Shown here: in pieces, positions 1 to 62,852 of the stretch
Layout of the letters: every line of letters begins with the position of its first letter
Position numbering within the stretch: the first letter of the stretch is position 1
NCBI GenBank assembly: GCA_041652635.1
Contig: JBAZGW010000001.1
Location: forward strand, 1 to 62,852
DNA: 62,852 bases
Reading direction: 5' to 3'
DNA from: Candidatus Omnitrophota bacterium
Lineage (GTDB): Bacteria; Omnitrophota; Gorgyraeia; Gygaellales; Profunditerraquicolaceae
Made by a program: the position numbers and the translations under genes
Notes under the pieces: model-generated
What the model was told of the DNA's origin: nothing
Databases searched by the model: none
What the model saw: only the letters and a program-made list of their open reading frames with translations

Positions 1-116
1 CGGGCCAGATAGCGCCCTCCGAAACCGACGATCGTGGCCGGAACCCGGCGGACGTATTCGGCGTATTTCTCTTTATTCTTTATCTCTGTCGCCTCGACGA
101 TCATATAGACGGACAT
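1..116 (-). CDS. DUF1330-family protein, N-terminal fragment (gene runs off the window start)
   Basis: Not in the ORF track because it is truncated. A minus-strand ATG at 116-114 reads MSVYMIVEATEIKNKEKYAEYVRRVPATIVGFGGRYLA..., which fits the N-terminal pattern of DUF1330 proteins (...Y.EY...V...I...GGRYL.RGG). It overlaps the GNAT stop codon by 16 nt. Confidence 0.55.
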   Translation of the reverse strand, partial: MSVYMIVEATEIKNKEKYAEYVRRVPATIVGFGGRYLA

Positions 117-610
117 AAAGATTTCTCCATCAGGTAATCATCCATAATAAAACCATTGCCGATATCGGTGACCACCGGCCCGGAAATGTTAAACCCGCAA
201 TTAATATAAGCTTTTATGGCCCCGGAATTGCCCTTATTAACGGTCAGGGAAACCTTCTTCAGCCCCATTCCGCCGGCAAGCGCCTCCGTGAATTCCAGGG
301 ATTTTCTCCCGTACCCTTTGCCGCGGCAGGCGGCGCGTATGTAAATCTTGCTGAGGAACAATCTTTCGTTATGCCTTTCTGGCAGCATCCCCAAATAACC
401 GGAAACCTTCCCCTCCAACCTCAACAAATAATACTGATAACCGCTGCGCATCTGCGCATTCAAGGCGGAGACGCTTTGAAAACGCCGCAGCATATAATCG
501 ACCTGCGCCGGGCCGATAATAGGAGAATAGTGTTCCCTCCAGATCTCCCATGCCAATTTTTCTATCCGGCAGACTGCGGACGCGTCAACGGCGGGAACAA
601 ATTCGATCAT
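101..610 (-). CDS. GNAT-family N-acetyltransferase
   Basis: 169-aa ORF with an acetyl-CoA-binding core, IRAACRGKGYGRKSL (Q/R-x-x-G-x-G/A type), followed by the NSGAIKAYINCGF helix typical of GNAT folds. Confidence 0.85.
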   Translation of the reverse strand: MIEFVPAVDASAVCRIEKLAWEIWREHYSPIIGPAQVDYMLRRFQSVSALNAQMRSGYQYYLLRLEGKVSGYLGMLPERHNERLFLSKIYIRAACRGKGYGRKSLEFTEALAGGMGLKKVSLTVNKGNSGAIKAYINCGFNISGPVVTDIGNGFIMDDYLMEKSLCPSI

Positions 611-708
611 CGGCCACTCCTTTTTTATGGTGCCTCCCGGCCTCTACCGCTGCAGTTACCGGCCTATGAAGTCCGCCTTCTATATCTGTTGCGGCGGCGT
701 CTGCAGCC

Positions 709-1071
709 TTATGTTATCACTTGTTCATCGCTCGGCCTCCATGCCGGATCCACAATACACAGGAATTCAAGCGTTTTCCTGCCGCTATTGCGTATACATT
801 GAGTCTTTCCCGGCGGGATATAGACGGCGCAGCCGGCTGTGACGCGGCGGGATTCACCGCCGACATACATAATACCGCCGCCTTTAATGATATAATAAAC
901 TTCGCTGGTTTTAAGTATGTGCGGACGGGTGGTCTTACCGGGGCCGACCAGGGCGTGTGCCAGGCTGTAACGGAATTTGAAATCCCCCTTACCGGCGTGC
1001 AGCAATTCCCGCAACACGGCGTTGTCCCCGGAAACGAATCTCCGGCAGTCTTTCAGACGCCTGACGATCAT
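709..1071 (-). CDS. cupin-domain protein
   Basis: 120-aa ORF with a small beta-barrel two-motif pattern (PHILKTSEVYYIIKGGGIMYVGG ... VYIPPGKTQCIRN). Confidence 0.7.
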   Translation of the reverse strand: MIVRRLKDCRRFVSGDNAVLRELLHAGKGDFKFRYSLAHALVGPGKTTRPHILKTSEVYYIIKGGGIMYVGGESRRVTAGCAVYIPPGKTQCIRNSGRKTLEFLCIVDPAWRPSDEQVIT

Positions 1072-1108
1072 ATCAGCGGTTTCTCCTCATTCAATACTTT
1101 CCTGCAGA

Positions 1109-2839
1109 TTATCGCAGGATGACAAAATTCAACAATGTCCCCACGATAACGGATACACCGATCATTATCAAGGTCGATTTTATGAGAGCCTTTAATCCCA
1201 GTTCCTTCAAGAGCACAAAGAAAGTGGCGACGCAGGGAAAAGAAACGGCCAGCAGGGTCGTGGCGATAAAAAGCTGTTTTATGGTCATATTCAACGGGGC
1301 CAGCAGGCCGACGGCGACATCCTTACGCAGGAAACCGACGACCAGGGCCACGATCGCTTCCTTCGGTAGGCCGAAGAGTTTAACTATCAGCGGCGCGAAG
1401 AATCCGGTGATCATATCAAAAACCCGGAAATACATCAGCACATTGATGAACATAACCCCCAGCAGGACTACAGGCATAGCCTCCAGCAGGAACCCTTTTA
1501 CGCGAAAATAAAGTTTCCTGGCCAAAAGAGACGCCGGGGGGATCCGATAAGGGGGTATCTCGAGCAGGAATTCCGGGCTGTTCCCCCGCATCAGCCGGTT
1601 TAAGACCAGCCCGAGAATGATGATCAAGGAGAATAATACCAGATAGACTCCTCCCACATACCAGCCTCCGAATTTGCCCAGCAGGCCGATGATCATCGCC
1701 TGCAAAGGCACGCAGGGAACGCCGATGGAGATAATGGTCGCGGCGATCAGCCTTTCTCTTTTGGATTCCAACACCCGCGTGGAAAGGATCCCGGGGACAT
1801 TGCAGCCGAATCCCAGGAGTATCGGGATCACCGCATAGCCGTGCAGACCCAAAGGATGCATCAGGCTATCCAGCAGTATCGCCAGCCGCGGCAGATAGCC
1901 GATGTCCTCAAGCAAACTTAGTATCAGATAAAAGGCTATCACATACGGCAGGACCATACCTATCTCGATATAAGGCGCCGTTGTCAGGACCCCAAGCGAC
2001 TGCTTGAAATCTATATTTCCGCCGATCAGGTCGCCGATGAGCAGGTGGAACCAGAATCCCCCCTCGTGCAGCCCGCCTGATAATTTCTCCAGTAAAGGCC
2101 GGTAGATACCGTTGAAAAAAGGATCCGTTATCCCGGCGATGATCGCCTCGCCGATAAAACGCACCACTTTAAAAGAGGCGAAAACCAACGCCGCCGCCAT
2201 CAGCAGTCCGGTGACAGGGCGCACGGAAGCGTCTTCCAACAGTTCCCGTAAAGTATGATGCCGGTGTTCAAGGGATTGGACCTGTTCGATCAGCCTGCCC
2301 AATTCGAGCCAGCGCGCTTCATGGGAGAGTGATCCCCTGGCTACCGGACTGGCTTCCTGTATCTTGGACATCAGGAGTTTTATGCCGGAACCGGTAACGG
2401 CGCAGGTGGAAATTACCGGCACGGAAAGCAGTTCCGATAATTTAACGGCGTCGATATGGATACCACGGTGGCCGGCGTCATCGCACATATTCAGGCAGAC
2501 TACCACGGGGAAGCCCTTTTCTATTAATTGCAGCGTAAGCGAGAGATTCCGTTCCAGGTTCGTGGAATCGAGGACATTCACCACGGCGATCTCTTCTTTA
2601 GGCAGTTCGGCGAGCAAAGAAACAGTCGTCTCTTCGGCCCCGGAAGTTGGTTCCAGTGAATACGTGCCCGGCAGGTCGACTACTTCGATGTTCTTCTCTG
2701 CGAATTGCAGCCAGCCCCGGGAAATTTCCACGGTGGTGCCGGGATAATTGGAAGAGATGACCTGCACGCCGGTAAGACGGGAAAAAACCACGCTTTTGCC
2801 GACGTTCGGATTACCGACCAGGTAAATTTTCTTGATCAT
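1109..2839 (-). CDS. feoB: ferrous iron transporter FeoB
   Basis: 576 aa. The N-terminal G-domain carries GNPNVGKS (G1), DLPGTYS (G3) and NMCD (G4), followed by a polytopic membrane domain. It overlaps feoA by 4 nt. Confidence 0.95.
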   Translation of the reverse strand: MIKKIYLVGNPNVGKSVVFSRLTGVQVISSNYPGTTVEISRGWLQFAEKNIEVVDLPGTYSLEPTSGAEETTVSLLAELPKEEIAVVNVLDSTNLERNLSLTLQLIEKGFPVVVCLNMCDDAGHRGIHIDAVKLSELLSVPVISTCAVTGSGIKLLMSKIQEASPVARGSLSHEARWLELGRLIEQVQSLEHRHHTLRELLEDASVRPVTGLLMAAALVFASFKVVRFIGEAIIAGITDPFFNGIYRPLLEKLSGGLHEGGFWFHLLIGDLIGGNIDFKQSLGVLTTAPYIEIGMVLPYVIAFYLILSLLEDIGYLPRLAILLDSLMHPLGLHGYAVIPILLGFGCNVPGILSTRVLESKRERLIAATIISIGVPCVPLQAMIIGLLGKFGGWYVGGVYLVLFSLIIILGLVLNRLMRGNSPEFLLEIPPYRIPPASLLARKLYFRVKGFLLEAMPVVLLGVMFINVLMYFRVFDMITGFFAPLIVKLFGLPKEAIVALVVGFLRKDVAVGLLAPLNMTIKQLFIATTLLAVSFPCVATFFVLLKELGLKALIKSTLIMIGVSVIVGTLLNFVILR

Positions 2840-3087
2840 ATCTCTTCTACCGTTATTTTCGCCGCCACGCCGTAACCGATGGCCACCACGCTTCTGCCCG
2901 TTTTAACGACGACCGGACCGCGCAAACCTATATAACTGAGTTTGACCAATTCACGGCCTTCATTCATCCCCATACTCATCAATTTATCGCGCATATTCGC
3001 TCCGCCGGCGATCTCCACTACTTTCGCCTTTTTATTCTCCGGCAGTCTGGTCAACGGCATTCTTTTCGGGGTTTTTTCGCTTTCCAT
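2836..3087 (-). CDS. feoA: FeoA-family iron transport protein
   Basis: The C-terminal 83 aa of the 117-aa track ORF (MESEKTPKRMPLTRLPENKKAKVVEI...GMNEGRELVKL...VVVKTGRSVVAIG) is a typical SH3-like FeoA. I trimmed the start to the ATG at 3087 because the upstream 34 codons show no family similarity. Confidence 0.8.
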   Translation of the reverse strand: MESEKTPKRMPLTRLPENKKAKVVEIAGGANMRDKLMSMGMNEGRELVKLSYIGLRGPVVVKTGRSVVAIGYGVAAKITVEEI

Positions 3088-3256
3088 AGAAGTATTCCTT
3101 TCAAAGTAAGCAACAGCGACATCTAAAAGCATCGTTACGGGGCCACTCGGCCCGTCCCGTTTCGCTCGAAAGATAGCGCGGCCGGTCAACGGACACGATA
3201 ATATTATTTTATTGTTTCCTCCGGATTAGTCAAGCTTTCCGAGTAATCCGCGTTCC

Positions 3257-4183
3257 TCAGGATAAAGCGTAATAATACGCCCCGATCTTCTTCATACGCA
3301 CGCGCAGATCGAACAACCGCCCTATCCTGCGGCTTTCAAGCATATCCTTTTTCGCGCCGTCGGCGATGAATTCCCCGTCTTTCATCAATATCACCCTGGA
3401 TATTTCCGGAATGATATCCTGCAGGTTATGCGTGGCGAGGATAACGCTGATACCGGTGCCGGCTATCTTACGCACGCAGGAACGGAATCTGCTCATAGAC
3501 TGCAGATCGAGCCCGTTGCACGGTTCGTCCAGTATCAAACCTTTCGGGTCATGGACAAGGGCCCTGGCGATCAGGAAACGCCGTGCCTCTCCCGTGGACA
3601 TACGCGATATTTCCAGTCCGGAAAGATGCCCGATATCCAGGAAATCCAGTATATCGCGCGCTTTCCTGCGCATACGGGCGGTAACACGCGCCCGGTAAAG
3701 CCCCACGCTGCCGAAAAACCCGGACAATACCGTTTCCATCCCGGTAATATCCCCGTAACAGGCGGATTGCAGCCTGTCGGAGACTATCCCGAACAGATAA
3801 CGCAGATCGAAAACATTCCAGTCTTCCCTGCCCAATATCTTGAAGGAATAACCGTCAACCCCGGAAAACGGATAATACTCCCTGATCACCAGATTGATAA
3901 AAGATGACTTCCCGCAGCCGTTCGGCCCCAACAAGGCCAGGCGTTCCCCCTGCTCCATCCTGATGCTGATCCGGCGCAATATTTGTTTATTTTCCACGCC
4001 GCGCACAACGCTAAGATTATTGAATTCAAGTAACGGGACATCTTCTCGAGAACTTCCCCAAAGCATATCAACCCTCGCAGTAATGAAGCTCCCCGGCCTG
4101 TAAAACCCGGGGTTTCTCTGCCACTTAAAGCGAAATTCCTCCGAAGCAGTCACCCCCTTTATCTTCCCGTTCATCCTGCGCAT
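3257..4183 (-). CDS. ABC transporter ATP-binding protein (stand-alone ATPase, ModF-like architecture)
   Basis: Walker A GPNGCGKSS, ABC signature MSTGEARRFLIARAL, Walker B GLILDEPCNGLD and H-loop ILATHN. No adjacent permease gene. Confidence 0.8.
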   Translation of the reverse strand: MRRMNGKIKGVTASEEFRFKWQRNPGFYRPGSFITARVDMLWGSSREDVPLLEFNNLSVVRGVENKQILRRISIRMEQGERLALLGPNGCGKSSFINLVIREYYPFSGVDGYSFKILGREDWNVFDLRYLFGIVSDRLQSACYGDITGMETVLSGFFGSVGLYRARVTARMRRKARDILDFLDIGHLSGLEISRMSTGEARRFLIARALVHDPKGLILDEPCNGLDLQSMSRFRSCVRKIAGTGISVILATHNLQDIIPEISRVILMKDGEFIADGAKKDMLESRRIGRLFDLRVRMKKIGAYYYALS

Positions 4184-4284
4184 TTATCTTCGCACAAACG
4201 AATACCCGGCCTTCCGATCGGCCAGGGTACAACCACCTTAAAAACCCGCGTGATCTTCTCCGTAGGAGAATAATACGCCTCCGG

Positions 4285-5583
4285 TCAATGCCTCTTATCC
4301 GGAAATTTAACCTTCGGCTTGATCATCTCCATCTCATCGCCGAGCTTGACATCGACCAGCTTGGACTTTCGAAACGCCAGTATTTGGGAAGGATACACGC
4401 TCCTGTGCCCCGTAACAAGAAAACTGACGACGCAGGCGATCGCCGCGTAAGAAGCTATTCCGGGCCCGAATAATTCAATCGCCATAATACTCGCGGCGAT
4501 GGGCGTGTTTGCCGCGCCGGCGAGAACGGCGACAAAACCCAGGGCCGCGAAAGTCGCTATATCGAGCCCGAAGACACTTCCGAACAAATTGCCCGCCGCC
4601 GCGCCCGTGAAGAATACCGGAGTGATTATGCCCCCGCTGCCGCCGAAACTAAGGGTGACCGCCGTAAAAAACGGCTTCAGGATAAAAGCCCCCCAATCGC
4701 TTCTATTACCGGACAAAAAAGACTCGATACCGCCGATACCCAAGCCAAGGTATTGCCTGGAAAAGAACAACGCCGGCAGCGAAACGCAAAGACCACCAAG
4801 AAAAGCCTTGCCGGCTTCTCCCAAGCGCAAACCGGAGGAGAACTTTTTCACATAGGTCAACATCTCTATCAGCAGAAAAGCGGTGATCCCGAAGAAGATG
4901 CCTGCGGCCACCACCTGCAGGAATATCCATGGCCCGAAGATCGGCACAATATTGACCGGATGATATAAATACTGTATACCCAAAAAAGACGTAACATGAT
5001 AACTGATTATCCCGCAAATAAAAGAAGGCAGCAGGACATCATAAAGTATGCTCCCGGCGTAAAGCACCTCCACCCCAAAGATCGCTCCCGCGATAGGCGT
5101 GCCGAACACCGAGGCGAAACCGGCACTGATGCCGCAGATCACAAGCTTCTTACGGTCATAATCATCCAATCTCAACAGCCCGGACAAGTAAGAAGCAAGC
5201 CCGCCGCCTATCTGCGCGCAGGGGCCTTCTTTCCCGGCTGAACCTCCCGAAGCGAGGGTTATGACCGTAGCCGCCAGTTTTACCGGAACCACCCGCAGAG
5301 GGATATGACCGGACCTCTTATGCACCGCTTCGATCACCTTCTCTGTCCCGTGCCCTTCGGCGTCCGGCGCCAGATATTTCACCAATAAAGCGGAAACAAC
5401 CATGGAAACAGGAAAAAAAAGGAAATAATAATCGAACGTGGCAGCCTTAGCTGTGGACCAATTCAGTATTCTCAAGAAAATGGCGGTCGCGGCCCCCACG
5501 ATCAGTCCGGTCACTATCGAAAGCAGCAGCCATTTGAACACGGTATACAAAATAGCGCTTTCTTCGTTAATCCTTTTTCTCAT
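4285..5583 (-). CDS. ClC-family voltage-gated chloride channel / Cl-:H+ antiporter
   Basis: 432 aa and polytopic. ClC selectivity-filter motifs are present: GSAGKEGP (GxxGxEGP), GTPIAGAIFGVE (GxFxxE region) and GGIITPVFFTGAAAG. Confidence 0.9.
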   Translation of the reverse strand: MRKRINEESAILYTVFKWLLLSIVTGLIVGAATAIFLRILNWSTAKAATFDYYFLFFPVSMVVSALLVKYLAPDAEGHGTEKVIEAVHKRSGHIPLRVVPVKLAATVITLASGGSAGKEGPCAQIGGGLASYLSGLLRLDDYDRKKLVICGISAGFASVFGTPIAGAIFGVEVLYAGSILYDVLLPSFICGIISYHVTSFLGIQYLYHPVNIVPIFGPWIFLQVVAAGIFFGITAFLLIEMLTYVKKFSSGLRLGEAGKAFLGGLCVSLPALFFSRQYLGLGIGGIESFLSGNRSDWGAFILKPFFTAVTLSFGGSGGIITPVFFTGAAAGNLFGSVFGLDIATFAALGFVAVLAGAANTPIAASIMAIELFGPGIASYAAIACVVSFLVTGHRSVYPSQILAFRKSKLVDVKLGDEMEMIKPKVKFPDKRH

Positions 5584-5654
5584 TTCGGATCTCCAGAGTT
5601 ATCATTGTAATAAAAAAATCCGGGTACGGATAAACCGGCCTGCGCTGATGAGAT

Positions 5655-6173
5655 TCAAACGCGAACCTTTACCACGGTCTTGACGACCAGTGAACATCGG
5701 CCGCCGCAACAAATAGAAGGAGCGTGGGCATCAGAGGGATAAAGGACCGCCAGTCTGCCCGGTCCCATTCGCAGCCTGGAGCAGACACTTAGTGTAGCGT
5801 TTGCTCCAGTATCGCAGGTAAGACGAAAAAATGCGATGTCACTTTTGGGCTTGTAGCGCTCCGACAGATGAAGAGAACACAAAGGAGCCAGGTAGATATC
5901 TTCGCAGCCTGACCAGAAATATTGCAGGTCAATATAAAGCCGGTGGACCTCAAATTTCGCATCCTCCGCCGGCTTCGGCCGGTAGGCCTGGTGGACCGCA
6001 TATATTTCCCTGCCGCTGACCTCAACCTCCTCGCGAAACCCCTCACGGGCTGCCGAGAATAGATTTATATCAAGACCGCGCAGATATGCCAAGCCGCGCA
6101 GCAAACGCGCCTTTAACCGCCCGCCCCCGCCTATTTCGTTTTTCAGATCTTCCAGTCTTCCGTAATATGCCAT
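5655..6173 (-). CDS. YhcH/YjgK/YiaL (DUF386, EbgC-like) family protein
   Basis: 172 aa. The central FEVHRLYIDLQYFWSG matches the family hallmark (E-x-H-x-x-Y-I-D-I/L-Q). Confidence 0.6.
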   Translation of the reverse strand: MAYYGRLEDLKNEIGGGGRLKARLLRGLAYLRGLDINLFSAAREGFREEVEVSGREIYAVHQAYRPKPAEDAKFEVHRLYIDLQYFWSGCEDIYLAPLCSLHLSERYKPKSDIAFFRLTCDTGANATLSVCSRLRMGPGRLAVLYPSDAHAPSICCGGRCSLVVKTVVKVRV

Positions 6174-6195
6174 AGATGGCTATTCCATGGATGTT

Positions 6196-7029
6196 TTAAG
6201 ATACGCAGACATAATAATCGTACATAAGCGTAAACCCGCATTTCTTACAATTTACCGCCACCACATTAAAAGAATTGCCGCTGCATCTGTAGAAATGAAT
6301 GACCGCCGTATTTGCCGCAGGATCAAGGCACTTCGGGCATTGAAACTCTTTAGCCATCCTGTTCAAATTCTGAAGCAGTTTCCATCCGCCCGGATTGCTC
6401 ACCGCCTGCCCAGGCTGATAGAATGCGCTATGCCCGCAATCAAGGCAGACATGGATATTGTATTTTACGGACATCATATCCCAATTACGGGTAATGGCCC
6501 TATCATGCAGAAAAACAGGGACCAGTACCGTGCCGCTTTTACCGGCGCATTTCAGACAAACGCCTTCTGCCTGCCGTAACAATTCTTTGCCGGAAAAGAA
6601 TTTATACTCCTTATCAACCGCTATATTATAATTGTATATTTCCGTTAAACCGCATTCCAGGCAGGAAAACCTGACCCACCATATGCTGTCCGCTCCATAG
6701 AACTGAAAAAGCGAAGGATCCAGAGGCATACGAAATACGCTTACCGTTGCTTGGTCTTTACCGCAATGCCGGCATTTGAATGCAAAAGCGCGCCTGGCCT
6801 TGCGGACGGCGGTATTCCGGAATGCGCGCAGTTCCCGCCAGCTTTCAGCGCCTATACCCGGCTGATCCAGAACCATTTCGTTATTCTTCTCCCCGGAGAT
6901 AAACTTATTAAAAAGGATAAAAGCGGCCACCAGGACGACCAATAAAAAAACCAACCACACGGCATTCCTCCTTCCACTCTGCTCCAGGCAAAGATATCGA
7001 AATCCCAGGAGCAAAATGATCAGCGTCAC
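6196..7029 (-). CDS. membrane-anchored protein with three zinc-ribbon (CxxC...CxxCG) modules
   Basis: 277 aa. An N-terminal TM helix (AVWLVFLLVVLVAAFILF) is followed by three repeats of C-x2-C ... C-x2-C-G-x-[TS]-x2-Y: CRHC...CLECGLTEIY, CLKC...CLDCGHSAFY and CPKC...CKKCGFTLMY. Confidence 0.6.
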   Translation of the reverse strand: MTLIILLLGFRYLCLEQSGRRNAVWLVFLLVVLVAAFILFNKFISGEKNNEMVLDQPGIGAESWRELRAFRNTAVRKARRAFAFKCRHCGKDQATVSVFRMPLDPSLFQFYGADSIWWVRFSCLECGLTEIYNYNIAVDKEYKFFSGKELLRQAEGVCLKCAGKSGTVLVPVFLHDRAITRNWDMMSVKYNIHVCLDCGHSAFYQPGQAVSNPGGWKLLQNLNRMAKEFQCPKCLDPAANTAVIHFYRCSGNSFNVVAVNCKKCGFTLMYDYYVCVS

Positions 7030-7062
7030 ACTCTCCTGCCGCCTTTAAAGCAGTCAAACCAT

Positions 7063-7100
7063 AAAAAAGGCCGCCCTCTTTGTAAAGGGCGGCCTTTTTT
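7063..7100 (-). terminator. intrinsic terminator hairpin (bidirectional form) downstream of the TRL-like gene
   Basis: aaaaaaGGCCGCCCTctttgtaaAGGGCGGCCtttttt: a 9-bp GC-rich perfect stem flanked by A6 and T6 runs, 12 nt after the stop codon at 7112. Confidence 0.8.
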
Positions 7101-7111
7101 ACAATTACAAA

Positions 7112-7426
7112 CTAATCTCCGTACACAGTTGTAGTATACTCGCCGTAAATACCCAGGATATTCTTGGCGTCATAGTCCACGTACTTAACCGTTCTGATGT
7201 TCCCGTTAGCCATAGCCGCCTTGATGCTGGCGTCTCCGGTAGCCACCATGCCAAGTATCGAGGTAGCTTTGGATGTGCCGACTTTGGAGTAAGAAACCCC
7301 GCCGTCACCCGCTCCCACAGGAGCTTTGATCTCCGTGTAAAGAGCGCCATAAGGATATGGAGTGGCGCACCCGCCGATCAATACCGCTGCCGCTAAAACC
7401 AGTGCTACAAGACCCATTTTCTTCAT
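7112..7426 (-). CDS. TRL-like family lipoprotein
   Basis: MKKMGLVALVLAAAVLIGGC provides a signal peptide plus lipobox. The mature part (...SKATSILGMVATGDASIKAAMANGNI..V.YVDY....ILGIY...TTTVYGD) matches the TRL-domain pattern. Start set to the ATG at 7426, which is preceded by GGGGGAG. Confidence 0.7.
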   Translation of the reverse strand: MKKMGLVALVLAAAVLIGGCATPYPYGALYTEIKAPVGAGDGGVSYSKVGTSKATSILGMVATGDASIKAAMANGNIRTVKYVDYDAKNILGIYGEYTTTVYGD

Positions 7427-7504
7427 ATTACTCCCCCTTTCTTGCTTTATTGTAGCAAACAATGCCCATATTGCAAGGCTTTTATCTGTCCGGCGACGGC
7501 GGCC

Positions 7505-9397
7505 TTAGAAAGAAGCCCGTAAACCGGCGTAAAACGATCTGCCCGGAACCGCATACCCGGGGATCTCTTCGTATTTCTTGTCGAAAATATTCTCTATCCT
7601 GGCGAAAACACGGAAATTCCGCGTCAGTTCATAAGAAGAGGCTATCCTGAACACGGTATAGGCCTTGTCCGTCACGAAACTCTCGTTGTAATAGGCGTCG
7701 TAAATCACGTCCCTGCGCCTGCCCACATAGCTCATTCCTAGATTCAAGTCCGCCTTGGGCATAAAACGCCAGTCCAAGTCAAGATTGACCTGACGCCTGG
7801 GCCTGCGCAGCAGTTCCAGCCCGGTCTCTTTGTTCTCGGTATCGGTATAAGTGAAATTGGCGTTAATAGACAAGCCGTCGAAGAACCGGAATCCGGCGCC
7901 CGCTTCGTAGCCTTCGGTGCGCGCCCTGCCGATATTCATATATTTAGATGCCGCGGAATCGTAATCCACAATATCTCTGAAGTCGTTGTGAAAACGCGTC
8001 AGGCTGAAAGAAAGTTTATCGCTGAACAGCTTCTGTTCAAAGCCGAAGTCGTAGCTTTTGCTCTCGTCCGGGTTGAGCGACGGATCGCCGTAACTGGAAT
8101 ACAATTGATACAAAGACGGGGCCTTGAAGGCTGTCCCGTAATTCGCCTTCAGGCTTGTCCCGCTCTCCAGAATGTGATAAACCGCGGATATCTTATAGGT
8201 GGTTTCAACTCCGAAAAGCTGGTGGTCGTCCACCCGGATGCCGGGAGTGATAAAAAGCCTCTCGCGGAACTTGAACTGGTTTTGCAGATAATAACCTTTA
8301 TTCTCCACGCTCTTGCTGTCCTGCTTGCTCGAATACGGCCCCCACACACCTTCGGAATAATAATAAGACGAGCCGCGTTCTTTCTCGTATTCTAAACCGG
8401 CGATAAGAGTGTCCCAAGACGCCAGCGTAAAATCATGCTGCCAGGCGGTTTTCTGATCGTCACCCTTATACCAGTCGCTTATAGAATCATAAGGGTGCGC
8501 CTCGTCGGTCTCGCTGCGGTCTTTGCGGTCGAGATAATGCCAGGAAAAAGACAAATTGTGCTTCCACCAGGAATTCAACGGCTGATCGAAAGCGGCTTTA
8601 AGCGCATAATCCTTGGACCAAGAGATATAGTTGGGATCATCGTCGTAAGCGGCCGCGTCGATGTCGGTTTTGACATCCGTATAACGGCTGACCAGGCTCA
8701 ATTCCGCGTCATCGAGAACTTTGTATCCTATGCGTGAGGAAAAAGTGGTATTCCTGTAACCGTCTTTTTCCGTCCCGGTGGAGACTTTATTTATGCCGTC
8801 CGAGTCGAGACGGGAGAGATAAAAAGAATAATCCAGCGCCCCGCTCGTGCCGCGCACTTCCGCCCCCTCCCGGAAAGTGTTGTGCGCGCCCGTCTCGGAA
8901 AAGACCGCGGTCTCCGGCTTCAAAGAGCCTTTTTTAGTGACTATATTTATCACGCCCGCCATGGCATCCGAGCCGTAAAGCGTCGACTGCGGCCCGCGCA
9001 CCACCTCGATGCGTTCTATATTATCGGTTGTCAGATTGGCGAAATCGAAGGAACGTTCGATAGATATAGGATCGTTGACCTCTATGCCGTCTATCATTAC
9101 CAAGACATGGCCCGGCTTGGCGCCGCGCATGTAGACCTGCACCGAACCGCCGAAACCTCCGCTGCCGATCACCGATACGCCGGGAACGCTCTTTAACACT
9201 TCTTCCACGGTAAGTTTGCCGGAATTCTCGATCTCTTCGCCGGTGATAACCGTAGTGCTGCTTCCCGTTTCTGCCTGATATATCTCGCTCCTAGCGGCAG
9301 AGACGACTATATTCCCCAGGTCATATTCCTGCGCGCGGACAGTGCCGGCCTGCAAAAAAACCGCAAGGACCGTAAAGAACAATAAATCCTTTTTCAT
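7505..9397 (-). CDS. btuB: TonB-dependent outer-membrane receptor, BtuB-like (corrinoid uptake inferred from the riboswitch)
   Basis: 630 aa. It has a signal peptide (MKKDLLFFTVLAVFLQAGTVRA), a TonB-box-like GNIVVSA, a plug domain (VLKSVPGVSV...YMRGAKPGHVLVMIDGIEVNDP), a beta-barrel and a terminal ...YAGLRASF. A cobalamin riboswitch sits directly upstream. Confidence 0.9.
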   Translation of the reverse strand: MKKDLLFFTVLAVFLQAGTVRAQEYDLGNIVVSAARSEIYQAETGSSTTVITGEEIENSGKLTVEEVLKSVPGVSVIGSGGFGGSVQVYMRGAKPGHVLVMIDGIEVNDPISIERSFDFANLTTDNIERIEVVRGPQSTLYGSDAMAGVINIVTKKGSLKPETAVFSETGAHNTFREGAEVRGTSGALDYSFYLSRLDSDGINKVSTGTEKDGYRNTTFSSRIGYKVLDDAELSLVSRYTDVKTDIDAAAYDDDPNYISWSKDYALKAAFDQPLNSWWKHNLSFSWHYLDRKDRSETDEAHPYDSISDWYKGDDQKTAWQHDFTLASWDTLIAGLEYEKERGSSYYYSEGVWGPYSSKQDSKSVENKGYYLQNQFKFRERLFITPGIRVDDHQLFGVETTYKISAVYHILESGTSLKANYGTAFKAPSLYQLYSSYGDPSLNPDESKSYDFGFEQKLFSDKLSFSLTRFHNDFRDIVDYDSAASKYMNIGRARTEGYEAGAGFRFFDGLSINANFTYTDTENKETGLELLRRPRRQVNLDLDWRFMPKADLNLGMSYVGRRRDVIYDAYYNESFVTDKAYTVFRIASSYELTRNFRVFARIENIFDKKYEEIPGYAVPGRSFYAGLRASF

Positions 9398-9423
9398 TGT
9401 TTTTCTCCTCTCTCGGGAATACT

Positions 9424-9545
9424 CCGTTCCTGGCGATCGACCGGACTGCCTTTCTATTCGAAAGGATTACCGTTGCGGGACAGTGCCGGGAATTTCACCC
9501 GGACTTCCTTCGCCAAGTCGGTGTTCCGCCCTTCAATTACTTTTG
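9424..9545 (-). promoter_or_regulatory. cobalamin riboswitch (short form without the long peripheral extension) in the btuB leader
   Basis: The minus-strand RNA contains GAAGGAAGUCCGGGUGAAAUUCCCGGCACUGUCCCGCAACGGUAA, matching the conserved cobalamin core (GGGAA..GGUGAAA.UCC...C.GUCCCGCAAC.GUAA). A degenerate B12-box-like AGUCCGGUCGAUCGCC follows, and the element ends about 25 nt before the GAGAGGAG RBS/ATG. Confidence 0.75.
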
Positions 9546-9577
9546 TTTTATCACGAGTTTACAATAGGCAAATCGAG

Positions 9578-10252
9578 TTATTCGAATTGCCGAATATCAA
9601 AAAACCAATGTTTCCAGAAACTTTCTTTCAGCACAGGCTCGGCGCGCAAGATACGCAGCGGCCTGCTGAAGATCGGCCCATCAACCACCAGAGTATGGTA
9701 TTCTCCTTTCTCCCCGCAGGGACAGATCCCTTTCGCTTTCAGTTCCTCCGCCAGTTCCCTGTCCACATAACGGCCCAGGTATTCTTTTCCCATCAACTCC
9801 GAACGACAGCTGACGATCACCGCCTTAAACCCGGCGCCGCAGAATTCGCCTATCAGATCATCTACCGGGTTATTCCAGAGCGGCTCCAAGGGCGTGATAT
9901 TTATCTCCGAACAGACCCTCTCCACCCAGCTTTGATGATCAAGCAGATAGATATCGCCGAACACCATCTGCGAGGCATCGCCGCCGCGGACTTGCCGCAC
10001 CGCGGCCTTGAATTCTTCTTCATATTTTTGCATATCCGGGCTGACTTCCCACTGCACAAGCGGCATCCCGAGCAGATCCGCCTGCAGTTTCAACAACCGG
10101 CCTTCCAGCCCGTGGAAGCATCCCCGTCCGGATCCGCGGGAGATAAAATTCAGCAGAGTCTTGACGCTATAACCCTGTTTAAGAACGCGGTAAAGCGCCA
10201 GGCAGCCGTCCTTGCCGCCGCTCCAGGATGAGATAACTTTAACTCCGGGCAT
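9578..10252 (-). CDS. Dph6-related (MJ0570/DUF71 family) PP-loop ATP pyrophosphatase
   Basis: SWSGGKDGCLALY PP-loop and the C-terminal GEKGEYHTLVVDGP motif typical of the diphthine-ammonia-ligase-like family. Start trimmed to the ATG at 10252, preceded by AAGGAGG at 8-nt spacing. The track's 21-codon extension runs into the intergenic repeat. Confidence 0.7.
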   Translation of the reverse strand: MPGVKVISSWSGGKDGCLALYRVLKQGYSVKTLLNFISRGSGRGCFHGLEGRLLKLQADLLGMPLVQWEVSPDMQKYEEEFKAAVRQVRGGDASQMVFGDIYLLDHQSWVERVCSEINITPLEPLWNNPVDDLIGEFCGAGFKAVIVSCRSELMGKEYLGRYVDRELAEELKAKGICPCGEKGEYHTLVVDGPIFSRPLRILRAEPVLKESFWKHWFFDIRQFE

Positions 10253-10275
10253 AAATGAATCCTCCTTAAAAACAC

Positions 10276-10455
10276 AGGCAACGGTTACGGTAACGAAGCC
10301 GGGTTCCGGGGACACGATACTTAATCAAGCCGCGGGATTTTTCCGGTATCTTACGACACGGGATTAATTACTCGGTAACGGTTAGGGTAACGTCTTAAAA
10401 GCCGTAACCGTTACCCATAAGACGAAACGGGCATCGTAACCGATAAACGATAACC
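10276..10455. repeat. GGTAACG/CGTTACC-rich intergenic repeat, copy A
   Basis: Shares blocks with the reverse complement of copy B: a 20-bp block cggtaacggt[t/c]agggtaacg, a 17-bp identical block taaaagccgtaaccgtt and a 15-bp block cgaaacgggcatcgt. The fragment acggttacggtaacgaagcc at 10278-10300 matches copy C. Confidence 0.8.
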
Positions 10456-10460
10456 GGTTT

Positions 10461-11216
10461 TCATACCGGTAACGAACGGCTTTCTGCCAGACACACGGCA
10501 GACAGAACAAATAATTCGCTGATCTCGATGTTCGCGCCCAGAGTGTCCCCGGTGATACCGCCTATTTTTCTTGAAGACCAACTGCCGAACAGGAAGGTGA
10601 CGCCGAAGACTGCCGCCGATAAGATTATCCCTTCTCCGCCGAGCACAACTCCGGAGAGAAACAAAGCAACAACTGTGGATAAATATACGGTGCTTCTGCT
10701 GACAGAAGAAATAAACGCTTTTGCCTTGCCTTCAACGCGCGCGTAAGAAAAAAACGCCATAGCCGGGACCACGGACCAGCGGCTCAAAAGACACATCAAG
10801 AGCAAGGCGGCAGAGCGCGAACGCCCATCAAGTGCCGAGAGCAGGGCTGTTTTTAACAACAAGTCTCCGGCCAGGGCTATCGTCCCCATTGAGCCGATAT
10901 GAGGATCGCGCATCACCGCAAGAATATCCGGCCCGGATTTACCGCTGAAGAAACCGTCGGCTGTATCAGCCAAGCCGTCCAGATGCATACCTCCGGTCAG
11001 AAACGCGAGCGCTAACGTAACGGCAGCCGCCGAAAGCAATGCCGGGAATCCGCACAGAAAGAACAGTTTATCGAGACCGCAAAGCACTCCGCCCAAAAAC
11101 AACCCGGCTAACGGAAAGAATATCATTGACCGGGAGAGAGAGTCGCTGGCGCGGCTATCGCGGCCAGCCGGCAATATGCTCAAGAACCCCAGAGCGCCTA
11201 AAAATCCTTTAAACAT
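10461..11216 (-). CDS. cobS: adenosylcobinamide-GDP ribazoletransferase (cobalamin synthase)
   Basis: Polytopic, about 250 aa, with FLSILP near the N-terminus and GLADTADG/ITGD motifs typical of CobS. The ATG at 11216 overlaps the cobT stop (ATGTTTAA). Confidence 0.88.
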   Translation of the reverse strand: MFKGFLGALGFLSILPAGRDSRASDSLSRSMIFFPLAGLFLGGVLCGLDKLFFLCGFPALLSAAAVTLALAFLTGGMHLDGLADTADGFFSGKSGPDILAVMRDPHIGSMGTIALAGDLLLKTALLSALDGRSRSAALLLMCLLSRWSVVPAMAFFSYARVEGKAKAFISSVSRSTVYLSTVVALFLSGVVLGGEGIILSAAVFGVTFLFGSWSSRKIGGITGDTLGANIEISELFVLSAVCLAESRSLPV

Positions 11217-12270
11217 CGCTCTTCTCCGATACACCGGCAGAACTAAAAGTGGCCATCCCGTTAAGCACTTTTACCGAAGCCTCCGCCAACCCCATAGCCA
11301 GGGCCGCGCCGGTCCCTTCCCCCAGGCGCATTCCCAGATCAAGAAGAGGTTCGATACCGATCTGCTTTAAGATCGCGCTATGGCCGTTTTCCACTGATTT
11401 ATGCGCGGCGATCATATACGCGGCGCTTTTCGGCTCTATACGAAAAGCCAGCAGTGCCGCGGCCCCGGAAATAAAACCGTCGATGAATACCGGCACCCTG
11501 CGCCTGGAGGCGGCAAGAATGACCCCCGCCAGCCCGCCTATTTCCAGACCGCCGACTTTTGCCAGCACATCCAGTGGATCGCAGGGATCCGGGGCGTTAA
11601 CGGCGATCGCCTTCTTTATTACCCCGATCTTCCTCTGCAGTCCTTTTTCGTCCAGCCCGGCGCCGCGGCCGGTAACTTTCTCCACCGCCAAACCGGTAAG
11701 CACCGCGGTGATCGCGCTGGAAGCCGTGGTATTTCCTATACCCATTTCCCCGGTGCCGGCAAGATCGACCCCGCGCTTATATTCATCCTCAAAAAGTTCA
11801 ATGCCGTAAGAAAGCGATCTGACGGCCTCGTCCCGGCTCATTGCCCGCCCTTTGACCATATTCTCCGTGCCGTATTTTATTTTCTTTGCCGCCAGCCCCG
11901 CCGCCGGTCTTAAGTCGCAGGCAACGCCGAAATCGGCCACCACTACCCGCGCTCCGCTATGCGCGGCCAGCACATTGATAGCCGCCCCGCCGGTCAGAAA
12001 GTTATGCACCATCTGGGCGGTCACTTCTTTTGGATAAGGGCTGATCCCTTCCGCGGTCACTCCGTGATCGGCCGCCAGGGTGAAAATAACCTTATTCCTG
12101 AATAACGGATCAAGCCTGCCGGTTATCCCGCAAAGCCGCACGGCCAGATCCTCCAGCCTTCCCAGACTGCCTAACGGTTTGGTGAGCGAATCCATCCTGC
12201 GTTTCGCCGCCCCGGTAATTTCCGAATCCGGCGGACTTATAGCTTTAATAGTCTCCTCGATTAATTTCAT
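11209..12270 (-). CDS. cobT: nicotinate-nucleotide--dimethylbenzimidazole phosphoribosyltransferase
   Basis: 353 aa with hallmark motifs GEMGIGNTT, LTKPLGSLGRLE and GEGTGA. Confidence 0.95.
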   Translation of the reverse strand: MKLIEETIKAISPPDSEITGAAKRRMDSLTKPLGSLGRLEDLAVRLCGITGRLDPLFRNKVIFTLAADHGVTAEGISPYPKEVTAQMVHNFLTGGAAINVLAAHSGARVVVADFGVACDLRPAAGLAAKKIKYGTENMVKGRAMSRDEAVRSLSYGIELFEDEYKRGVDLAGTGEMGIGNTTASSAITAVLTGLAVEKVTGRGAGLDEKGLQRKIGVIKKAIAVNAPDPCDPLDVLAKVGGLEIGGLAGVILAASRRRVPVFIDGFISGAAALLAFRIEPKSAAYMIAAHKSVENGHSAILKQIGIEPLLDLGMRLGEGTGAALAMGLAEASVKVLNGMATFSSAGVSEKSDV

Positions 12271-12824
12271 TCCCGCTCCCTCGCAATCGATATTCCGCGC
12301 GTTCCGCCCGGCTTCAATCTAAGCGGGATGCCGGAAAATAAAAGATATACTTCATCGGCCGCCGCGGCGACAAGCTGGTTAACCCTGCCGGCAATATCAC
12401 GGAACACGCGCCCGAGAGTGTTCGACGGGACCAATCCCAGGCCGACCTCATTTGAAACGAACACCGTCCTGAATTTCGCTTTTTTTATTACACCCAATAC
12501 CTCTGAGAGCGTCCGGGAGATCTCAGCCTCGCTTTTCTTTGCCAGCAGAAGATTGGATACCCATAATGTCAGACAATCCACCACCACGCAATCGTGATCC
12601 TCCCCTGCCGCCGATAACGCGCGCAGGATATTCCGCGGCTCCTCGAATGTCTTCCAATGCTCCGGCCGCTGCCGCCGATGCCGGCGGATACGCCGGCGCA
12701 TTTCCACGTCCCCGCCTTCGGCGGTAGCAATAAACGCCACTCTCTTGTGTTTACGCGCCAGGCTGCAGGCAAAATTACTTTTACCGCTCCTCGCCCCGCC
12801 TAAAACCAGGATTATCTTCCCCAT
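12267..12824 (-). CDS. cobU: bifunctional adenosylcobinamide kinase / adenosylcobinamide-phosphate guanylyltransferase
   Basis: 185 aa with P-loop LVLGGARSGKS and the FIATA/VVDCLTLW/VSNEVG motifs of CobU/CobP. It overlaps cobT by 4 nt. Confidence 0.9.
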   Translation of the reverse strand: MGKIILVLGGARSGKSNFACSLARKHKRVAFIATAEGGDVEMRRRIRRHRRQRPEHWKTFEEPRNILRALSAAGEDHDCVVVDCLTLWVSNLLLAKKSEAEISRTLSEVLGVIKKAKFRTVFVSNEVGLGLVPSNTLGRVFRDIAGRVNQLVAAAADEVYLLFSGIPLRLKPGGTRGISIARERE

Positions 12825-12854
12825 AATAAAACCTTCCTATAGTAATCGTCTTTC

Positions 12855-12965
12855 GGATACGGTAACGATGCCCGTTTCGCTTATCGTCAAACGGTTACGG
12901 CTTTTACACGTTACCGTAACCTTAACCGATACGAGCTTCGTTACCCTGACCGTTACCGAATTACT
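12855..12965. repeat. GGTAACG/CGTTACC-rich intergenic repeat, copy B (inverted relative to copy A)
   Basis: See copy A. It contains the perfect hairpin ggttacgg-N13-ccgtaacc and a roughly 30-bp segment (reverse complement aagctcgtatcggttaaggttacggtaacg) shared with copy C. Confidence 0.8.
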
Positions 12966-13024
12966 TCGTGCCTCACGCATAGTCCTTCGTGTATTTCTCC
13001 AGAACCCAGCACCCGATCCTTATA

Positions 13025-13627
13025 CTATTTTAAATGTTCGGTGCAGTTGAATAATTTCAATTCCGCTTTCCCGCGTCTGTATTCCAGAAGGGTCACGCTG
13101 GTCGAATCCGGGATGTAACCCCAGAAATCCTTTTTCTTCAACAGCCGGGTCACTATCATACTGATCGCTCCTCCGTGGCAGACAACGGCGACGCACTTCC
13201 CTTTATTGGCGGAAGCGATCGAAGCGATCGCCCTGGTAACTCTGGAGCCGAACTTTCCAAGTTCTTCCCCCCGCGGTATACTGCAGCGGAAAGGGTCCGA
13301 AAGCCAGCGGGAATATACTTGCGGGTATTTCTTAAGGATCTGACGGTGCGTCAATCCTTCAAAGACCCCGAAATTTATCTCGCGCAGATCTTTGACTCTA
13401 TTAAGCTTCCTGCCGCCGAATGCGATGCCCGCGGTTTCCAGGGCGCGTTTCCTGTCGCTGGAATAAACTTCGTCGAACACGGGCATATTCAGCAGGCGCT
13501 CGCGCAGGCGCATCGCCTGTCTTCTGCCCTGCAGGCTCAACGGCACGTCCCTGCAGCCGCAATACTTCTTTTTTTTGTTCCATTCGGTAACGCCGTGGCG
13601 TATCAGGAATATCTTTACAGAAGACAT
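13025..13627 (-). CDS. cobC: histidine-phosphatase family protein, alpha-ribazole phosphatase by context
   Basis: LIRHGVTEWN (catalytic RHG) and VVCHGG (second His). It lies between btuD and cobU. Confidence 0.8.
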   Translation of the reverse strand: MSSVKIFLIRHGVTEWNKKKKYCGCRDVPLSLQGRRQAMRLRERLLNMPVFDEVYSSDRKRALETAGIAFGGRKLNRVKDLREINFGVFEGLTHRQILKKYPQVYSRWLSDPFRCSIPRGEELGKFGSRVTRAIASIASANKGKCVAVVCHGGAISMIVTRLLKKKDFWGYIPDSTSVTLLEYRRGKAELKLFNCTEHLK

Positions 13628-14415
13628 TATTTCTCCCCGGGGACAAGGACGATATTCGGTTTACCGCCTGACGGATCGGTTTTTACCAGCACGATCGTCT
13701 TATAAACGGCTTCTATATTATGGTAAGTCAGCACCTCTTCCGGAGTCCCCTCCCTGAAGATCTTTCCCTTATCCATCAGGGCTATACGCGCGCAGTAAGC
13801 CCCGGCAAGATTGAGATCGTGCAGGACCATCACCACGGTCAGATTATTGCGCCTGTTCAGGCGTTTCAAGAGGTCCATCACCTGCACCTGATGCCCGATA
13901 TCGAGGTGAGCGGTGGGCTCATCGAGAAAAAGCAGCCGCGGTTCCTGCGCCAGCGCCATCGCAATAGTTACCCTCTGCCGCTCGCCTGCGCTAAGTTCAT
14001 CCAGATATTTATCTTTGAACTCCAGGGTTCCGGTCAACTCAAGCGCTTCCTCGGCTATGCGCAGATCGCGACTACTCTCCCGCTGCAGGCGGCCCAGATG
14101 GGGGATCCTGCCCATCAACGCCATTTCCATCACGGTAAAAGAAAAACCCGGCGGCAGGTCGCGGGAAACAAAAGCGGTTTCCCGGCAAAACTCTTTGAGC
14201 CCTATATCGCGTAGATCCTTCCCCATAAAACAGACCTTACCCCGGCGCGGAACAAGCAGGCGCGTGCAAAAACGCAGCAGCGTGGTCTTGCCTGAACCGT
14301 TCGGACCGATCAATCCCAGGAAGCCTCCCTCTTCGACGCGCAAAGAGATATTGTCCAGCACATCGACGCCGCGGTATCCGCCGCTCAAATCCACCGTCTC
14401 CAGCATCGTCTTCAT
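13627..14415 (-). CDS. btuD: ABC transporter ATP-binding protein, BtuD/FecE type
   Basis: Walker A GPNGSGKTT, signature LSAGERQRV, Walker B LLFLDEPTAHLD. It overlaps btuC by 4 nt. Confidence 0.85.
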   Translation of the reverse strand: MKTMLETVDLSGGYRGVDVLDNISLRVEEGGFLGLIGPNGSGKTTLLRFCTRLLVPRRGKVCFMGKDLRDIGLKEFCRETAFVSRDLPPGFSFTVMEMALMGRIPHLGRLQRESSRDLRIAEEALELTGTLEFKDKYLDELSAGERQRVTIAMALAQEPRLLFLDEPTAHLDIGHQVQVMDLLKRLNRRNNLTVVMVLHDLNLAGAYCARIALMDKGKIFREGTPEEVLTYHNIEAVYKTIVLVKTDPSGGKPNIVLVPGEK

Positions 14416-15368
14416 AGCGCCCTCCGGCTGCGTTTCAGCAGGACGATGAAAACCGGGGCGCCGATTATCGCCGTGATCACACCGGCGGGGACCTCAAGCG
14501 GAGAAAAAAGCGTGCGTGAGACGATATCGCAGACCACCATAAATATCGCGGCGGAAATACAAGTAAGCGGTATCAAACGTTTATGGTCCGGCCCTGCCAG
14601 CAGGCGCATCATATGCGGCACGATCAACCCCACAAAACCGATGATGCCGCAGACGCAGACCAGGCCGGCGGTGATCAACGCGCTCACCAATATCAAAAGT
14701 TTCTTGATCTTATCGGCGTCGATCCCGAGATGCATCGATTCCTCTTCGCCGATGCTGAGGGCGTTCAGATCCTGGGAGAAAAAATAGATCGCGCAGATGC
14801 CGGCGATCACCGGAAAAGAAACAACGGCAAGCAGTTTCGGGTCGTAAACCTGCAGACTGCCCCACAGCCACCAGGTCATTTCATGCATTACCTTCTCTCC
14901 CGAGAGAGAAACAAGAAAAACAATTACCGCCGAAAAAGCCACGGAAACAATAACACCGGAAAGTATCAGTGATTTCTCCTGCACGCGTCCGGCGCCGCAG
15001 GCCAGCAGATATACCAGGATTATACTGGCAACGGCCCCGCAAAAAGCGTATAAAGGCAGGTAGAGCCTGGAGATCCCGCAGACCAGAGCGATGACCGCGG
15101 CCAATCCGGCGCCGCTCGACGTGCCTAAAAGATACGGCTCCGCCAAAGGATTACGCAGGATAGCCTGCAGGGCGATACCGGATACGGCCAGTCCGCTTCC
15201 GGCCAGCACGGCGGTCAGCACCCTTAAAAGGCGCATATTCAGGATGACCCGGTTTTGCGCGGAGAGCAATTCCGCCGGAGATATGCGCACCGGGCCGCAG
15301 GCAATTCCCACGGCTATCACCGCAAGGAGCAAAAAGAACAAAATAAAGACTTTTATACCGGTGCGCAT
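14412..15368 (-). CDS. btuC: FecCD/BtuC-family ABC permease
   Basis: Polytopic FecCD-type sequence (...NPLAEPYLLGTSSGAGLAAV..., ...GIIGFVGLIVPHMMRLL...). Start trimmed to the ATG at 15368, 4 nt after the btuF stop. Confidence 0.85.
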   Translation of the reverse strand: MRTGIKVFILFFLLLAVIAVGIACGPVRISPAELLSAQNRVILNMRLLRVLTAVLAGSGLAVSGIALQAILRNPLAEPYLLGTSSGAGLAAVIALVCGISRLYLPLYAFCGAVASIILVYLLACGAGRVQEKSLILSGVIVSVAFSAVIVFLVSLSGEKVMHEMTWWLWGSLQVYDPKLLAVVSFPVIAGICAIYFFSQDLNALSIGEEESMHLGIDADKIKKLLILVSALITAGLVCVCGIIGFVGLIVPHMMRLLAGPDHKRLIPLTCISAAIFMVVCDIVSRTLFSPLEVPAGVITAIIGAPVFIVLLKRSRRAL

Positions 15369-15372
15369 AGGT

Positions 15373-16290
15373 CTACCCGCCGTTTTGCCGGACAGAATAC
15401 ATCCTTTTATACAATTCTCTGACACCTTCCGCCACCCGCGGCCCTGGCCGCAGCAGCAGATCGGGGTTTATATCGTTGAAAACCCGTTTATTCTTTACCG
15501 CTTTGATCTCCCGCCAGCCGAACCTTGTGCCTAACAGCTTCAAAGCGTTCTCGTTATCCATATATGCCAGAATTATACAATCCGGATCTAAAGCGACTAC
15601 CTTTTCAGCGCTGAAGTTAGAGTAAGGCCTGGGGACGTTATGCGCCACGTTGATCCCTCCGGCAAGGCCGACCAGTTCATCCACGAACGACCCCCGACCC
15701 GCCGTCATCAAAGGTTCATGCCATATCTCCAGAAAAACCCTCACTCTTTCACTGGCGGGAATAGCGGACGCTTCAACTGCCACTGCGGCGACGGCGGCGC
15801 GTATATTACCGATCAGCTCTTTACCGGGGCGTTCTTTTTTCGTGATAAGCGAGATATCCTTGATAGTCGCCAATAATTGTTCCATATTCGCCGGATCGGC
15901 GCAATAAACACGAAATCCCAGGTCTTTAAGCCGTTCGATAGCCGGGGCCTGCTCAAGTCCGGTACAGAAAATATAATCCGGCTTCAACGCGGAGATGACT
16001 TCCAGATTGGGATGGCTGAAGTCCCCCACTCTGGCTTTGGCCGCCGCCCGCGGCGGGTAATTACAATAGGAACTAACACCCACGATCTCATCTTCCAGAC
16101 CGAGCGCGAAAAGGATCTCCGTGGTCGAAGGCGCCAGGGAGATATACCTGGCGCTGCCGGACGAATTATCGTAACAGGATCCGGCTGCCGGTAAAAAGAC
16201 AGTCCACAGTCCATAAACCATAGCCCATAGCCAATATTTTAGAAGCCGGTTCTGGGTTTTAGGTTCCGGGCTCCGGAAAAACCAATCCAT
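15373..16290 (-). CDS. btuF: periplasmic corrinoid/siderophore-binding protein, BtuF-like (probable lipoprotein)
   Basis: Class III substrate-binding-protein pattern (ISLAPSTTEILFALG, KPDYIFC, DPDCIIL) with signal/lipobox-like ...LPAAGSC. The ATG at 16290 is preceded by AAGGTGG at 8 nt. Confidence 0.8.
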   Translation of the reverse strand: MDWFFRSPEPKTQNRLLKYWLWAMVYGLWTVFLPAAGSCYDNSSGSARYISLAPSTTEILFALGLEDEIVGVSSYCNYPPRAAAKARVGDFSHPNLEVISALKPDYIFCTGLEQAPAIERLKDLGFRVYCADPANMEQLLATIKDISLITKKERPGKELIGNIRAAVAAVAVEASAIPASERVRVFLEIWHEPLMTAGRGSFVDELVGLAGGINVAHNVPRPYSNFSAEKVVALDPDCIILAYMDNENALKLLGTRFGWREIKAVKNKRVFNDINPDLLLRPGPRVAEGVRELYKRMYSVRQNGG

Positions 16291-16349
16291 AATAACCGCC
16301 ACCTTAATCATTACTCTGCATCAATACTATCTTTTATCCGCCTTCGGCA

Positions 16350-16389
16350 TATAAAACAAAACCCGCCATGTCGAATTTCTATGGCGGGT
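16350..16389 (-). terminator. riboswitch expression-platform terminator
   Basis: The minus strand reads ACCCGCCAUagaaauucgacAUGGCGGGUuuuguuuuau: a 9-bp stem followed by a U-rich tract, located between the B12 box and btuF. Confidence 0.75.
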
Positions 16390-16437
16390 CGCACCCAAAT
16401 AATTCACTTGGCCCATTCCACGAGGCATTAACTTCTT

Positions 16438-16612
16438 TTATACAGGCAGGTCTTCTGGCTCCCCCGTCTTTTTAACACGCCTTCCCGTTCCTTACATCAC
16501 AGCGACAGTGGCTTTTTTCGTTAAAAAGTTCCCTTTTCTTCAAAAGGGCGGGGCTACAGCGGCGGGACCGCATCCGATTTTACGGATTTCCCTTAACCTG
16601 TATCCTAATTGT
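16438..16612 (-). promoter_or_regulatory. cobalamin riboswitch (canonical long form) controlling btuFCD-cobC(-cobUTS)
   Basis: The minus-strand RNA carries GGUUAAGGGAAAUCCGUAAAAUCGGAUGCGGUCCCGCCGCUGUA, the conserved GCCACUG and GGGAAGGC elements, and a textbook B12 box, GAGCCAGAAGACCUGCCUG (plus strand 16443-16461). Confidence 0.92.
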
Positions 16613-16619
16613 CTTTCTT

Positions 16620-16648
16620 TTTATACTCCTGCCGGCCAAACTTGTCAA
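16620..16648 (-). promoter_or_regulatory. sigma70-type promoter for the riboswitch-led corrinoid operon
   Basis: Minus strand TTGACA (16648-16643), a 17-nt spacer, then TATAAA (25-20). It lies immediately 5' of the riboswitch. Confidence 0.6.
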
Positions 16649-16680
16649 ACTATTTTTAGGGAGGCCGCGGAAGCCGCAGT

Positions 16681-17082
16681 TCATTCCCGGCCGGAATTTA
16701 GGCCGGCTTGGATATTCTTGCCTACCCCCTTGATTATCTCCGCCACATAGGCATCTTTTTTTCCAAGTTTAGCGTAACAACGCGCGATCAATATATTTAT
16801 CTCCCCGCCCTGCTCATCGAATTGCTGCGCTTTTCTTAATTCCCCCAAGGCAAGCCGGAATCGATCCCGCTTATAATAACGTTCGGCACGCTGTAAATGC
16901 GCGCTATACGGAAGGTATAAAACCTTTTCCTTGATCACTTGCCCATATAACGTCAGGAACTCGGCATAACGGATACGCATTTTATAGGGCATAAGCACGC
17001 CTATCGCCAAAAGCAGGAAATAAGCCGCCTTGGCTAAACTATAACGTGAATATTCCAGGGCAACCCAGCCCTTAATCCTCAT
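16681..17082 (-). CDS. single-pass membrane protein with TPR-like repeat (last gene of the maturation operon)
   Basis: 133 aa with a TM helix (AAYFLLLAIGVLM) and TPR-like helices (RAERYYKRDRFRLALGELRKAQQFD...ILIARCYAKLGKKDAY). Its start overlaps the upstream gene by 11 nt. Confidence 0.5.
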   Translation of the reverse strand: MRIKGWVALEYSRYSLAKAAYFLLLAIGVLMPYKMRIRYAEFLTLYGQVIKEKVLYLPYSAHLQRAERYYKRDRFRLALGELRKAQQFDEQGGEINILIARCYAKLGKKDAYVAEIIKGVGKNIQAGLNSGRE

Positions 17083-18220
17083 AGAGTCTCCCTGTGGAAT
17101 AATTACGGACCTTCCCTTTTAAATAATCTTCCACTCGGGAAAGGAGAAAATCCCTTTTCCTGCGGTGAAAGGCGAACATCTTTTTTTCATATTCCCCCTG
17201 CGCCAGGAGCGTGTTGTGTTTATAAAACACAAACCGGCTGTAATCCTGATAATCGAGGCACAGGCACTCTTGCGTGCAGGACGGCTGGATCTTCCAGGTA
17301 TCCTCCGTCCATTTTATATCTTTACGTTCAGATATTCCCAAGGCATAAAGGTTATCCTCGCGTTCTTCCCTGCTTTTATGATACACCGGATAGCGCAGGT
17401 CAATCCCGAATTTTTGATAAAGTTTCTTCATCTCGCCGATTATCCGTTCATTCTGCGAGGGATCGCTCATCTCAATATTGGAGCCGTCATAAGCCGTTTT
17501 GACCTTATTATCCAGGCAATAAAGTATCGTGCACCAATGCATGGCTAACTTACATAATCCGCAGGTAAGCAGCAAAATAAGCCCGTGCCGGAAAAGGTCC
17601 CGGGCATACTCGCGGTAACAGATCTCCCTGTAAAATTCGTCGATCCTGATAAATGTGTGGCTAAAATCATTATCCTTGAACAAATCCCGCAATTTTCCGG
17701 CGTTCACGGAAGAACCTTGCATACCGTAGAACCCCAATCTATCGTATGTGATAAGGCGTATAGCCTCGTAGTCTCGGGCGGCGCAAATGGCCGTGTTCGT
17801 GGAATCGGTCCCTCCGGAGAAAAGCACCACGGCGCTTTTACCTGCGCTGACCGCAGGACAAACGCGGAAAGGCATAACTAAAGACTGGGCGGATAACCGC
17901 CGCTTCTTATCCCCGCGCAACAGGATCACCGCCAGAAAAACGATCATTAGGATATTGGAAAACAACAACCCCAGGGTTAATATCTTATCCGCGTGCTTAG
18001 ATAAATAACCCCTTGTTCGCTTCTTCCCCAGGGAAGGGAACAATTCCAATCGGTTGCTTTCATACAGCCAAACGACTACGGCTGAATTAAGGCCTAAGTT
18101 CCACCAGGGTTTAATCCTCAGCGCCAGGATCAACGTATAAACGCCCAGCGCGAGGCCAAAGGTAATGATAGCCGCCGGGGCGGTCTTTTTACGGCCGTTA
18201 TTCCTGCAAAAAACGCTCAT
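17072..18220 (-). CDS. membrane-anchored PP-loop ATP pyrophosphatase (adenine nucleotide alpha-hydrolase superfamily)
   Basis: About 3 N-terminal TM helices, then the PP-loop VVLFSGGTDSTNTA and a CGLCKLAMHWC cysteine motif. The ATG at 18220 is preceded by GAGAGG; the track start at 18226 is a TTG. Confidence 0.65.
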   Translation of the reverse strand: MSVFCRNNGRKKTAPAAIITFGLALGVYTLILALRIKPWWNLGLNSAVVVWLYESNRLELFPSLGKKRTRGYLSKHADKILTLGLLFSNILMIVFLAVILLRGDKKRRLSAQSLVMPFRVCPAVSAGKSAVVLFSGGTDSTNTAICAARDYEAIRLITYDRLGFYGMQGSSVNAGKLRDLFKDNDFSHTFIRIDEFYREICYREYARDLFRHGLILLLTCGLCKLAMHWCTILYCLDNKVKTAYDGSNIEMSDPSQNERIIGEMKKLYQKFGIDLRYPVYHKSREEREDNLYALGISERKDIKWTEDTWKIQPSCTQECLCLDYQDYSRFVFYKHNTLLAQGEYEKKMFAFHRRKRDFLLSRVEDYLKGKVRNYSTGRLYED

Positions 18221-18250
18221 TAGCAAACCTCTCTATCCGGTAATCTTTGC

Positions 18251-19117
18251 TTAAATCGGTATTTCCGGCTGATAAACCAGCCTGTCAATGCCTTGCGCGG
18301 CCAAATCCCGCTCTCTGGGAAGAATATCATTTCTCAAAAACAGCGTATTCCCTTTTTTATAGATCAGCCCGGGCATATTCTTATTCTTCAGCTTAACGCT
18401 ATACCGCAGGCATTTCTTCGAGCAGCTTGAAATAGCGCAAGTGAATTTTTTCGCTTTGCGAAAAGGGTCGGCCGAACAAAGACGGGTTGTGGTGATATAG
18501 GCGAACGGAAAATATAATGAAACCTGAAAACGCCCCTTAGGGATACGGATATTCATCCCCTGGAGCAAATTATCCACTTCCGCCCTGCGGATCCGGTATC
18601 CGGCAAGAAAAGCACGGATAGCGGCTATATTTATATTCGTTTCCTTGAAATAAGCGGCTAAGCCAGCGGGAACTCTTCTCGAAAAGATGATATCGTATCC
18701 GGAGGAAGCTCTTCTTAGAACTACCCGGGGCCTGCCCGCGCCGGAGATCAAACCCGCTATCCGGGGGTCGCGCTTCTGCTTGGTCAAGAGGCGGCCTAAG
18801 ACAGGGCGCAAACCGGGGTATTCTTCATTTATCAGGCTCAACACCCCGTAATCATTGACGATGACTTCGCAGGACTCCCCGTTACCCAGTAAGAAAGAGA
18901 ACAGCTTATCCAGTTTTGCCATCCCGGCATCAGTCACATAAGGCGTCACCAGGGAAAAACCTGTTTTATTCTTCTTGCAGTAATCTCTTACTTTCTCCAC
19001 TTCGGCAACGGCAGGTATTAATTTTTCGCAGAATTCATTACCGAAATATATCCGTCCGTATTCCTGTCCGGCGTATTTTAAATTCTCTGCCCGGGAAATG
19101 AACAAGACCCTTTCCAC
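18251..19117 (-). CDS. UbiV-like small partner of a peptidase-U32 pair (pair c)
   Basis: 288 aa and paralogous to 24862-25710 and 26729-27601. Shared blocks are YFGxEFCxxLIP, (L/V)(T/S)P(Y/F)VT, CEV(I/V)VND(Y/W)GVL and GRLL.(K/Q)Q.R.P, plus a C-terminal C-x13-16-C-x3-C cysteine set. A GTG start is preceded by GGGAGG and overlaps the stop of the large partner by 1 nt. Confidence 0.6.
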   Translation of the reverse strand: MERVLFISRAENLKYAGQEYGRIYFGNEFCEKLIPAVAEVEKVRDYCKKNKTGFSLVTPYVTDAGMAKLDKLFSFLLGNGESCEVIVNDYGVLSLINEEYPGLRPVLGRLLTKQKRDPRIAGLISGAGRPRVVLRRASSGYDIIFSRRVPAGLAAYFKETNINIAAIRAFLAGYRIRRAEVDNLLQGMNIRIPKGRFQVSLYFPFAYITTTRLCSADPFRKAKKFTCAISSCSKKCLRYSVKLKNKNMPGLIYKKGNTLFLRNDILPRERDLAAQGIDRLVYQPEIPI

Positions 19118-20175
19118 TATCCGCCTCCCGCAGTATTAAAAACCGAAGGATAATAGCAGGAAAAACCGGAACACGCGGAGTATTTATAAGTAACGCAGTA
19201 TAACCGCCTGACTTTACGGATAAACTCTTGCCTGCCGATCCCGGGATTATCGGAAAGTATACGCAGGGCGCCGCGCACGAACCCGGTATCAGCGACCTTT
19301 TCCAGCAGGGGCATCCCGCGTTCTACGATTTTAAGGCAGCTTATATTCATAACGGCAAAATCGTATATGGCGCAGGCACCGCAGGACTTCCGGGGTCCCG
19401 CCCCCGGGGCGATTTTCTTCCTCTGAAACGGGGGTTCTTTTACCAGGCGTTCTCCGCTACCGTTTAATACTCGCGCTGAGAAATCCAGCTCACAGCCATG
19501 TCCGCCGTAACCGGGGTCATAAGAACTGTAGAAACGCGTTTTTTTATCTTTACCGCCGGTTTCAGCGGCTATATCCGCGGCATCAAAAGAAAGGCCGTGA
19601 TAAAAAGTACACAGCCCGTCGATATTCGGGCAGCGGGTATTCATTATAAACACCTCCAACTCCCCCTCCGAAGACACCTTCCGGGCTATTCCGGCGATCT
19701 CTTTTATCGTCAGAAGGCGGTCCAGAACCACGCGCGTTACCCCTGCCTTGGCGTAAAAAAGCGCCGCCCTTGAATTAAAGGTCACCCCGCCGGTCCCCAT
19801 ATGCACTTGCGCAAAAACACCCCCCTTACTCAACACAGGCAATAGCCCGATATCAGAGATGATCAGCCCGTCGGCTTTTATATGCTTGAGTTCTTCTATT
19901 ATCTTCATGACCAAAGGGTATTGCTTCTCAGTATACAAACCGTTCATTACCACGAAAACAGGCACACCGGCGCCGTGGGAGAGACGGATCGCTTCGCGCA
20001 GATCATCAAAACAGGAGAAATTGGCCCGGCAGCCTTCTCTGCGGTTAAGGGTATCGAACATGCCGAACTTTTCCTTCCACTCGGCAGGCACTATCCCGCA
20101 ATACAGTTCATCCGCCCCCGCTTTAACCAACGGCAGCACTTCCTTTACTCTTGAGAACGGCGATAATATTTTCAT
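19117..20175 (-). CDS. peptidase-U32-family protein, UbiU-like large partner (pair c)
   Basis: MKILSPFSRVKEVLPLVKAGADELYCG... is a TIM-barrel-type U32 N-terminus. EVFIMNTRCPNIDGLC reproduces the E-x-F-x5-C-x4-G-x-C spacing of the U32 signature. Extra conserved Cys are CGACAIYD and C-x4-C-Y-Y. Start trimmed to the ATG at 20175 by alignment with its two paralogs. Confidence 0.72.
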   Translation of the reverse strand: MKILSPFSRVKEVLPLVKAGADELYCGIVPAEWKEKFGMFDTLNRREGCRANFSCFDDLREAIRLSHGAGVPVFVVMNGLYTEKQYPLVMKIIEELKHIKADGLIISDIGLLPVLSKGGVFAQVHMGTGGVTFNSRAALFYAKAGVTRVVLDRLLTIKEIAGIARKVSSEGELEVFIMNTRCPNIDGLCTFYHGLSFDAADIAAETGGKDKKTRFYSSYDPGYGGHGCELDFSARVLNGSGERLVKEPPFQRKKIAPGAGPRKSCGACAIYDFAVMNISCLKIVERGMPLLEKVADTGFVRGALRILSDNPGIGRQEFIRKVRRLYCVTYKYSACSGFSCYYPSVFNTAGGG

Positions 20176-20219
20176 TGCTAAGCCTTTTATGGCGCCCCGC
20201 GTTTTAAAAACAACCGTTC

Positions 20220-21638
20220 CTATCCCCTCGGGCAAACAGTCCCGTCAGTCTCTTTGATCTTGCGTATTTCTTCATCACACAACGCTTGCCGTCCTGCGCG
20301 GGAATAACATTTCATCAAAAGGAACCTGAGCGCTTTTTTAACGGGAGCGAATTCACAGGCTTTTTTCAAGGCGTTCACCGCTTCTTTATATTGCCCCAGT
20401 TTATAATAACATTCTCCCAATATCTCATAATAGGCCCCGTTACGCTCATCCGATCCTATCGCCCGCAGGGCTTCTCTGAGCGCCGTTGTGTAGCTTCCCC
20501 TCCCGTAATGCCAGCAAAGCACCCGCTCTTTCAGTCTCCGCGTGAATTCATCGCGAAAGATCTTTCTCCTGCTTCGCGGCATGCGGCCGGAGATAATCCC
20601 GTTGAATGCTATCGAAACGGCCTCCCCGCAAGTATTCCTGGCCAAAGAATCCCGCAGATATCGCATCGCTTTCTCTGGATCGCCGGGGCTGAAATTATTA
20701 GATTTGACCAATTCTTCCAGCCACTCCTCACGGCTCAGATAACCGGAGATAAATTCCCGGTAAGCGCTCGCTTTAGGCTCAAATATGGACGGATCAAATA
20801 ATTTACGCGCGCAAGGAAGCTGAAAAGCCAAATGACACTCGCTGCCGGGAGTGCGAAAATAATGTTCCGGCAGGGAGAAACCGATCTTGCGCAAAAGGCG
20901 CATTTTACCGGGTTTATCGTATCCGCAGGCAAGCGGCAGATTGATCTCCATAACATCCGGGCGAAAATCCAGAACACTGGACGGACGCAGGCTCGCCGCG
21001 TGTTCTCTGATAAAACCCGCTGACTTGAACGCGCGCGCGGATAGAACGCGCCCCGAAGCGTTAAAATAGGCGTAATTGTTCCCCACAACGACTTTTTCGA
21101 TCCCCAAAAGCGCGGCGGCTTTTTCCATCCCCCACCAAAGGAACGACTGATCCCCCACTCCGCATAATTTGCACCAGGGATAATCGGCGATCACCCGGTC
21201 CTCCACTTTGTTCAGGTCGGCGTAATCCGACAAAAAAACAGCTTTCAGGTCTATTTTCACTTTTATCAAAGGGATACGATACTTAGCGATGAACTTTTCC
21301 GCATTGCCTTCGATCGCCGGCCTGCTCCAGCCGAAGTCGAACATAAGCGCGGTCACGTCCAACTTTAATTCTTTTTTCGCCAGGTATAAAGCAAGCGTAC
21401 TGTCCGTGCCTCCGGAATACAGCGCGAGCACCTTAGAATGCTTCTTATAATTCAGGAATAACCGGAGTTGCCGCTTCCATAACCTCGCGCGATCATTCCC
21501 GCTTACGGACAAACTACCCGCGCATTCACGGCAAAGCCCGGAAGGAACAGCGTTTTTCTTAGCCGCCTCCGCCGGATAAAGCAGGCAATGCCCGCATACT
21601 TTGGTTAAAGGCACAAAATCAGGATTATTTCTTGCCAT
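20220..21638 (-). CDS. zinc-ribbon / PP-loop ATP pyrophosphatase / TPR fusion protein
   Basis: N-terminal CGHC...CREC, PP-loop LALYSGGTDSTLALY, PWCKLCG, and C-terminal TPR repeats (YYEILGECYYKLGQYKEAVNALKKACEFAP...). The ATG at 21638 is preceded by GAGGGG. Confidence 0.65.
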   Translation of the reverse strand: MARNNPDFVPLTKVCGHCLLYPAEAAKKNAVPSGLCRECAGSLSVSGNDRARLWKRQLRLFLNYKKHSKVLALYSGGTDSTLALYLAKKELKLDVTALMFDFGWSRPAIEGNAEKFIAKYRIPLIKVKIDLKAVFLSDYADLNKVEDRVIADYPWCKLCGVGDQSFLWWGMEKAAALLGIEKVVVGNNYAYFNASGRVLSARAFKSAGFIREHAASLRPSSVLDFRPDVMEINLPLACGYDKPGKMRLLRKIGFSLPEHYFRTPGSECHLAFQLPCARKLFDPSIFEPKASAYREFISGYLSREEWLEELVKSNNFSPGDPEKAMRYLRDSLARNTCGEAVSIAFNGIISGRMPRSRRKIFRDEFTRRLKERVLCWHYGRGSYTTALREALRAIGSDERNGAYYEILGECYYKLGQYKEAVNALKKACEFAPVKKALRFLLMKCYSRAGRQALCDEEIRKIKETDGTVCPRG

Positions 21639-21672
21639 CAATGCCCCTCGAAGATTACTGCGCGAAAAAAAC

Positions 21673-23121
21673 TCACTGTTCTCCGTTCAAATGCGCCCTG
21701 GCCAGTCCGCGGTAACACTTCAGGTTAAAAACAGTGTCCTTATCATCGGCGAACGCCCCAAGCGCAGCCTCATAAATATCCTCCGCCAAACGGCTATGCC
21801 CTGTCTTCTCATATTGCCCAGCCAGGTTTAACAAATACTCCCTCTTTATGCCCTGGAGGCCGTAAACACGCAGGAACTTTCTAAGGATAAGGCCCGCTTT
21901 AGGCTCCTGACGGGATAAAAGGCAGTCCTTCTGCAATTTAAAATAAGGGTCTGTAAAACCGCAATGCCTATGCAAGGCTCCCGGCACCGTGACAATGACG
22001 GACGGGATACGCAATACCGGATGAGTAACCTCGGTTACGATCACGGGCAGGCCGTGATATTCGAGTTTCTTCACGGCAGTCATTATTTCACTCCTGAAAT
22101 TACCGTCCGCGTGATCGGGCAGAGAGGAGAATGGGACCGGTTTTGTCTTCTTGCACAAGTATTCCGCCTCTAAGAAAGAACAATAAAAAGAGAATCCGCA
22201 GCTTCTGTATAAACACGTTTGCCGGGATAACCCCTGGCTTCTGTTCTGCGCCAGTTCGCTGAGGGCGCGCAGCAAAGCGATATCCCTGGAGACGGAGGCC
22301 CCCGCGGCGGCGTTGAAGCGCGCCGCACCCCTGGATGCCCGGTCATAAACCAACACCCCGACCGTTGGGACGCCGATCTTATGGGAAAAATCCCGGATGA
22401 ACAGCCTAAGCCCCGACTTAACGAAACGCGAAATAATGTCCCGCGCGGCGTTGTTCTTCACGGAAACAACGTCCACTAAAGGCGTGATTATTCTATTCCC
22501 GACGATATCCGCGATGTTATGGCGTTCAATAACCTCGCATAACCCCTGCAACACCGCCTCTTCCAGGCAGTTCCCGGAAGCAAACCCGTTCGTGGTCGAA
22601 GTGAACCAGTCCAGCGGGAATAAAAACGGCTTATTTTCAGTTAAGGAGAACGAGTGGTATAATTTCAGAGGCCGCTTTTTGAGCTCTCCGCAGATAAAAC
22701 GGTCTTTGCGATAGCGCTCCTGCCAGGAAAAAGGGATGATCCTTACAGCCCGCTTATGATCTTCGCCACCCTGAAAACCTGCCCTGTAATTACTTTTATT
22801 ATCTAGAAACGCCTGACAACTGAAACGCTCCACGAATTCCATCAACGCGCTTGCCTTGGATAACTCCGCGTTCCTGCCCTTTCCGTAAGAGATACGCTTA
22901 AAAAACTCGCCTTCCGCGAAACCATCCTTAGCCTTAACGGTAATTTCACACTTATACACCGGAAGGCGCAAGACATCGCAGGCATCGATCCTCTTTAGCG
23001 CCACCCCCAGCGGCGGAGAGAGTTTACGCAGAGCGGACAAGGCGCGCCGCACAGTCTCGCCCGCGGGAAGAGATTTACCCGCAAGCTCTCCCCGGCCCCT
23101 AACGATATTACTTAGTTTCAT
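21673..23121 (-). CDS. YcaO-domain protein with C-terminal TPR region (YcaO-2)
   Basis: YcaO hallmarks SYGKGRNAELSKASALMEFVERFS and TTNGFASGNCLEEAVLQGLCEVIERH. The C-terminal helical repeats end in ...CYRGLARAHL. No adjacent E1-like, Ocin-ThiF-like or TfuA gene. Confidence 0.85.
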   Translation of the reverse strand: MKLSNIVRGRGELAGKSLPAGETVRRALSALRKLSPPLGVALKRIDACDVLRLPVYKCEITVKAKDGFAEGEFFKRISYGKGRNAELSKASALMEFVERFSCQAFLDNKSNYRAGFQGGEDHKRAVRIIPFSWQERYRKDRFICGELKKRPLKLYHSFSLTENKPFLFPLDWFTSTTNGFASGNCLEEAVLQGLCEVIERHNIADIVGNRIITPLVDVVSVKNNAARDIISRFVKSGLRLFIRDFSHKIGVPTVGVLVYDRASRGAARFNAAAGASVSRDIALLRALSELAQNRSQGLSRQTCLYRSCGFSFYCSFLEAEYLCKKTKPVPFSSLPDHADGNFRSEIMTAVKKLEYHGLPVIVTEVTHPVLRIPSVIVTVPGALHRHCGFTDPYFKLQKDCLLSRQEPKAGLILRKFLRVYGLQGIKREYLLNLAGQYEKTGHSRLAEDIYEAALGAFADDKDTVFNLKCYRGLARAHLNGEQ

Positions 23122-24856
23122 AATTCTCCTTCATCAGCTGGTAATGAAAGAACTCCGCGTAAGCCCGCTCATTAAGCAACATCTTCTCATGCGCGCCTTC
23201 GGCCGCCAGGCAGCCGTCTTTTATGAAGAATATTCTTTCGGCGCCGCGAATGGATGAAAGCCGGTGAGAGACCACAAGCGTGGATAATCCTTGCCGCTCT
23301 TCCCTAAGCGCGGCAAATATCTTTTCCTCGGTCCGGGTGTCTATCGAAGATGTCGCTTCATCAAGAATAAGTATGCTCGGCTTGCGGTATACCGCGCGGG
23401 CTATCGCGATCCTCTGCTTTATCCCCTGAGACAAACGGCATCCGTCGTCCCCGATCATCGTCTCATAACCCCGCGGTAAACTCAGGATATATTCATGCAA
23501 CGCGGCGGTCCTGGCGGAAGAAAAGACAGCCTCTTCGTTTACCTGACCCAGGATGCAGCTGATATTCTCCGCGATAGAGGCGTTGAACAAAGCCGGCTGC
23601 TGCGTGGATAAGGAAATAACACTCCGCAAGTCGTAAGGATGTATATCTTCCAAATTCAAGCCGTCCAAAGTTATAGCCCCTTCCCAAAGCGGAGCATATA
23701 ATCTAAGCAAGAGATTGATAATAGTGGTCTTTCCGCATCCTGAAGGCCCGGCAAAAGCCGTAAAAGAAGCCGGCGGGATACGCAGATTAAGCCGTTTAAG
23801 CACCGGATAATCCTTGCTGTAGCCGAAAGAAACATCCGTAAAGCAGAATTCTCCTTTGGCCGATGACAACCGCCCGGCAGCAGCGCTTGCGGGTCCGGAA
23901 ATATCAGCGTCCAATACAAAAAGGACATTACGCATAAAAACTAATGACCTTCCGGAAGATAATAGCCTTTCCGCCAATGAATTAAGGCTTCCGGCGGCCA
24001 AAGCCGCATAGGCCATGATCACCGTGTATTCCCCGAAAGTCAACCCTCCGCGGACGACCCGCAGGCCGCCGTATAACGCGATCACCGCGCCTACCGCCCC
24101 TGTCCATAATGACGCCGCGGCGGAAACGAATAAATTCCAGCGCATACTTTTCCTTTCGGAAAATATGCTTTCCCGCAAAAAACCTAAAAAACGGTCCATC
24201 CGGTATGGTTCAAGATGCAAGGCTTTAATGACCCTCATCCGCGACAAAGACTCCGCGAACTCCGCCGCAAGGGACGCGTTCTTCCCCCAAAACTGCTGAT
24301 AGACATCATTCGTTTTGCGGCGGATCAAGGCCCCCTGCAACACAAGCAGGAGCAGGGAGCCCGCCAATAATACCGCCATACCCGCGTCCAGATACAGACA
24401 GACAAATGTTATCGCGATCAGCTTGAACGACTCGGCTAAAATAGCCGGGGCCTGCTCGCAGACAAAATCCGGCAACACGGCGATATCCGAAAAACGGAAA
24501 GAATTCTCTCCCGGAGATGTATTCTCAAAATAAGCCATATCAAAAGAATATAGTTTCTCCGCGAAACGCTGCCCCAAAGCGGACCGCATCCCGGTATATA
24601 TCCTATTGCGAAGCATATCCCCGGAAACCTTCAACAACATCCCCCAAAGGAATAACCCGAGAGACCCCGAAAAGAACAAGACAAACTTCCCCATATCCCT
24701 GCCGAGAAAAGCGCCATCGACCAGAAAACGCAGGAAATAAGGAATAACAAGGAAAGAGAGCGACGACAAAATGACAAAAACGGACAGAACGGCTATCCGC
24801 GCTTTGTATTCTTTCATTATCCTCACCAGAATATTTGCTGGACAGCTATTAGGCAT
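23108..24856 (-). CDS. ABC exporter, fused permease-ATPase (type I exporter, no C39 peptidase domain)
   Basis: The N-terminal six-TM domain is followed by Walker A GPSGCGKTT, signature LSQGIKQRIAIARA and Walker B ILILDEATSSID. The start could instead be the internal Met at 24817. Confidence 0.9.
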   Translation of the reverse strand: MPNSCPANILVRIMKEYKARIAVLSVFVILSSLSFLVIPYFLRFLVDGAFLGRDMGKFVLFFSGSLGLFLWGMLLKVSGDMLRNRIYTGMRSALGQRFAEKLYSFDMAYFENTSPGENSFRFSDIAVLPDFVCEQAPAILAESFKLIAITFVCLYLDAGMAVLLAGSLLLLVLQGALIRRKTNDVYQQFWGKNASLAAEFAESLSRMRVIKALHLEPYRMDRFLGFLRESIFSERKSMRWNLFVSAAASLWTGAVGAVIALYGGLRVVRGGLTFGEYTVIMAYAALAAGSLNSLAERLLSSGRSLVFMRNVLFVLDADISGPASAAAGRLSSAKGEFCFTDVSFGYSKDYPVLKRLNLRIPPASFTAFAGPSGCGKTTIINLLLRLYAPLWEGAITLDGLNLEDIHPYDLRSVISLSTQQPALFNASIAENISCILGQVNEEAVFSSARTAALHEYILSLPRGYETMIGDDGCRLSQGIKQRIAIARAVYRKPSILILDEATSSIDTRTEEKIFAALREERQGLSTLVVSHRLSSIRGAERIFFIKDGCLAAEGAHEKMLLNERAYAEFFHYQLMKENYETK

Positions 24857-24861
24857 GATAT

Positions 24862-25710
24862 TTAATCCTTAAGTAACCCCGGTTGAACCACCAGACGGTC
24901 GACTTCCCGCAGCAATTTATCACCCGGACGGACGGGATTCATATAAAACAGCGTATTGCCTTTTTTAAAAAGCGGCCTCGCGCAAGATACGGAACGAAGC
25001 CGGTCGTAAAACTTAAGGCATTCCCTGCGGCAAACATTGATCCTGCGGATCTTTTGCGACTTTGAAAGCATCGGGCAGAACCTCCCGCTGGAAACGTTCA
25101 CGAAAGGCGTATATAAAGATTTCTTTAACTTTATCCCGGAGAAATCAACCCCTTGCAGCAGATTATTGAACTCAACGCGTTTAACGGAAAATCCCCGCAG
25201 GAATTCCTGCGCTAAACCCGTATTAGCGTAAGACGACTTTATAGCGCGCTGATAAGCCTTGGAAGGAAGTTTATGAAAGAATACCGCCAGGCTCCCGTTC
25301 TCGCGGCGCGCCAGGACCGGAGCCTGCCGATTTATGATCCTCTCCAATTCCGGCTCACGAAGCTGCTGCACCAGTAATCTTCCCATAACTATGCTGAAAT
25401 CTCCTTTAAATTCACGTTCAAGCAGGTTTAACACTCCCCAGTCATTAACTACGACCTCGCAGGCGAAAGCTTCCCGGCGTAAGAACGAAAACACTTTCCT
25501 CAGCCTGCTTAAACCGCTTTCGGTGACGAACGGGCTCAAAAAAGTAAAACCTGATCCCCTATCCCGGCAGAGATCAAGCACGCGCTTTGTCTTTTCATTC
25601 ACCGGTATTAAATTCTGGCAAAACTCATGCCCCCAGTAAATCCTTTTCGCGGCGCCAAGTTTCACATTCCCAAGATCAGCTGACGAAGTTAAATGCAAGG
25701 CTATTTCCAT
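24862..25710 (-). CDS. UbiV-like small partner of a peptidase-U32 pair (pair b)
   Basis: YWGHEFCQNLIP, LSPFVTESG, CEVVVNDWGVL, GRLLVQQLREP and C-terminal FCP...VCRREC. Start moved to the ATG at 25710; the track start is a TTG. Confidence 0.6.
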   Translation of the reverse strand: MEIALHLTSSADLGNVKLGAAKRIYWGHEFCQNLIPVNEKTKRVLDLCRDRGSGFTFLSPFVTESGLSRLRKVFSFLRREAFACEVVVNDWGVLNLLEREFKGDFSIVMGRLLVQQLREPELERIINRQAPVLARRENGSLAVFFHKLPSKAYQRAIKSSYANTGLAQEFLRGFSVKRVEFNNLLQGVDFSGIKLKKSLYTPFVNVSSGRFCPMLSKSQKIRRINVCRRECLKFYDRLRSVSCARPLFKKGNTLFYMNPVRPGDKLLREVDRLVVQPGLLKD

Positions 25711-26717
25711 GAATAATAACAATCCTCCCGCCCACAAGAGACCTTAAATGTTTTTTTGAACATACCGCGGCAAATAGCGTTAAAATCCTCCCTGCGTATC
25801 CCTTCTTTCACACGCAAAAGATGCGCGCAGGAGCGGATAAAACTGGTGGCTTTAACTTTTTCTCCGATCGGCAGGCTTCTGTCCAAAACTTTTAAAGAAC
25901 TGACCCCGCAGCGGCTGAGGTCATATATGGCGCAGGCCCCGCAGCCCTCGATATGCTTATTTCCCCAAAAAGTGAAATTAACGGTTTTTTTAGTCCTCAT
26001 CCTCCCACCGGGATAAAATGTTTCCTTGGTAAAAACATTCCGGCATCCGCCTCTTGGTCCTTTAACCGGCAGACGCGAGGCGACGAAAAGATCGACTCCT
26101 TTCACGGGCTTTCCCTCCCGGATAGAAACCCCGGACTGCTCTTTGCAATACCCGCACAATCCGTCCTCGAAATAGCAAAGGTCGTGGATAATAAAACACT
26201 CGTATTCAACGCCCTTATCCAGAGAGGTTATCTCTTCTATCTCTTTAAGAGTAAGCGACCGCGGTAAAACTATCCGGGTTACCCCGAGGCTTTTGTAGAA
26301 ATCAACAGCGGAACTGTTAAACACAACGGCATCCGTGCCGGAAATGATCTCTTTCCCCCGCAGGTCCAGCCTGTTCAACAAAGAAAACAACACCGGGTCG
26401 GAAATGATCACCCCGTCGGCTCCCAAAGAAAACACCCTGGAAATTATCTTAAGCGCCGCTTCATATTGCCCGGGAAGATAAAAAAAAGCGTTCAACGCCA
26501 CATGGACGCGCGTTTTACGCCGATGGGCGCAGAGAACGGCCCTTTCGAAGCCGGCGAATGTGCGAAAGTTCTCTTCCCGCGCCCGCTGATTAACGCACAA
26601 CCCCCCGAATTCAGCCGCCCATTCCGCGGGCTCGACCCCGCAAAAGAATTCATCCGCCCCGGCATCACAAAGAGGAGAAACCTCGGCTTCAGAGGTAAGA
26701 GGGGCTTTTATTTTCAT
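25701..26717 (-). CDS. peptidase-U32-family protein, UbiU-like large partner (pair b)
   Basis: MKIKAPLTSEAEVSPLCDAGADEFFCG...; ECFIIHDLCYFEDGLC (U32 signature spacing); CGACAIYD; C-terminal C-x4-C-Y-Y. Start trimmed to the ATG at 26717 by paralog alignment. Confidence 0.72.
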   Translation of the reverse strand: MKIKAPLTSEAEVSPLCDAGADEFFCGVEPAEWAAEFGGLCVNQRAREENFRTFAGFERAVLCAHRRKTRVHVALNAFFYLPGQYEAALKIISRVFSLGADGVIISDPVLFSLLNRLDLRGKEIISGTDAVVFNSSAVDFYKSLGVTRIVLPRSLTLKEIEEITSLDKGVEYECFIIHDLCYFEDGLCGYCKEQSGVSIREGKPVKGVDLFVASRLPVKGPRGGCRNVFTKETFYPGGRMRTKKTVNFTFWGNKHIEGCGACAIYDLSRCGVSSLKVLDRSLPIGEKVKATSFIRSCAHLLRVKEGIRREDFNAICRGMFKKTFKVSCGREDCYYSWK

Positions 26718-26728
26718 AACCAAACTGC

Positions 26729-27601
26729 TCACAATAAGGCGTCCGGGCAATAAACGATACGGTTAACGGATTGCCGTTGCCCCTGTTCCAGGCAAAACCG
26801 GCTGTTCTTATAAAACAAGCTGTTGCCCTTCAAATAAATGATTTTCGGCATAGCCTTATGCCGAAGCTTAAAAAAATATTTTCCGCACTCCCGGCGGCAT
26901 TCCCTGCTATGGCTATGAGGATGCGCGGCGCACCCCGCGGTCGGGCATAAAAAAGTCGTGCTGATATAAACATACGGCAGGTAAAGGGAAACCGCGATAT
27001 TGCTCGCGCCCAACTCCAGATGCAGTCCCTGGGCGGTATTATCCAATTCAATCCTTGCGACCCGGTTCTCTGTCAGGAAATCCTGGATAACGGCGACACT
27101 GGAAACGTTTGACCCTTTATAATAAGCATCCAGAGACCGCGGCAGCTGCTTCGGAAAAACAACGATTTTCTTCCCCCCGGAAGACTTATTAACGACACAA
27201 AAAGGAACCGGCTTCCGGGACCTGGAAAGCAACCGCTCCAATTCCGGGCTTCTTTTTTGCTTTGTCAGCAACCGGCCCAGGACCGGGACAAGAGAGCCGT
27301 ACCGCCTGTTCAACAGCCGCAAAACACCCCAGTCATTAACAATCACTTCGCAAGGAGCGCCGGTTAGCGAGGCCTCTTCGAAGAGCGGCCGTAAAGCGCG
27401 TATACCTTTATTCGTTACGTAAGGCGTTAACAGAGAGAAAGACAGATTATGCCCGCGCGCGTATCTAAATGCCTCCTTAAGGTCTCCCGCCTCAGGGATA
27501 AGCTTCTGGCAGAATTCACTCCCGAAATATAAACGGTCATATCCGGCAAAGCTGATCAGCCGTAATTGCGCGCGGGTATTCACCATTACCGCTTTTTCCA
27601 T
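26729..27601 (-). CDS. UbiV-like small partner of a peptidase-U32 pair (pair a)
   Basis: YFGSEFCQKLIP, LTPYVTNKG, CEVIVNDWGVL, GRLLTKQKRSP and C-terminal LCPTAGC...ECRREC. The ATG is preceded by GAGGGGGG. Confidence 0.6.
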   Translation of the reverse strand: MEKAVMVNTRAQLRLISFAGYDRLYFGSEFCQKLIPEAGDLKEAFRYARGHNLSFSLLTPYVTNKGIRALRPLFEEASLTGAPCEVIVNDWGVLRLLNRRYGSLVPVLGRLLTKQKRSPELERLLSRSRKPVPFCVVNKSSGGKKIVVFPKQLPRSLDAYYKGSNVSSVAVIQDFLTENRVARIELDNTAQGLHLELGASNIAVSLYLPYVYISTTFLCPTAGCAAHPHSHSRECRRECGKYFFKLRHKAMPKIIYLKGNSLFYKNSRFCLEQGQRQSVNRIVYCPDALL

Positions 27602-27610
27602 AGTCCCCCC

Positions 27611-28675
27611 TCAGCGCCGCCGGCTTTTGATCCCCGGGCAAGGCATTATCTCGGGATGATAACAATTATTACCGCGGCAGGGCCCGGGATAATCAAACAT
27701 TTCTCTGTACAATCCCTGAACTCTCCGCTGAAAATCCTTAGCGGATATATTCCCGTCCCCCTTAAGGATATCCAGCGCTCTCCGGACGAATTTCACGTAG
27801 TTAAGCCTCTCGTCGGCAGTTTGCTGCCTCCCGATGATCTTTACCGACGAAACCTTGGTGCGGCTGATCTCACGCAAAGCGCACACTCCGCATTCAAGCC
27901 CGTCTTTTAACTGTTTATAAAAAACAGGCCTGACCAGGCGCCCGGCTTTCAGATGCTTTCCCGCCGTATACGCCTGCGTTGAATATTCAAGGCTGCAGGC
28001 ATCGGTAACCGCCCGGTAATTATAAGAACCGACTATCTCAAGCCCGGGATTGGAAATTACAGTTTTCCCCTGCTTGCAGGACTCGGGGAAAACCCCGTAG
28101 ATATGCAGGAAAGTGCAAAAGCCGTCAATAAACACGCAGAAAGTGGAAAGTATAAAGACTTCAAAGTCCATCCCGGGGCGCGCGCGAGCCAGCCCGGACA
28201 TATCGCTTAAGCTTGTCTGACGATCAAGGACCACCCGGGAAGCGCCGAGCGAGCGGTAAAAATCAACGCTTTGCGAATTAAAAACCGTTCCGCCGGTTGA
28301 AATATGCAGCCTTTTGTCCGTCTTCAGCCGGCGCAATGTCAATAATAACCCGATATCGGCGACAATATACGCGTCGAAATCGATCTTTTCAAGCTGAGCG
28401 ATGATCCTGCGCAATAAAGGATACTGAGAGTCAACATATAAACCGTTCAACGCCACATGGACCGGAACATTCCTCGCGTGGGCAATGCTGACAGATTCCC
28501 CGAGTTCTTTAAGATCGGTGAAATTGCTGTAGCCTCCTTTACGCTCAAATTCCAGGGAAGTGAACTCCCTGTCCCATTCACCGGGTAAATAGCCGCAATA
28601 GAGTTCATCCGCCCCGGCGTCGATAAGCGCGGAAACCTCCGCTGTGTTCCGGAAAGGCGCGGCTATTTTGAGCAT
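27611..28675 (-). CDS. peptidase-U32-family protein, UbiU-like large partner (pair a)
   Basis: MLKIAAPFRNTAEVSALIDAGADELYCG...; EVFILSTFCVFIDGFC (U32 signature spacing); CGVCALRE; C-terminal C-x4-C-Y-H. RBS AAGGGGGA. Confidence 0.72.
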   Translation of the reverse strand: MLKIAAPFRNTAEVSALIDAGADELYCGYLPGEWDREFTSLEFERKGGYSNFTDLKELGESVSIAHARNVPVHVALNGLYVDSQYPLLRRIIAQLEKIDFDAYIVADIGLLLTLRRLKTDKRLHISTGGTVFNSQSVDFYRSLGASRVVLDRQTSLSDMSGLARARPGMDFEVFILSTFCVFIDGFCTFLHIYGVFPESCKQGKTVISNPGLEIVGSYNYRAVTDACSLEYSTQAYTAGKHLKAGRLVRPVFYKQLKDGLECGVCALREISRTKVSSVKIIGRQQTADERLNYVKFVRRALDILKGDGNISAKDFQRRVQGLYREMFDYPGPCRGNNCYHPEIMPCPGIKSRRR

Positions 28676-28690
28676 AACTGATATTCCCCC

Positions 28691-30283
28691 TTACCGCTGA
28701 TTCTCGCGCGATTTACAACGGTTTTTCACAACCTTAAGCCCCGCGCGCAATAACATGCATATTTTAGCGGCTTCATTCATAATAGCCAACTGCTCCTTAT
28801 CTTTATAATGAACCGCTTTGTAATACATCCACTGGCAGGAAACATTAAAATCCGGGCGCATCCCAATGAACCGGAAATAATAATCTCCCGCTTTCTTCAT
28901 ATCTCCAAGCGCGTGCAGGCAAAGCCCGGACTGGAACAGCGACAACGCCTTGATCGCCCCGTCTTCTTTTAGAGAGGAAATATTCTCCTGAAAGCAGCGC
29001 GCTGCCGAAGCATACTGCCTCATCCATTTCAAGGCGATCCCTTTATAACAACGGTAAACTTCCGGGTTCTCCCCATCCAGCGCGCTGAACTTATCTATCA
29101 GCTTCAAAGCCGCCGGATAATCACGCATATCCAGCTGTTCCTGGATAACGGCGTGATAAATATTCTTCCAGGCGGCAAACCCTCCCGGGCTCGGCATTAT
29201 CTTCTCCAGCAACTCGGTATTAGTCACCATAACAACAACTGCAGGGATACCCAATTCTTTGTCGGTGGTATTATGAAAGAACACGCGCATCCCCAGGCGG
29301 CTTAATAGTCCTTCCAACCGGGTCAATTCCGTTTTTATGTTACGGCAGGAAAACCCGGGGAGCTGCGCGAAATCGACCTCGGCATGGCCTTTGAAATGAT
29401 GCGCCGCCTCAGCTATAGGCAAGGAATATTCCGCTATCCCCGACTGGGAATTCTCCGTCAAAGCCCTGATCAAGGCTTCGCAGGGGTCGGCGGAGGCCCC
29501 CGCGGTCACGAAACAACGCCCCTTGCCGAGCATACGGACCACTCCGACCACAGGGATCCCCGTTCCAAGAGAAAAATCTTTGATCATCACTTCATGCCCC
29601 AGCCTGCGGAATTTATTGATCAACGCGGCGGCGGGCCGGCTGCCGATGGAAGAAACCCTGACCAAAGGAGTCAGCCTGCGAGCCCTTTGGATCTTCGACA
29701 AACAATGCCTTTCCACGATCTCGCAAATAGCCTGCAGTAAGGCTTCCTCCAAAGAATTACCGGAGGCCATGCCTGTTGTCCCCTGCAAAAGATACCCGGC
29801 AAGCGGAAAAGGGAAATACAACCGGCCGCCTCCAAGCGTATAAGCCTTGAACCAACGCACACGGCAATCCTGAATATCGCGCATCTTTATGCCGCCGCGG
29901 AAACCGAAAGCAAAAGAAGGAAAATCCGATAAACGATAAGGCATTCCCCGCATATCGCGGAATGAAGCCGCGCGCGCGCCTTTCGCCTGCCGGAAATATT
30001 TATAACAGGAATATCTTTCCACCAACTCCATCATTCCGCTGGCCAAAGCCAATATCCTGGTGTGCCCTTTACCGTTAGTCCCCGGGACAGTAACGATCTG
30101 CTTAAACTCGTTACCTCCCTCGATCCTGTATTGCGGGATGCCTCCCGGCCTTTTTACCGGATAGATACTATCCAGGATATCCCTGCCGCGAATACGCTTA
30201 AAAACTATCCTGCAGGTCTCCTCCGGGGTAACCGCTTTCCCCACGCCCTGCGCATAATTCTTATAACAATCCCGCAACTTCAT
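28691..30283 (-). CDS. YcaO-domain protein with C-terminal TPR region (YcaO-1)
   Basis: GTNGKGHTRILALASGMMELVERYS and TTGMASGNSLEEALLQAICEIVERH. C-terminal TPR-like repeats (YRCYKGIALKWMRQYASAARCFQ..., LFQSGLCLHALGDMKKAGDYY...). ATGA overlap with the upstream rSAM gene. Confidence 0.85.
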   Translation of the reverse strand: MKLRDCYKNYAQGVGKAVTPEETCRIVFKRIRGRDILDSIYPVKRPGGIPQYRIEGGNEFKQIVTVPGTNGKGHTRILALASGMMELVERYSCYKYFRQAKGARAASFRDMRGMPYRLSDFPSFAFGFRGGIKMRDIQDCRVRWFKAYTLGGGRLYFPFPLAGYLLQGTTGMASGNSLEEALLQAICEIVERHCLSKIQRARRLTPLVRVSSIGSRPAAALINKFRRLGHEVMIKDFSLGTGIPVVGVVRMLGKGRCFVTAGASADPCEALIRALTENSQSGIAEYSLPIAEAAHHFKGHAEVDFAQLPGFSCRNIKTELTRLEGLLSRLGMRVFFHNTTDKELGIPAVVVMVTNTELLEKIMPSPGGFAAWKNIYHAVIQEQLDMRDYPAALKLIDKFSALDGENPEVYRCYKGIALKWMRQYASAARCFQENISSLKEDGAIKALSLFQSGLCLHALGDMKKAGDYYFRFIGMRPDFNVSCQWMYYKAVHYKDKEQLAIMNEAAKICMLLRAGLKVVKNRCKSRENQR

Positions 30284-31410
30284 CGGTTTTTATCGCCTGT
30301 CCCCGCGCATATCCTGAACCGCCCATGAGCCAGACGGCAAAAGTATTCGATCGGCTCATCCAGGACGCCGGTCTCCAGATGCGAACTCGCGGGACACCAC
30401 ATACACAAATGGACCAATTTGCAACTCCGGCATCTTTTCAAAAAACCACTTCGGCACGAACGCGTATTTCTGACAGCCGGAATGAATTCCCGTAACCCAC
30501 GCGCCAATCCGTGCTTTTTGACATCAAAAAGGCAGTCCGGATGAATAAGCATATTGCACAACTGCAAACGCCCCTGCCAGCCTATGGTAACGGTATTCTC
30601 CCCTCCCAGACAGCGAAAGATCCGCCTGGAACGGTTCGCGGCCATATTTTCACATAAAAAAAGACGGTTTTGGCTTTCAAGCATTCTGCGGCGCGGCTTA
30701 TCGATCCTTTCGATCCTAAATACCTCATCCTCCGTCAAACGCTCCATCCTTATTTCGCTATTGCGCGCTTCATTCCGGTCCGCCCGCAGAAAAAGAAAAG
30801 GGTCAAAACGGAACAAGCGGTTATTCCGTTCCCTGCAAAATCGCGCGATCTCCGAAAACTCCCGGACATTAGAACGCATCACCATAGCCTTAAGATCGGT
30901 AGCTAATTTATTAACCCGTAAAAGATCGATACCGCGCATAAACTTCCCGAACGACCCCGGGACCCTCGACACTCTTTCGTATGTTTCCGCGGTCACGCCG
31001 TAGACCGTTACTTCGATATTCCTAGGCGGATATTCACGAAAAAGCCTTATATATTTATCCGTGATCAAAGTGGCGTTGGTGAACACAGAAACAAGAAAAC
31101 CCGATTTCTTAAGATGCACATATATATCCGGGAAATCCTTCCTTAACAAAGGCTCCCCCCCTGTCAAACTGCACCATAACATATCCTCTGAAACTGCCTG
31201 CCGTGCGATATCCTTTATATCGTTGAAAGACAATTCACGGCGTTCAGCGGCCCTGTCATTCACGGGCAAATTTATATAGCAATGGCGGCAATTATTATTA
31301 CAGCGCGCGGTAAGCTCGAATTCAATCCCGGTGAAACTGCGGCTTCTGCAGATAGAATGGAAAAAAGCTGCTTCACGCACGGGGATCACCGAACTACAGG
31401 TCATACTCAT
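30280..31410 (-). CDS. radical SAM / SPASM-domain peptide maturase (rSAM-2)
   Basis: CNNNCRHCY (CxxxCxxC) at the N-terminus. The C-terminal SPASM-type Cys cluster is CLGGENTVTIGWQGRLQLC ... CRSCKLVHLCMWCP. Confidence 0.85.
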   Translation of the reverse strand: MSMTCSSVIPVREAAFFHSICRSRSFTGIEFELTARCNNNCRHCYINLPVNDRAAERRELSFNDIKDIARQAVSEDMLWCSLTGGEPLLRKDFPDIYVHLKKSGFLVSVFTNATLITDKYIRLFREYPPRNIEVTVYGVTAETYERVSRVPGSFGKFMRGIDLLRVNKLATDLKAMVMRSNVREFSEIARFCRERNNRLFRFDPFLFLRADRNEARNSEIRMERLTEDEVFRIERIDKPRRRMLESQNRLFLCENMAANRSRRIFRCLGGENTVTIGWQGRLQLCNMLIHPDCLFDVKKHGLARGLREFIPAVRNTRSCRSGFLKRCRSCKLVHLCMWCPASSHLETGVLDEPIEYFCRLAHGRFRICAGTGDKNR

Positions 31411-31562
31411 CCGATAATTTTCCTTAAATTAGCCGGCGGCTTTTTCCAAAACAGGAACAATGCCGGAAGCACATTTCGACTACAAAGATAGAAATCCGTT
31501 CCCTGGCGGGCACTTACCGCGTCACCTCTATCAACGCCGTCCCGGCAAGAGAGAACCGGTTC

Positions 31563-31877
31563 CTATCTTTTCCTGCCTGCTTCAACCAGCATCTTCCTCT
31601 CCAATAATGTTTCGACGAACTTCAGCACGTCCTTTTCAACCTTCTTCTCGTCGGCATCAAACTCGGCGGCGGCCTTCTTGATCACTCCCGCCAATGTCCT
31701 TTTACCGTCGATATTCTTCCAGACCGCCAGCCCGGTCGGATTAAGCGAAAATATCGCGAAATCTTCCCCGTCAACCTGCGCGGAGACCGGGATTATAACA
31801 AATTCTCCCTGGACGTCCCTGGCCACGATCTCCTTTGAATACGCGTAAATTTTATCCGCTTCCGCCTTTTTTTTCAT
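31563..31877 (-). CDS. PqqD-family protein (RiPP recognition element)
   Basis: 104 aa. ...EFVIIP....DGEDFAIFSLNPTGLAVWKNIDGKRTLAGVIKKAAAEFD.DEKKVEKDVLKFVETLLERKMLV is the classic PqqD/RRE pattern. AAGGAG RBS; its start overlaps rSAM-1 by 26 nt. Confidence 0.85.
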   Translation of the reverse strand: MKKKAEADKIYAYSKEIVARDVQGEFVIIPVSAQVDGEDFAIFSLNPTGLAVWKNIDGKRTLAGVIKKAAAEFDADEKKVEKDVLKFVETLLERKMLVEAGRKR

Positions 31878-33051
31878 CCATCGCTCCTTTTAGGAATTTT
31901 CTCACCCGTGTTCTCCAATCCTTAACCTCCCAGCTCTTCTCCTTCTCGCGCAACAGGCCCAAAGATACCGCTTGAGCATGCGCCACTCCGCAAAAATATT
32001 CCGCGGGAGAATCCAACACGCCGTTCTCCATCCATGACTTAGCCGGGCACTGACTGCAAGCCGGCTTAAGAAAACACCGCGCGCACCTGGCAAGATACGC
32101 GGGACTGTTTACTGTCATACGGCGCATTGCTGGGAAAAAGCTGTCATAAGCTTCCCGGATAGAGCCGTTGATCAGATCATACTCCGTTTTCGGATGCCGC
32201 AGGCTAAGGCACGGATAAAGCTTACCATACGGGTCCAGGCATAAACCGCCTTTCCCCGCTCCGCAAGAAAACAACCTTCTATCCGGCGCGCGCGCTGGGG
32301 CGTTCAAGGCATACTGCATATCCCTGACAAAATCGGCTTTCTGCGAAGGAATGACCCGCAGCCCCTGCTCAGGAGATAACCTGAGATCATTTATACAGTC
32401 GTTCCTGAAAGGATCCCGTCTGACATGCCGGTCAAGAAAAACGTTGATCACCGGAAACCTGTCGGAAGGAAACATCTTCTTGTGCCACTTTCTGAACCGC
32501 CCAACCTCGTGCATATTAAAAGGCAATACCGAAAAATTGACCAGAAAAGGTATCTTATTCTTTAAAAGTATTTTTATCCCTTTGGTGGCGGCGTCAAACG
32601 AACCGGAGGCACGGCTGACGGCTTCATACGGCCCCCGGCTCATACCATAAAGGGTTATATCAATCTCCTCCAGCAAAGGGATCCGGCGGAAAAGCCTTGC
32701 CAGGCGTTCGGTTATCAAGCACGCGTTCGTGCTGAGGACCACCTTAAAGCCGAGTTCCCTGGCGTAAATATACAATTCCTCGAAATCAGGCCGCAATAAT
32801 GGCTCGCCTCCGGTAAAACGCGCCACAAACCAGCCGAAAGAAGCAAAATCCCGCAAATGGCCTTTTAAAGCCGCAACTGACAATTCCTTCTTATGCGGAT
32901 GGGGGGCCTCAAAAGAACGAATTATATAACAATGGCGGCAATTATTATTGCAGCGTTCACTAAGTTCTATATTTATCAGGCCCAAACGCTTTATTTTACT
33001 GTAAAAAGCGCTCTCCACCGGATATTGATCTATATAAGATTTATTTCTCAT
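31852..33051 (-). CDS. radical SAM / SPASM-domain peptide maturase (rSAM-1)
   Basis: CNNNCRHCY motif. SPASM cluster: FSCGAGKGGLCLDPYGKLYPC ... CARCFLKPACSQCP. Start trimmed to the ATG at 33051, preceded by GGAG at 8 nt. Confidence 0.85.
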   Translation of the reverse strand: MRNKSYIDQYPVESAFYSKIKRLGLINIELSERCNNNCRHCYIIRSFEAPHPHKKELSVAALKGHLRDFASFGWFVARFTGGEPLLRPDFEELYIYARELGFKVVLSTNACLITERLARLFRRIPLLEEIDITLYGMSRGPYEAVSRASGSFDAATKGIKILLKNKIPFLVNFSVLPFNMHEVGRFRKWHKKMFPSDRFPVINVFLDRHVRRDPFRNDCINDLRLSPEQGLRVIPSQKADFVRDMQYALNAPARAPDRRLFSCGAGKGGLCLDPYGKLYPCLSLRHPKTEYDLINGSIREAYDSFFPAMRRMTVNSPAYLARCARCFLKPACSQCPAKSWMENGVLDSPAEYFCGVAHAQAVSLGLLREKEKSWEVKDWRTRVRKFLKGAMDEKKGGSG

Positions 33052-33120
33052 AGATAATTCTCCGCCACGGCCTTTACCTTGGTGAACCGTTCCGGTCATT
33101 TTTCAGAAAACCGCGGACGG

Positions 33121-33162
33121 GCTTTACGAAAAAATACTATCTCGATATTATTTCGTAAAAGC
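33121..33162 (-). promoter_or_regulatory. stem-loop between the precursor gene and the first maturase gene
   Basis: Minus-strand RNA GCUUUUACGAAA-N18-UUUCGUAAAGC: an 11-bp stem with one bulged nucleotide, 16 nt after the precursor stop. It has no clean U-tract, so it is more likely an attenuator or stabiliser than a full terminator. Confidence 0.45.
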
Positions 33163-33177
33163 GGCCCGGGCTAAATA

Positions 33178-33366
33178 TTAAGAAGACCCCGGAGAGCTGC
33201 ACCAGCCTCCCATAGACCCCTGGCAAGCCCCAAACATAAATCCGGACGGGCCATGAGCGCCATGGTTGCTGAAAACCTTGCAACTAGCCAACACCAATTC
33301 TTCAGGCTTTCCTCTCACCAATATCAAAAGCTTCGGTTTCTCCCACTTTTTCTTGCCTTTAGCCAT
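33178..33366 (-). CDS. candidate RiPP precursor peptide (62 aa)
   Basis: MAKGKKKWEKPKLLILVRGKPEELVLASCKVFSNHGAHGPSGFMFGACQGSMGGWCSSPGSS has a charged leader and a Gly/Ser/Cys-rich C-terminal half. GGAGGT lies 7 nt upstream of the second ATG (33366). It sits between the HprK-like gene and rSAM-1. Confidence 0.6.
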   Translation of the reverse strand: MAKGKKKWEKPKLLILVRGKPEELVLASCKVFSNHGAHGPSGFMFGACQGSMGGWCSSPGSS

Positions 33367-33389
33367 ATTCATTACCTCCGGTTAAAAGG

Positions 33390-34304
33390 TTACCGTGAAC
33401 TCTCAAATAACTCCACAACCTTCCCCTTTTTATCAAACTCCAGGACATAAGCCGGAACCGTCCGCGTTATCTGCTCAAGCAAAGGCAACGTATTCTCCCA
33501 CCAGGAAACAGTTTGCAAAGACTTGATCAAACACGCGGATAACCTCTTGAACGTTTCCTTTTTGTTTTCAATGCGAATGATACGGTTAACGCCCGCTTTC
33601 CGCAAGAAAAAAATACCTTTTAAAATAGCATCTCTGCGGCTCACCCGCTGTAATTCCCCGTTATTCCAGGTCCCGTATATCCTGAATTTGCCTCCGAGCC
33701 TGCGCACTACGATACGATCGTCGCACAGGACCTGACCACCGTGCTTACTGAACATACGCGCCAGAGTGGTCTTACCGGCCCCGGAATGCCCGGCAAAAAG
33801 CAAGCCTTCATTAGCGTATATTATTCCGCAGGCGTGAATATAACACGCCCGGCGCGAGGATAAGACCCCGGCAAGCAGGATCTGGTCTGAAGGCAAAAGG
33901 GTCAAAGAATACGCTCCGCCTCTAAGATAAGCGTTTTTATCGGCATGATAAATGTCGAAACGAGAACGACAAATATCGGAAAGGACCAGATTATGTATAC
34001 GCTCCTTTGTCCCCTCCCGCGAAACGCATTTATAAACCAACCTATCCTTAGACCTGTAGACTACCCAAGGAGGGGCATTATAAACCTCTGTCCCTAAAGA
34101 CCCGGGATCCAGGAGCGGTAAGGAAAAATGATGTTTTATTAAAACCATCTCTCCCCGCGCAGGCTTTACGGACTCAAACTCCCTGAATTTCGGATGGAAC
34201 GTCCGCTCGCTGAACGGTAAATCCGATAACAAACAAATATCGATCCCGGCCAATCTGTAATACTTGGCGTTCCCGCTTTTAGCTGCCTTCACAGAAGAAA
34301 CCAT
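33390..34304 (-). CDS. HPr-kinase-related (HprK C-terminal-domain-like) P-loop protein
   Basis: 304 aa. HACGIIYANEGLLFAGHSGAGKTTLARMF ... CDDRIVV matches the HprK-related kinase pattern (H-A-x-x-V...G-x-x-L-x-G-x-S-G-x-GK-[ST]-T-L ... DD) seen in lasso-type and radical-SAM/PqqD-type peptide clusters. Confidence 0.7.
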   Translation of the reverse strand: MVSSVKAAKSGNAKYYRLAGIDICLLSDLPFSERTFHPKFREFESVKPARGEMVLIKHHFSLPLLDPGSLGTEVYNAPPWVVYRSKDRLVYKCVSREGTKERIHNLVLSDICRSRFDIYHADKNAYLRGGAYSLTLLPSDQILLAGVLSSRRACYIHACGIIYANEGLLFAGHSGAGKTTLARMFSKHGGQVLCDDRIVVRRLGGKFRIYGTWNNGELQRVSRRDAILKGIFFLRKAGVNRIIRIENKKETFKRLSACLIKSLQTVSWWENTLPLLEQITRTVPAYVLEFDKKGKVVELFESSR

Positions 34305-34332
34305 TATTCTTATATTCCCCTTTGATAAAGCA

Positions 34333-35550
34333 TCAAGAAATCTTCTCAGCCGCCGCTAAGCATCGGCTTACACCTGCTTTAATATTCCGCGCTTTGCTTA
34401 ATTTACGCCATTTAGCTAGCATTACACCGTCTTTCATTACAAAATACGAAGAACAAAGAAAATTCATTATCTCGAAACGCCTCCGTTTTTCCTTAGAGAT
34501 AATTTGCCCCGGCATTCCGGCCGCAGCAGTATAAGGCCTTCGGGAATACGGGAATATCTGAAAGAACACCTTATTTCTGCCCAACCACTCGGCCAGCTTT
34601 ATGGTTTCATAGAATTCGCTCCTGGTCTCGGATGGAAAACCGAGCATAACATCCGTTTCAAGGATAATTTGCGGATGCATAGCCAATATCTTACGGATTA
34701 CCTCTCTAAAGTCTTCTCCGGTATAAGGCCGGTTCATCAAACCCAAGATCCGGTTACTGGCGGATTGGACCGGAACATTTATGCGCCATATCACTCCTTT
34801 GCGCAAGAACCTCCCCAGGCGCGGCAATATCTCCTTCAATTTATCTGGAGTGATATTCGATATCGCGAATCTGGCGTCTTTGCATATCCGGTTAAGAACC
34901 ACCAGAAGTTCAACGATATCGGTATCTCTATCCGCTCCGTATGCTCCGGCCTCATTAGCCACCAACACGAACTTTTTATACCCACTGTTGACGGCATTAA
35001 CGTATTCGGCTGCTATTTCTGATTCCGGCCGGCTGCGCGGACTTCCAAAAACACGGCGGATAACACAATAACTGCATTTCCCACTGCAGCCCCAGCCGAT
35101 CCTTAGCATATAATCCTTTAATACATAACCGGGATTATAATACTCACTGCCGGGATTCCTCACTTTCGATCCTGAAGGCTTAACTAAAACAACGTCCTGA
35201 AGCCTGAACTTGCCGCCGACGGCGTCCTCTAACTCCGAAAAACGATCAGCCGGAATACAGGTGATATCTTTAAACGCCCGCTCGAGCCTGCCTTTATTGA
35301 TCGCCGGCAGGCAACCGGTGACGATCACCACGGCACTTTTCCTTTTTTCACTCCTGATCCATCTGATAATTAGCATCGCTTCATCTTCCCGCGCACGTAT
35401 GAAAGCACAGGTATAAACGATCACCAGCTCGGCTTCTTTTATATCAGTCGTGATCTTCCAGCCGTTACTGATAAGAAGACCACGCAGCAGATCAAAATCT
35501 GTCCGGGAAGAATAACAGCCGCTTGTTATGGTTATCAACGCCTTTTTCAT
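34333..35550 (-). CDS. MiaB/RimO-like radical-SAM methylthiotransferase family protein
   Basis: An N-terminal UPF0004-type domain with three Cys (TSGCYSS, VYTCAFI, VTGCLPA) is followed by the radical-SAM motif GCSGKCSYC. No obvious TRAM domain. Confidence 0.75.
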   Translation of the reverse strand: MKKALITITSGCYSSRTDFDLLRGLLISNGWKITTDIKEAELVIVYTCAFIRAREDEAMLIIRWIRSEKRKSAVVIVTGCLPAINKGRLERAFKDITCIPADRFSELEDAVGGKFRLQDVVLVKPSGSKVRNPGSEYYNPGYVLKDYMLRIGWGCSGKCSYCVIRRVFGSPRSRPESEIAAEYVNAVNSGYKKFVLVANEAGAYGADRDTDIVELLVVLNRICKDARFAISNITPDKLKEILPRLGRFLRKGVIWRINVPVQSASNRILGLMNRPYTGEDFREVIRKILAMHPQIILETDVMLGFPSETRSEFYETIKLAEWLGRNKVFFQIFPYSRRPYTAAAGMPGQIISKEKRRRFEIMNFLCSSYFVMKDGVMLAKWRKLSKARNIKAGVSRCLAAAEKIS

Positions 35551-36404
35551 CGGCTTTTCATCCTATAGTAAAACGTATATTTACCCGGCCTATCCGACCT
35601 TTGCGCGAAGATCAGACTATCCTTTAAATAATGCTTTTTATTAAGCGGGCAGAAGCTCTGGCAGATCCGGCAAGACAGCTTTTGCTCGAAGAAAGCATTA
35701 TTCCATAGTCCGCGCTCTTTAGCAAGACGCCCGATAAGCGCCGGTCTTGCTCCCACCCTGCTGCTGCCCCTGCAAAGGTCATTTTTTCCAGCCCGCAACG
35801 AATAATTGCCAATGATCCCGGCCGGACAATTACGAACGCATATATCGCATTTCTCACAGGCAGGATGCCCCTTAGGAAGAAGCGGCTTGCCCGGCCTCAG
35901 GGCTTCTTCGCTAAAAAGCGCCTGGATCTTCATATCTGAGCCGAAACGGCCGTTAATAAGCAGTGAATTCTTCCCGAACTGCCCCAAACCGGCATAATAA
36001 GCGATACTCTTCAAAAGAACGATTTTTTTAGCGGCGTCGTAATTACCGTAACGCGACCGTTCATGGCCGATGATATTATTCATATCCGCCTTACCGGCCC
36101 CATCCAGAAGATGCGTGCGCACCTTTAGCTTCTTCCAGATGATCTCTGCTACGGAAAGAACGATACTGTCCACCGAATAATCGAACCCTATCGGCGTAAA
36201 ATGCAACAAAGATATTATAGACCTGGTCCCGGGAAGTATTTCAGCCGGACGGGCGCTCCATCTTGGCCCTCCGTATATATCGGGTATATTACAAAAAAAC
36301 CTCTTCCCTTCTTCCAAATATCCCGGATCACAGACTCCAAGGACACAAATACTCTTAAGCGCTGCAGGTAGTATATCATAGATATCGGAAGCGCCGATCT
36401 TCAT
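35547..36404 (-). CDS. QueG / reductive-dehalogenase-like Fe-S protein
   Basis: AGLGQFGKNSLLI (QueG-family motif) plus two ferredoxin-type clusters, CEKCDICVRNCP and CRICQSFCP. ATGA overlaps on both sides. Confidence 0.65.
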   Translation of the reverse strand: MKIGASDIYDILPAALKSICVLGVCDPGYLEEGKRFFCNIPDIYGGPRWSARPAEILPGTRSIISLLHFTPIGFDYSVDSIVLSVAEIIWKKLKVRTHLLDGAGKADMNNIIGHERSRYGNYDAAKKIVLLKSIAYYAGLGQFGKNSLLINGRFGSDMKIQALFSEEALRPGKPLLPKGHPACEKCDICVRNCPAGIIGNYSLRAGKNDLCRGSSRVGARPALIGRLAKERGLWNNAFFEQKLSCRICQSFCPLNKKHYLKDSLIFAQRSDRPGKYTFYYRMKSR

Positions 36405-37630
36405 TTCTGCCAGCCTCGTATCCGCAATGAAAAACAGCCCTTAATTAACCGATACAGAATGAACAAAAAACGTATCCGGTATAACAACCTTGACTTCTTG
36501 GTATACGGCCTTAAGCCGTAATAATTGCAAAATTGCTCTTGCGGGATATTGATTATATACCTTACCGGCTCAAACAAACCGTCATACAACAGGAACTGGC
36601 TGAATAAATACCCGTTTTTTTCGCCGTCGGCTGCCGGCGCGCGGCGGGAATGCCGGTCTATGAAATTGGCGATCATTCTCTTCTTACAGCCGCTGAGCTT
36701 CAACCGCTCAAACACCCGGCCGCAGGTCAAGCCCGGCATAATAATATCAGCCTGGCATAAAGAGAAATACACGCTGGAACGCATTCTGCCTCGGAAGGAC
36801 TCTTTCAATATATAATCCCAATCAAACCCGCGTTCATATTTTTCCAAAAGAAGTTTCAGATCAAGGATATTCTTCAGGCATTGTATCTTGCCGAATCTAC
36901 GCAAATGCAATGCCAGGCAAAAAAAGGAATCTTCCGGAGAAGGAACGGCGAACCTTTGCCCCTGCGCATCTTCTATGGCTCTTTCCCGCTCCCAGATCCG
37001 CGGTAAGAGCTCCGGCCCGTTCCGTTTATAATCCAACATCCAATGCACTTCAAGGACCGGCGCCCGCGGGACGTCGATCCTGTGAAAAACCAGGTGGTAG
37101 TGCCGTTGTCTCCAATATTCTTTCTTTAATCCATGCAATTCCTGCCTGTAATTCAATCCAACCAAAACCCGCTCGGCACGGCAAAGATCAGCCTCCCGGA
37201 CCAGGATATCTATATCACTCATCGTCCTCGCGGGAGAAGATGAATACAGGTCGCTCAGTAATGCCACCCCTTTTAAGGGCAGAACGGCGATACCGGAACC
37301 CCGAAAAGCATCCGATACGCGTAAAAACTCTTTAGATAAAGACTGGCACCAAGCAAGACAACGATAATAATAATCCCGCATGGATGACATAACCTCCGGC
37401 GAAACCTGCAAATCATGGTTTTTAAGCGCCGGATAAACGACTGGGACCACTTCATGATACTCAGCCAAGCCCCTGAATTTGACCCAATCCAGCTGTTCCC
37501 AAGAATCTGCCTCAGGGCTTAACTTGCCATGCGCGATCGCGCCTTTAAGCAGATCAAGCAATAAACCATACTCCGGGGATATCTGCTTAATACGCAATAA
37601 TTCACGGCTCACGGGGAAACTTTCTGGCAT
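36401..37630 (-). CDS. nucleotidyltransferase-fold protein (uncharacterised NTP_transf_5-like family)
   Basis: 409 aa with a catalytic-looking ...ARTMSDIDILV... (S-D-x-D), a conserved later HWMLDY, and the size and architecture of the family found next to HprK-like kinases in peptide clusters. Confidence 0.6.
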   Translation of the reverse strand: MPESFPVSRELLRIKQISPEYGLLLDLLKGAIAHGKLSPEADSWEQLDWVKFRGLAEYHEVVPVVYPALKNHDLQVSPEVMSSMRDYYYRCLAWCQSLSKEFLRVSDAFRGSGIAVLPLKGVALLSDLYSSSPARTMSDIDILVREADLCRAERVLVGLNYRQELHGLKKEYWRQRHYHLVFHRIDVPRAPVLEVHWMLDYKRNGPELLPRIWERERAIEDAQGQRFAVPSPEDSFFCLALHLRRFGKIQCLKNILDLKLLLEKYERGFDWDYILKESFRGRMRSSVYFSLCQADIIMPGLTCGRVFERLKLSGCKKRMIANFIDRHSRRAPAADGEKNGYLFSQFLLYDGLFEPVRYIINIPQEQFCNYYGLRPYTKKSRLLYRIRFLFILYRLIKGCFSLRIRGWQK

Positions 37631-39089
37631 AGCGAAATATCTTCAGCCCTTCCATAACGGATGAATATTCCAGCATAAAATCTTGCGACATACGGGTATT
37701 CACCGATTCGGAATTCTCATCCATATTGCCGTCTCTGGCCCAATCCAAAGATATTACCCAGAACCGGTCGTATCCCAGCAGGCTGATCTTGTCCAAAGGA
37801 ATATTAACCGCGTCTTCCTGAAACGGCCTTTGCCAGGTAGTATCGGGATACTCCGGATCAAAGAAAAAGAACAGTGCCGCGTTTCTCTCTGCGCGGTAAA
37901 AAGAAAGTGACGGCATTATCGACTGATTGGTGATCGCCACGGCATCACCGGGCTTCACATTTTTATCCAGAAAATCGGCTATGGGCTTCACCGGTTTCTT
38001 GCTAAAAACCCCCATGTGATATTGCAGCGGCATCACCATCGTATCCGAAAAGAAACCATACAAACCGAGAAGAAGCAACGCGGAAAATAAAGACACGATT
38101 ATCCTTCTGCTTATCCCGCGCAGCAGAAAAATGCCGCCGGCAAGAAAGAGATAGAAATAAGGGCTAAAGATTATCAAGCCGCGGGTAAGATAAACGGGAA
38201 AAACAAAACGTGAAAAGAAAAAGATCATTATCACGGGGACAATAAATAAAAACACGGAAAAAAGGCACTCTCGCTTTTTATTGCGCAGCGCTTCTACTAA
38301 CGCCCGGAAGCACAATATGCCTGCCAACGCGACGCATAAGATAAACGGGTAAAAAAAAGAATTATACCCCAGGATAAAATTACCTATGGTTATAAAAGGA
38401 GCCTGCCAACCCGGGGCAGATATCCAGAAACCGTTCTTTACATAAATTAATTTAGCCAGGAATTTAGGCAAATAAAGGCTGAAAAAAGCAAAAAATACGA
38501 TCGAAGCGTAAAGAGCCTCTTTTATTTTTCGTAGATGAAGAAGATATAAAAACTGGCCTACTGCCAGGAAAAGCATGAAATAATTGGTATAGACCGCCAG
38601 AAGCAATGTCATTATAAATCCCAGGCGGGAACTTATTTTATTGTCCGCGGCGGTTCTAACGAGAAAAAATACCGAGGCCAGGCTTAAGAATAACGCCATG
38701 CTGTAATCTCTGGCCTCCTGCGCGTACCAAAGTTGGAACGGCGACAACCCCATTAAGAGAGCCGCGGTTACGGCGATTTTATCCCCAAAGGCGCGTTTTG
38801 CGGTTAAAAAAAGCAGGATTACGGAAAGAAAACTAAAGATCGCTGAAGGAAGCCTGAAGAAAAATTCCGTGAGCGGGAATATCTTTATCCAGAAATGCAG
38901 AAAGACCCAGTATAACGGCGCGTTCCAGTTCCCCCAGGGGTATTGCGCGTAACTTATACTGCCGATCTCATCATACCAAAGATCATGTTTCCCCAATCCG
39001 TAAACCCGCAGGACCAGAATAACCGCGAAGAACAACAAATAGCCGAACCTGCGCGGCATTGCGGCACGATCATTTACCGATATACCCAT
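37602..39089 (-). CDS. GT-C fold glycosyltransferase (ArnT/PMT, family 39/83-like)
   Basis: 495 aa with about 11 TM helices. The first periplasmic loop carries HDLWYDE (DE/DD motif), and a C-terminal soluble domain follows. Its stop overlaps the NTase start by 29 nt. Confidence 0.75.
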   Translation of the reverse strand: MGISVNDRAAMPRRFGYLLFFAVILVLRVYGLGKHDLWYDEIGSISYAQYPWGNWNAPLYWVFLHFWIKIFPLTEFFFRLPSAIFSFLSVILLFLTAKRAFGDKIAVTAALLMGLSPFQLWYAQEARDYSMALFLSLASVFFLVRTAADNKISSRLGFIMTLLLAVYTNYFMLFLAVGQFLYLLHLRKIKEALYASIVFFAFFSLYLPKFLAKLIYVKNGFWISAPGWQAPFITIGNFILGYNSFFYPFILCVALAGILCFRALVEALRNKKRECLFSVFLFIVPVIMIFFFSRFVFPVYLTRGLIIFSPYFYLFLAGGIFLLRGISRRIIVSLFSALLLLGLYGFFSDTMVMPLQYHMGVFSKKPVKPIADFLDKNVKPGDAVAITNQSIMPSLSFYRAERNAALFFFFDPEYPDTTWQRPFQEDAVNIPLDKISLLGYDRFWVISLDWARDGNMDENSESVNTRMSQDFMLEYSSVMEGLKIFRYARKFPREP

Positions 39090-39097
39090 AAATCCAT

Positions 39098-39760
39098 TTA
39101 CTCCGTTTCACGGCAAGAATTAAAAAGGAAATACGCGATGAACGCCGTCAGCAACAGCACTGCCGCGATAATTATCCAAAAGGACACCGGTTGCATGCGC
39201 GTTGAAAGCACTTTATATATCCCCCGCATACCGAAAAGAATAAACACGCAGGCGGCAAACCACTTGATCGCCCTATCCGGTAGATGCTTACGAATAATGA
39301 TACCGGCGACGATCCCGATAGCATCGGCGCTGATCATGCCCAAAGTAGTGCCAAGAAGCACATAAACGGCATTTCCGTATTCCACGGACAGACTGACCGT
39401 GGCCAGCTGAGTTTTATCGCCCATTTCCGCCAAAAAAAACGCGATAGCCACAGTGAACACCGGGCCGAAAGGCGAAGCGCCGGCAACTACTTTATCGATT
39501 TTGTCCCCTCTGATAGTCCATAGCCCGAAAATGATAAAAGAAAGCGCGGCAATGAATGATACAATATCCAGCGGGATCACCTTTGACAAGAACCTGCCGA
39601 AGGCTACCGCTAAAGAGTGGTTCAGCAATGTGGCCAGAAAAACGCCGATGAGGACCTTGAAAACGCTGTACTTGGCCGCAAACGCCATCGCCAATAACTG
39701 CGTCTTATCCCCCATTTCCGCCAGCGTGACAAAAATATAAGAAGCTAAAAAAACCGCCAT
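39098..39760 (-). CDS. UPF0016 / GDT1 (TMEM165) family cation (Mn2+/Ca2+) transporter
   Basis: Two copies of the family signature E-x-G-D-K-T (LAEMGDKTQL twice) in a 6-TM, 220-aa protein. Confidence 0.85.
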   Translation of the reverse strand: MAVFLASYIFVTLAEMGDKTQLLAMAFAAKYSVFKVLIGVFLATLLNHSLAVAFGRFLSKVIPLDIVSFIAALSFIIFGLWTIRGDKIDKVVAGASPFGPVFTVAIAFFLAEMGDKTQLATVSLSVEYGNAVYVLLGTTLGMISADAIGIVAGIIIRKHLPDRAIKWFAACVFILFGMRGIYKVLSTRMQPVSFWIIIAAVLLLTAFIAYFLFNSCRETE

Positions 39761-39806
39761 CGCAACCGGCCTTCAAAAAAAGATATCTTTATTCCGCAAC
39801 TCATCC

Positions 39807-40484
39807 TTATTTACCCTGCTTATTCTTCCTTCTCACCAGCCATTTTATGAATTCTCCGAAAAGATCTATCATTCCCAGCAAGAAACTAAGAATGATCAGC
39901 CAGATTATCCTGGCATCGATCTTTTCCTTCTCCACCAGAAGCTCGTCTTTAAGATGAAAGGCGATCACGAGCACGATCATCCAGATAAATAGTTTGTATT
40001 CCTGGCTTTTGATCAGCCGCTTGAAACTGAACGGCCATTTCTCGCCCTTTGGGTAAGGCCGGAATGACGGGAATATCGCCGGCACGCTTTTTTTATAATC
40101 AAGGAAAGCCTGTTTAAAATTATTCTCCAATAACTGTTCCTCTTTTCTGATAGTGCGCAGATATACCGCCAGCATCCCCACAAAGAATACCGCCCCGATG
40201 TAATAAATATTCAACATTATCACAAAACCGCAGAACAAAAGCATCGTCCCCAGGTAAAGAGGGTGCCGCACGAACGCATAGGGGCCTGAAGTGGTAAGCT
40301 TCTCAGATTTGATCGCGTAACCGTTGGCCCAGGACCGCAGAAGCAGACCCAGAATAATGATCCCCAGTCCGTATCTTATGGAAATGTCGCTGGAGTTGGC
40401 GTAAATGATCACTAAAACCCCGAAGGGATATAATAACGCGAAGCGCAGTTTAAAACTCCGTTTAATACGTTGCTTGATATTCAT
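39807..40484 (-). CDS. isoprenylcysteine carboxyl methyltransferase (ICMT)/phospholipid methyltransferase family membrane protein
   Basis: TSGPYAFVRHPLYLGTML motif in a polytopic 225-aa protein. Confidence 0.75.
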   Translation of the reverse strand: MNIKQRIKRSFKLRFALLYPFGVLVIIYANSSDISIRYGLGIIILGLLLRSWANGYAIKSEKLTTSGPYAFVRHPLYLGTMLLFCGFVIMLNIYYIGAVFFVGMLAVYLRTIRKEEQLLENNFKQAFLDYKKSVPAIFPSFRPYPKGEKWPFSFKRLIKSQEYKLFIWMIVLVIAFHLKDELLVEKEKIDARIIWLIILSFLLGMIDLFGEFIKWLVRRKNKQGK

Positions 40485-40498
40485 TTGTTCCTTTCTTT

Positions 40499-41950
40499 CT
40501 ATGGCTTTTCAAGCGCGATCATCCTTAAGCACTTTGTCCTGTTTAATAAAGAGCCTTTTCGGGAGCCTTCTCCCAGTTCCAATCCCGTCACCGCCACCCG
40601 GTTTATCAGCCTCACTTCATCCTCTCCCCGGGGACCTTTTACGCGGTACGCCCAGGCGTCATGGATGGCGTAAGGACGCCCGTTATCCATACCGAGGAAA
40701 AGCATAATATGCCCGTTCAGGCAAATGGTGGTGATCCCTCCCGGAACTTTCCGGCTGAACCAGACGGCTTTATCATCAACCGGCTCTCCGGAGGCGCCGG
40801 CAAGCAATACTCCGACTTGCGCCTGCGCCGCCGAATTCCGGGGCAATTTTATCCCCATCACGGAGAACACCTCCCTGATGAACTGCGAACAATCCTGTTC
40901 CCCGTACATCCCGCCCCATCCATACGGGGTATTCAACAATTTGAATGCCTGCCTGATAGCGTTGCGCGGCGTATAAGGCAGGTATCCGCGGCTGACATCA
41001 TCGCCGGCGATATAGCCGGGGACTCTCTTCAAAGAACTGTCCGGGTTACGGCAAAAAAGAACGACCTCCGCCGCCAAAGGAGTGCTCTCCTTCAGAATAA
41101 ACCTGTCGCCCATACGGGCATAATCATAATATTCCGTAAGCCCCGGATCCAGATAAATATCCGTCCGCGCGGAGGTCACTACCACAAATGCGTCGTTGCC
41201 GTCCGGCTCCTCTATCTCATTTCGGGCGCAAAAAGCCGTCTTATCGGCTTCGACCCATCCGCTGGAGACTGAAGAAGAGACATAATACCATTTCCCGTCG
41301 CGGCTGGCGTGCAGAACGGCCACGGGAGTTCCTGGAGCCAAAGAACTATTCTGTAATTCATCGAAATCAAAATCAAAGGGCAGTTCATTCAATCCATCCT
41401 CAACGGGCAGGAGGCGTTGGTCGGCGTTATTAACCATATACGCGAAACGCACGGCTATATCGCCTTCAAGCCCGGAGAAATCCATATTTGCTTCAATCCG
41501 CGAATAAAACCCGGCGGCGGCTGGGAGCCCGTCTTTACTGTAATAACGGCCGGAACGGAAATGCCGCAGTTGTCCGAGCAAAGAGTTTTGAAGCGTTTTT
41601 CCCGGAATAAGTTCCGGAAAAACCGACAGATCGTCGTTCACGCCCGTCATCTCGCGGATATAAGCATTCAATTTCGCGATGCCGGAATAATCAAGTATCA
41701 ACTTATCCGGATAAGGATGCCTTTTTATCCAGTAACCGGCCGTCTTCATCGCCATGGTTGTTCCAGGGAGTAAAGAGGGAGCGGAGAAATATGTCCGGCC
41801 GCGGCGGTAATCGTGATTTTCCGAAACGCTCTGCGGCCCGGCAATTTCAAGGGAAGACCCGGGAGCAACGGTCCGATTGACGGCGCACCCGAAAAATAAA
41901 GAAACCGCGGACGTAAGAACAATGTATGACCGTAAACCGTGTTTAAACAT
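40499..41950 (-). CDS. NlpC/P60-family lipoprotein with SH3-like domains
   Basis: Lipobox ...SLFFGC. The C-terminal catalytic domain has PYGWGGMYGEQDCSQFIREVF (Cys nucleophile) and ...GHIMLFLG...HD (His). Confidence 0.8.
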   Translation of the reverse strand: MFKHGLRSYIVLTSAVSLFFGCAVNRTVAPGSSLEIAGPQSVSENHDYRRGRTYFSAPSLLPGTTMAMKTAGYWIKRHPYPDKLILDYSGIAKLNAYIREMTGVNDDLSVFPELIPGKTLQNSLLGQLRHFRSGRYYSKDGLPAAAGFYSRIEANMDFSGLEGDIAVRFAYMVNNADQRLLPVEDGLNELPFDFDFDELQNSSLAPGTPVAVLHASRDGKWYYVSSSVSSGWVEADKTAFCARNEIEEPDGNDAFVVVTSARTDIYLDPGLTEYYDYARMGDRFILKESTPLAAEVVLFCRNPDSSLKRVPGYIAGDDVSRGYLPYTPRNAIRQAFKLLNTPYGWGGMYGEQDCSQFIREVFSVMGIKLPRNSAAQAQVGVLLAGASGEPVDDKAVWFSRKVPGGITTICLNGHIMLFLGMDNGRPYAIHDAWAYRVKGPRGEDEVRLINRVAVTGLELGEGSRKGSLLNRTKCLRMIALEKP

Positions 41951-41986
41951 AGTTGTAGTCGTCCACGGCGGCTAAAAAGCTGCCGT

Positions 41987-42316
41987 TCAGGCGCTCTTAA
42001 GCTGATTTTCCAGCTGCTGTAGTCTGGCCCGCTCTTCGCCAAGGTACCATTGAGTTTCATTCAACTGCTGTTTCAAATTGTGGATATCCTCCGTCATGCG
42101 ACTGATATGATTTTCCTTATCCAGAAGATCCTGTTCAATCTTCTGCCTCCTGGACTTTTCCTCCCCCAAATACCATTGCGCTTCACTAAGCCGGCTGCGC
42201 ATAAGTTCGGTTCCGGAAACATCCATTTGTTCGGTAAGCTTACGCAAATCCTCCGCGGTCACCAGCAGGTTCTTAATGCTTTGTTCAAGTTTCTCTTGAA
42301 TATTATCCTCCATCAC
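41987..42316 (-). CDS. coiled-coil protein with an internal duplication
   Basis: 109 aa with heptad-rich sequence. It contains two related segments, SEAQWYLGEEKSRRQKIEQDL and NETQWYLGEERARLQQLENQL. Confidence 0.45.
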   Translation of the reverse strand: MMEDNIQEKLEQSIKNLLVTAEDLRKLTEQMDVSGTELMRSRLSEAQWYLGEEKSRRQKIEQDLLDKENHISRMTEDIHNLKQQLNETQWYLGEERARLQQLENQLKSA

Positions 42317-42341
42317 TTCCTCCTCCCTCCTGTATTACGAT

Positions 42342-43613
42342 TTATGAAACCGCTGGTTTAAAACCAGAGGATACCCGTTTCCCGCCTATACGGACTTTTA
42401 ACATTATAAAGATCACCAGGGCGGCGACCTGGGCAATTGTCGTAAAAACTATCATCAGCTTGACAGAGCGCGTATATAACAATCCCTGTAAGGAAGCGCC
42501 TACCAGCATTGCCAGCCCGTAACTGGTATTGAATATTCCGTACCCAAGCCCTCTTTTTGCCAATGGCGTGATATCGGCTATAGCCGAACGCATTATTGTT
42601 TCATGGACGCCCATAACCACTCCCCAGACGCACATACCGGACAGCGCCACGGCGGAACTACCGGCAAAAGCCATCGCCGGGATCAACGCGGAGAGAAAAG
42701 GAATAAACACAAGCAGTTCCAGGCCCGCGTTAATATTCCCGCGTTTTTTCTTCATAAGATCATAAACCTTGCCGATGGACAATGCGGCGATCCCGTCCAC
42801 GCCCATAGCCAAAGCGTAGAGAAGCGGGATCTGCGTGTCATTGAACATACGGGCCGATTTAAAATGAAAGGAGATAAGCAGGAAATTGGCGAATCCGCAG
42901 GCGGCGAAGAAGATAAACGCGGTATAAAGCCAGAATACCCCGCTCAATTTATCAGAAACGGGATTATCGCTTCGCACGGGTTCGAGCTTATCAGGACGAG
43001 GGAACTTCAAAAAAGCGGATATCAACAAAAACACCACCAGCGCGAATGGGATCCACAATAATGAATACGCGTTCCGGTAAGATTGCGGGCCTGCCGCGCC
43101 TTTTACAGTGAGCGCGAAAAAGACCGTAAAGATCAACGGCCCGCTCAAGGCCCCCAGTTGATCGAGAGCTTCATGCAAGCCGAAGCTTAAACCGGTGCCG
43201 ACCTGCGCCCCTGCCTGGGAAATCAAAGTATCTCTTCCCGGGCTCCTTACCGCTTTCCCGATCCTCTCCATAAGGATCAATACCGCGGCGGTCTGCCAGG
43301 CTCCGGTCAAAGAAAGCAAGGGAACTGACGCGAGCAACCCGTAACCGATAAATACCGAAACCCAGTAAGAACGCGTACGGTCGGATAAATACCCGGTCAA
43401 CAATCTCAAGGCATATCCGATGAATTCTCCGGCGCCGGCGACAAAACCGACTACCGCGGCGTTCGCGGCCAGCACTTCCAGATACGGGCCGTTTACGCTG
43501 CGGGCGCCTTCATAGACGATATCACCGAACAAGCTAACCAGCCCGAGGAAAAGTATCAACCGAAATGCCGAAAGCTTTTTGTCCGGCGCAGGCCGGAATA
43601 ACGCAAAATTCAT
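42342..43613 (-). CDS. MFS transporter
   Basis: 12-TM pattern with the MFS loop motif GYLSDRTRSYW. Start trimmed to MNFALFRP (ATG at 43613). Confidence 0.8.
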   Translation of the reverse strand: MNFALFRPAPDKKLSAFRLILFLGLVSLFGDIVYEGARSVNGPYLEVLAANAAVVGFVAGAGEFIGYALRLLTGYLSDRTRSYWVSVFIGYGLLASVPLLSLTGAWQTAAVLILMERIGKAVRSPGRDTLISQAGAQVGTGLSFGLHEALDQLGALSGPLIFTVFFALTVKGAAGPQSYRNAYSLLWIPFALVVFLLISAFLKFPRPDKLEPVRSDNPVSDKLSGVFWLYTAFIFFAACGFANFLLISFHFKSARMFNDTQIPLLYALAMGVDGIAALSIGKVYDLMKKKRGNINAGLELLVFIPFLSALIPAMAFAGSSAVALSGMCVWGVVMGVHETIMRSAIADITPLAKRGLGYGIFNTSYGLAMLVGASLQGLLYTRSVKLMIVFTTIAQVAALVIFIMLKVRIGGKRVSSGFKPAVS

Positions 43614-43696
43614 TTTATCCCCGTTTAAGGATGCCTTATCCGCGCATTGCCGGGATAAAACAAACCATCTCCGGCAGAACAACAACAAAGAAACAA

Positions 43697-43933
43697 CTAT
43701 TTCATACTTTGAATGGCTTCCTGAATAAACGGAAGTATACCCTCAACTTCTTCCACGGAAAGTCTGCCGAGCTTGGTAAAACGCAAGTTGCCTTCTTTAT
43801 CGCCGTTTTCCCGCGTAATCTGCAGTTTCTTGACGCCTTTATTATAGGAAAACACGCTGACAGTCACCCTTCCATTCGCCCCGTCAAGGGATTTGGAAAA
43901 TATCTTTTCATCCAGACTGCTGTCGTACGGCAT
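43697..43933 (-). CDS. PC4/YdbC-like small ssDNA-binding-fold protein
   Basis: 78 aa. ...VSVFSYNKGVKKLQITRENGDKEGNLRFTKLGRLSVEEVEGILPFIQEA resembles bacterial YdbC/PC4 family proteins. Confidence 0.5.
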   Translation of the reverse strand: MPYDSSLDEKIFSKSLDGANGRVTVSVFSYNKGVKKLQITRENGDKEGNLRFTKLGRLSVEEVEGILPFIQEAIQSMK

Positions 43934-43954
43934 ATCGCAACCTCCTTAAATGAA

Positions 43955-44245
43955 GCCACAACTTACGGAACCACAGTGAACGTAAGTTGTCTGGCTGAAT
44001 TTAATCCCGCAACTGCGGGATTTTTCCTTATTTTTATGTGAACGTAAGTTATAGTCCCGACACTTCGGAACGTCCGCGAATTTAACCCCGCACATGCGGG
44101 GTCTTCCTTATATCCGGAAACACAACTTATACCGTTCGTTATACGTCAGTGGAATATTGTTGATATTCCAATAGACAACTCCCGGTATGGTTCACGGAAC
44201 CACAGTGAACGTAAGTTGTCTGGCTGAATTTAATCCCGACGCTTC
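43955..44245. repeat. array of three related hairpin-ending modules (two outer copies share a perfect 45-bp repeat)
   Basis: 43955-43999 and 44184-44228 are identical (acggaaccacagtgaacgtaagttgtctggctgaatttaatcccg). A diverged middle unit starts at 44028 (gtgaacgtaagtt...gaatttaacccc). Each unit ends in a hairpin: cccgc-aact-gcggg, ccccgc-acat-gcgggg, cccga-cgct-tcggg. Confidence 0.85.
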
Positions 44246-44263
44246 GGGATTATTATTTATACT

Positions 44264-46750
44264 CTACCGTTTCTCGCAAGGTACTTTCCAGATATCCATA
44301 GCGTATTCTTCAATAGTCCTGTCGCTTGAAAATTTCCCGGAACGCGCCACGTTGATCATGGATCTCTGCGTCCAGGATTTTTTGTCCAGATACGCCTGGG
44401 ACACGGCATCCTGTGTCTTGCAATAAGCTTCGAAATCGGCGCAGACCAGAAAAGGATCGTTATTCATTAAGCTCTGCACCAACGGTTCGAATGTCCCCGG
44501 TTCCGAGGGAGAAAAGAAATCGGAACGCACCAGCTTAAGTATCTCTTTAAGCGAGGGAGAATGGGAAATATAATCCTGCGGATTATAACCTCCGGCACGG
44601 ATCTTATTGATCTCAGCCGACTGCAGGCCGAAAATAAAAATATTCTCCCCGCCCAGGGCTTCCGCTATCTCAACGTTGGCCCCGTCAAGCGTACCAATGG
44701 TCAAAGCTCCGTTGACCATGAATTTCATACACCCGGTGCCGGAGGCTTCAGTGCCGGCCGTCGAGATCTGCTCCGAGAGATCGCTGGCCGGAAAAATCCT
44801 CTCTGCCAGGGAAACTCCGTAATTCTCCAAAAATATCACTTTTAAGGTGTCTTCCATGTCCCTGTCCTTATTTATAACTGCCGCCACGCTATTTATGAAC
44901 CTGATGATCAATTTCGCCATAAAATATCCCGGCGCGGCTTTCCCGCTGAAAAGGAACGTCCTGGGCAGGACGAACTTATCCCTGCCCTTTTTAAGATTCA
45001 AATACTGCGAAATGATATAAAGGCAAAACAACACCTGGCGTTTATATTCATGGATACGCTTAACCTGGACATCAAACAGGGAATCCGGATCAATGATCAC
45101 TCCCGTACTCTTGCGCACGTGGTCGGCAAGCAGCCTTTTGTTCTGCGATTTTACTTCCTGCCACTTTCTGCGGAAGGCGGTATCCGCGGTAAATGCCTCC
45201 AGTTTCTTAAGTTCATAGAGATTGGTCAGCCATTTCTTTCCAATGGCGTCGCTGATCAACGCGGACAAACCTGGATTGGATTTTTTAAGCCAGCGCCGCT
45301 GAGTGATACCGTTAGTCTTATTGTTGAATTTCTCCGGAAAAAATTCGAAAAAATCAGGAAAAAGCTGTTTCTTCAGAATATCCGTATGCAGGAGAGAAAC
45401 CCCGTTCACCGAATGGCTGCCGACAATACAAAGATAGGACATCCGCACGCGCTTGCCTTCCGACTCTTCTATCAAAGACATCCTGGACAGACGTTGCGGT
45501 TCGGACGGGAAACGCGCCGCTATCTGGCGCAAAAAACGCGAGTTTATCTCGTAAATGATCTGCATATGCCGCGGCAAGAGGTTTTCCAGTAAAGAGACCT
45601 GCCAGCACTCCATGGCTTCCGGCATCACCGTGTGATTGGTATACGCGAAAGTCCTGACGGTAATATCCCAGGCTGACTCCCATTCCAGGCGTTCTTCGTC
45701 TATCAGTATACGCATAAATTCCACCAGCGCCAGCGCCGGATGAGTATCATTAAGCTGAATGACAACCTTATCCGGTAAAGTCCGGAAATCGGTATTCTCC
45801 ACTTTAAAACGCCGGATAATATCGGAAATGGACGCGGCGGTAAAGAAATATTCCTGTTTAAGCCTGAGCAATCTCCCCTGGCTCACGCCGTCATTGGGAT
45901 AAAGCACCTTTGAGATATTCTCGGAAAAAAGCTTGCTGTAAACGGCTTTCTCATAGTCGCCGTCGTTAAAATACCCCAGATCGAATTCTTCGGTGCCGCG
46001 CGCCGACCAGAGCCGCAGGGTATTTACCAAATCATTTTCGAAGCCGGGTATCGGGATATCATACGGCATCGCCAGGACATCCTGAGTATCTCTCCATTCC
46101 ACCCGCAAATGGCCGTCCTTGTCATACGACATAAAGGTACTGCCGTAAAACTTGATCTTAACCGTGTACTCCGGCCTGGCTATCTCCCAGGGATTACCGT
46201 GTTTCAGCCACTCGTCCGGTAACTCCACCTGGCATCCACCGACTATGCGCTGTTTGAATATACCGTAATCGTACCTTATCCCGTAACCGTGCGCGGGAAT
46301 GCCGAGCGTGGCCATGGAATCGAGAAAACAGGCGGCCAATCTTCCCAAACCTCCGTTGCCCAGGCCGGCGTCTTTTTCCTGGTCTATAATATCCTCGAAA
46401 CTCATTCCCATATCTTTAAGAGTCCCCTGCGCCTCTTTCTGCATACCCAGATTGATAATATTATCCGACAACAGGCGGCCCGGCAGGAATTCCATAGAAA
46501 GATAGTAAACGCGTTTAAGGTTTTTCTTATGGTAATGCTGTTGGGTGATTATCCAGCGTTCTACCAGCCGATCGCGTATGGCGATAGCCATGGCCATAAA
46601 GTTATCATAGGAAGTAGCCGTGTATTTATCTTTTGCCAGAGTATATTGACGGTTATTCCGGAAGGAAATCTTCAACGCTTCCTTGCTCATACCCTTGAAT
46701 ATGGGATCCCATTTCTTTGGCGCGCGTTTCTTCTTCGACTTACTGGGCAT
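44264..46750 (-). CDS. glgP: glycogen/alpha-glucan phosphorylase
   Basis: 828 aa with the PLP-site region EQISTAGTEASGTGCMKFMVNGALTIGTLDGANVE and N-terminal GLGNGGLGRLAACFLDS. Confidence 0.95.
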   Translation of the reverse strand: MPSKSKKKRAPKKWDPIFKGMSKEALKISFRNNRQYTLAKDKYTATSYDNFMAMAIAIRDRLVERWIITQQHYHKKNLKRVYYLSMEFLPGRLLSDNIINLGMQKEAQGTLKDMGMSFEDIIDQEKDAGLGNGGLGRLAACFLDSMATLGIPAHGYGIRYDYGIFKQRIVGGCQVELPDEWLKHGNPWEIARPEYTVKIKFYGSTFMSYDKDGHLRVEWRDTQDVLAMPYDIPIPGFENDLVNTLRLWSARGTEEFDLGYFNDGDYEKAVYSKLFSENISKVLYPNDGVSQGRLLRLKQEYFFTAASISDIIRRFKVENTDFRTLPDKVVIQLNDTHPALALVEFMRILIDEERLEWESAWDITVRTFAYTNHTVMPEAMECWQVSLLENLLPRHMQIIYEINSRFLRQIAARFPSEPQRLSRMSLIEESEGKRVRMSYLCIVGSHSVNGVSLLHTDILKKQLFPDFFEFFPEKFNNKTNGITQRRWLKKSNPGLSALISDAIGKKWLTNLYELKKLEAFTADTAFRRKWQEVKSQNKRLLADHVRKSTGVIIDPDSLFDVQVKRIHEYKRQVLFCLYIISQYLNLKKGRDKFVLPRTFLFSGKAAPGYFMAKLIIRFINSVAAVINKDRDMEDTLKVIFLENYGVSLAERIFPASDLSEQISTAGTEASGTGCMKFMVNGALTIGTLDGANVEIAEALGGENIFIFGLQSAEINKIRAGGYNPQDYISHSPSLKEILKLVRSDFFSPSEPGTFEPLVQSLMNNDPFLVCADFEAYCKTQDAVSQAYLDKKSWTQRSMINVARSGKFSSDRTIEEYAMDIWKVPCEKR

Positions 46751-46900
46751 CTAAACCTCCAAAAATGAATTCGTATTTACGTCTCTCATGCTTCAGGCTT
46801 CTTCCCTCTTAACTGTGATTTATTCTTGCAGTTGCGTCCCTCGCGCTTCATGCCTCGTGCTTCGTCTTTTTTCCCAGTACCCTGTTCTTTCTATATGTAA

Positions 46901-47383
46901 TTATATCTCCTTAAAAAGCGCTTCGGCGGCTGCCGAGTTCTGCACGATAACCACCTGGCAGGGAGATTCACGGAATATCTGTTCTCCCGGATCGTAGAAA
47001 ATCTCTTTTCTGGACTCCAGCTCTCTGATCTTTCCCATAACCAGCAGATCCGCGCCGATCTCGGCGGCCTTATCCACTACCATACGGTGGATCGCTCCCG
47101 ACAAAAGGAACGGCTCAAATGGGACGGATTTTGATTCCGCCATACGCCCGATACGCTCAAGCAGTATCTTCCCCTGATCTTTCAACTCTTTTTCGTATTC
47201 GCGCGCCTCGATCTCCACAAAAACGCGGTTACGCAAAAGTTCCGTCACGCTGCGCTCATCCACCACGTAAATACCCGCGACCCTTGCCCCGATGATCTTA
47301 GCCAGGCAAATCGCGTATTTCGCGGTCGGCACGGCGGCCGGCGTACCGGCGGCAACTGCTAAAGCTATTGTCTTTATAGACAT
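46901..47383 (-). CDS. universal stress protein (UspA family)
   Basis: 160 aa. ...GADLLVMGK..... and the C-terminal ...PCQVVIV pattern of Usp ATP-binding proteins. Confidence 0.75.
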   Translation of the reverse strand: MSIKTIALAVAAGTPAAVPTAKYAICLAKIIGARVAGIYVVDERSVTELLRNRVFVEIEAREYEKELKDQGKILLERIGRMAESKSVPFEPFLLSGAIHRMVVDKAAEIGADLLVMGKIRELESRKEIFYDPGEQIFRESPCQVVIVQNSAAAEALFKEI

Positions 47384-47414
47384 TTCTCCCCCTGAACATT
47401 CATTTTTTAACGCG

Positions 47415-48032
47415 TTAATGCGCCAGGTTCTTTTTTATGATCTTCAGCATCGAGAAAGCGTCCCTGGACTCCTCATCGAGCCTGTCGTTTATATACTTAA
47501 CGCCTTCACTGTAATAAGGCAAATATATCTTTTCCAGGGCATTAACCTTGCGGATCGTTTTCTTTACTTCCTTGGCCAGGCGCAGAACAGCTATCTTTTT
47601 TTCCGCCAGAGCCGCCAGTATCTCCACAAAAGAAGAGAACCTGGCCATTGTTTCATCTATGTAAAAACTCGCGCCCGGACAGCTGAAATAAGGCGCATTC
47701 TGTTTCACTTTAGCCTCTATCACCGGAATGCTCACACCCATTACGCGGCGCTGCGAAATATGTATGGTGTGTTCCATTTCCACGGAAAGGCTTAATTCCG
47801 CCACTTTCCTGCGTCCCATAGCCACCATGGCCTGCTCCAGCGCGGCATATCCCAAACGCAGGCTTTCATACGCCTGACGCTGCAGGCGCTCCATTACGCG
47901 GACAAGGGAAGTAAGCTCGTTAATCAATATCCTGCGCTTCTCGTCCAGCAACTCATACCCTTCCCGGGTGAGCTCCAGGCTCTTGCGCATCTTCAACAGA
48001 TTGGTTTTGGTCGCCGCTACATTTACTCTCAT
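47415..48032 (-). CDS. atpD: V/A-type ATP synthase subunit D
   Basis: 205 aa. [33 protein letters not shown]... is the characteristic subunit-D N-terminus. It overlaps subunit B by 4 nt. Confidence 0.9.
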
Positions 48033-49408
48033 TTTTTAACGTAGTATTTTTCTATGTATTCTTCGCGTATGCGCAGAAGTTCTTCTTTCGGCAGCATAGA
48101 AAGCACTTCCCACCCCAGGGACAGGCCGTCTTCCAGCGTCCTTCTCTCGTCATACTTCTGAGAAAGAAAACGGCGTTCGAAGGCATCCCCGAATTCAAGA
48201 TAAAGTTTGTCCAACGGAGACAGCTCTTCTTCGCCGATAATGGCGGCGAGGGCGCGGATATCCTTGACCTTTGCATAACAGGAAAAAAGCTGAGAAGCCA
48301 CAGCGGGATGATCTTCCCTGGTCATTCCTTCCCCTATATTGTCCTTCATCAACCTGGAAAGGGACGGCAACCCGGCTATTGGAGGATAGATACCGCGGCT
48401 GAACATTTCGCGTTCCAACACGATCTGCCCCTCTGTTATATATCCGGTCAGATCCGGGATCGGATGCGTGATATCGTCGTTAGGCATAGTCAATATCGGC
48501 AGCTGGGTAATGGACCCATCGACACCCTTGATCATCCCGGCCCGTTCATATAAGCTGGCCAGATCGCTGTAAAGATATCCCGGGTAGCCTTTCCTGGCGG
48601 GAATTTCGCCCCGGATAGTGGATAACTCTCTTAACGCTTCGCAGTAATTGGCCATATCCGTCATAATTACCAGTACGTGCATATTCTTCCTGAACGCCAG
48701 GTATTCCGCGCAGCTCAACGCCAGGCGCGGAGTGGTAATTCGCTCGATCGACGGGCTGTCCGCAAGACTTAAGAACATCGTGACCTTTTCCAGGACGCCG
48801 CTATCCTCGAAGCTTTTCAGGAAGAACCTGGCCGTGTCGTATTTTACGCCCATAGCGGCGAAAACCACGCAAAAACTTTCGTTATTTACGCGTGCCTGAC
48901 GGGCTATCTGAGCGGCGATAAGATCATGCGGCATGCCGCTGCCGGAAAAGATCGGCAGTTTCTGCCCGCGCACCAGTGTATTCATGACGTCAATGGCGGA
49001 AATACCGGTCTCGATGATATTCTTCGGATAATCGCGGGCGGTCGGATTAATGGCCAAGCCGTTAACGTCCAGCATCTCCTCCGCCGCCGGCTTGGGCATC
49101 CCGTCCAGAGGATCCCCCCTGCCGTCAAACACCCTGCCGAGCATTTCTTCGGAAACACCGAGCATCAACGGTTTTTCCCTGAACCTGACCCGGCTGTTGC
49201 GCATAGACAGGCCGCTGGTCCCCCCAAGCACTTCGACGACCGCGTATCCTTTGCCTACTTCCAGGGTAACGCCGGACCTGACCTTACCGCTTTCATCCTC
49301 GATTTCAACCACTTCATTATAACCGACATTATGGATGTTACGGATTATGAATATCGGCCCGACTATCTCCGCCAATCCAACGTATTCCCTTAAAACATAT
49401 TGTCCCAT
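48029..49408 (-). CDS. atpB: V/A-type ATP synthase subunit B
   Basis: 459 aa. The non-catalytic B-subunit pattern is present (...[15 protein letters not shown]..., ...[22 protein letters not shown]...). Confidence 0.95.
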
Positions 49409-49409
49409 T

Positions 49410-51167
49410 TTAAAACTCCAGTTCTTTCACGCTCTCCGCGATCTCGGAAGAAAGATCGGCGAGTTTATCCAGATCATCCTCGGTATAACGAAGCTTCATC
49501 CTGATCACGTCCTGGTAAACCCCGAGGCCTTTAAGCTCCGCGAGTGTCACTCCCTTTTGCAGTAATTTCTCGGAAATATGGTAAAAGTCCACTATGGTCT
49601 TGAGCATCAGGAACTGCTTCCTGGCCGAGGAATAAGTATCGACCTTATCGAAGGCGGACTGCTGCAGGAAAGTGTTCTTGAAAATATGGCAGACTTCCAG
49701 TACCAACCTCTGCGTCTGCGGCAGGACATCCGGCCCGACCAGCTTGACCACCTGCTGCAGCTTCTGTTCTTTTTGAAGCAACTCCATAATAAAATAACGC
49801 AGAGAAAGCCAATCCTTATCTATATTGTCGTGCCACCAGTCCTTTATTTCATCCAAGTATTCCGAATAACTGTCTATCCAGCTTATGGAAGGGTAATGCC
49901 TGGCATTAGCCAGGTCCCTGTCCAACGCCCAAAAACAACGGACGAACCTTTTAGTGTGAGAAGTCACCGGCTCTGAGAAATCTCCACCCTGAGGAGAAAC
50001 AGAGGCGATAATAGTGATCGAGCCTTCCCTCTTATCCAGCGAATGCACCTTTCCCGCTCTCTCATAGAATTCCGCCAGCCGGGAAGGCAGATACGCCGGG
50101 AACCCTTCCTCAAGAGGCATTTCCTCAAGGCGGCCGGACAATTCGCGCAAAGCCTCCGCCCAGCGGGAAGTAGAATCCGCCATCAAAGCCACATTATATC
50201 CCATATCACGGTAATACTCGGCCATGGTTATCCCGGTATAAATGCTGGCTTCCCTGGCCGCCACCGGCATATTGGAAGTATTAGCGATGAATATTGTCCT
50301 CTCGGAAAGCGGTTTTTGCGTGCGGGGATCCACCAATTTGGCGAAATTAAGCAGCACGTCGGTCATCTCATTACCCCTCTCGCCGCACCCCACGAAGATC
50401 ACCACTTCGGCGTCGCTCCACTTTGCCAGCTGGTGCTGAACCACGGTCTTGCCGGTGCCGAACCCTCCGGGCACCGCCACGCAGCCTCCTTTAGCTACCG
50501 GGAAAAGAGTATCTATGACGCGCTGCCCGGTTATCAACGGGCTGTCCAAATTCAAGCGTTCAAGATAAGGCCTGGCCTTTCTTACCGGCCAGCGCTGCAG
50601 CATGAAAACATCCTCCTGCCGGCCTTCTTTTTCCACCACGGCTATCTTATCCTCAAGGGAATAATCACCCTCGCCGCATATCCAAACCAGTCTGCCGGAT
50701 GTTTCCGGCATCAGCATTATCCTGTGTCGTATCAATGACGTTTCCTGAACTTCTCCCAGGCAGCTCCCCGCAGGCAGTTCTTCTCCGGCGCCGCGGCTGG
50801 GAACAAAATGCCAGCGTTTTTGCCTGTCCAACGCGGAAACCCTCACGCCCCTGCCGATGTAAAAGCCTTCCTTCTGACGGATCATCTCCAGAGGCCGCTG
50901 TATCCCGTCGTAGATATTACCCAGCAGGCCGGGGCCCAATTCCACGTAAAGAGGGAATCCCTGGGTATATACCGGATCACCCGCTTTAACGGAAGTAGTA
51001 TCTTCATAAACCTGAACAAAAGCCCTGTCTCCCTTTAAACGCATTACTTCACCGACAAGACGATACTCACCGACCTCCACCATATCCAGCATGCGCAGGG
51101 ACGAAACACCTTCGATCTCCACAACCGGGCCGACCACCCTAAAAACCTTACCGGCGACCTTTTCCAT
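49410..51167 (-). CDS. atpA: V/A-type ATP synthase catalytic subunit A
   Basis: 585 aa with Walker [21 protein letters not shown] and ...[13 protein letters not shown]... typical of A subunits. Confidence 0.95.
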
Positions 51168-51168
51168 C

Positions 51169-51822
51169 TTAAAACATCTCCTTCACTGTTTTTCCGTAAA
51201 ATTCCTCGTAGCGCCGCTGCAATAACGAAGAAAATCTCCCGTCGAATAAGCGGTTTCCGTTCTCCGTGCGCACTATCACCCCTATGTCGCGGAATTCTCC
51301 CGCCAAAAAAGTCAAAACGACATTTCCCGCGGCAGCGGCGATACACGCGGATTGCATTTCAGCGCGGAATCCCGCGCTGAACAAACCCTCATCTTCCGGA
51401 GAAAAAACTACGCAAAGAGATACGTCTTCCAATAAACGCGCGGCCTCAAGTATCATCTTCTTCAAAAAAAACGCGTACTCCCCGCTTCCCCTGTAGGATT
51501 CCGCGGCCTCATTAACGGCCTTGAAAACCGCCGCGGCGATCCTGCCCCGTTGTTCAAGAAACGCCCTTTTCTTCTCCAGGTTAGCGGAGGCATTGATCCT
51601 CTCGCATAAAAGCGCGGCTTCCTGTTCCGCGCGCTTCAAGACAATATCCGCCTGTTTCCGCGCCTCGACGCGCGCCTGCGACAAGATAGTTTCAGCCTCT
51701 TTTTCCGCTCGGCCGAGGATCTCGGCGCTTTCCGATTCGGCATTGTCCTTAAGCTTTTTGCAGATAATATCGGCGTTCTCGCCCGTGATCCGTGCCTTAT
51801 CCAACATCTCCATAATAGCCAT
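51169..51822 (-). CDS. atpE: V/A-type ATP synthase subunit E
   Basis: 217 aa with an N-terminal long charged helix (AEKEAETILSQARVEARKQADIVLKRAEQEA) and a globular C-terminal domain, positioned directly before subunit A. Confidence 0.75.
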   Translation of the reverse strand: MAIMEMLDKARITGENADIICKKLKDNAESESAEILGRAEKEAETILSQARVEARKQADIVLKRAEQEAALLCERINASANLEKKRAFLEQRGRIAAAVFKAVNEAAESYRGSGEYAFFLKKMILEAARLLEDVSLCVVFSPEDEGLFSAGFRAEMQSACIAAAAGNVVLTFLAGEFRDIGVIVRTENGNRLFDGRFSSLLQRRYEEFYGKTVKEMF

Positions 51823-51824
51823 CC

Positions 51825-52127
51825 TTAAATGCTCATGCCTATGGCGCCTTTAAGCAGCTCGTCCGCGGTCTCTCCGCCGGACTTATCCCCTAAAGAAGGC
51901 ACCTCCAGAATAAGAGGCAATTCCTGGGTATATATCAGCTCATTGATCTTTTCACGCATTAAATCGGCGGCTTTACGGGTAACCACCAGAATACCCACTC
52001 CTTCACCGGCAAACGCCACTTTCAACGCCGCGTCCGCTTCTTTTCCCGTGCGAACTTCGATCGTTTCAATACCGGCAAGCCTGAACCCCAGGCTGCTATC
52101 GCTATCCGCCACGCAAAATAATCGCAT
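51825..52127 (-). CDS. atpF: V/A-type ATP synthase subunit F
   Basis: 100 aa. MRLFCVADSDSSLGFRLAGIE... matches the subunit-F pattern (iaViGD.d...GFrLaG). Confidence 0.8.
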   Translation of the reverse strand: MRLFCVADSDSSLGFRLAGIETIEVRTGKEADAALKVAFAGEGVGILVVTRKAADLMREKINELIYTQELPLILEVPSLGDKSGGETADELLKGAIGMSI

Positions 52128-52133
52128 AGCGCG

Positions 52134-52529
<396 letters not shown>

Positions 52530-52617
52530 TTAATATATATTACCTCATTCACACCAGCACACTCCTGTCTTCCGATATGACAGGGTGCGGACTTATCCCT
52601 TCCCCTGCATTCCTCCG

Positions 52618-54546
52618 TTAAACGCTCAACGGTTTATAAACCTTCTTTCCGTTAAGGAAGAATTTCGAAAAGAACTCGTAATAATTCAACCTCAACGACT
52701 GTATGCCCACTACCATACCCTCAAGAAACAAAACCAGTATATTGCCTCCGATAATGATTAACAGGGAAACAAAACCCGATCCTACGCCGCGCACAAGTTT
52801 GGAGAGTTCAAAGATCGCCATAAACAACCCGGCGTGCGCGAGGGCGAACGCCGCGACACGAATGAAAGAAACTGTATTGGCAAGGTATCCCATGACGATC
52901 TCCATCATATCGATGACCGTCTCCATCAAAAGCACAAAAACCCCTTCTTTGGCCTTACCGGTGAATATCTCAAGCAACGGTTTCAAGAATAATATCACAA
53001 AACAGGCGCTAATCAAAATGAAATAGCCCGCGGGTACGGCGCCCGCTCCCGGGGCCGTCAACCTGACGGCGAGGGCTATACCGCTCCAATAAAGGATACC
53101 TGAGATCAATCCCGCTTTATCGAAGAACGCTTTCGCGTAGTTACGGTCCCGCAGCGAGATAAAAACATTCAACGCCACCCCCAGAGAGATCACCGCTATG
53201 CCGAAAATTATGCTCATTTTAAAAACGCCTAATATATTATTTATCGGTTTCACCCATAAAGAATCGAATTCAAGGCCGAAAGCGCTGCCGTAAAGCAAAC
53301 CGAACAAAGCCGATACTCCACCGGCGTATGAAGTAAGCGCCCCGGCCTGCCTAACCTTTTCATTCCTGCTGCGCATGATCAGCATACCGGCGGTAAATAA
53401 CAGTAATCCGTGCCCGAGGTCGCCGAACATAGCGCCGAACATCAGCAAGAAAGTGATGGCGGTGAATAACGTCGGGTCCACGCTGCCGTAACGGGGGATG
53501 CCGTATGATTCTATTAAAAGTTCAAAGGGCTTTATGAAAGGCGAATGCTTCAACAATACCGGCACGTCATCCTTTGATATCCCCAGTTCTTCCGGCCTTC
53601 TCTCCTCCACGTAAACGCAACTCTCCATCTGCCGTATCCTGGAAACGACCCCGTCCTTTTCACCGGCGGGAACCCAGCCGGAAAGAAGCACCGTTTTATC
53701 CGTAATACAGGAATATTTCCTGGCCTCCATGATCGACTTCTTCAGCCTGATAAAAGTGTTCATCTGCGAAAGTTCGTCGCCTGAACGGGCGGCGATGTCC
53801 GCCAAAGCGGCGGACTCCAGCGCCGACTCCTGCCTGTCTTTCTCGATCTGCAGTTTAATCTTAAGCTGTATCTCACCAGTGACGGTGTTTTCCTCATCGG
53901 TGAAATCGGTTTTTTCCAGGCCGGCGTCAGCCATAACTTTCCGCAGATAGGCCCTGTCACGCCTGAGCCCGATAAGTAGGAGAGCGACCCTTCCGTCCGG
54001 CTCCTTACGAAAGGGATAGATTACGGTATGAATACCCGAAAGGCTGCGCTCAAGAAGTTCAAGGTTTTTATCGGCTATCCTGCCGGATATCACTTCCAGG
54101 AAACTGTATGCGTTATCTCTTTTCTTCAAGGAGACAGGCAATACACCCGGAACACGATCAAGCATAGACATCCTGGTGCGGATCTCACCCTCAAGTTCAT
54201 CTTTCTTGGCAATGTGCGGGGCCGCCGCCGCGCCTATCGAATTCAGTTTCTGGTCTATGAAAGCGTAAGAAAACTGAACGGCGGACATCGGCGTTACCAC
54301 GGCCGGCCCGGAAAACGGCCGGTAATCTATTGCCGCGCATATCTGACGCAGACGCGCAGCCAGCTTCTCCCAGTCTTCGGCCTCTCTCTGTATCTCCGAA
54401 GCGGAGATACCGTCCAGCCCGGATTCTATCTGACGGATATCCACCGGATGAAAATTGCCGAGCTTAAGTAACTGCGCGAAAGTTTGTTCCGCGTCCTCTT
54501 TGAGCACGGCGATATTTATAAGTTCCATTTCACAAGGGCGCAGCAT
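52618..54546 (-). CDS. atpI: V/A-type ATP synthase subunit I (a)
   Basis: 642 aa with a cytoplasmic coiled N-terminal half and a polytopic C-terminal half containing the conserved ...FIRVAAFALAHAGL... (essential Arg helix). Confidence 0.9.
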   Translation of the reverse strand: MLRPCEMELINIAVLKEDAEQTFAQLLKLGNFHPVDIRQIESGLDGISASEIQREAEDWEKLAARLRQICAAIDYRPFSGPAVVTPMSAVQFSYAFIDQKLNSIGAAAAPHIAKKDELEGEIRTRMSMLDRVPGVLPVSLKKRDNAYSFLEVISGRIADKNLELLERSLSGIHTVIYPFRKEPDGRVALLLIGLRRDRAYLRKVMADAGLEKTDFTDEENTVTGEIQLKIKLQIEKDRQESALESAALADIAARSGDELSQMNTFIRLKKSIMEARKYSCITDKTVLLSGWVPAGEKDGVVSRIRQMESCVYVEERRPEELGISKDDVPVLLKHSPFIKPFELLIESYGIPRYGSVDPTLFTAITFLLMFGAMFGDLGHGLLLFTAGMLIMRSRNEKVRQAGALTSYAGGVSALFGLLYGSAFGLEFDSLWVKPINNILGVFKMSIIFGIAVISLGVALNVFISLRDRNYAKAFFDKAGLISGILYWSGIALAVRLTAPGAGAVPAGYFILISACFVILFLKPLLEIFTGKAKEGVFVLLMETVIDMMEIVMGYLANTVSFIRVAAFALAHAGLFMAIFELSKLVRGVGSGFVSLLIIIGGNILVLFLEGMVVGIQSLRLNYYEFFSKFFLNGKKVYKPLSV

Positions 54547-54552
54547 ACGTAT

Positions 54553-55629
54553 TTATCCCCCGATATTCAACGCTTGCACGACGTCATCTTTGGAATGCCC
54601 ATAGGCCTTCGCGTAAAGAAGCGAAACCAGCAGCCCGGACTGGCGCCGGCTGGAAACCAAATAACCGATGGCCGTGCCTATCGTGAACGGAAAACCCGAA
54701 AGAGCGGATCTGACCTCCCGCAAAAGCAAGCCGTACAAAAACCCCTCTATCAGGAAGAAGTTTTCTTCAAAAATACCTTTTATGTGAGCGTAAGGCCCGA
54801 AGGAAAGGCTGTTGACTACCTGTGTTATACCGTCGCTGGTATAAACCCCCCGCACGTTATCCTTATTGAGGCGCAGCCCGCCGGGGATGAACCAATCCAG
54901 CATCTCCGACATATTCTGAGAGTAATATTTCCTGGAACGCAGCAACAGGTTTATGTTCTCGATATCGATCTCGACCCCGATGATACGCGAGGCGGTCCTG
55001 CGGTCAGGTCCGGAAAGACGGGCGATCGCTTCGGAAACCCTTTCATAATAATCCACGTCAAGGGCGACCTCCAGCAAAAAGAGCTTGCCTTCACGTTTGA
55101 ATTTCTCTCTGGCCTTCATCAAAGCGCGCTTATACGGAGTATCTTCCAGAAGAAGGATGAATTCCTCGATAGTTTCCGCGTTCATCAGCCCGACAAAGTC
55201 AAGAACGGAACCACTTTCGTCCTTATTGATGTAGTCTTCCCAGGCCACCGGCAGCTTACGATGCCATATCCTTAAAACAGTCTTGAGCTGTTCAATTTCC
55301 TGTTTCTGCCTGAGCAAAACCAAAAAATCCTTTTCCCTGCCTGCGGGGAGAGAAAAAATAACTTTTTTGTACGCGGCCGATTCTTCCGCGGCGATGAAAC
55401 GCTCGGCGACAGGCAGATCGGCGGCCGTGGAGATCCTCGCGCCTTCCTGAAGGCCGGCGTAAACAGTCCCTTTAAACAACGCCAAAGCTTCCTGAATATC
55501 TTTCGCTTCAGCCAAAGAAAAGAAAAAACTTTCCGGCAATAAAGCGGAAAGCATCGCCCTGATCCTGGCGTTGGCAAAAGAATATTTGCTTAGATCCCGC
55601 ATCAGTTTTAAGTATTTACGACCTGGCAA
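54553..55629 (-). CDS. atpC: V/A-type ATP synthase subunit C (eukaryotic d-like)
   Basis: 358 aa. The N-terminal ...YSFANARIRAMLSALL... is typical of subunit C(d). Confidence 0.8.
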   Translation of the reverse strand: MPGRKYLKLMRDLSKYSFANARIRAMLSALLPESFFFSLAEAKDIQEALALFKGTVYAGLQEGARISTAADLPVAERFIAAEESAAYKKVIFSLPAGREKDFLVLLRQKQEIEQLKTVLRIWHRKLPVAWEDYINKDESGSVLDFVGLMNAETIEEFILLLEDTPYKRALMKAREKFKREGKLFLLEVALDVDYYERVSEAIARLSGPDRRTASRIIGVEIDIENINLLLRSRKYYSQNMSEMLDWFIPGGLRLNKDNVRGVYTSDGITQVVNSLSFGPYAHIKGIFEENFFLIEGFLYGLLLREVRSALSGFPFTIGTAIGYLVSSRRQSGLLVSLLYAKAYGHSKDDVVQALNIGG

Positions 55630-55719
55630 ACAGCCGGCCGGCGCGATATTAACTTACGGAATAAGAACTCTGTCCCGGCTCTGCTCGACCAGCGCCGAAA
55701 CGAGTAAAGCCCCGGGGAT

Positions 55720-56031
55720 TCACAGGGAAATTATCTCGGAAAATATTCTCCGGGCCACGGAAGGGATATTCTGTTCTTTGGAAATGCGCAGAGCTGCGTA
55801 TTCCTCTCGGGCGCCGTTGACCTTACTTTCTTTTCCGGCAAGGCACTCTTTGCGGGCAGCCTCTCTCCGCTCTTGCGCGGAAATACGGGATTGTTCTACC
55901 GATTCTTCGAGGATTTTACCGGCTTGCGCTTTAGCCTCGGAAAGAATATATTCCGCTTGCTGCTTTGCCTGCTCAATCTTTCTCTTTGAATCCTGCTCTT
56001 CTTGCAAAATACGCTCGACGATCTCTTTCAT
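55720..56031 (-). CDS. V/A-type ATPase peripheral-stalk-like coiled-coil subunit (G/H-like)
   Basis: 103 aa and highly charged helical (ILQEEQDSKRKIEQAKQQAEYILSEAKAQAGKILEE). It is the first gene of the ATPase operon. Confidence 0.5.
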   Translation of the reverse strand: MKEIVERILQEEQDSKRKIEQAKQQAEYILSEAKAQAGKILEESVEQSRISAQERREAARKECLAGKESKVNGAREEYAALRISKEQNIPSVARRIFSEIISL

Positions 56032-56040
56032 AATGCTTTT

Positions 56041-56068
56041 ATTTTACCATTTACAGTATAAATGTAAA
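56041..56068 (-). promoter_or_regulatory. possible promoter of the ATPase operon
   Basis: Minus strand TTTACA (56068-56063), a 16-nt spacer, then TAAAAT (46-41), only about 10 nt before the ATG (near-leaderless, no SD). It is embedded in an atttaca/tgtaaat inverted repeat. Motif-only evidence. Confidence 0.3.
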
Positions 56069-56103
56069 TGTAAATCTCATATACAAAAAAAACGGCAACG
56101 ACT

Positions 56104-56160
56104 ATGGTAACGAAGTCCATATCGGTTTTCGGTTACGGTAACGTCGGAAGCCGTAACCGA
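56104..56160. repeat. GGTAACG/CGTTACC-rich intergenic repeat, copy C
   Basis: ggtaacgaagtccatatcggttttcggttacggtaacgtcggaagccgtaaccg shares blocks with the reverse complement of copy B: ggtaacgaag, tatcggtt, ggttacggtaacgt and agccgtaaccg. Confidence 0.75.
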
Positions 56161-56241
56161 CCATCATTGAAACATTGACGAAACTTTGTCCGCCGCTGGA
56201 ACTTGGAGAGGTCTTGCTTCTTGTTTCTCGTCACTCGTCCT

Positions 56242-56508
56242 TCAGCCTTCCTGCTTCGTAATCTGCTTTCCCAGCGCCGACTTAACCGATACTCCTTCCA
56301 GCGCGCCGAGTTTGCCGGTCAACGCCCCCAGTTCATCCGTGCCCGCGTCCACTATCAAAGTGATCACACAGCAGGACTTACGGGCATAAGGCATCCCCAT
56401 CCTGCCGACGATTATGCCGCCGTAATCGGTGAGTACCGTGTTGACGGCGGGAGCCGATCTCTGCCTGTTGTCTACGATAATACCCACAAAACCCAATCTG
56501 CGTTCCAT
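56242..56508 (-). CDS. TM1266-family putative iron-only hydrogenase system regulator
   Basis: MERRLGFVGIIVDNRQRSAPAVNTVLTDYGGIIVGRMGMPY....CVITLIVDAGTDELGALTGKLGALEGVSVKSAL matches this small ACT-like family. The ATG at 56508 is preceded by GGAGG; the track's 48-codon extension covers a repeat-rich spacer. Confidence 0.75.
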   Translation of the reverse strand: MERRLGFVGIIVDNRQRSAPAVNTVLTDYGGIIVGRMGMPYARKSCCVITLIVDAGTDELGALTGKLGALEGVSVKSALGKQITKQEG

Positions 56509-56748
56509 ACAGACCTCCGTTCTTATCATATCTTTAACTCGTCCTTCAGCCTCGTCCATCGTGCCTCTGTCTCGTGCCTCGTGCTTCATGCTTCGTGCTT
56601 CATTTTTCTTCTTAACTGCGCATAAAGAACCCGGTTCCGCTCCGTAGTCCACGGAGAAAAACCGGGTAGTGATATCGCGGCCGCTCTTTCCCCTTTGGCT
56701 CAGAAGCTTTTCGATTCCTTACCTTCAGGACTTACGCTGGATACCGGG

Positions 56749-58497
56749 CTATTTTATATAAACCGGCCTGGCCTTATAATGCGTGTGCAAGAGATGTTCG
56801 GATTTCTCGCCCAAGGGCCGGCCGAGATATTCTTCATACAGTTTCTTTATATACGGATTCTCGTGCGAGAATCTTAACGGGCAATCCCTATCGTCTTTAT
56901 ACAAACCTTCGGCGCGCTTCTTGCGCAATTCATCGGTGACCCCGTAAGGCTGTCCTCCGCCGCCCACGCAGCCTCCGGCGCAAGCCATCACCTCTATGAA
57001 ATGATACGGGAGTTCCTGATTGTTCTTCTTAGCTTCTCTGACCTTATTCAGCACGTATTCGACGTTGCTCAATCCGTGCGCTATGGCCACGCGTATTTTC
57101 TTACCGTCGATCTGGATCTCCGCTTCCTTGACGCCGTTAAGCCCGCGCAGATCCTCGAAATCCACTTTTTTAAGGTTCTTGCCGTTGAGCACGAAATAGG
57201 CCGTGCGCAGCGCCGCTTCCATTACCCCGCCGGTGGCCCCGAAAATAACCCCTGCTCCGGTATAATCTCCCAGGATATGGTCCGGATCCTCGTCCGGGAG
57301 ATTCACGAAGTCAATACCCGCCTGTTTGATCATCCGCGCCAGTTCGCGCGTGGTAAGCGAAATGTCCACGTCCTGGCATCCGGAGGCGAACATCTCTTCA
57401 CACCTCTTTATCTCGTATTTCTTGGAAGTGCACGGCATTATGGAGACCACGAATATTTTCGCCGGGTCTATCCCCTTCTTTTCGGCGTAATACGTCTTTG
57501 CCAGCACGCCCAATATCTCCTGCGGAGATTTACAGGATGAAAAATATTCCATCATATCCGGATGGAACTTTTCCATAAAGTCCACCCAGGACGGGCAGCA
57601 GGTGGTGATAAGCGGCAGAGGCCCTTTATGCTTAGTAAAACGTTCCACGAACTCCGTGCCCTCTTCCATAATGGTGACGTCTGCCGCGAAATTAGTGTCG
57701 AAAACGGCCTTAAATCCCAATCTGCGCAATAAGGAATACAGTTTCCTGGTCAGGTTAGTGCCCACGGGATAACCGAAAGCCTCTCCCACCGCCACCCTTA
57801 CCGCGGGCGCGATCTGCACCACGCAATATTTATCTGGATCCTGCAACGCCTCCCACACCCTGCCGGAGTCATCCTTCTCGACTATCGCTCCGGTCGGACA
57901 GTGGTTGGAACATTGTCCGCACCTGACGCAGGGCGAATCCGCCAGCTTGATATCTCCGGCCGGAGAAATACGCGTTCCGAATCCCCTCTCCAGGAATGAA
58001 AGCGCCCAGACATTCTGCATATTCTGGCAGACATCGACGCACCTGCCGCAAAGTATGCATTTCTGCGGTTCCAGCACGATCGTTCCTGTGGAATCGTCCG
58101 GTGGCAGCGGGGAAAGAAAATTCTTGAAAGATTCCTGCCTGATGCCGAAATCCGCGGCCAGTTTCTGAAGTTCGCAATCGTTATTCCGGCCGCATTTAAG
58201 ACAATCATTGGGGTGTTTGGATAAGATCAATTCCAGCACGGTGCGCCTGACGGCGATTATTTCCGGATCGTGCGTGATGATATCCATACCCTCTTCCAGG
58301 GGAGTACAACAGGCGCGCAGCATCTTCGCCGAGCCTCTGATCCTGACGATACAGATGCCGCAGGCCGCGGAGGCGTGCAGATCGGGATGTTTGCAAAGCG
58401 TGGGTATCTTCAGCTGGACCGTCCCGGCGGCTTCCAGAATGGTGGTGCCTTTCTCCACCTGGACATCAATACCGTTTATTCTTGCCTTTATCAACAT
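56749..58497 (-). CDS. hydA: [FeFe]-hydrogenase catalytic subunit (HydA, multimeric NAD(P)-linked type)
   Basis: An N-terminal 2Fe-2S domain and several 4Fe-4S ferredoxin motifs are followed by H-cluster motifs TTCCPSW, MPCTSKKYE and EVMACAGGCVGGGGQP. The ATG at 58497 is preceded by AAGGAG. Confidence 0.95.
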   Translation of the reverse strand: MLIKARINGIDVQVEKGTTILEAAGTVQLKIPTLCKHPDLHASAACGICIVRIRGSAKMLRACCTPLEEGMDIITHDPEIIAVRRTVLELILSKHPNDCLKCGRNNDCELQKLAADFGIRQESFKNFLSPLPPDDSTGTIVLEPQKCILCGRCVDVCQNMQNVWALSFLERGFGTRISPAGDIKLADSPCVRCGQCSNHCPTGAIVEKDDSGRVWEALQDPDKYCVVQIAPAVRVAVGEAFGYPVGTNLTRKLYSLLRRLGFKAVFDTNFAADVTIMEEGTEFVERFTKHKGPLPLITTCCPSWVDFMEKFHPDMMEYFSSCKSPQEILGVLAKTYYAEKKGIDPAKIFVVSIMPCTSKKYEIKRCEEMFASGCQDVDISLTTRELARMIKQAGIDFVNLPDEDPDHILGDYTGAGVIFGATGGVMEAALRTAYFVLNGKNLKKVDFEDLRGLNGVKEAEIQIDGKKIRVAIAHGLSNVEYVLNKVREAKKNNQELPYHFIEVMACAGGCVGGGGQPYGVTDELRKKRAEGLYKDDRDCPLRFSHENPYIKKLYEEYLGRPLGEKSEHLLHTHYKARPVYIK

Positions 58498-58499
58498 CT

Positions 58500-60242
58500 T
58501 TACTCCTTGGCGATAGACTGGAATTTGCAAACTTCAAAACACTTGCCGCACTTGATACATTTGGACGCGTCTATGAAAAATCCTTTTTCCCTGTCCCCTT
58601 CGATGGCGTTCACGGGGCAATTGATCACGCAGACACGGCAGCGTTTGCATTTATCCTGTATTATGGAATAGGTCATCAGGCTGCGGCATTTATGCGACCG
58701 GCATTTCCTGTTGACGATATGCTCGCGGTATTCGGTTTCGAAATATTTCAGGCTGGACATCACCGGGTTGGCGGCCGTCTGCCCCAAGGCACAGAGAGAA
58801 GCGCGCTGCATAGCCTGAGCCAGCCTGCGCAGTTTATCAATATCCTCAACGGTCCCGCTGCCTTCCACTATGCCGTTCAATACATTCAGCATTTGGTAAC
58901 CACCGATACGGCACGGCGCGCATTTACCGCAGGATTCGTCCACGCAAAACCCGAGATAGAATTTAGCTATATCCACTATACAGTCGCTCTCGTCCATAAC
59001 GATCATCCCGCCGGAACCCATAATGGAACCGAGTTTCTGCAGATTCTCGTAATCCACCGGGGTATCCAGATAATCCACCGGGATTACGCCTCCGGAAGGA
59101 CCGCCTGTCTGCACAGCCTTGATCGGCTTATCCGTAAGCATACCGCCGCCGATATCGAAAACTATTTCCCGCAGAGTGATGCCCATCGGAACTTCCACCA
59201 ACCCGGAATTCTTCACCTTACCGGTGAGAGCGAAAACCTTGGTGCCTTTGGATTTCTCAGTGCCTATCGAAGCGAATTTCTCCCCGCCTTCCAGGATGAT
59301 ATAGGACACGTTGGCCAGGGTCTCGACGTTATTGATGGCGGTGGGCTTACCCCATAATCCGGACACGGAAGGATACGGAGGCCTTGGCCTCGGGGTCCCT
59401 CTCCTGCCCTCGATAGAAGCGATAAGCGCCGTTTCCTCTCCGCAGACAAAAGCTCCGGCGCCGAGACGTATATCGATATCGAAAGAAAAATCCGTTCCGA
59501 GGATATTTTTACCCAGCAATCCGCATTCATAGGCCTGTTCAATGGCTTTTTTGACCCTTTCGACGGCCAGGGGATACTCGGCCCTGATATACATATAGCC
59601 CATGCCGGCGCCGATGGTATATCCGGCGATGATCAACCCCTCGATGACCGAATGCGGGTCTCCTTCCAGGACGCTTCTGTCCATATAAGCGCCGGGGTCG
59701 CCCTCATCCGCGTTGCAGATCACGTATTTTTTATCTGCCTGGGATTCACGGGTGAATTTCCACTTCATCCAGGTCGGATAACCGGCTCCGCCGCGGCCGC
59801 GCAAACCGCTTTTCTTCATCTCTTCGATAACGCCGGCCGGGGTCATCCCGGAAAGTATCTTCTTCAACGCCCCGTACCCGCGGCAGGCGATGTATTCATC
59901 TATGCTCTCCGGGTCGATCACCCCGCAGTTACGCAATACTATCCGGATCTGTTTCGGCTCTTCCTTGAACAAAAGGTCGTTAAGGACGCCATCGGCTTTA
60001 ACGGAAGCCTCGATGATCCTGGCGATGTCCCCATCCTTGACCCCGGTATAAATCGTGCCCTGGGGAAAGATCTTGACCGCGAACCCTTTGGCGTAAATGC
60101 CGATATCCGCCGCCCTCACCAAAGAAACAGAATCTTCCAGACCGTTGTCTTTGATCAAATTGGCGAACGAAGTGTAGAAATCGCGCAGTTTTTCCTGCTC
60201 TGATCGTTCGGTATCCGCCAGCAATATTATTTTCTTGCCCAT
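58500..60242 (-). CDS. hydB: NuoF-like flavoprotein subunit of the hydrogenase (HydB)
   Basis: NADH/FMN-binding motifs GRGGAGYPT and [14 protein letters not shown], the SLBB/4Fe-4S region [10 protein letters not shown], and C-terminal 2x[4Fe-4S] ferredoxin motifs [12 protein letters not shown] and [11 protein letters not shown]. Confidence 0.93.
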
Positions 60243-60248
60243 CGCTCT

Positions 60249-60608
60249 TTACGCCTGCCTTTTTGTCCTGACTTCGTAGATATTGTCGTTAACCAGGGTC
60301 TTGGCGGAGATATGCTTTTCCAGGATCTTTATCGCCACGTCCTTGTCCACCCGTCCGTAAACCACGTCCGGCAGGCCGCCGCAATGCACCTCGACCAGCG
60401 GTTCCGCGTAACACATCCCCTGACAGCCGCATTTCTTTATCTGCACCGCCAGGTTGCGTTTCTTCGCTTCCTGCTGCAATGTAGTGAAGACCTCGCCGGC
60501 GCCGGCGGCCATACCGCAGGTGCTCATACCGACTTTTATCCAATCGCCGCTTTCTTTAAGCCCGGCGGCTATTTTTCCGTCTATATCCTTCAAGGTTAAT
60601 TTCGCCAT
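60249..60608 (-). CDS. thioredoxin-like [2Fe-2S] ferredoxin
   Basis: 119 aa with the Cys pattern MSTCGMAAG ... CGCQGMC, typical of the small 2Fe-2S module associated with HydB/NuoE-type complexes. Confidence 0.75.
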   Translation of the reverse strand: MAKLTLKDIDGKIAAGLKESGDWIKVGMSTCGMAAGAGEVFTTLQQEAKKRNLAVQIKKCGCQGMCYAEPLVEVHCGGLPDVVYGRVDKDVAIKILEKHISAKTLVNDNIYEVRTKRQA

Positions 60609-60612
60609 CCGT

Positions 60613-61086
60613 CTATCCTTCTTTTCCGTACTTGGAAACTATTTCCATAACCTGCCCTTTGGTCACCTTGCCGTATACTTTGTCGTCGACCATCATCACC
60701 GGCGCCAGCCCGCAGCACCCCAGGCACCTGACCACATCAAGATGGAACATACCGTCTTTCGTGGTCTCGCCTTCGTTTATGGAAAGTATGCTTTTCACTT
60801 CTTCAAGTATTACCGGAGCGCCTTTCAGATAACAAGCCGTGCCTAAACAAACCGAGATCTTATGTTTACCGGGCGGCTCGAGCTTGAAATAATTATAAAA
60901 AGTGATGACCTCGTAAATACGCGCCAGCGGCACTTCCAAGAGCCTGGAAAGCTGCAGGGAAACCTCTCTCGGCACATAACCGAAATGGTTCTGCACGGCG
61001 TGCAGAACCATGATCAGACTGCCTTCCTTGTCTTTCCATTCCCCGATAAGATTTTTAAGTTTTTCGTCGAGTTGTTCTGAACACAT
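60613..61086 (-). CDS. hydC: NuoE-like [2Fe-2S] subunit of the hydrogenase (HydC)
   Basis: 157 aa with the NuoE pattern ...VCLGTACYLKGA... and ...VRCLGCCGLAPV.... Confidence 0.9.
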   Translation of the reverse strand: MCSEQLDEKLKNLIGEWKDKEGSLIMVLHAVQNHFGYVPREVSLQLSRLLEVPLARIYEVITFYNYFKLEPPGKHKISVCLGTACYLKGAPVILEEVKSILSINEGETTKDGMFHLDVVRCLGCCGLAPVMMVDDKVYGKVTKGQVMEIVSKYGKEG

Positions 61087-61251
61087 CTTAAAAAGGACTC
61101 CCTGTATTGTATACTGCGCCTTTTAAAAGAAAACTACAGCGCGCCGAAAAAATACTTTCCGGCGCTTTAACGCAGTTTAATTACTGCAGCGGATAAAAAT
61201 CCGGCGGGACTGAAGAGCGGAAATATTTTTTAACTTCCACTTTTCGTATAT

Positions 61252-61279
61252 ATATTATCACAACCGGTCGGGTTGTCAA
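61252..61279 (-). promoter_or_regulatory. sigma70-type promoter (extended -10) of the hydrogenase operon, with a palindrome in the spacer
   Basis: Minus strand TTGACA (61279-61274), a 16-nt spacer, then TAATAT (57-52) preceded by TGa. The spacer contains ACAACC-cgacc-GGTTGT. The predicted leader is about 160 nt. Confidence 0.55.
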
Positions 61280-61295
61280 TATTTTTCGTCAAACC

Positions 61296-61603
61296 GCAGT
61301 ACTTTGTTAAAATTTATTTTCTTTGTGCTTACTTTCCCAAAGCCGTCTTATTGTAAAATATTGTCATTAGAAACGTTGCGCGTATTTCAATGCGTTGATC
61401 ATTCCCTGATCTTAAGAAACTCAGCTTATATCGTCATTCTAAGGCCGAAGGGGCCGAAGAATCTCGTCGATAATAGATCCTTCCTCTTCTCTTTGTTAAG
61501 GATCAGGATGACAAAAAATGACATCTCTCACATCTCATATTATGCAACCCATCTTACCGAGGACAAAACTGTCAAATCTATCCTTTTTTTAACAAAGTAC
61601 TGC
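61296..61603. mobile_element. 308-bp MITE-like non-autonomous element
   Basis: Perfect 17-bp terminal inverted repeats, gcagtactttgttaaaa (61296-61312) and ttttaacaaagtactgc (61587-61603). A direct 5-bp duplication, aaacc, flanks them at 61291-61295 and 61604-61608. The interior is AT-rich and non-coding and includes a long imperfect palindrome (61433-61512). Confidence 0.7.
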
Positions 61604-61687
61604 AAACCGCATAAATTCTTTCTACATTCGGCCGGCATCTCTGCCCGCCTTTTTTAGAAGGCCGGAAAAAGATCGGCCCGCGCAGCT

Positions 61688-62368
61688 TTATTTACGCGCC
61701 CAGAGTTTTTCGATAAAATCGCCTGCGATCCTGCCGATGATATCCTTACACCCCAGGCCGATGGCGATGGCCACACCCAACCCCAGTGACCCCAGGATGA
61801 TACCGATGGTCAACTCGACGATGCGCGCGCCGATATTCAGATGTTCCATGGCCACGGCGATCACGAAAACCATCACGGTAACTTCCACTATCCTGCTTAA
61901 AAGGCGCCCCTCGGACAACCCGGCGTTACTGGCCGCGGCCGAGATCATGTTCTTCAGCAAATTGGAAATAAATATCCCGACGACAAAAATAAAAACCGCG
62001 GCAATGATATTAGGAATATACAATATCACGCGATTAAGCAGATCCACCGCGACCGTCAAACCTACGGCGTTTATCGCCAGAACGAAAGTGACCAGCATGG
62101 ACAGCCAGTAACAAAGAACGCCCAGCAGTTCCGAAAGGGAATATTTGATGCCGCCCTTTGCCAACAGGCCGTCCATCCCCACCTTTTCGGAAAGACTGTC
62201 CAGTTTCATCCCCCGGAAACCACGCGTTACCGCCGCTTTGATAATACGAGAAATTATCCACCCGGCCAGAAGGATCAACACCACCAAGAAGACATTAACA
62301 AACAGATGGCCTATTTCAGCGAGAATTGTCTTAGCAGGTTCAAGCAACAACGCTTTCCATCCTTCCAT
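61688..62368 (-). CDS. small membrane protein of the conserved-TM-helix / MscS-N-terminal-like family
   Basis: 226 aa with repeated long TM helices (VFLVVLILLAGWIISRIIKAAV, IIAAVFIFVVGIFISNLL, IGIILGSLGLGVAIAIGLG), as in 'conserved TM helix' repeat proteins. Confidence 0.55.
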   Translation of the reverse strand: MEGWKALLLEPAKTILAEIGHLFVNVFLVVLILLAGWIISRIIKAAVTRGFRGMKLDSLSEKVGMDGLLAKGGIKYSLSELLGVLCYWLSMLVTFVLAINAVGLTVAVDLLNRVILYIPNIIAAVFIFVVGIFISNLLKNMISAAASNAGLSEGRLLSRIVEVTVMVFVIAVAMEHLNIGARIVELTIGIILGSLGLGVAIAIGLGCKDIIGRIAGDFIEKLWARK

Positions 62369-62852
62369 AACATCCTCCTCGGGTAAACCGCGTTAAATAC
62401 CGTTTCTCCCCCAAAAACTCCTCTGACAAGCAACGCTCTCCCGTTACGCCACTAATAGTAATAAATTATCATAGCGGCAGGCGCAAGTAAAGCGCTTTCT
62501 CAAGTAAAGATTTATTAAGCACAGCGCGTGGCGTATTGATTCAAAACGATAACAAACAACAATCCTTCATGTTTCTCCCTGATTCCTATTTAAAAATGGT
62601 CTATCGACGGGCACGTCCGTCCTAATGGGTGAGAAATCTATCTCGTCGAGGTATCAACGAGCGCAAAGTTTTCTAAATAGGAATTCGGGATTTCTGCTCC
62701 CACTTACAGGAAGAATTAAGAAAAACCACAAACTCGCAACTTCGCTTATTAATTTTGCCCGTTTACTTGCAGACTTAATTATCTAACAGTCTGCTGAAAA
62801 AGTCCCAATTACGCCATTCTGAGGCCGAAGAGCCTGCCCTGAGCGGTTTTTC

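What the first reader, a model, noticed from the sequence alone, without database searches (positions are those of the whole stretch)
17072..21638. Two unusual PP-loop ATP pyrophosphatases with CxxC motifs bracket the third U32 pair, next to a partner-less YcaO
**What the sequence shows**
- 20220-21638 encodes a zinc ribbon (CGHC...CREC), a PP-loop (YSGGTDST), PWCKLCG and C-terminal TPR repeats.
- 17072-18220 encodes about 3 TM helices, a PP-loop (FSGGTDST) and CGLCKLAMHWC.
- Both lie immediately downstream of YcaO-2 and flank U32 pair c.

**Established knowledge**
- PP-loop enzymes adenylate carbonyl or carboxyl groups.
- Members with CxxC/Fe-S sites (TtcA/TtuA/NcsA type) or sacrificial Cys (LarE) insert sulfur.
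- Asn-synthetase-like members make lactams or amides.
- YcaO-dependent thioamidation normally needs TfuA, which is absent here.

**Inference (speculative)**
- These proteins may supply sulfur or ammonia to YcaO-activated or adenylated positions of the peptide.
- The TPR and TM fusions suggest a scaffolded, membrane-associated maturation complex together with the TPR-tailed YcaOs and the final TM-TPR protein (16681-17082).
Basis: partly seen in the sequence, partly recalled or inferred. Interest (0 to 1): 0.62.

Follow-up and report, generated by a model that had tools for sequence, protein, structure and literature searches.

The report
Two cysteine-rich PP-loop enzymes in peptide cluster
An uncultured anaerobe's peptide natural-product gene cluster carries two unrelated, uncharacterised ATP-using "PP-loop" enzymes whose conserved cysteines and relatives suggest they swap an oxygen for sulfur; if so, ribosomal peptides would have a second sulfur-insertion route besides the known YcaO/TfuA one.

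Summary
Both ORFs, all quoted motifs and the gene order are real (best starts: ATG 21638 and ATG 18220).

**PP2 (20220-21638)**
- It belongs to a very rare family: 9 full-length representatives among 1.84 billion.
- It combines a NASAT/TtuA-type N-terminal zinc ribbon, an intact PP-loop and a TPR tail.
- Its Cys set (C157, C160, C269, C277) is lost all together in two divergent members.
- C157/C160 align with the [4Fe-4S] ligands C142/C145 of NcsA.
- Four of five genomic contexts are the same kind of radical-SAM/PqqD/ScmC/U32 peptide cluster.

**PP1 (17072-18220)**
- It belongs to the uncharacterised DUF7411 family.
- Its closest solved relative is YcfA, the thioamide-forming enzyme of 6-thioguanine (profile E 5e-20; fold TM 0.84).
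- Unlike YcfA, it has three invariant Cys (C222, C225, C317) spaced as in TtuA/NcsA.
- It forms a conserved pair with the small TPR protein at 16681-17082.
- In relatives this pair lies between a U32 gene and its partner gene, usually with a SufS-type cysteine desulfurase.

**Reading**
- Both are most likely iron-sulfur-dependent, adenylating O-to-S exchangers acting on the peptide. No chemistry was tested.
- They track U32 genes more closely than YcaO genes.
- Neither is a housekeeping QueC or tRNA-thiolation orthologue.

The parts
20220..21638 (-). PP2: zinc ribbon + PP-loop ATP pyrophosphatase + Cys-rich site + C-terminal TPR (472 aa from ATG 21638)
   Evidence: Family alignments. AlphaFold model pLDDT 74.5. 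Foldseek top hits are TtuA, NASAT and mmLarE.
21522..21596 (-). PP2 N-terminal tetracysteine zinc ribbon CGHC...GLCREC (C16, C19, C37, C40)
   Evidence: Invariant in all 13 family members. The window's copy fits the NASAT signature CXXCXn[GN]XCXXC, shown to bind Zn in LpNASAT (PMC10607449). Translation checked.
21396..21416 (-). PP2 PP-loop SGGTDST (76-82)
   Evidence: S76, G77, G78 and S81 are invariant.
21162..21173 (-). PP2 CKLC (C157, C160), candidate Fe-S ligands
   Evidence: The profile alignment places them on NcsA C142/C145, which are [4Fe-4S] ligands (PMC10067955). They are lost together with C269/C277 in P0120 and P0121.
20811..20837 (-). PP2 C269...C277 (GSECHLAFQLPC), candidate third or fourth ligand
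   Evidence: Invariant in the 10 closer members. P0127 keeps C269 but not C277. This region has low confidence in the model.
20244..20606 (-). PP2 C-terminal all-helical TPR tail (346-466)
   Evidence: Pfam TPR_2, TPR_8 and ANAPC3. Helices 356-466 in the model. Weak similarity to the TPR partner of PP1.
17072..18220 (-). PP1: membrane domain + DUF7411/YcfA-like PP-loop ATP pyrophosphatase (382 aa from ATG 18220)
   Evidence: Model pLDDT 79.6. Foldseek to YcfA gives E 5e-11 and TM 0.84.
17891..18184 (-). PP1 N-terminal membrane domain (residues 15-112, 2-3 helices)
   Evidence: In orthologues P0012-P0015 this domain is homologous to the separate ~120-aa membrane protein that follows DUF7411 genes elsewhere (E 1e-6 to 2.5e-8). 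The window's copy has an 11-aa deletion in its most conserved motif.
17798..17818 (-). PP1 PP-loop SGGTDST (137-143)
17552..17563 (-). PP1 CGLC (C222, C225), invariant in the family; absent from YcfA
   Evidence: YcfA has L-G-EKLAIH at the position of CGLCKLAMH.
17276..17278 (-). PP1 C317 (QPxCxQ), the third invariant Cys, 92 residues after C225
   Evidence: The spacing resembles NcsA (C145 to C233, 88 residues).
16681..17082 (-). Small TPR protein (133 aa), conserved partner of PP1; its start overlaps the end of PP1 by 11 nt
   Evidence: 57% identical to the gene after PP1 in L004. A TPR gene follows PP1 in L006, L010, L011/L012 and L107/L108.
18251..20235 (-). U32c and its partner, the gene pair the two PP-loop genes flank
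   Evidence: In relatives PP1-TPR lies between a U32 gene and its partner gene.
21673..23121 (-). YcaO2 with TPR-like tail, directly upstream of PP2
   Evidence: Pfam YcaO E 5e-53. No TfuA, ThiF-like or dehydrogenase partner in the cluster.

Best explanation
[quoted passage not shown] Both are dedicated tailoring enzymes of this radical-SAM/PqqD/ScmC/U32/YcaO peptide cluster.

Proposed mechanism (inferred, not shown):
- Each enzyme uses its intact PP-loop to adenylate an oxygen, releasing AMP and PPi. The oxygen would be an amide or lactam carbonyl, or a carboxylate, on the precursor peptide or on an already modified residue.
- Each carries a Cys-ligated metal site built like the three-Cys [4Fe-4S] site of TtuA, NcsA, TtcA, CtaC and M. 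maripaludis LarE.
- That cluster would hold a hydrosulfide, which displaces AMP. The net result is O-to-S exchange, giving a thioamide, thiolactam or thiocarboxylate.

Sulfur source: in relatives a SufS-type cysteine desulfurase is encoded next to PP1. This genome has no recognisable desulfurase, ThiS or TfuA. Sulfur would therefore come from free sulfide, as proposed for methanogens that lack desulfurases.

Adaptors and partners:
- The short TPR modules are inferred to be adaptors. One is fused to PP2 and one is a separate partner of PP1.
- The PP1-TPR pair is a satellite of a U32 heterodimer rather than of YcaO.

Shown versus inferred:
- Shown: fold, motifs, conservation and gene neighbourhoods.
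- Inferred: Fe-S binding, sulfur as the incoming atom, and the peptide as substrate.
For: **PP-loop fold**
- SGGTDST is present in both proteins.
- The Rossmann-type models hit PP-loop enzymes only.

**PP1**
- The DUF7411 profile matches YcfA at E 4.8e-20. Foldseek to YcfA gives E 5e-11 and TMt 0.84.
- YcfA adenylates a lactam carbonyl and makes a thioamide (PMC12494993).
- C222, C225 and C317 are invariant. The YcfA Q135 equivalent (Q258) is also invariant.
- A SufS-family desulfurase that keeps its catalytic Cys is adjacent in about 32 of 91 family loci, and in 4 of 5 membrane-fused orthologue contexts.
- The window's PP1 sits in a well-supported clade (99/93) in which 7 of 8 rows have U32 neighbours.
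- The order U32-[SufS]-PP1-TPR-U32 partner recurs in L006, L011 and L107.

**PP2**
- C157/C160 align with NcsA ligands C142/C145.
- The spacing D80/C157/C160/C269 resembles CtaC D77/C154/C157/C284. CtaC is an Fe-S thioamide synthetase acting on a peptide backbone.
- All four Cys are lost together in P0120 and P0121.
- Foldseek top hits are the [4Fe-4S] enzymes TtuA and mmLarE, plus NASAT.
- PP2 is kept after the ABC exporter in the homologous cluster L001-L003/L093. It also lies in rSAM/PqqD/ScmC/U32 clusters in L007 and L008.

**Sulfur source and core peptide**
- Free sulfide serves TtuA, NcsA and CtaC in vitro, and methanogens without desulfurases are thought to use it.
- The precursor core is Gly/Ser/Cys-rich and has no Asp or Glu. 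That leaves backbone carbonyls, the C-terminus or modified residues as targets.
Against: - No biochemical test exists, and neither product nor substrate is known.
- PP2 residues 259-316, which hold C269 and C277, are low-confidence.
- PP2 has four co-varying Cys. The site could therefore be a closed 4-Cys Zn or Fe-S site without the free iron needed to carry sulfur.
- PP2's best named family by sequence is the N-acetyl sugar amidotransferases, which transfer nitrogen.
- Sequence alignments to NcsA and TtuA are weak (E 0.006-0.08).
- More distant DUF7411 members lie among SGNH/TPR, carbamoyltransferase and B12-radical-SAM genes, not peptide genes. The family substrate is therefore not always a peptide.
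- In one related lineage SufS-PP1-TPR stands alone, far from the cluster.
- The window's PP1 has lost 11 residues of the conserved membrane-domain motif, and its genome has no SufS partner.
Confidence: 0.48

Rival explanations
1. Nitrogen transfer instead of sulfur. One or both enzymes adenylate a carbonyl or carboxylate and add ammonia, giving an amidine, amide or nitrile. This would work as in N-acetyl sugar amidotransferases (WbuX/PseA/NASAT), QueC or NAD synthetase. The cysteines would bind structural zinc only.
For: - PP2's best NCBIfam hit is TIGR03573 WbuX (E 4.8e-7, residues 14-135).
- Its zinc ribbon fits the NASAT tetracysteine signature.
- LpNASAT 8wex gives the highest TM-score among the fold hits (0.37-0.39).
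- Pfam QueC touches both proteins.
- QueC uses a Cys4 zinc site (general knowledge).
Against: - The WbuX match is 29.5 bits against a cut-off of 203 and covers only the N-terminal third.
- No glutaminase (HisH/WbuY-like) or other ammonia source is present in the cluster.
- The CxxC of PP2 lies on the NcsA Fe-S ligands, not on a known Zn site.
- A canonical WbuX-type protein (L106) lacks that CxxC.
- The PP1 family is coupled to a cysteine desulfurase, not to an amidotransferase.
Confidence: 0.17
2. TfuA surrogate. The PP-loop proteins do not act on the peptide themselves. They mobilise or carry sulfide to the amide that the partner-less YcaO enzymes phosphorylate, replacing the missing TfuA/ThiS system.
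For: - Both YcaOs lack TfuA, and the genome has no TfuA or ThiS.
- The related cluster L001 has a TfuA-YcaO fusion plus ThiS and ThiF, and no PP1.
- In L013 a YcaO gene overlaps the first of two PP1 genes by 4 nt.
- PP2 follows YcaO2 directly.
Against: - Both proteins keep complete PP-loops, so ATP-dependent adenylation of a substrate is expected.
- PP2 coexists with TfuA-YcaO/ThiS/ThiF in L001, so it is not a replacement.
- PP1 or PP2 occur with no YcaO in the sequenced neighbourhood in L007, L011/L012 and L107.
Confidence: 0.1
3. PP1 and its TPR partner form an independent sulfur-transfer module for a non-peptide substrate, such as an envelope glycan, a lipid or a cofactor. On this reading the module merely lies at the end of the operon, and only PP2 belongs to the peptide pathway.
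For: - SufS-PP1-TPR stands alone in L004/L005 and in the ERZ1426817 contig.
- Most distant DUF7411 genes lie with SGNH/TPR hydrolases, carbamoyltransferase, B12-radical-SAM and GT9 genes.
- PP1 and TPR are the last two genes before the cobalamin riboswitch.
Against: - Within the window's own clade, 7 of 8 rows have U32 neighbours.
- In L006, L011 and L107 the PP1-TPR pair sits between a U32 gene and its partner gene.
- L010 places it among ScmC, PqqD, rSAM and YcaO-TPR genes.
- In the window it is 24-30 nt from the U32c partner gene.
Confidence: 0.15
4. Housekeeping tRNA thiolation or queuosine enzymes that happen to be nearby.
For: Weak Pfam QueC hits (22-25 bits) and weak TtuA, ThiI and MnmA hits.
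Against: - All equivalog scores are far below their cut-offs (QueC about 20 vs 150; TtuA 16 vs 450).
- Only the first ~60 of 210 QueC positions match.
- PP2 is present in 1 of 401 genomes of the phylum.
- Only 9 representatives of the PP2 family exist worldwide.
Confidence: 0.02

Closest known systems
YcfA of the YcfA-YcfC system (6-thioguanine biosynthesis, Erwinia amylovora; PDB 9KQ6; PMC12494993)
   Same: - Closest solved relative of PP1: family profile E 4.8e-20, Foldseek TM 0.84, about 20% identity.
- PP-loop enzyme that adenylates a lactam carbonyl and ends in a thioamide.
- Works with a class-V PLP enzyme encoded beside it.
- PP-loop Asp (D19 / D141) and Q135 / Q258 are conserved.
   Different: - YcfA has no CxxC and no third Cys. 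It adds free L-cysteine, and YcfC, which lacks the persulfide Cys, cleaves the C-S bond.
- The PP1 family has three invariant Cys.
- Its partner in relatives is a SufS-type desulfurase that keeps the catalytic Cys.
- The guanine- and Cys-binding residues Y128, Q129, F132 and E134 are I, E, D and S in PP1.
- PP1 carries a membrane domain and a TPR partner.
CtaC, Fe-S-dependent thioamide synthetase of closthioamide (PMC6772006)
   Same: - PP-loop (AANH) enzyme with a three-Cys [4Fe-4S] motif that converts peptide backbone amides to thioamides using ATP and sulfide.
- No sulfur-mobilising enzyme is encoded in its cluster.
- Motif spacing D77/C154/C157/C284 resembles PP2 D80/C157/C160/C269.
   Different: - CtaC acts on carrier-protein-tethered non-ribosomal intermediates.
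- Here the context is a ribosomal precursor with an RRE (PqqD).
- PP2 adds a zinc ribbon and a TPR tail.
TtuA / NcsA / TtcA [4Fe-4S]-dependent tRNA thiolases
   Same: - Top fold hits of PP2 and second-best of PP1.
- N-terminal zinc finger (PP2), PP-loop, then CxxC about 80 residues later and a third Cys about 90-110 residues after that.
- The PP2 CxxC aligns with NcsA C142/C145.
   Different: - Family models score far below their cut-offs.
- No C-terminal zinc finger.
- No sign of RNA-binding regions, although this was not specifically tested.
- The genes sit in a peptide cluster.
N-acetyl sugar amidotransferases (NASAT; WbuX, PseA, LpNASAT 8WEX; TIGR03573)
   Same: - Best named sequence family for the N-terminal 120 residues of PP2.
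- Same tetracysteine zinc ribbon directly before the PP-loop.
- Chemistry is also replacement of an amide oxygen after adenylation.
   Different: - NASAT installs nitrogen (an amidine) on sugars and needs an ammonia source.
- PP2 matches only the N-terminal third.
- PP2 has extra conserved Cys and a TPR tail.
[4Fe-4S]-dependent LarE of Methanococcus maripaludis (PDB 8CNZ)
   Same: - Best PDB hit of PP2 by sequence (profile E 3.9e-8).
- PP-loop enzyme in which, per the PDB entry titles, a [4Fe-4S] cluster is bound.
- It turns a carboxylate into a thiocarboxylate (general knowledge).
   Different: - The match covers the PP-loop region only.
- The substrate is a pyridinium mononucleotide.
YcaO-TfuA peptide backbone thioamidation
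   Same: Same predicted outcome (O to S in a peptide) and the same cluster type. A TfuA-YcaO fusion with ThiS and ThiF is present in the closest homologous cluster.
   Different: YcaO activates by phosphorylation, not adenylation. TfuA, ThiS and ThiF are absent from this genome.

Membership tests
PP-loop ATP pyrophosphatase / adenine nucleotide alpha-hydrolase superfamily | SGGxDS PP-loop motif after the first beta-strand | tested here: met
   SGGTDST in both proteins. Conserved across both families.
PP-loop ATP pyrophosphatase / adenine nucleotide alpha-hydrolase superfamily | Rossmann-like alpha/beta/alpha fold | tested here: met
   AlphaFold models. All significant non-TPR Foldseek hits are PP-loop enzymes.
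[4Fe-4S]-dependent sulfur insertases (TtuA/NcsA/TtcA/CtaC) | CxxC about 75-80 residues after the PP-loop, aligned with the cluster ligands | tested here: met
   PP2 C157/C160 align with NcsA C142/C145 (ligands confirmed). PP1 C222/C225 lie 81 residues after D141 and are invariant. PP1 has no residue-level alignment to a ligand.
[4Fe-4S]-dependent sulfur insertases (TtuA/NcsA/TtcA/CtaC) | Third conserved Cys about 90-130 residues downstream that completes a three-Cys site | tested here: inconclusive
   PP1 C317 is invariant at +92. PP2 C269 (+109) and C277 co-vary with the CxxC. No alignment or 3D distance could be obtained, and PP2 may have four ligands.
[4Fe-4S]-dependent sulfur insertases (TtuA/NcsA/TtcA/CtaC) | Binds an oxygen-labile [4Fe-4S] cluster required for activity | not testable with these tools
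   Needs anaerobic purification and spectroscopy.
[4Fe-4S]-dependent sulfur insertases (TtuA/NcsA/TtcA/CtaC) | Scores over the curated family models (TtuA, TtcA) | tested here: not met
   NF049949 TtuA gives 16 bits against a cut-off of 450 for PP2 and no hit for PP1. They are not members of these tRNA families.
N-acetyl sugar amidotransferase (NASAT, TIGR03573) | Tetracysteine CXXCXn[GN]XCXXC zinc motif before the PP-loop | tested here: met
   PP2 has C16-x2-C19...G35-L-C37-x2-C40. The four Cys are invariant in the family. PP1 lacks the motif.
N-acetyl sugar amidotransferase (NASAT, TIGR03573) | Full-length match over the curated cut-off | tested here: not met
   29.5 bits against 203.2, covering residues 14-135 only. 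True relatives in the phylum score 179-242 bits.
N-acetyl sugar amidotransferase (NASAT, TIGR03573) | Associated glutaminase or ammonia-channel partner (WbuY/WbuZ, HisH/HisF-like) | tested here: not met
   No such domain appears among the genes of 16681-39089 or their flanks.
YcfA / DUF7411 (PF24167) | Sequence and fold relationship over the whole catalytic domain | tested here: met
   PP1 family profile against YcfA gives E 4.8e-20. Foldseek TMt is 0.84. Most homologues carry PF24167. The window protein itself is below the reporting threshold for PF24167.
YcfA / DUF7411 (PF24167) | YcfA substrate and L-Cys residues (R18, Y128, Q129, F132, E134) | tested here: not met
   These are T, I, E, D and S in PP1 by the alignment. 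PP1 is therefore not a YcfA orthologue.
YcfA / DUF7411 (PF24167) | Adjacent class-V PLP partner (YcfC-like) | tested here: inconclusive
   Present next to orthologues and about a third of family loci. There it is a SufS type with the catalytic Cys retained. It is absent from the window and from the 90%-complete genome.
QueC (7-cyano-7-deazaguanine synthase) | Full-length match and C-terminal Cys4 zinc site | tested here: not met
   Pfam QueC matches only profile positions 1-65 of 210, at 22-25 bits. TIGR00364 scores about 20 bits against a cut-off of 150.
YcaO-TfuA thioamidation system | TfuA (and ThiS/ThiF sulfur relay) encoded with the YcaO | tested here: not met
   No TfuA or ThiS anywhere in the genome by tblastn with the L001 proteins. 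The only ThiF-like match is a fragment on C88.

The most novel reading that the evidence does not exclude
The U32 heterodimer and the PP1-TPR(-SufS) module may form one machine that thiolates an unactivated position of a peptide without oxygen, in two steps:
- The U32 pair, whose family is known for O2-independent hydroxylation of quinones and RNA bases, installs a hydroxyl or oxo group, for example on a His, Trp or azole ring or on an alpha-carbon.
- The PP-loop enzyme adenylates that new oxygen and its Fe-S-bound sulfide replaces it.

The net result would be C-H to C-OH to C-SH, copying nucleobase chemistry (ho5U, s2U) onto a ribosomal peptide. PP2 would do the same, or would make backbone thioamides, giving a YcaO/TfuA-independent sulfur route in RiPPs.
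Probability: 0.12. Interest if true: 0.85.

Novelty: new variant of a known kind. Interest (0 to 1): 0.6.

Why it matters
- In ribosomal peptides, backbone sulfur is so far known to be installed by YcaO with TfuA. The only PP-loop thioamide synthetases known act on a nucleotide (YcfA) or on carrier-bound non-ribosomal peptides (CtaC).
- Two new PP-loop families embedded in RiPP clusters would add an adenylation-based, probably Fe-S-dependent, sulfur route to RiPP chemistry.
- The finding gives a first functional lead for the widespread DUF7411 family and its SufS and membrane partners.
- The repeated interleaving with U32 genes points to a functional coupling between two enzyme types otherwise known from RNA and quinone modification. 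That coupling would be of interest for anaerobic C-H functionalisation.
- The claim is directly testable by expression and mass spectrometry.

Tried and rejected
- **Desulfurase search.** tblastn with the SufS partner found nothing in the genome. A Pfam Aminotran_5 search then did ring. The hits are an AGXT-like aminotransferase (C19) and a DegT-like enzyme (C7), not desulfurases. 'No desulfurase' stands only with the 90% completeness caveat.
- **A suspected second PP1.** The 392-aa last gene of L008 is a radical-SAM homologue, not a PP1.
- **Metagenome scan for more PP2 loci.** It gave only one true relative (L093), which is the same cluster type as L001.
- **Measuring Cys distances.** Model coordinates are not exposed, and PP2 259-316 is low-confidence.
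- **C237 of PP1 as a fourth ligand.** It lies at the far end of the same predicted helix as C222/C225 (H222-239), so this is unlikely. That is an inference.
- **QueC, TtuA, LarE, MnmA or ThiI orthology.** Rejected on scores.
- **Literature and earlier notes.** No paper mentions DUF7411. None combines AANH, thioamide and RiPP, or peptidase U32 with YcaO/RiPP. Earlier scan notes found by sequence or by words: none.
- **Paralogy.** The two PP-loop proteins are not paralogues of each other.

Full report
**1. What is there**

All genes of the region lie on the minus strand. From 39089 down to 16681, Pfam and NCBIfam scans give this order:
- a GT-C glycosyltransferase
- an NTP_transf_5 protein
- a QueG-like Fe-S protein
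- a MiaB/RimO-like methylthiotransferase
- an HprK/ScmC-like kinase
- radical SAM 1, PqqD, radical SAM 2
- YcaO1-TPR
- U32 pair a, U32 pair b
- an ABC exporter
- YcaO2
- PP2
- U32 pair c
- PP1
- a 133-aa TPR protein

Downstream begins a cobalamin uptake and salvage operon.

The two PP-loop proteins share nothing beyond the PP-loop itself. Each is single-copy in the 1.58-Mb draft genome.

**2. PP2 (20220-21638)**

*Rarity*
- A word-indexed search of 5.8 billion proteins found 10 relatives.
- An exhaustive profile search of 1.84 billion representatives found 9 full-length members at E <= 1e-30. After that come only partial N-terminal matches.
- Among 401 genomes of the phylum, only the window's own genome has an orthologue.
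- Another 26 genomes have ~335-aa proteins that score 179 bits on the N-acetyl sugar amidotransferase model TIGR03573.

*Conserved residues*
- In the 10 closest members the invariant residues include C16, C19, C37, C40, the PP-loop, PWC157xxC160, C269 and C277.
- With more distant members added, the zinc-ribbon Cys stay invariant.
- P0120 and P0121 have lost C157, C160, C269 and C277 all together. P0127 keeps the first three.
- This correlated loss argues that these Cys form one site.

*Similarity to known enzymes*
- A profile of residues 1-345 aligns PWCxxCG onto 'npCsfCG' of M. maripaludis NcsA, positions 142-145. C142, C145 and C233 are the three ligands of its [4Fe-4S] cluster (PMC10067955).
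- The spacing also resembles CtaC, the Fe-S-dependent thioamide synthetase of closthioamide. CtaC has D77, C154, C157 and C284 (PMC6772006). PP2 has D80, C157, C160 and C269.
- The AlphaFold model (pLDDT 74.5, but below 50 for residues 259-316) hits [4Fe-4S] TtuA (E 3e-6), the Legionella N-acetyl sugar amidotransferase and [4Fe-4S] LarE.
- The N-terminal ribbon fits the zinc-binding NASAT signature (PMC10607449).
- PP2 is therefore a hybrid. It has a NASAT/TtuA-type ribbon, a PP-loop, a TtuA/NcsA/CtaC-like Cys site and a TPR tail. It reaches no curated family cut-off.

**3. PP2 contexts**
- The closest relative (68% identity; L001-L003 and L093) lies in a co-linear cluster. Its order is rSAM, PqqD, rSAM, YcaO-TPR, two U32 pairs, ABC, PP2.
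- That cluster continues with a 115-aa membrane protein, a U32, a 929-aa TfuA-YcaO fusion, ThiS and ThiF.
- L007 has rSAM, PqqD, ScmC, U32 and ABC genes beside PP2, with no YcaO within the 10 kb shown upstream.
- L008 has PP2, an rSAM-ScmC fusion, a U32 pair, YcaO-TPR and a B12-rSAM.
- L009 is otherwise unrelated but still has a U32 fragment 3 kb away.
- PP2 is thus a stable accessory of this cluster type. It is not a replacement for TfuA, because it coexists with TfuA in L001.

**4. PP1 (17072-18220)**

*Family and closest structure*
- 105 relatives were found. Four are membrane-fused orthologues of ~392 aa. The rest are 250-290-aa soluble proteins, mostly carrying Pfam DUF7411.
- The family profile matches one solved structure strongly: YcfA of Erwinia amylovora (E 4.8e-20). 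The PP1 model (pLDDT 79.6) superposes on YcfA with TM 0.84.
- YcfA adenylates C6=O of guanine nucleotides and adds L-cysteine. The PLP enzyme YcfC then cleaves the adduct to leave a thioamide (PMC12494993).

*How PP1 differs from YcfA*
- PP1 keeps the PP-loop Asp and the equivalent of Q135 (Q258, invariant).
- It does not keep the guanine- and Cys-binding residues.
- Unlike YcfA, the whole DUF7411 family has invariant C222 and C225 (TCGLCKLAMH) and C317 (QPxCxQ).
- The spacing (+81 from the PP-loop Asp, then +92) is that of TtuA/NcsA.
- C237 is nearly invariant. However, it lies at the other end of the same predicted helix, so it is unlikely to be a co-ligand.

**5. PP1 partners and contexts**
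- *TPR partner.* The 133-aa TPR protein whose start overlaps the end of PP1 is 57% identical to the gene after PP1 in L004. A small TPR gene follows PP1 in L006, L010, L011/L012 and L107/L108.
- *Desulfurase partner.* In 4 of the 5 membrane-fused contexts a 405-aa SufS-family cysteine desulfurase lies directly upstream. It scores E 9e-119 on TIGR01979 and keeps the RxGxHCA catalytic Cys.
- *Family-wide coupling.* In 80 loci from species-representative genomes, about a third of DUF7411 genes carry the same SufS subfamily within the locus (E down to 1e-144). The phyla are Bdellovibrionota, Omnitrophota, Elusimicrobiota, Planctomycetota, Myxococcota and others. The usual order is DUF7411, a ~120-aa membrane protein, then SufS.
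- *Origin of the membrane domain.* That small membrane protein is homologous to the N-terminal membrane domain of the fused orthologues (E 1e-6 to 2.5e-8). The 'TM fusion' is therefore an old partnership, not a new scaffold. The window's copy lacks 11 residues of its most conserved motif.
- *Phylogeny.* A maximum-likelihood tree places the window's PP1 in a supported clade (99/93) with L010, L006, L004, L011, L107 and two copies in L013. Seven of these eight rows have U32 neighbours.
- *Recurring gene order.* The order is U32, [SufS], PP1, TPR, U32 partner in L006, L011 and L107.
- *Other arrangements.* L010 places SufS-PP1-TPR beside a U32 pair, ScmC, PqqD, rSAM and YcaO-TPR. In L013 a YcaO gene overlaps the first of two PP1 genes.
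- *Stand-alone module.* In L004/L005, from the same samples as the L001-type cluster, the module stands alone on another contig.

**6. Sulfur supply in this genome**
- tblastn with the TfuA-YcaO fusion, ThiS, ThiF and SufS of the relatives finds no TfuA, ThiS or SufS. The only ThiF-like hit is a fragment.
- The Pfam Aminotran_5 hits are an AGXT-like aminotransferase and a DegT-like enzyme.
- The assembly is 90% complete, so absence is not proven.
- TtuA, NcsA and CtaC accept free sulfide in vitro. Methanococcales, which lack desulfurases, are thought to use it in vivo.

**7. Interpretation**
- *Shown:* two intact PP-loop enzymes, each with a conserved Cys constellation. Both are recurrently embedded in this cluster type. 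PP1 is tied to a TPR partner, to U32 genes and, in relatives, to SufS.
- *Inferred:* each adenylates an oxygen of the peptide or of a modified residue, and an Fe-S-bound sulfide replaces it.
- *Possible targets:* the core has no Asp or Glu. Candidates are backbone carbonyls (the core is Gly-rich), the C-terminal carboxylate, or an oxygen newly installed by the U32 enzymes.
- *Rivals:* nitrogen transfer (NASAT- or QueC-like), a role as sulfide donor for the partner-less YcaOs, and an unrelated role for PP1.
- *TPR similarity:* the TPR tail of PP2 resembles PP1's separate TPR partner more than it resembles the YcaO tails. This is weak evidence from a tiny database. It suggests both enzymes use a similar adaptor.

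**8. Novelty and verdict**
- PP-loop sulfur insertases are a known kind.
- New here are two uncharacterised families (one extremely rare), their placement in ribosomal-peptide clusters, the coupling to U32 pairs, and the SufS/membrane-protein partnership of DUF7411.
- No paper in the library covers these points.
- I rate this a new variant of a known kind, with moderate to high interest and no experimental support yet.

Noticed in passing
L014-L065 (e.g. L015:9992-12424, L044:9983-12429): A conserved triad of DUF7411 PP-loop protein, ~120-aa membrane protein and SufS-family desulfurase is widespread in Bdellovibrionota, Omnitrophota, Elusimicrobiota and Planctomycetota. It often lies among SGNH/TPR hydrolases, a carbamoyltransferase, B12-binding radical-SAM enzymes and GT9 genes. 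This is an uncharacterised sulfur-insertion system, probably acting on a non-peptide substrate.
   Followed up: partly
L001:13200-17118: The closest homologous cluster ends with a 929-aa TfuA-YcaO fusion that carries an extra ~280-aa N-terminal region, followed by ThiS and ThiF. None of these exists in the window's genome.
   Followed up: partly
Own genome contig C7:3390-5751 and 18324-19169; C7:220-1830 and 19860-21047: Three further U32 genes of the 'L001 377-aa' type and two PMT_2-like glycosyltransferases lie on another contig of the same genome. This may be a second related cluster. It holds no PP1 or PP2 copy.
   Followed up: no
Own genome contig C35:3468-4463: A third, more distant YcaO gene lies outside the window.
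   Followed up: no
L098-L105 (e.g. L098:1501-2511): 26 of 401 Omnitrophota genomes encode ~335-aa NASAT/WbuX-like proteins (179 bits, just under the TIGR03573 cut-off). These also carry a CxxC (ICHLCS) after the PP-loop and a later conserved Cys. Part of the 'amidotransferase' family may therefore be Fe-S enzymes.
   Followed up: partly
window 17891-18184: The membrane domain of the window's PP1 lacks 11 residues (RLSGRLYRxSPPL-type motif) that are conserved in all four orthologues and in the free-standing membrane partner family. The genome also lacks the SufS partner. The module may be partly degenerate here.
   Followed up: partly
L013:8034-11615: In an Elusimicrobia MAG a 675-aa YcaO overlaps by 4 nt the first of two tandem PP1-type genes. 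These follow three U32 genes, a U32 partner and two radical-SAM genes. This is the tightest YcaO/PP-loop coupling seen.
   Followed up: partly
L107:2929-3984: An unannotated 351-aa protein with no Pfam hit sits between the U32 gene and the PP1 homologue in the U32-X-PP1-TPR-U32 partner unit.
   Followed up: no
window 20244-20606 vs 16681-17082: The TPR tail of PP2 is more similar to PP1's separate TPR partner (about 31% identity over 52 aa) than to the TPR tails of the two YcaO proteins.
   Followed up: partly
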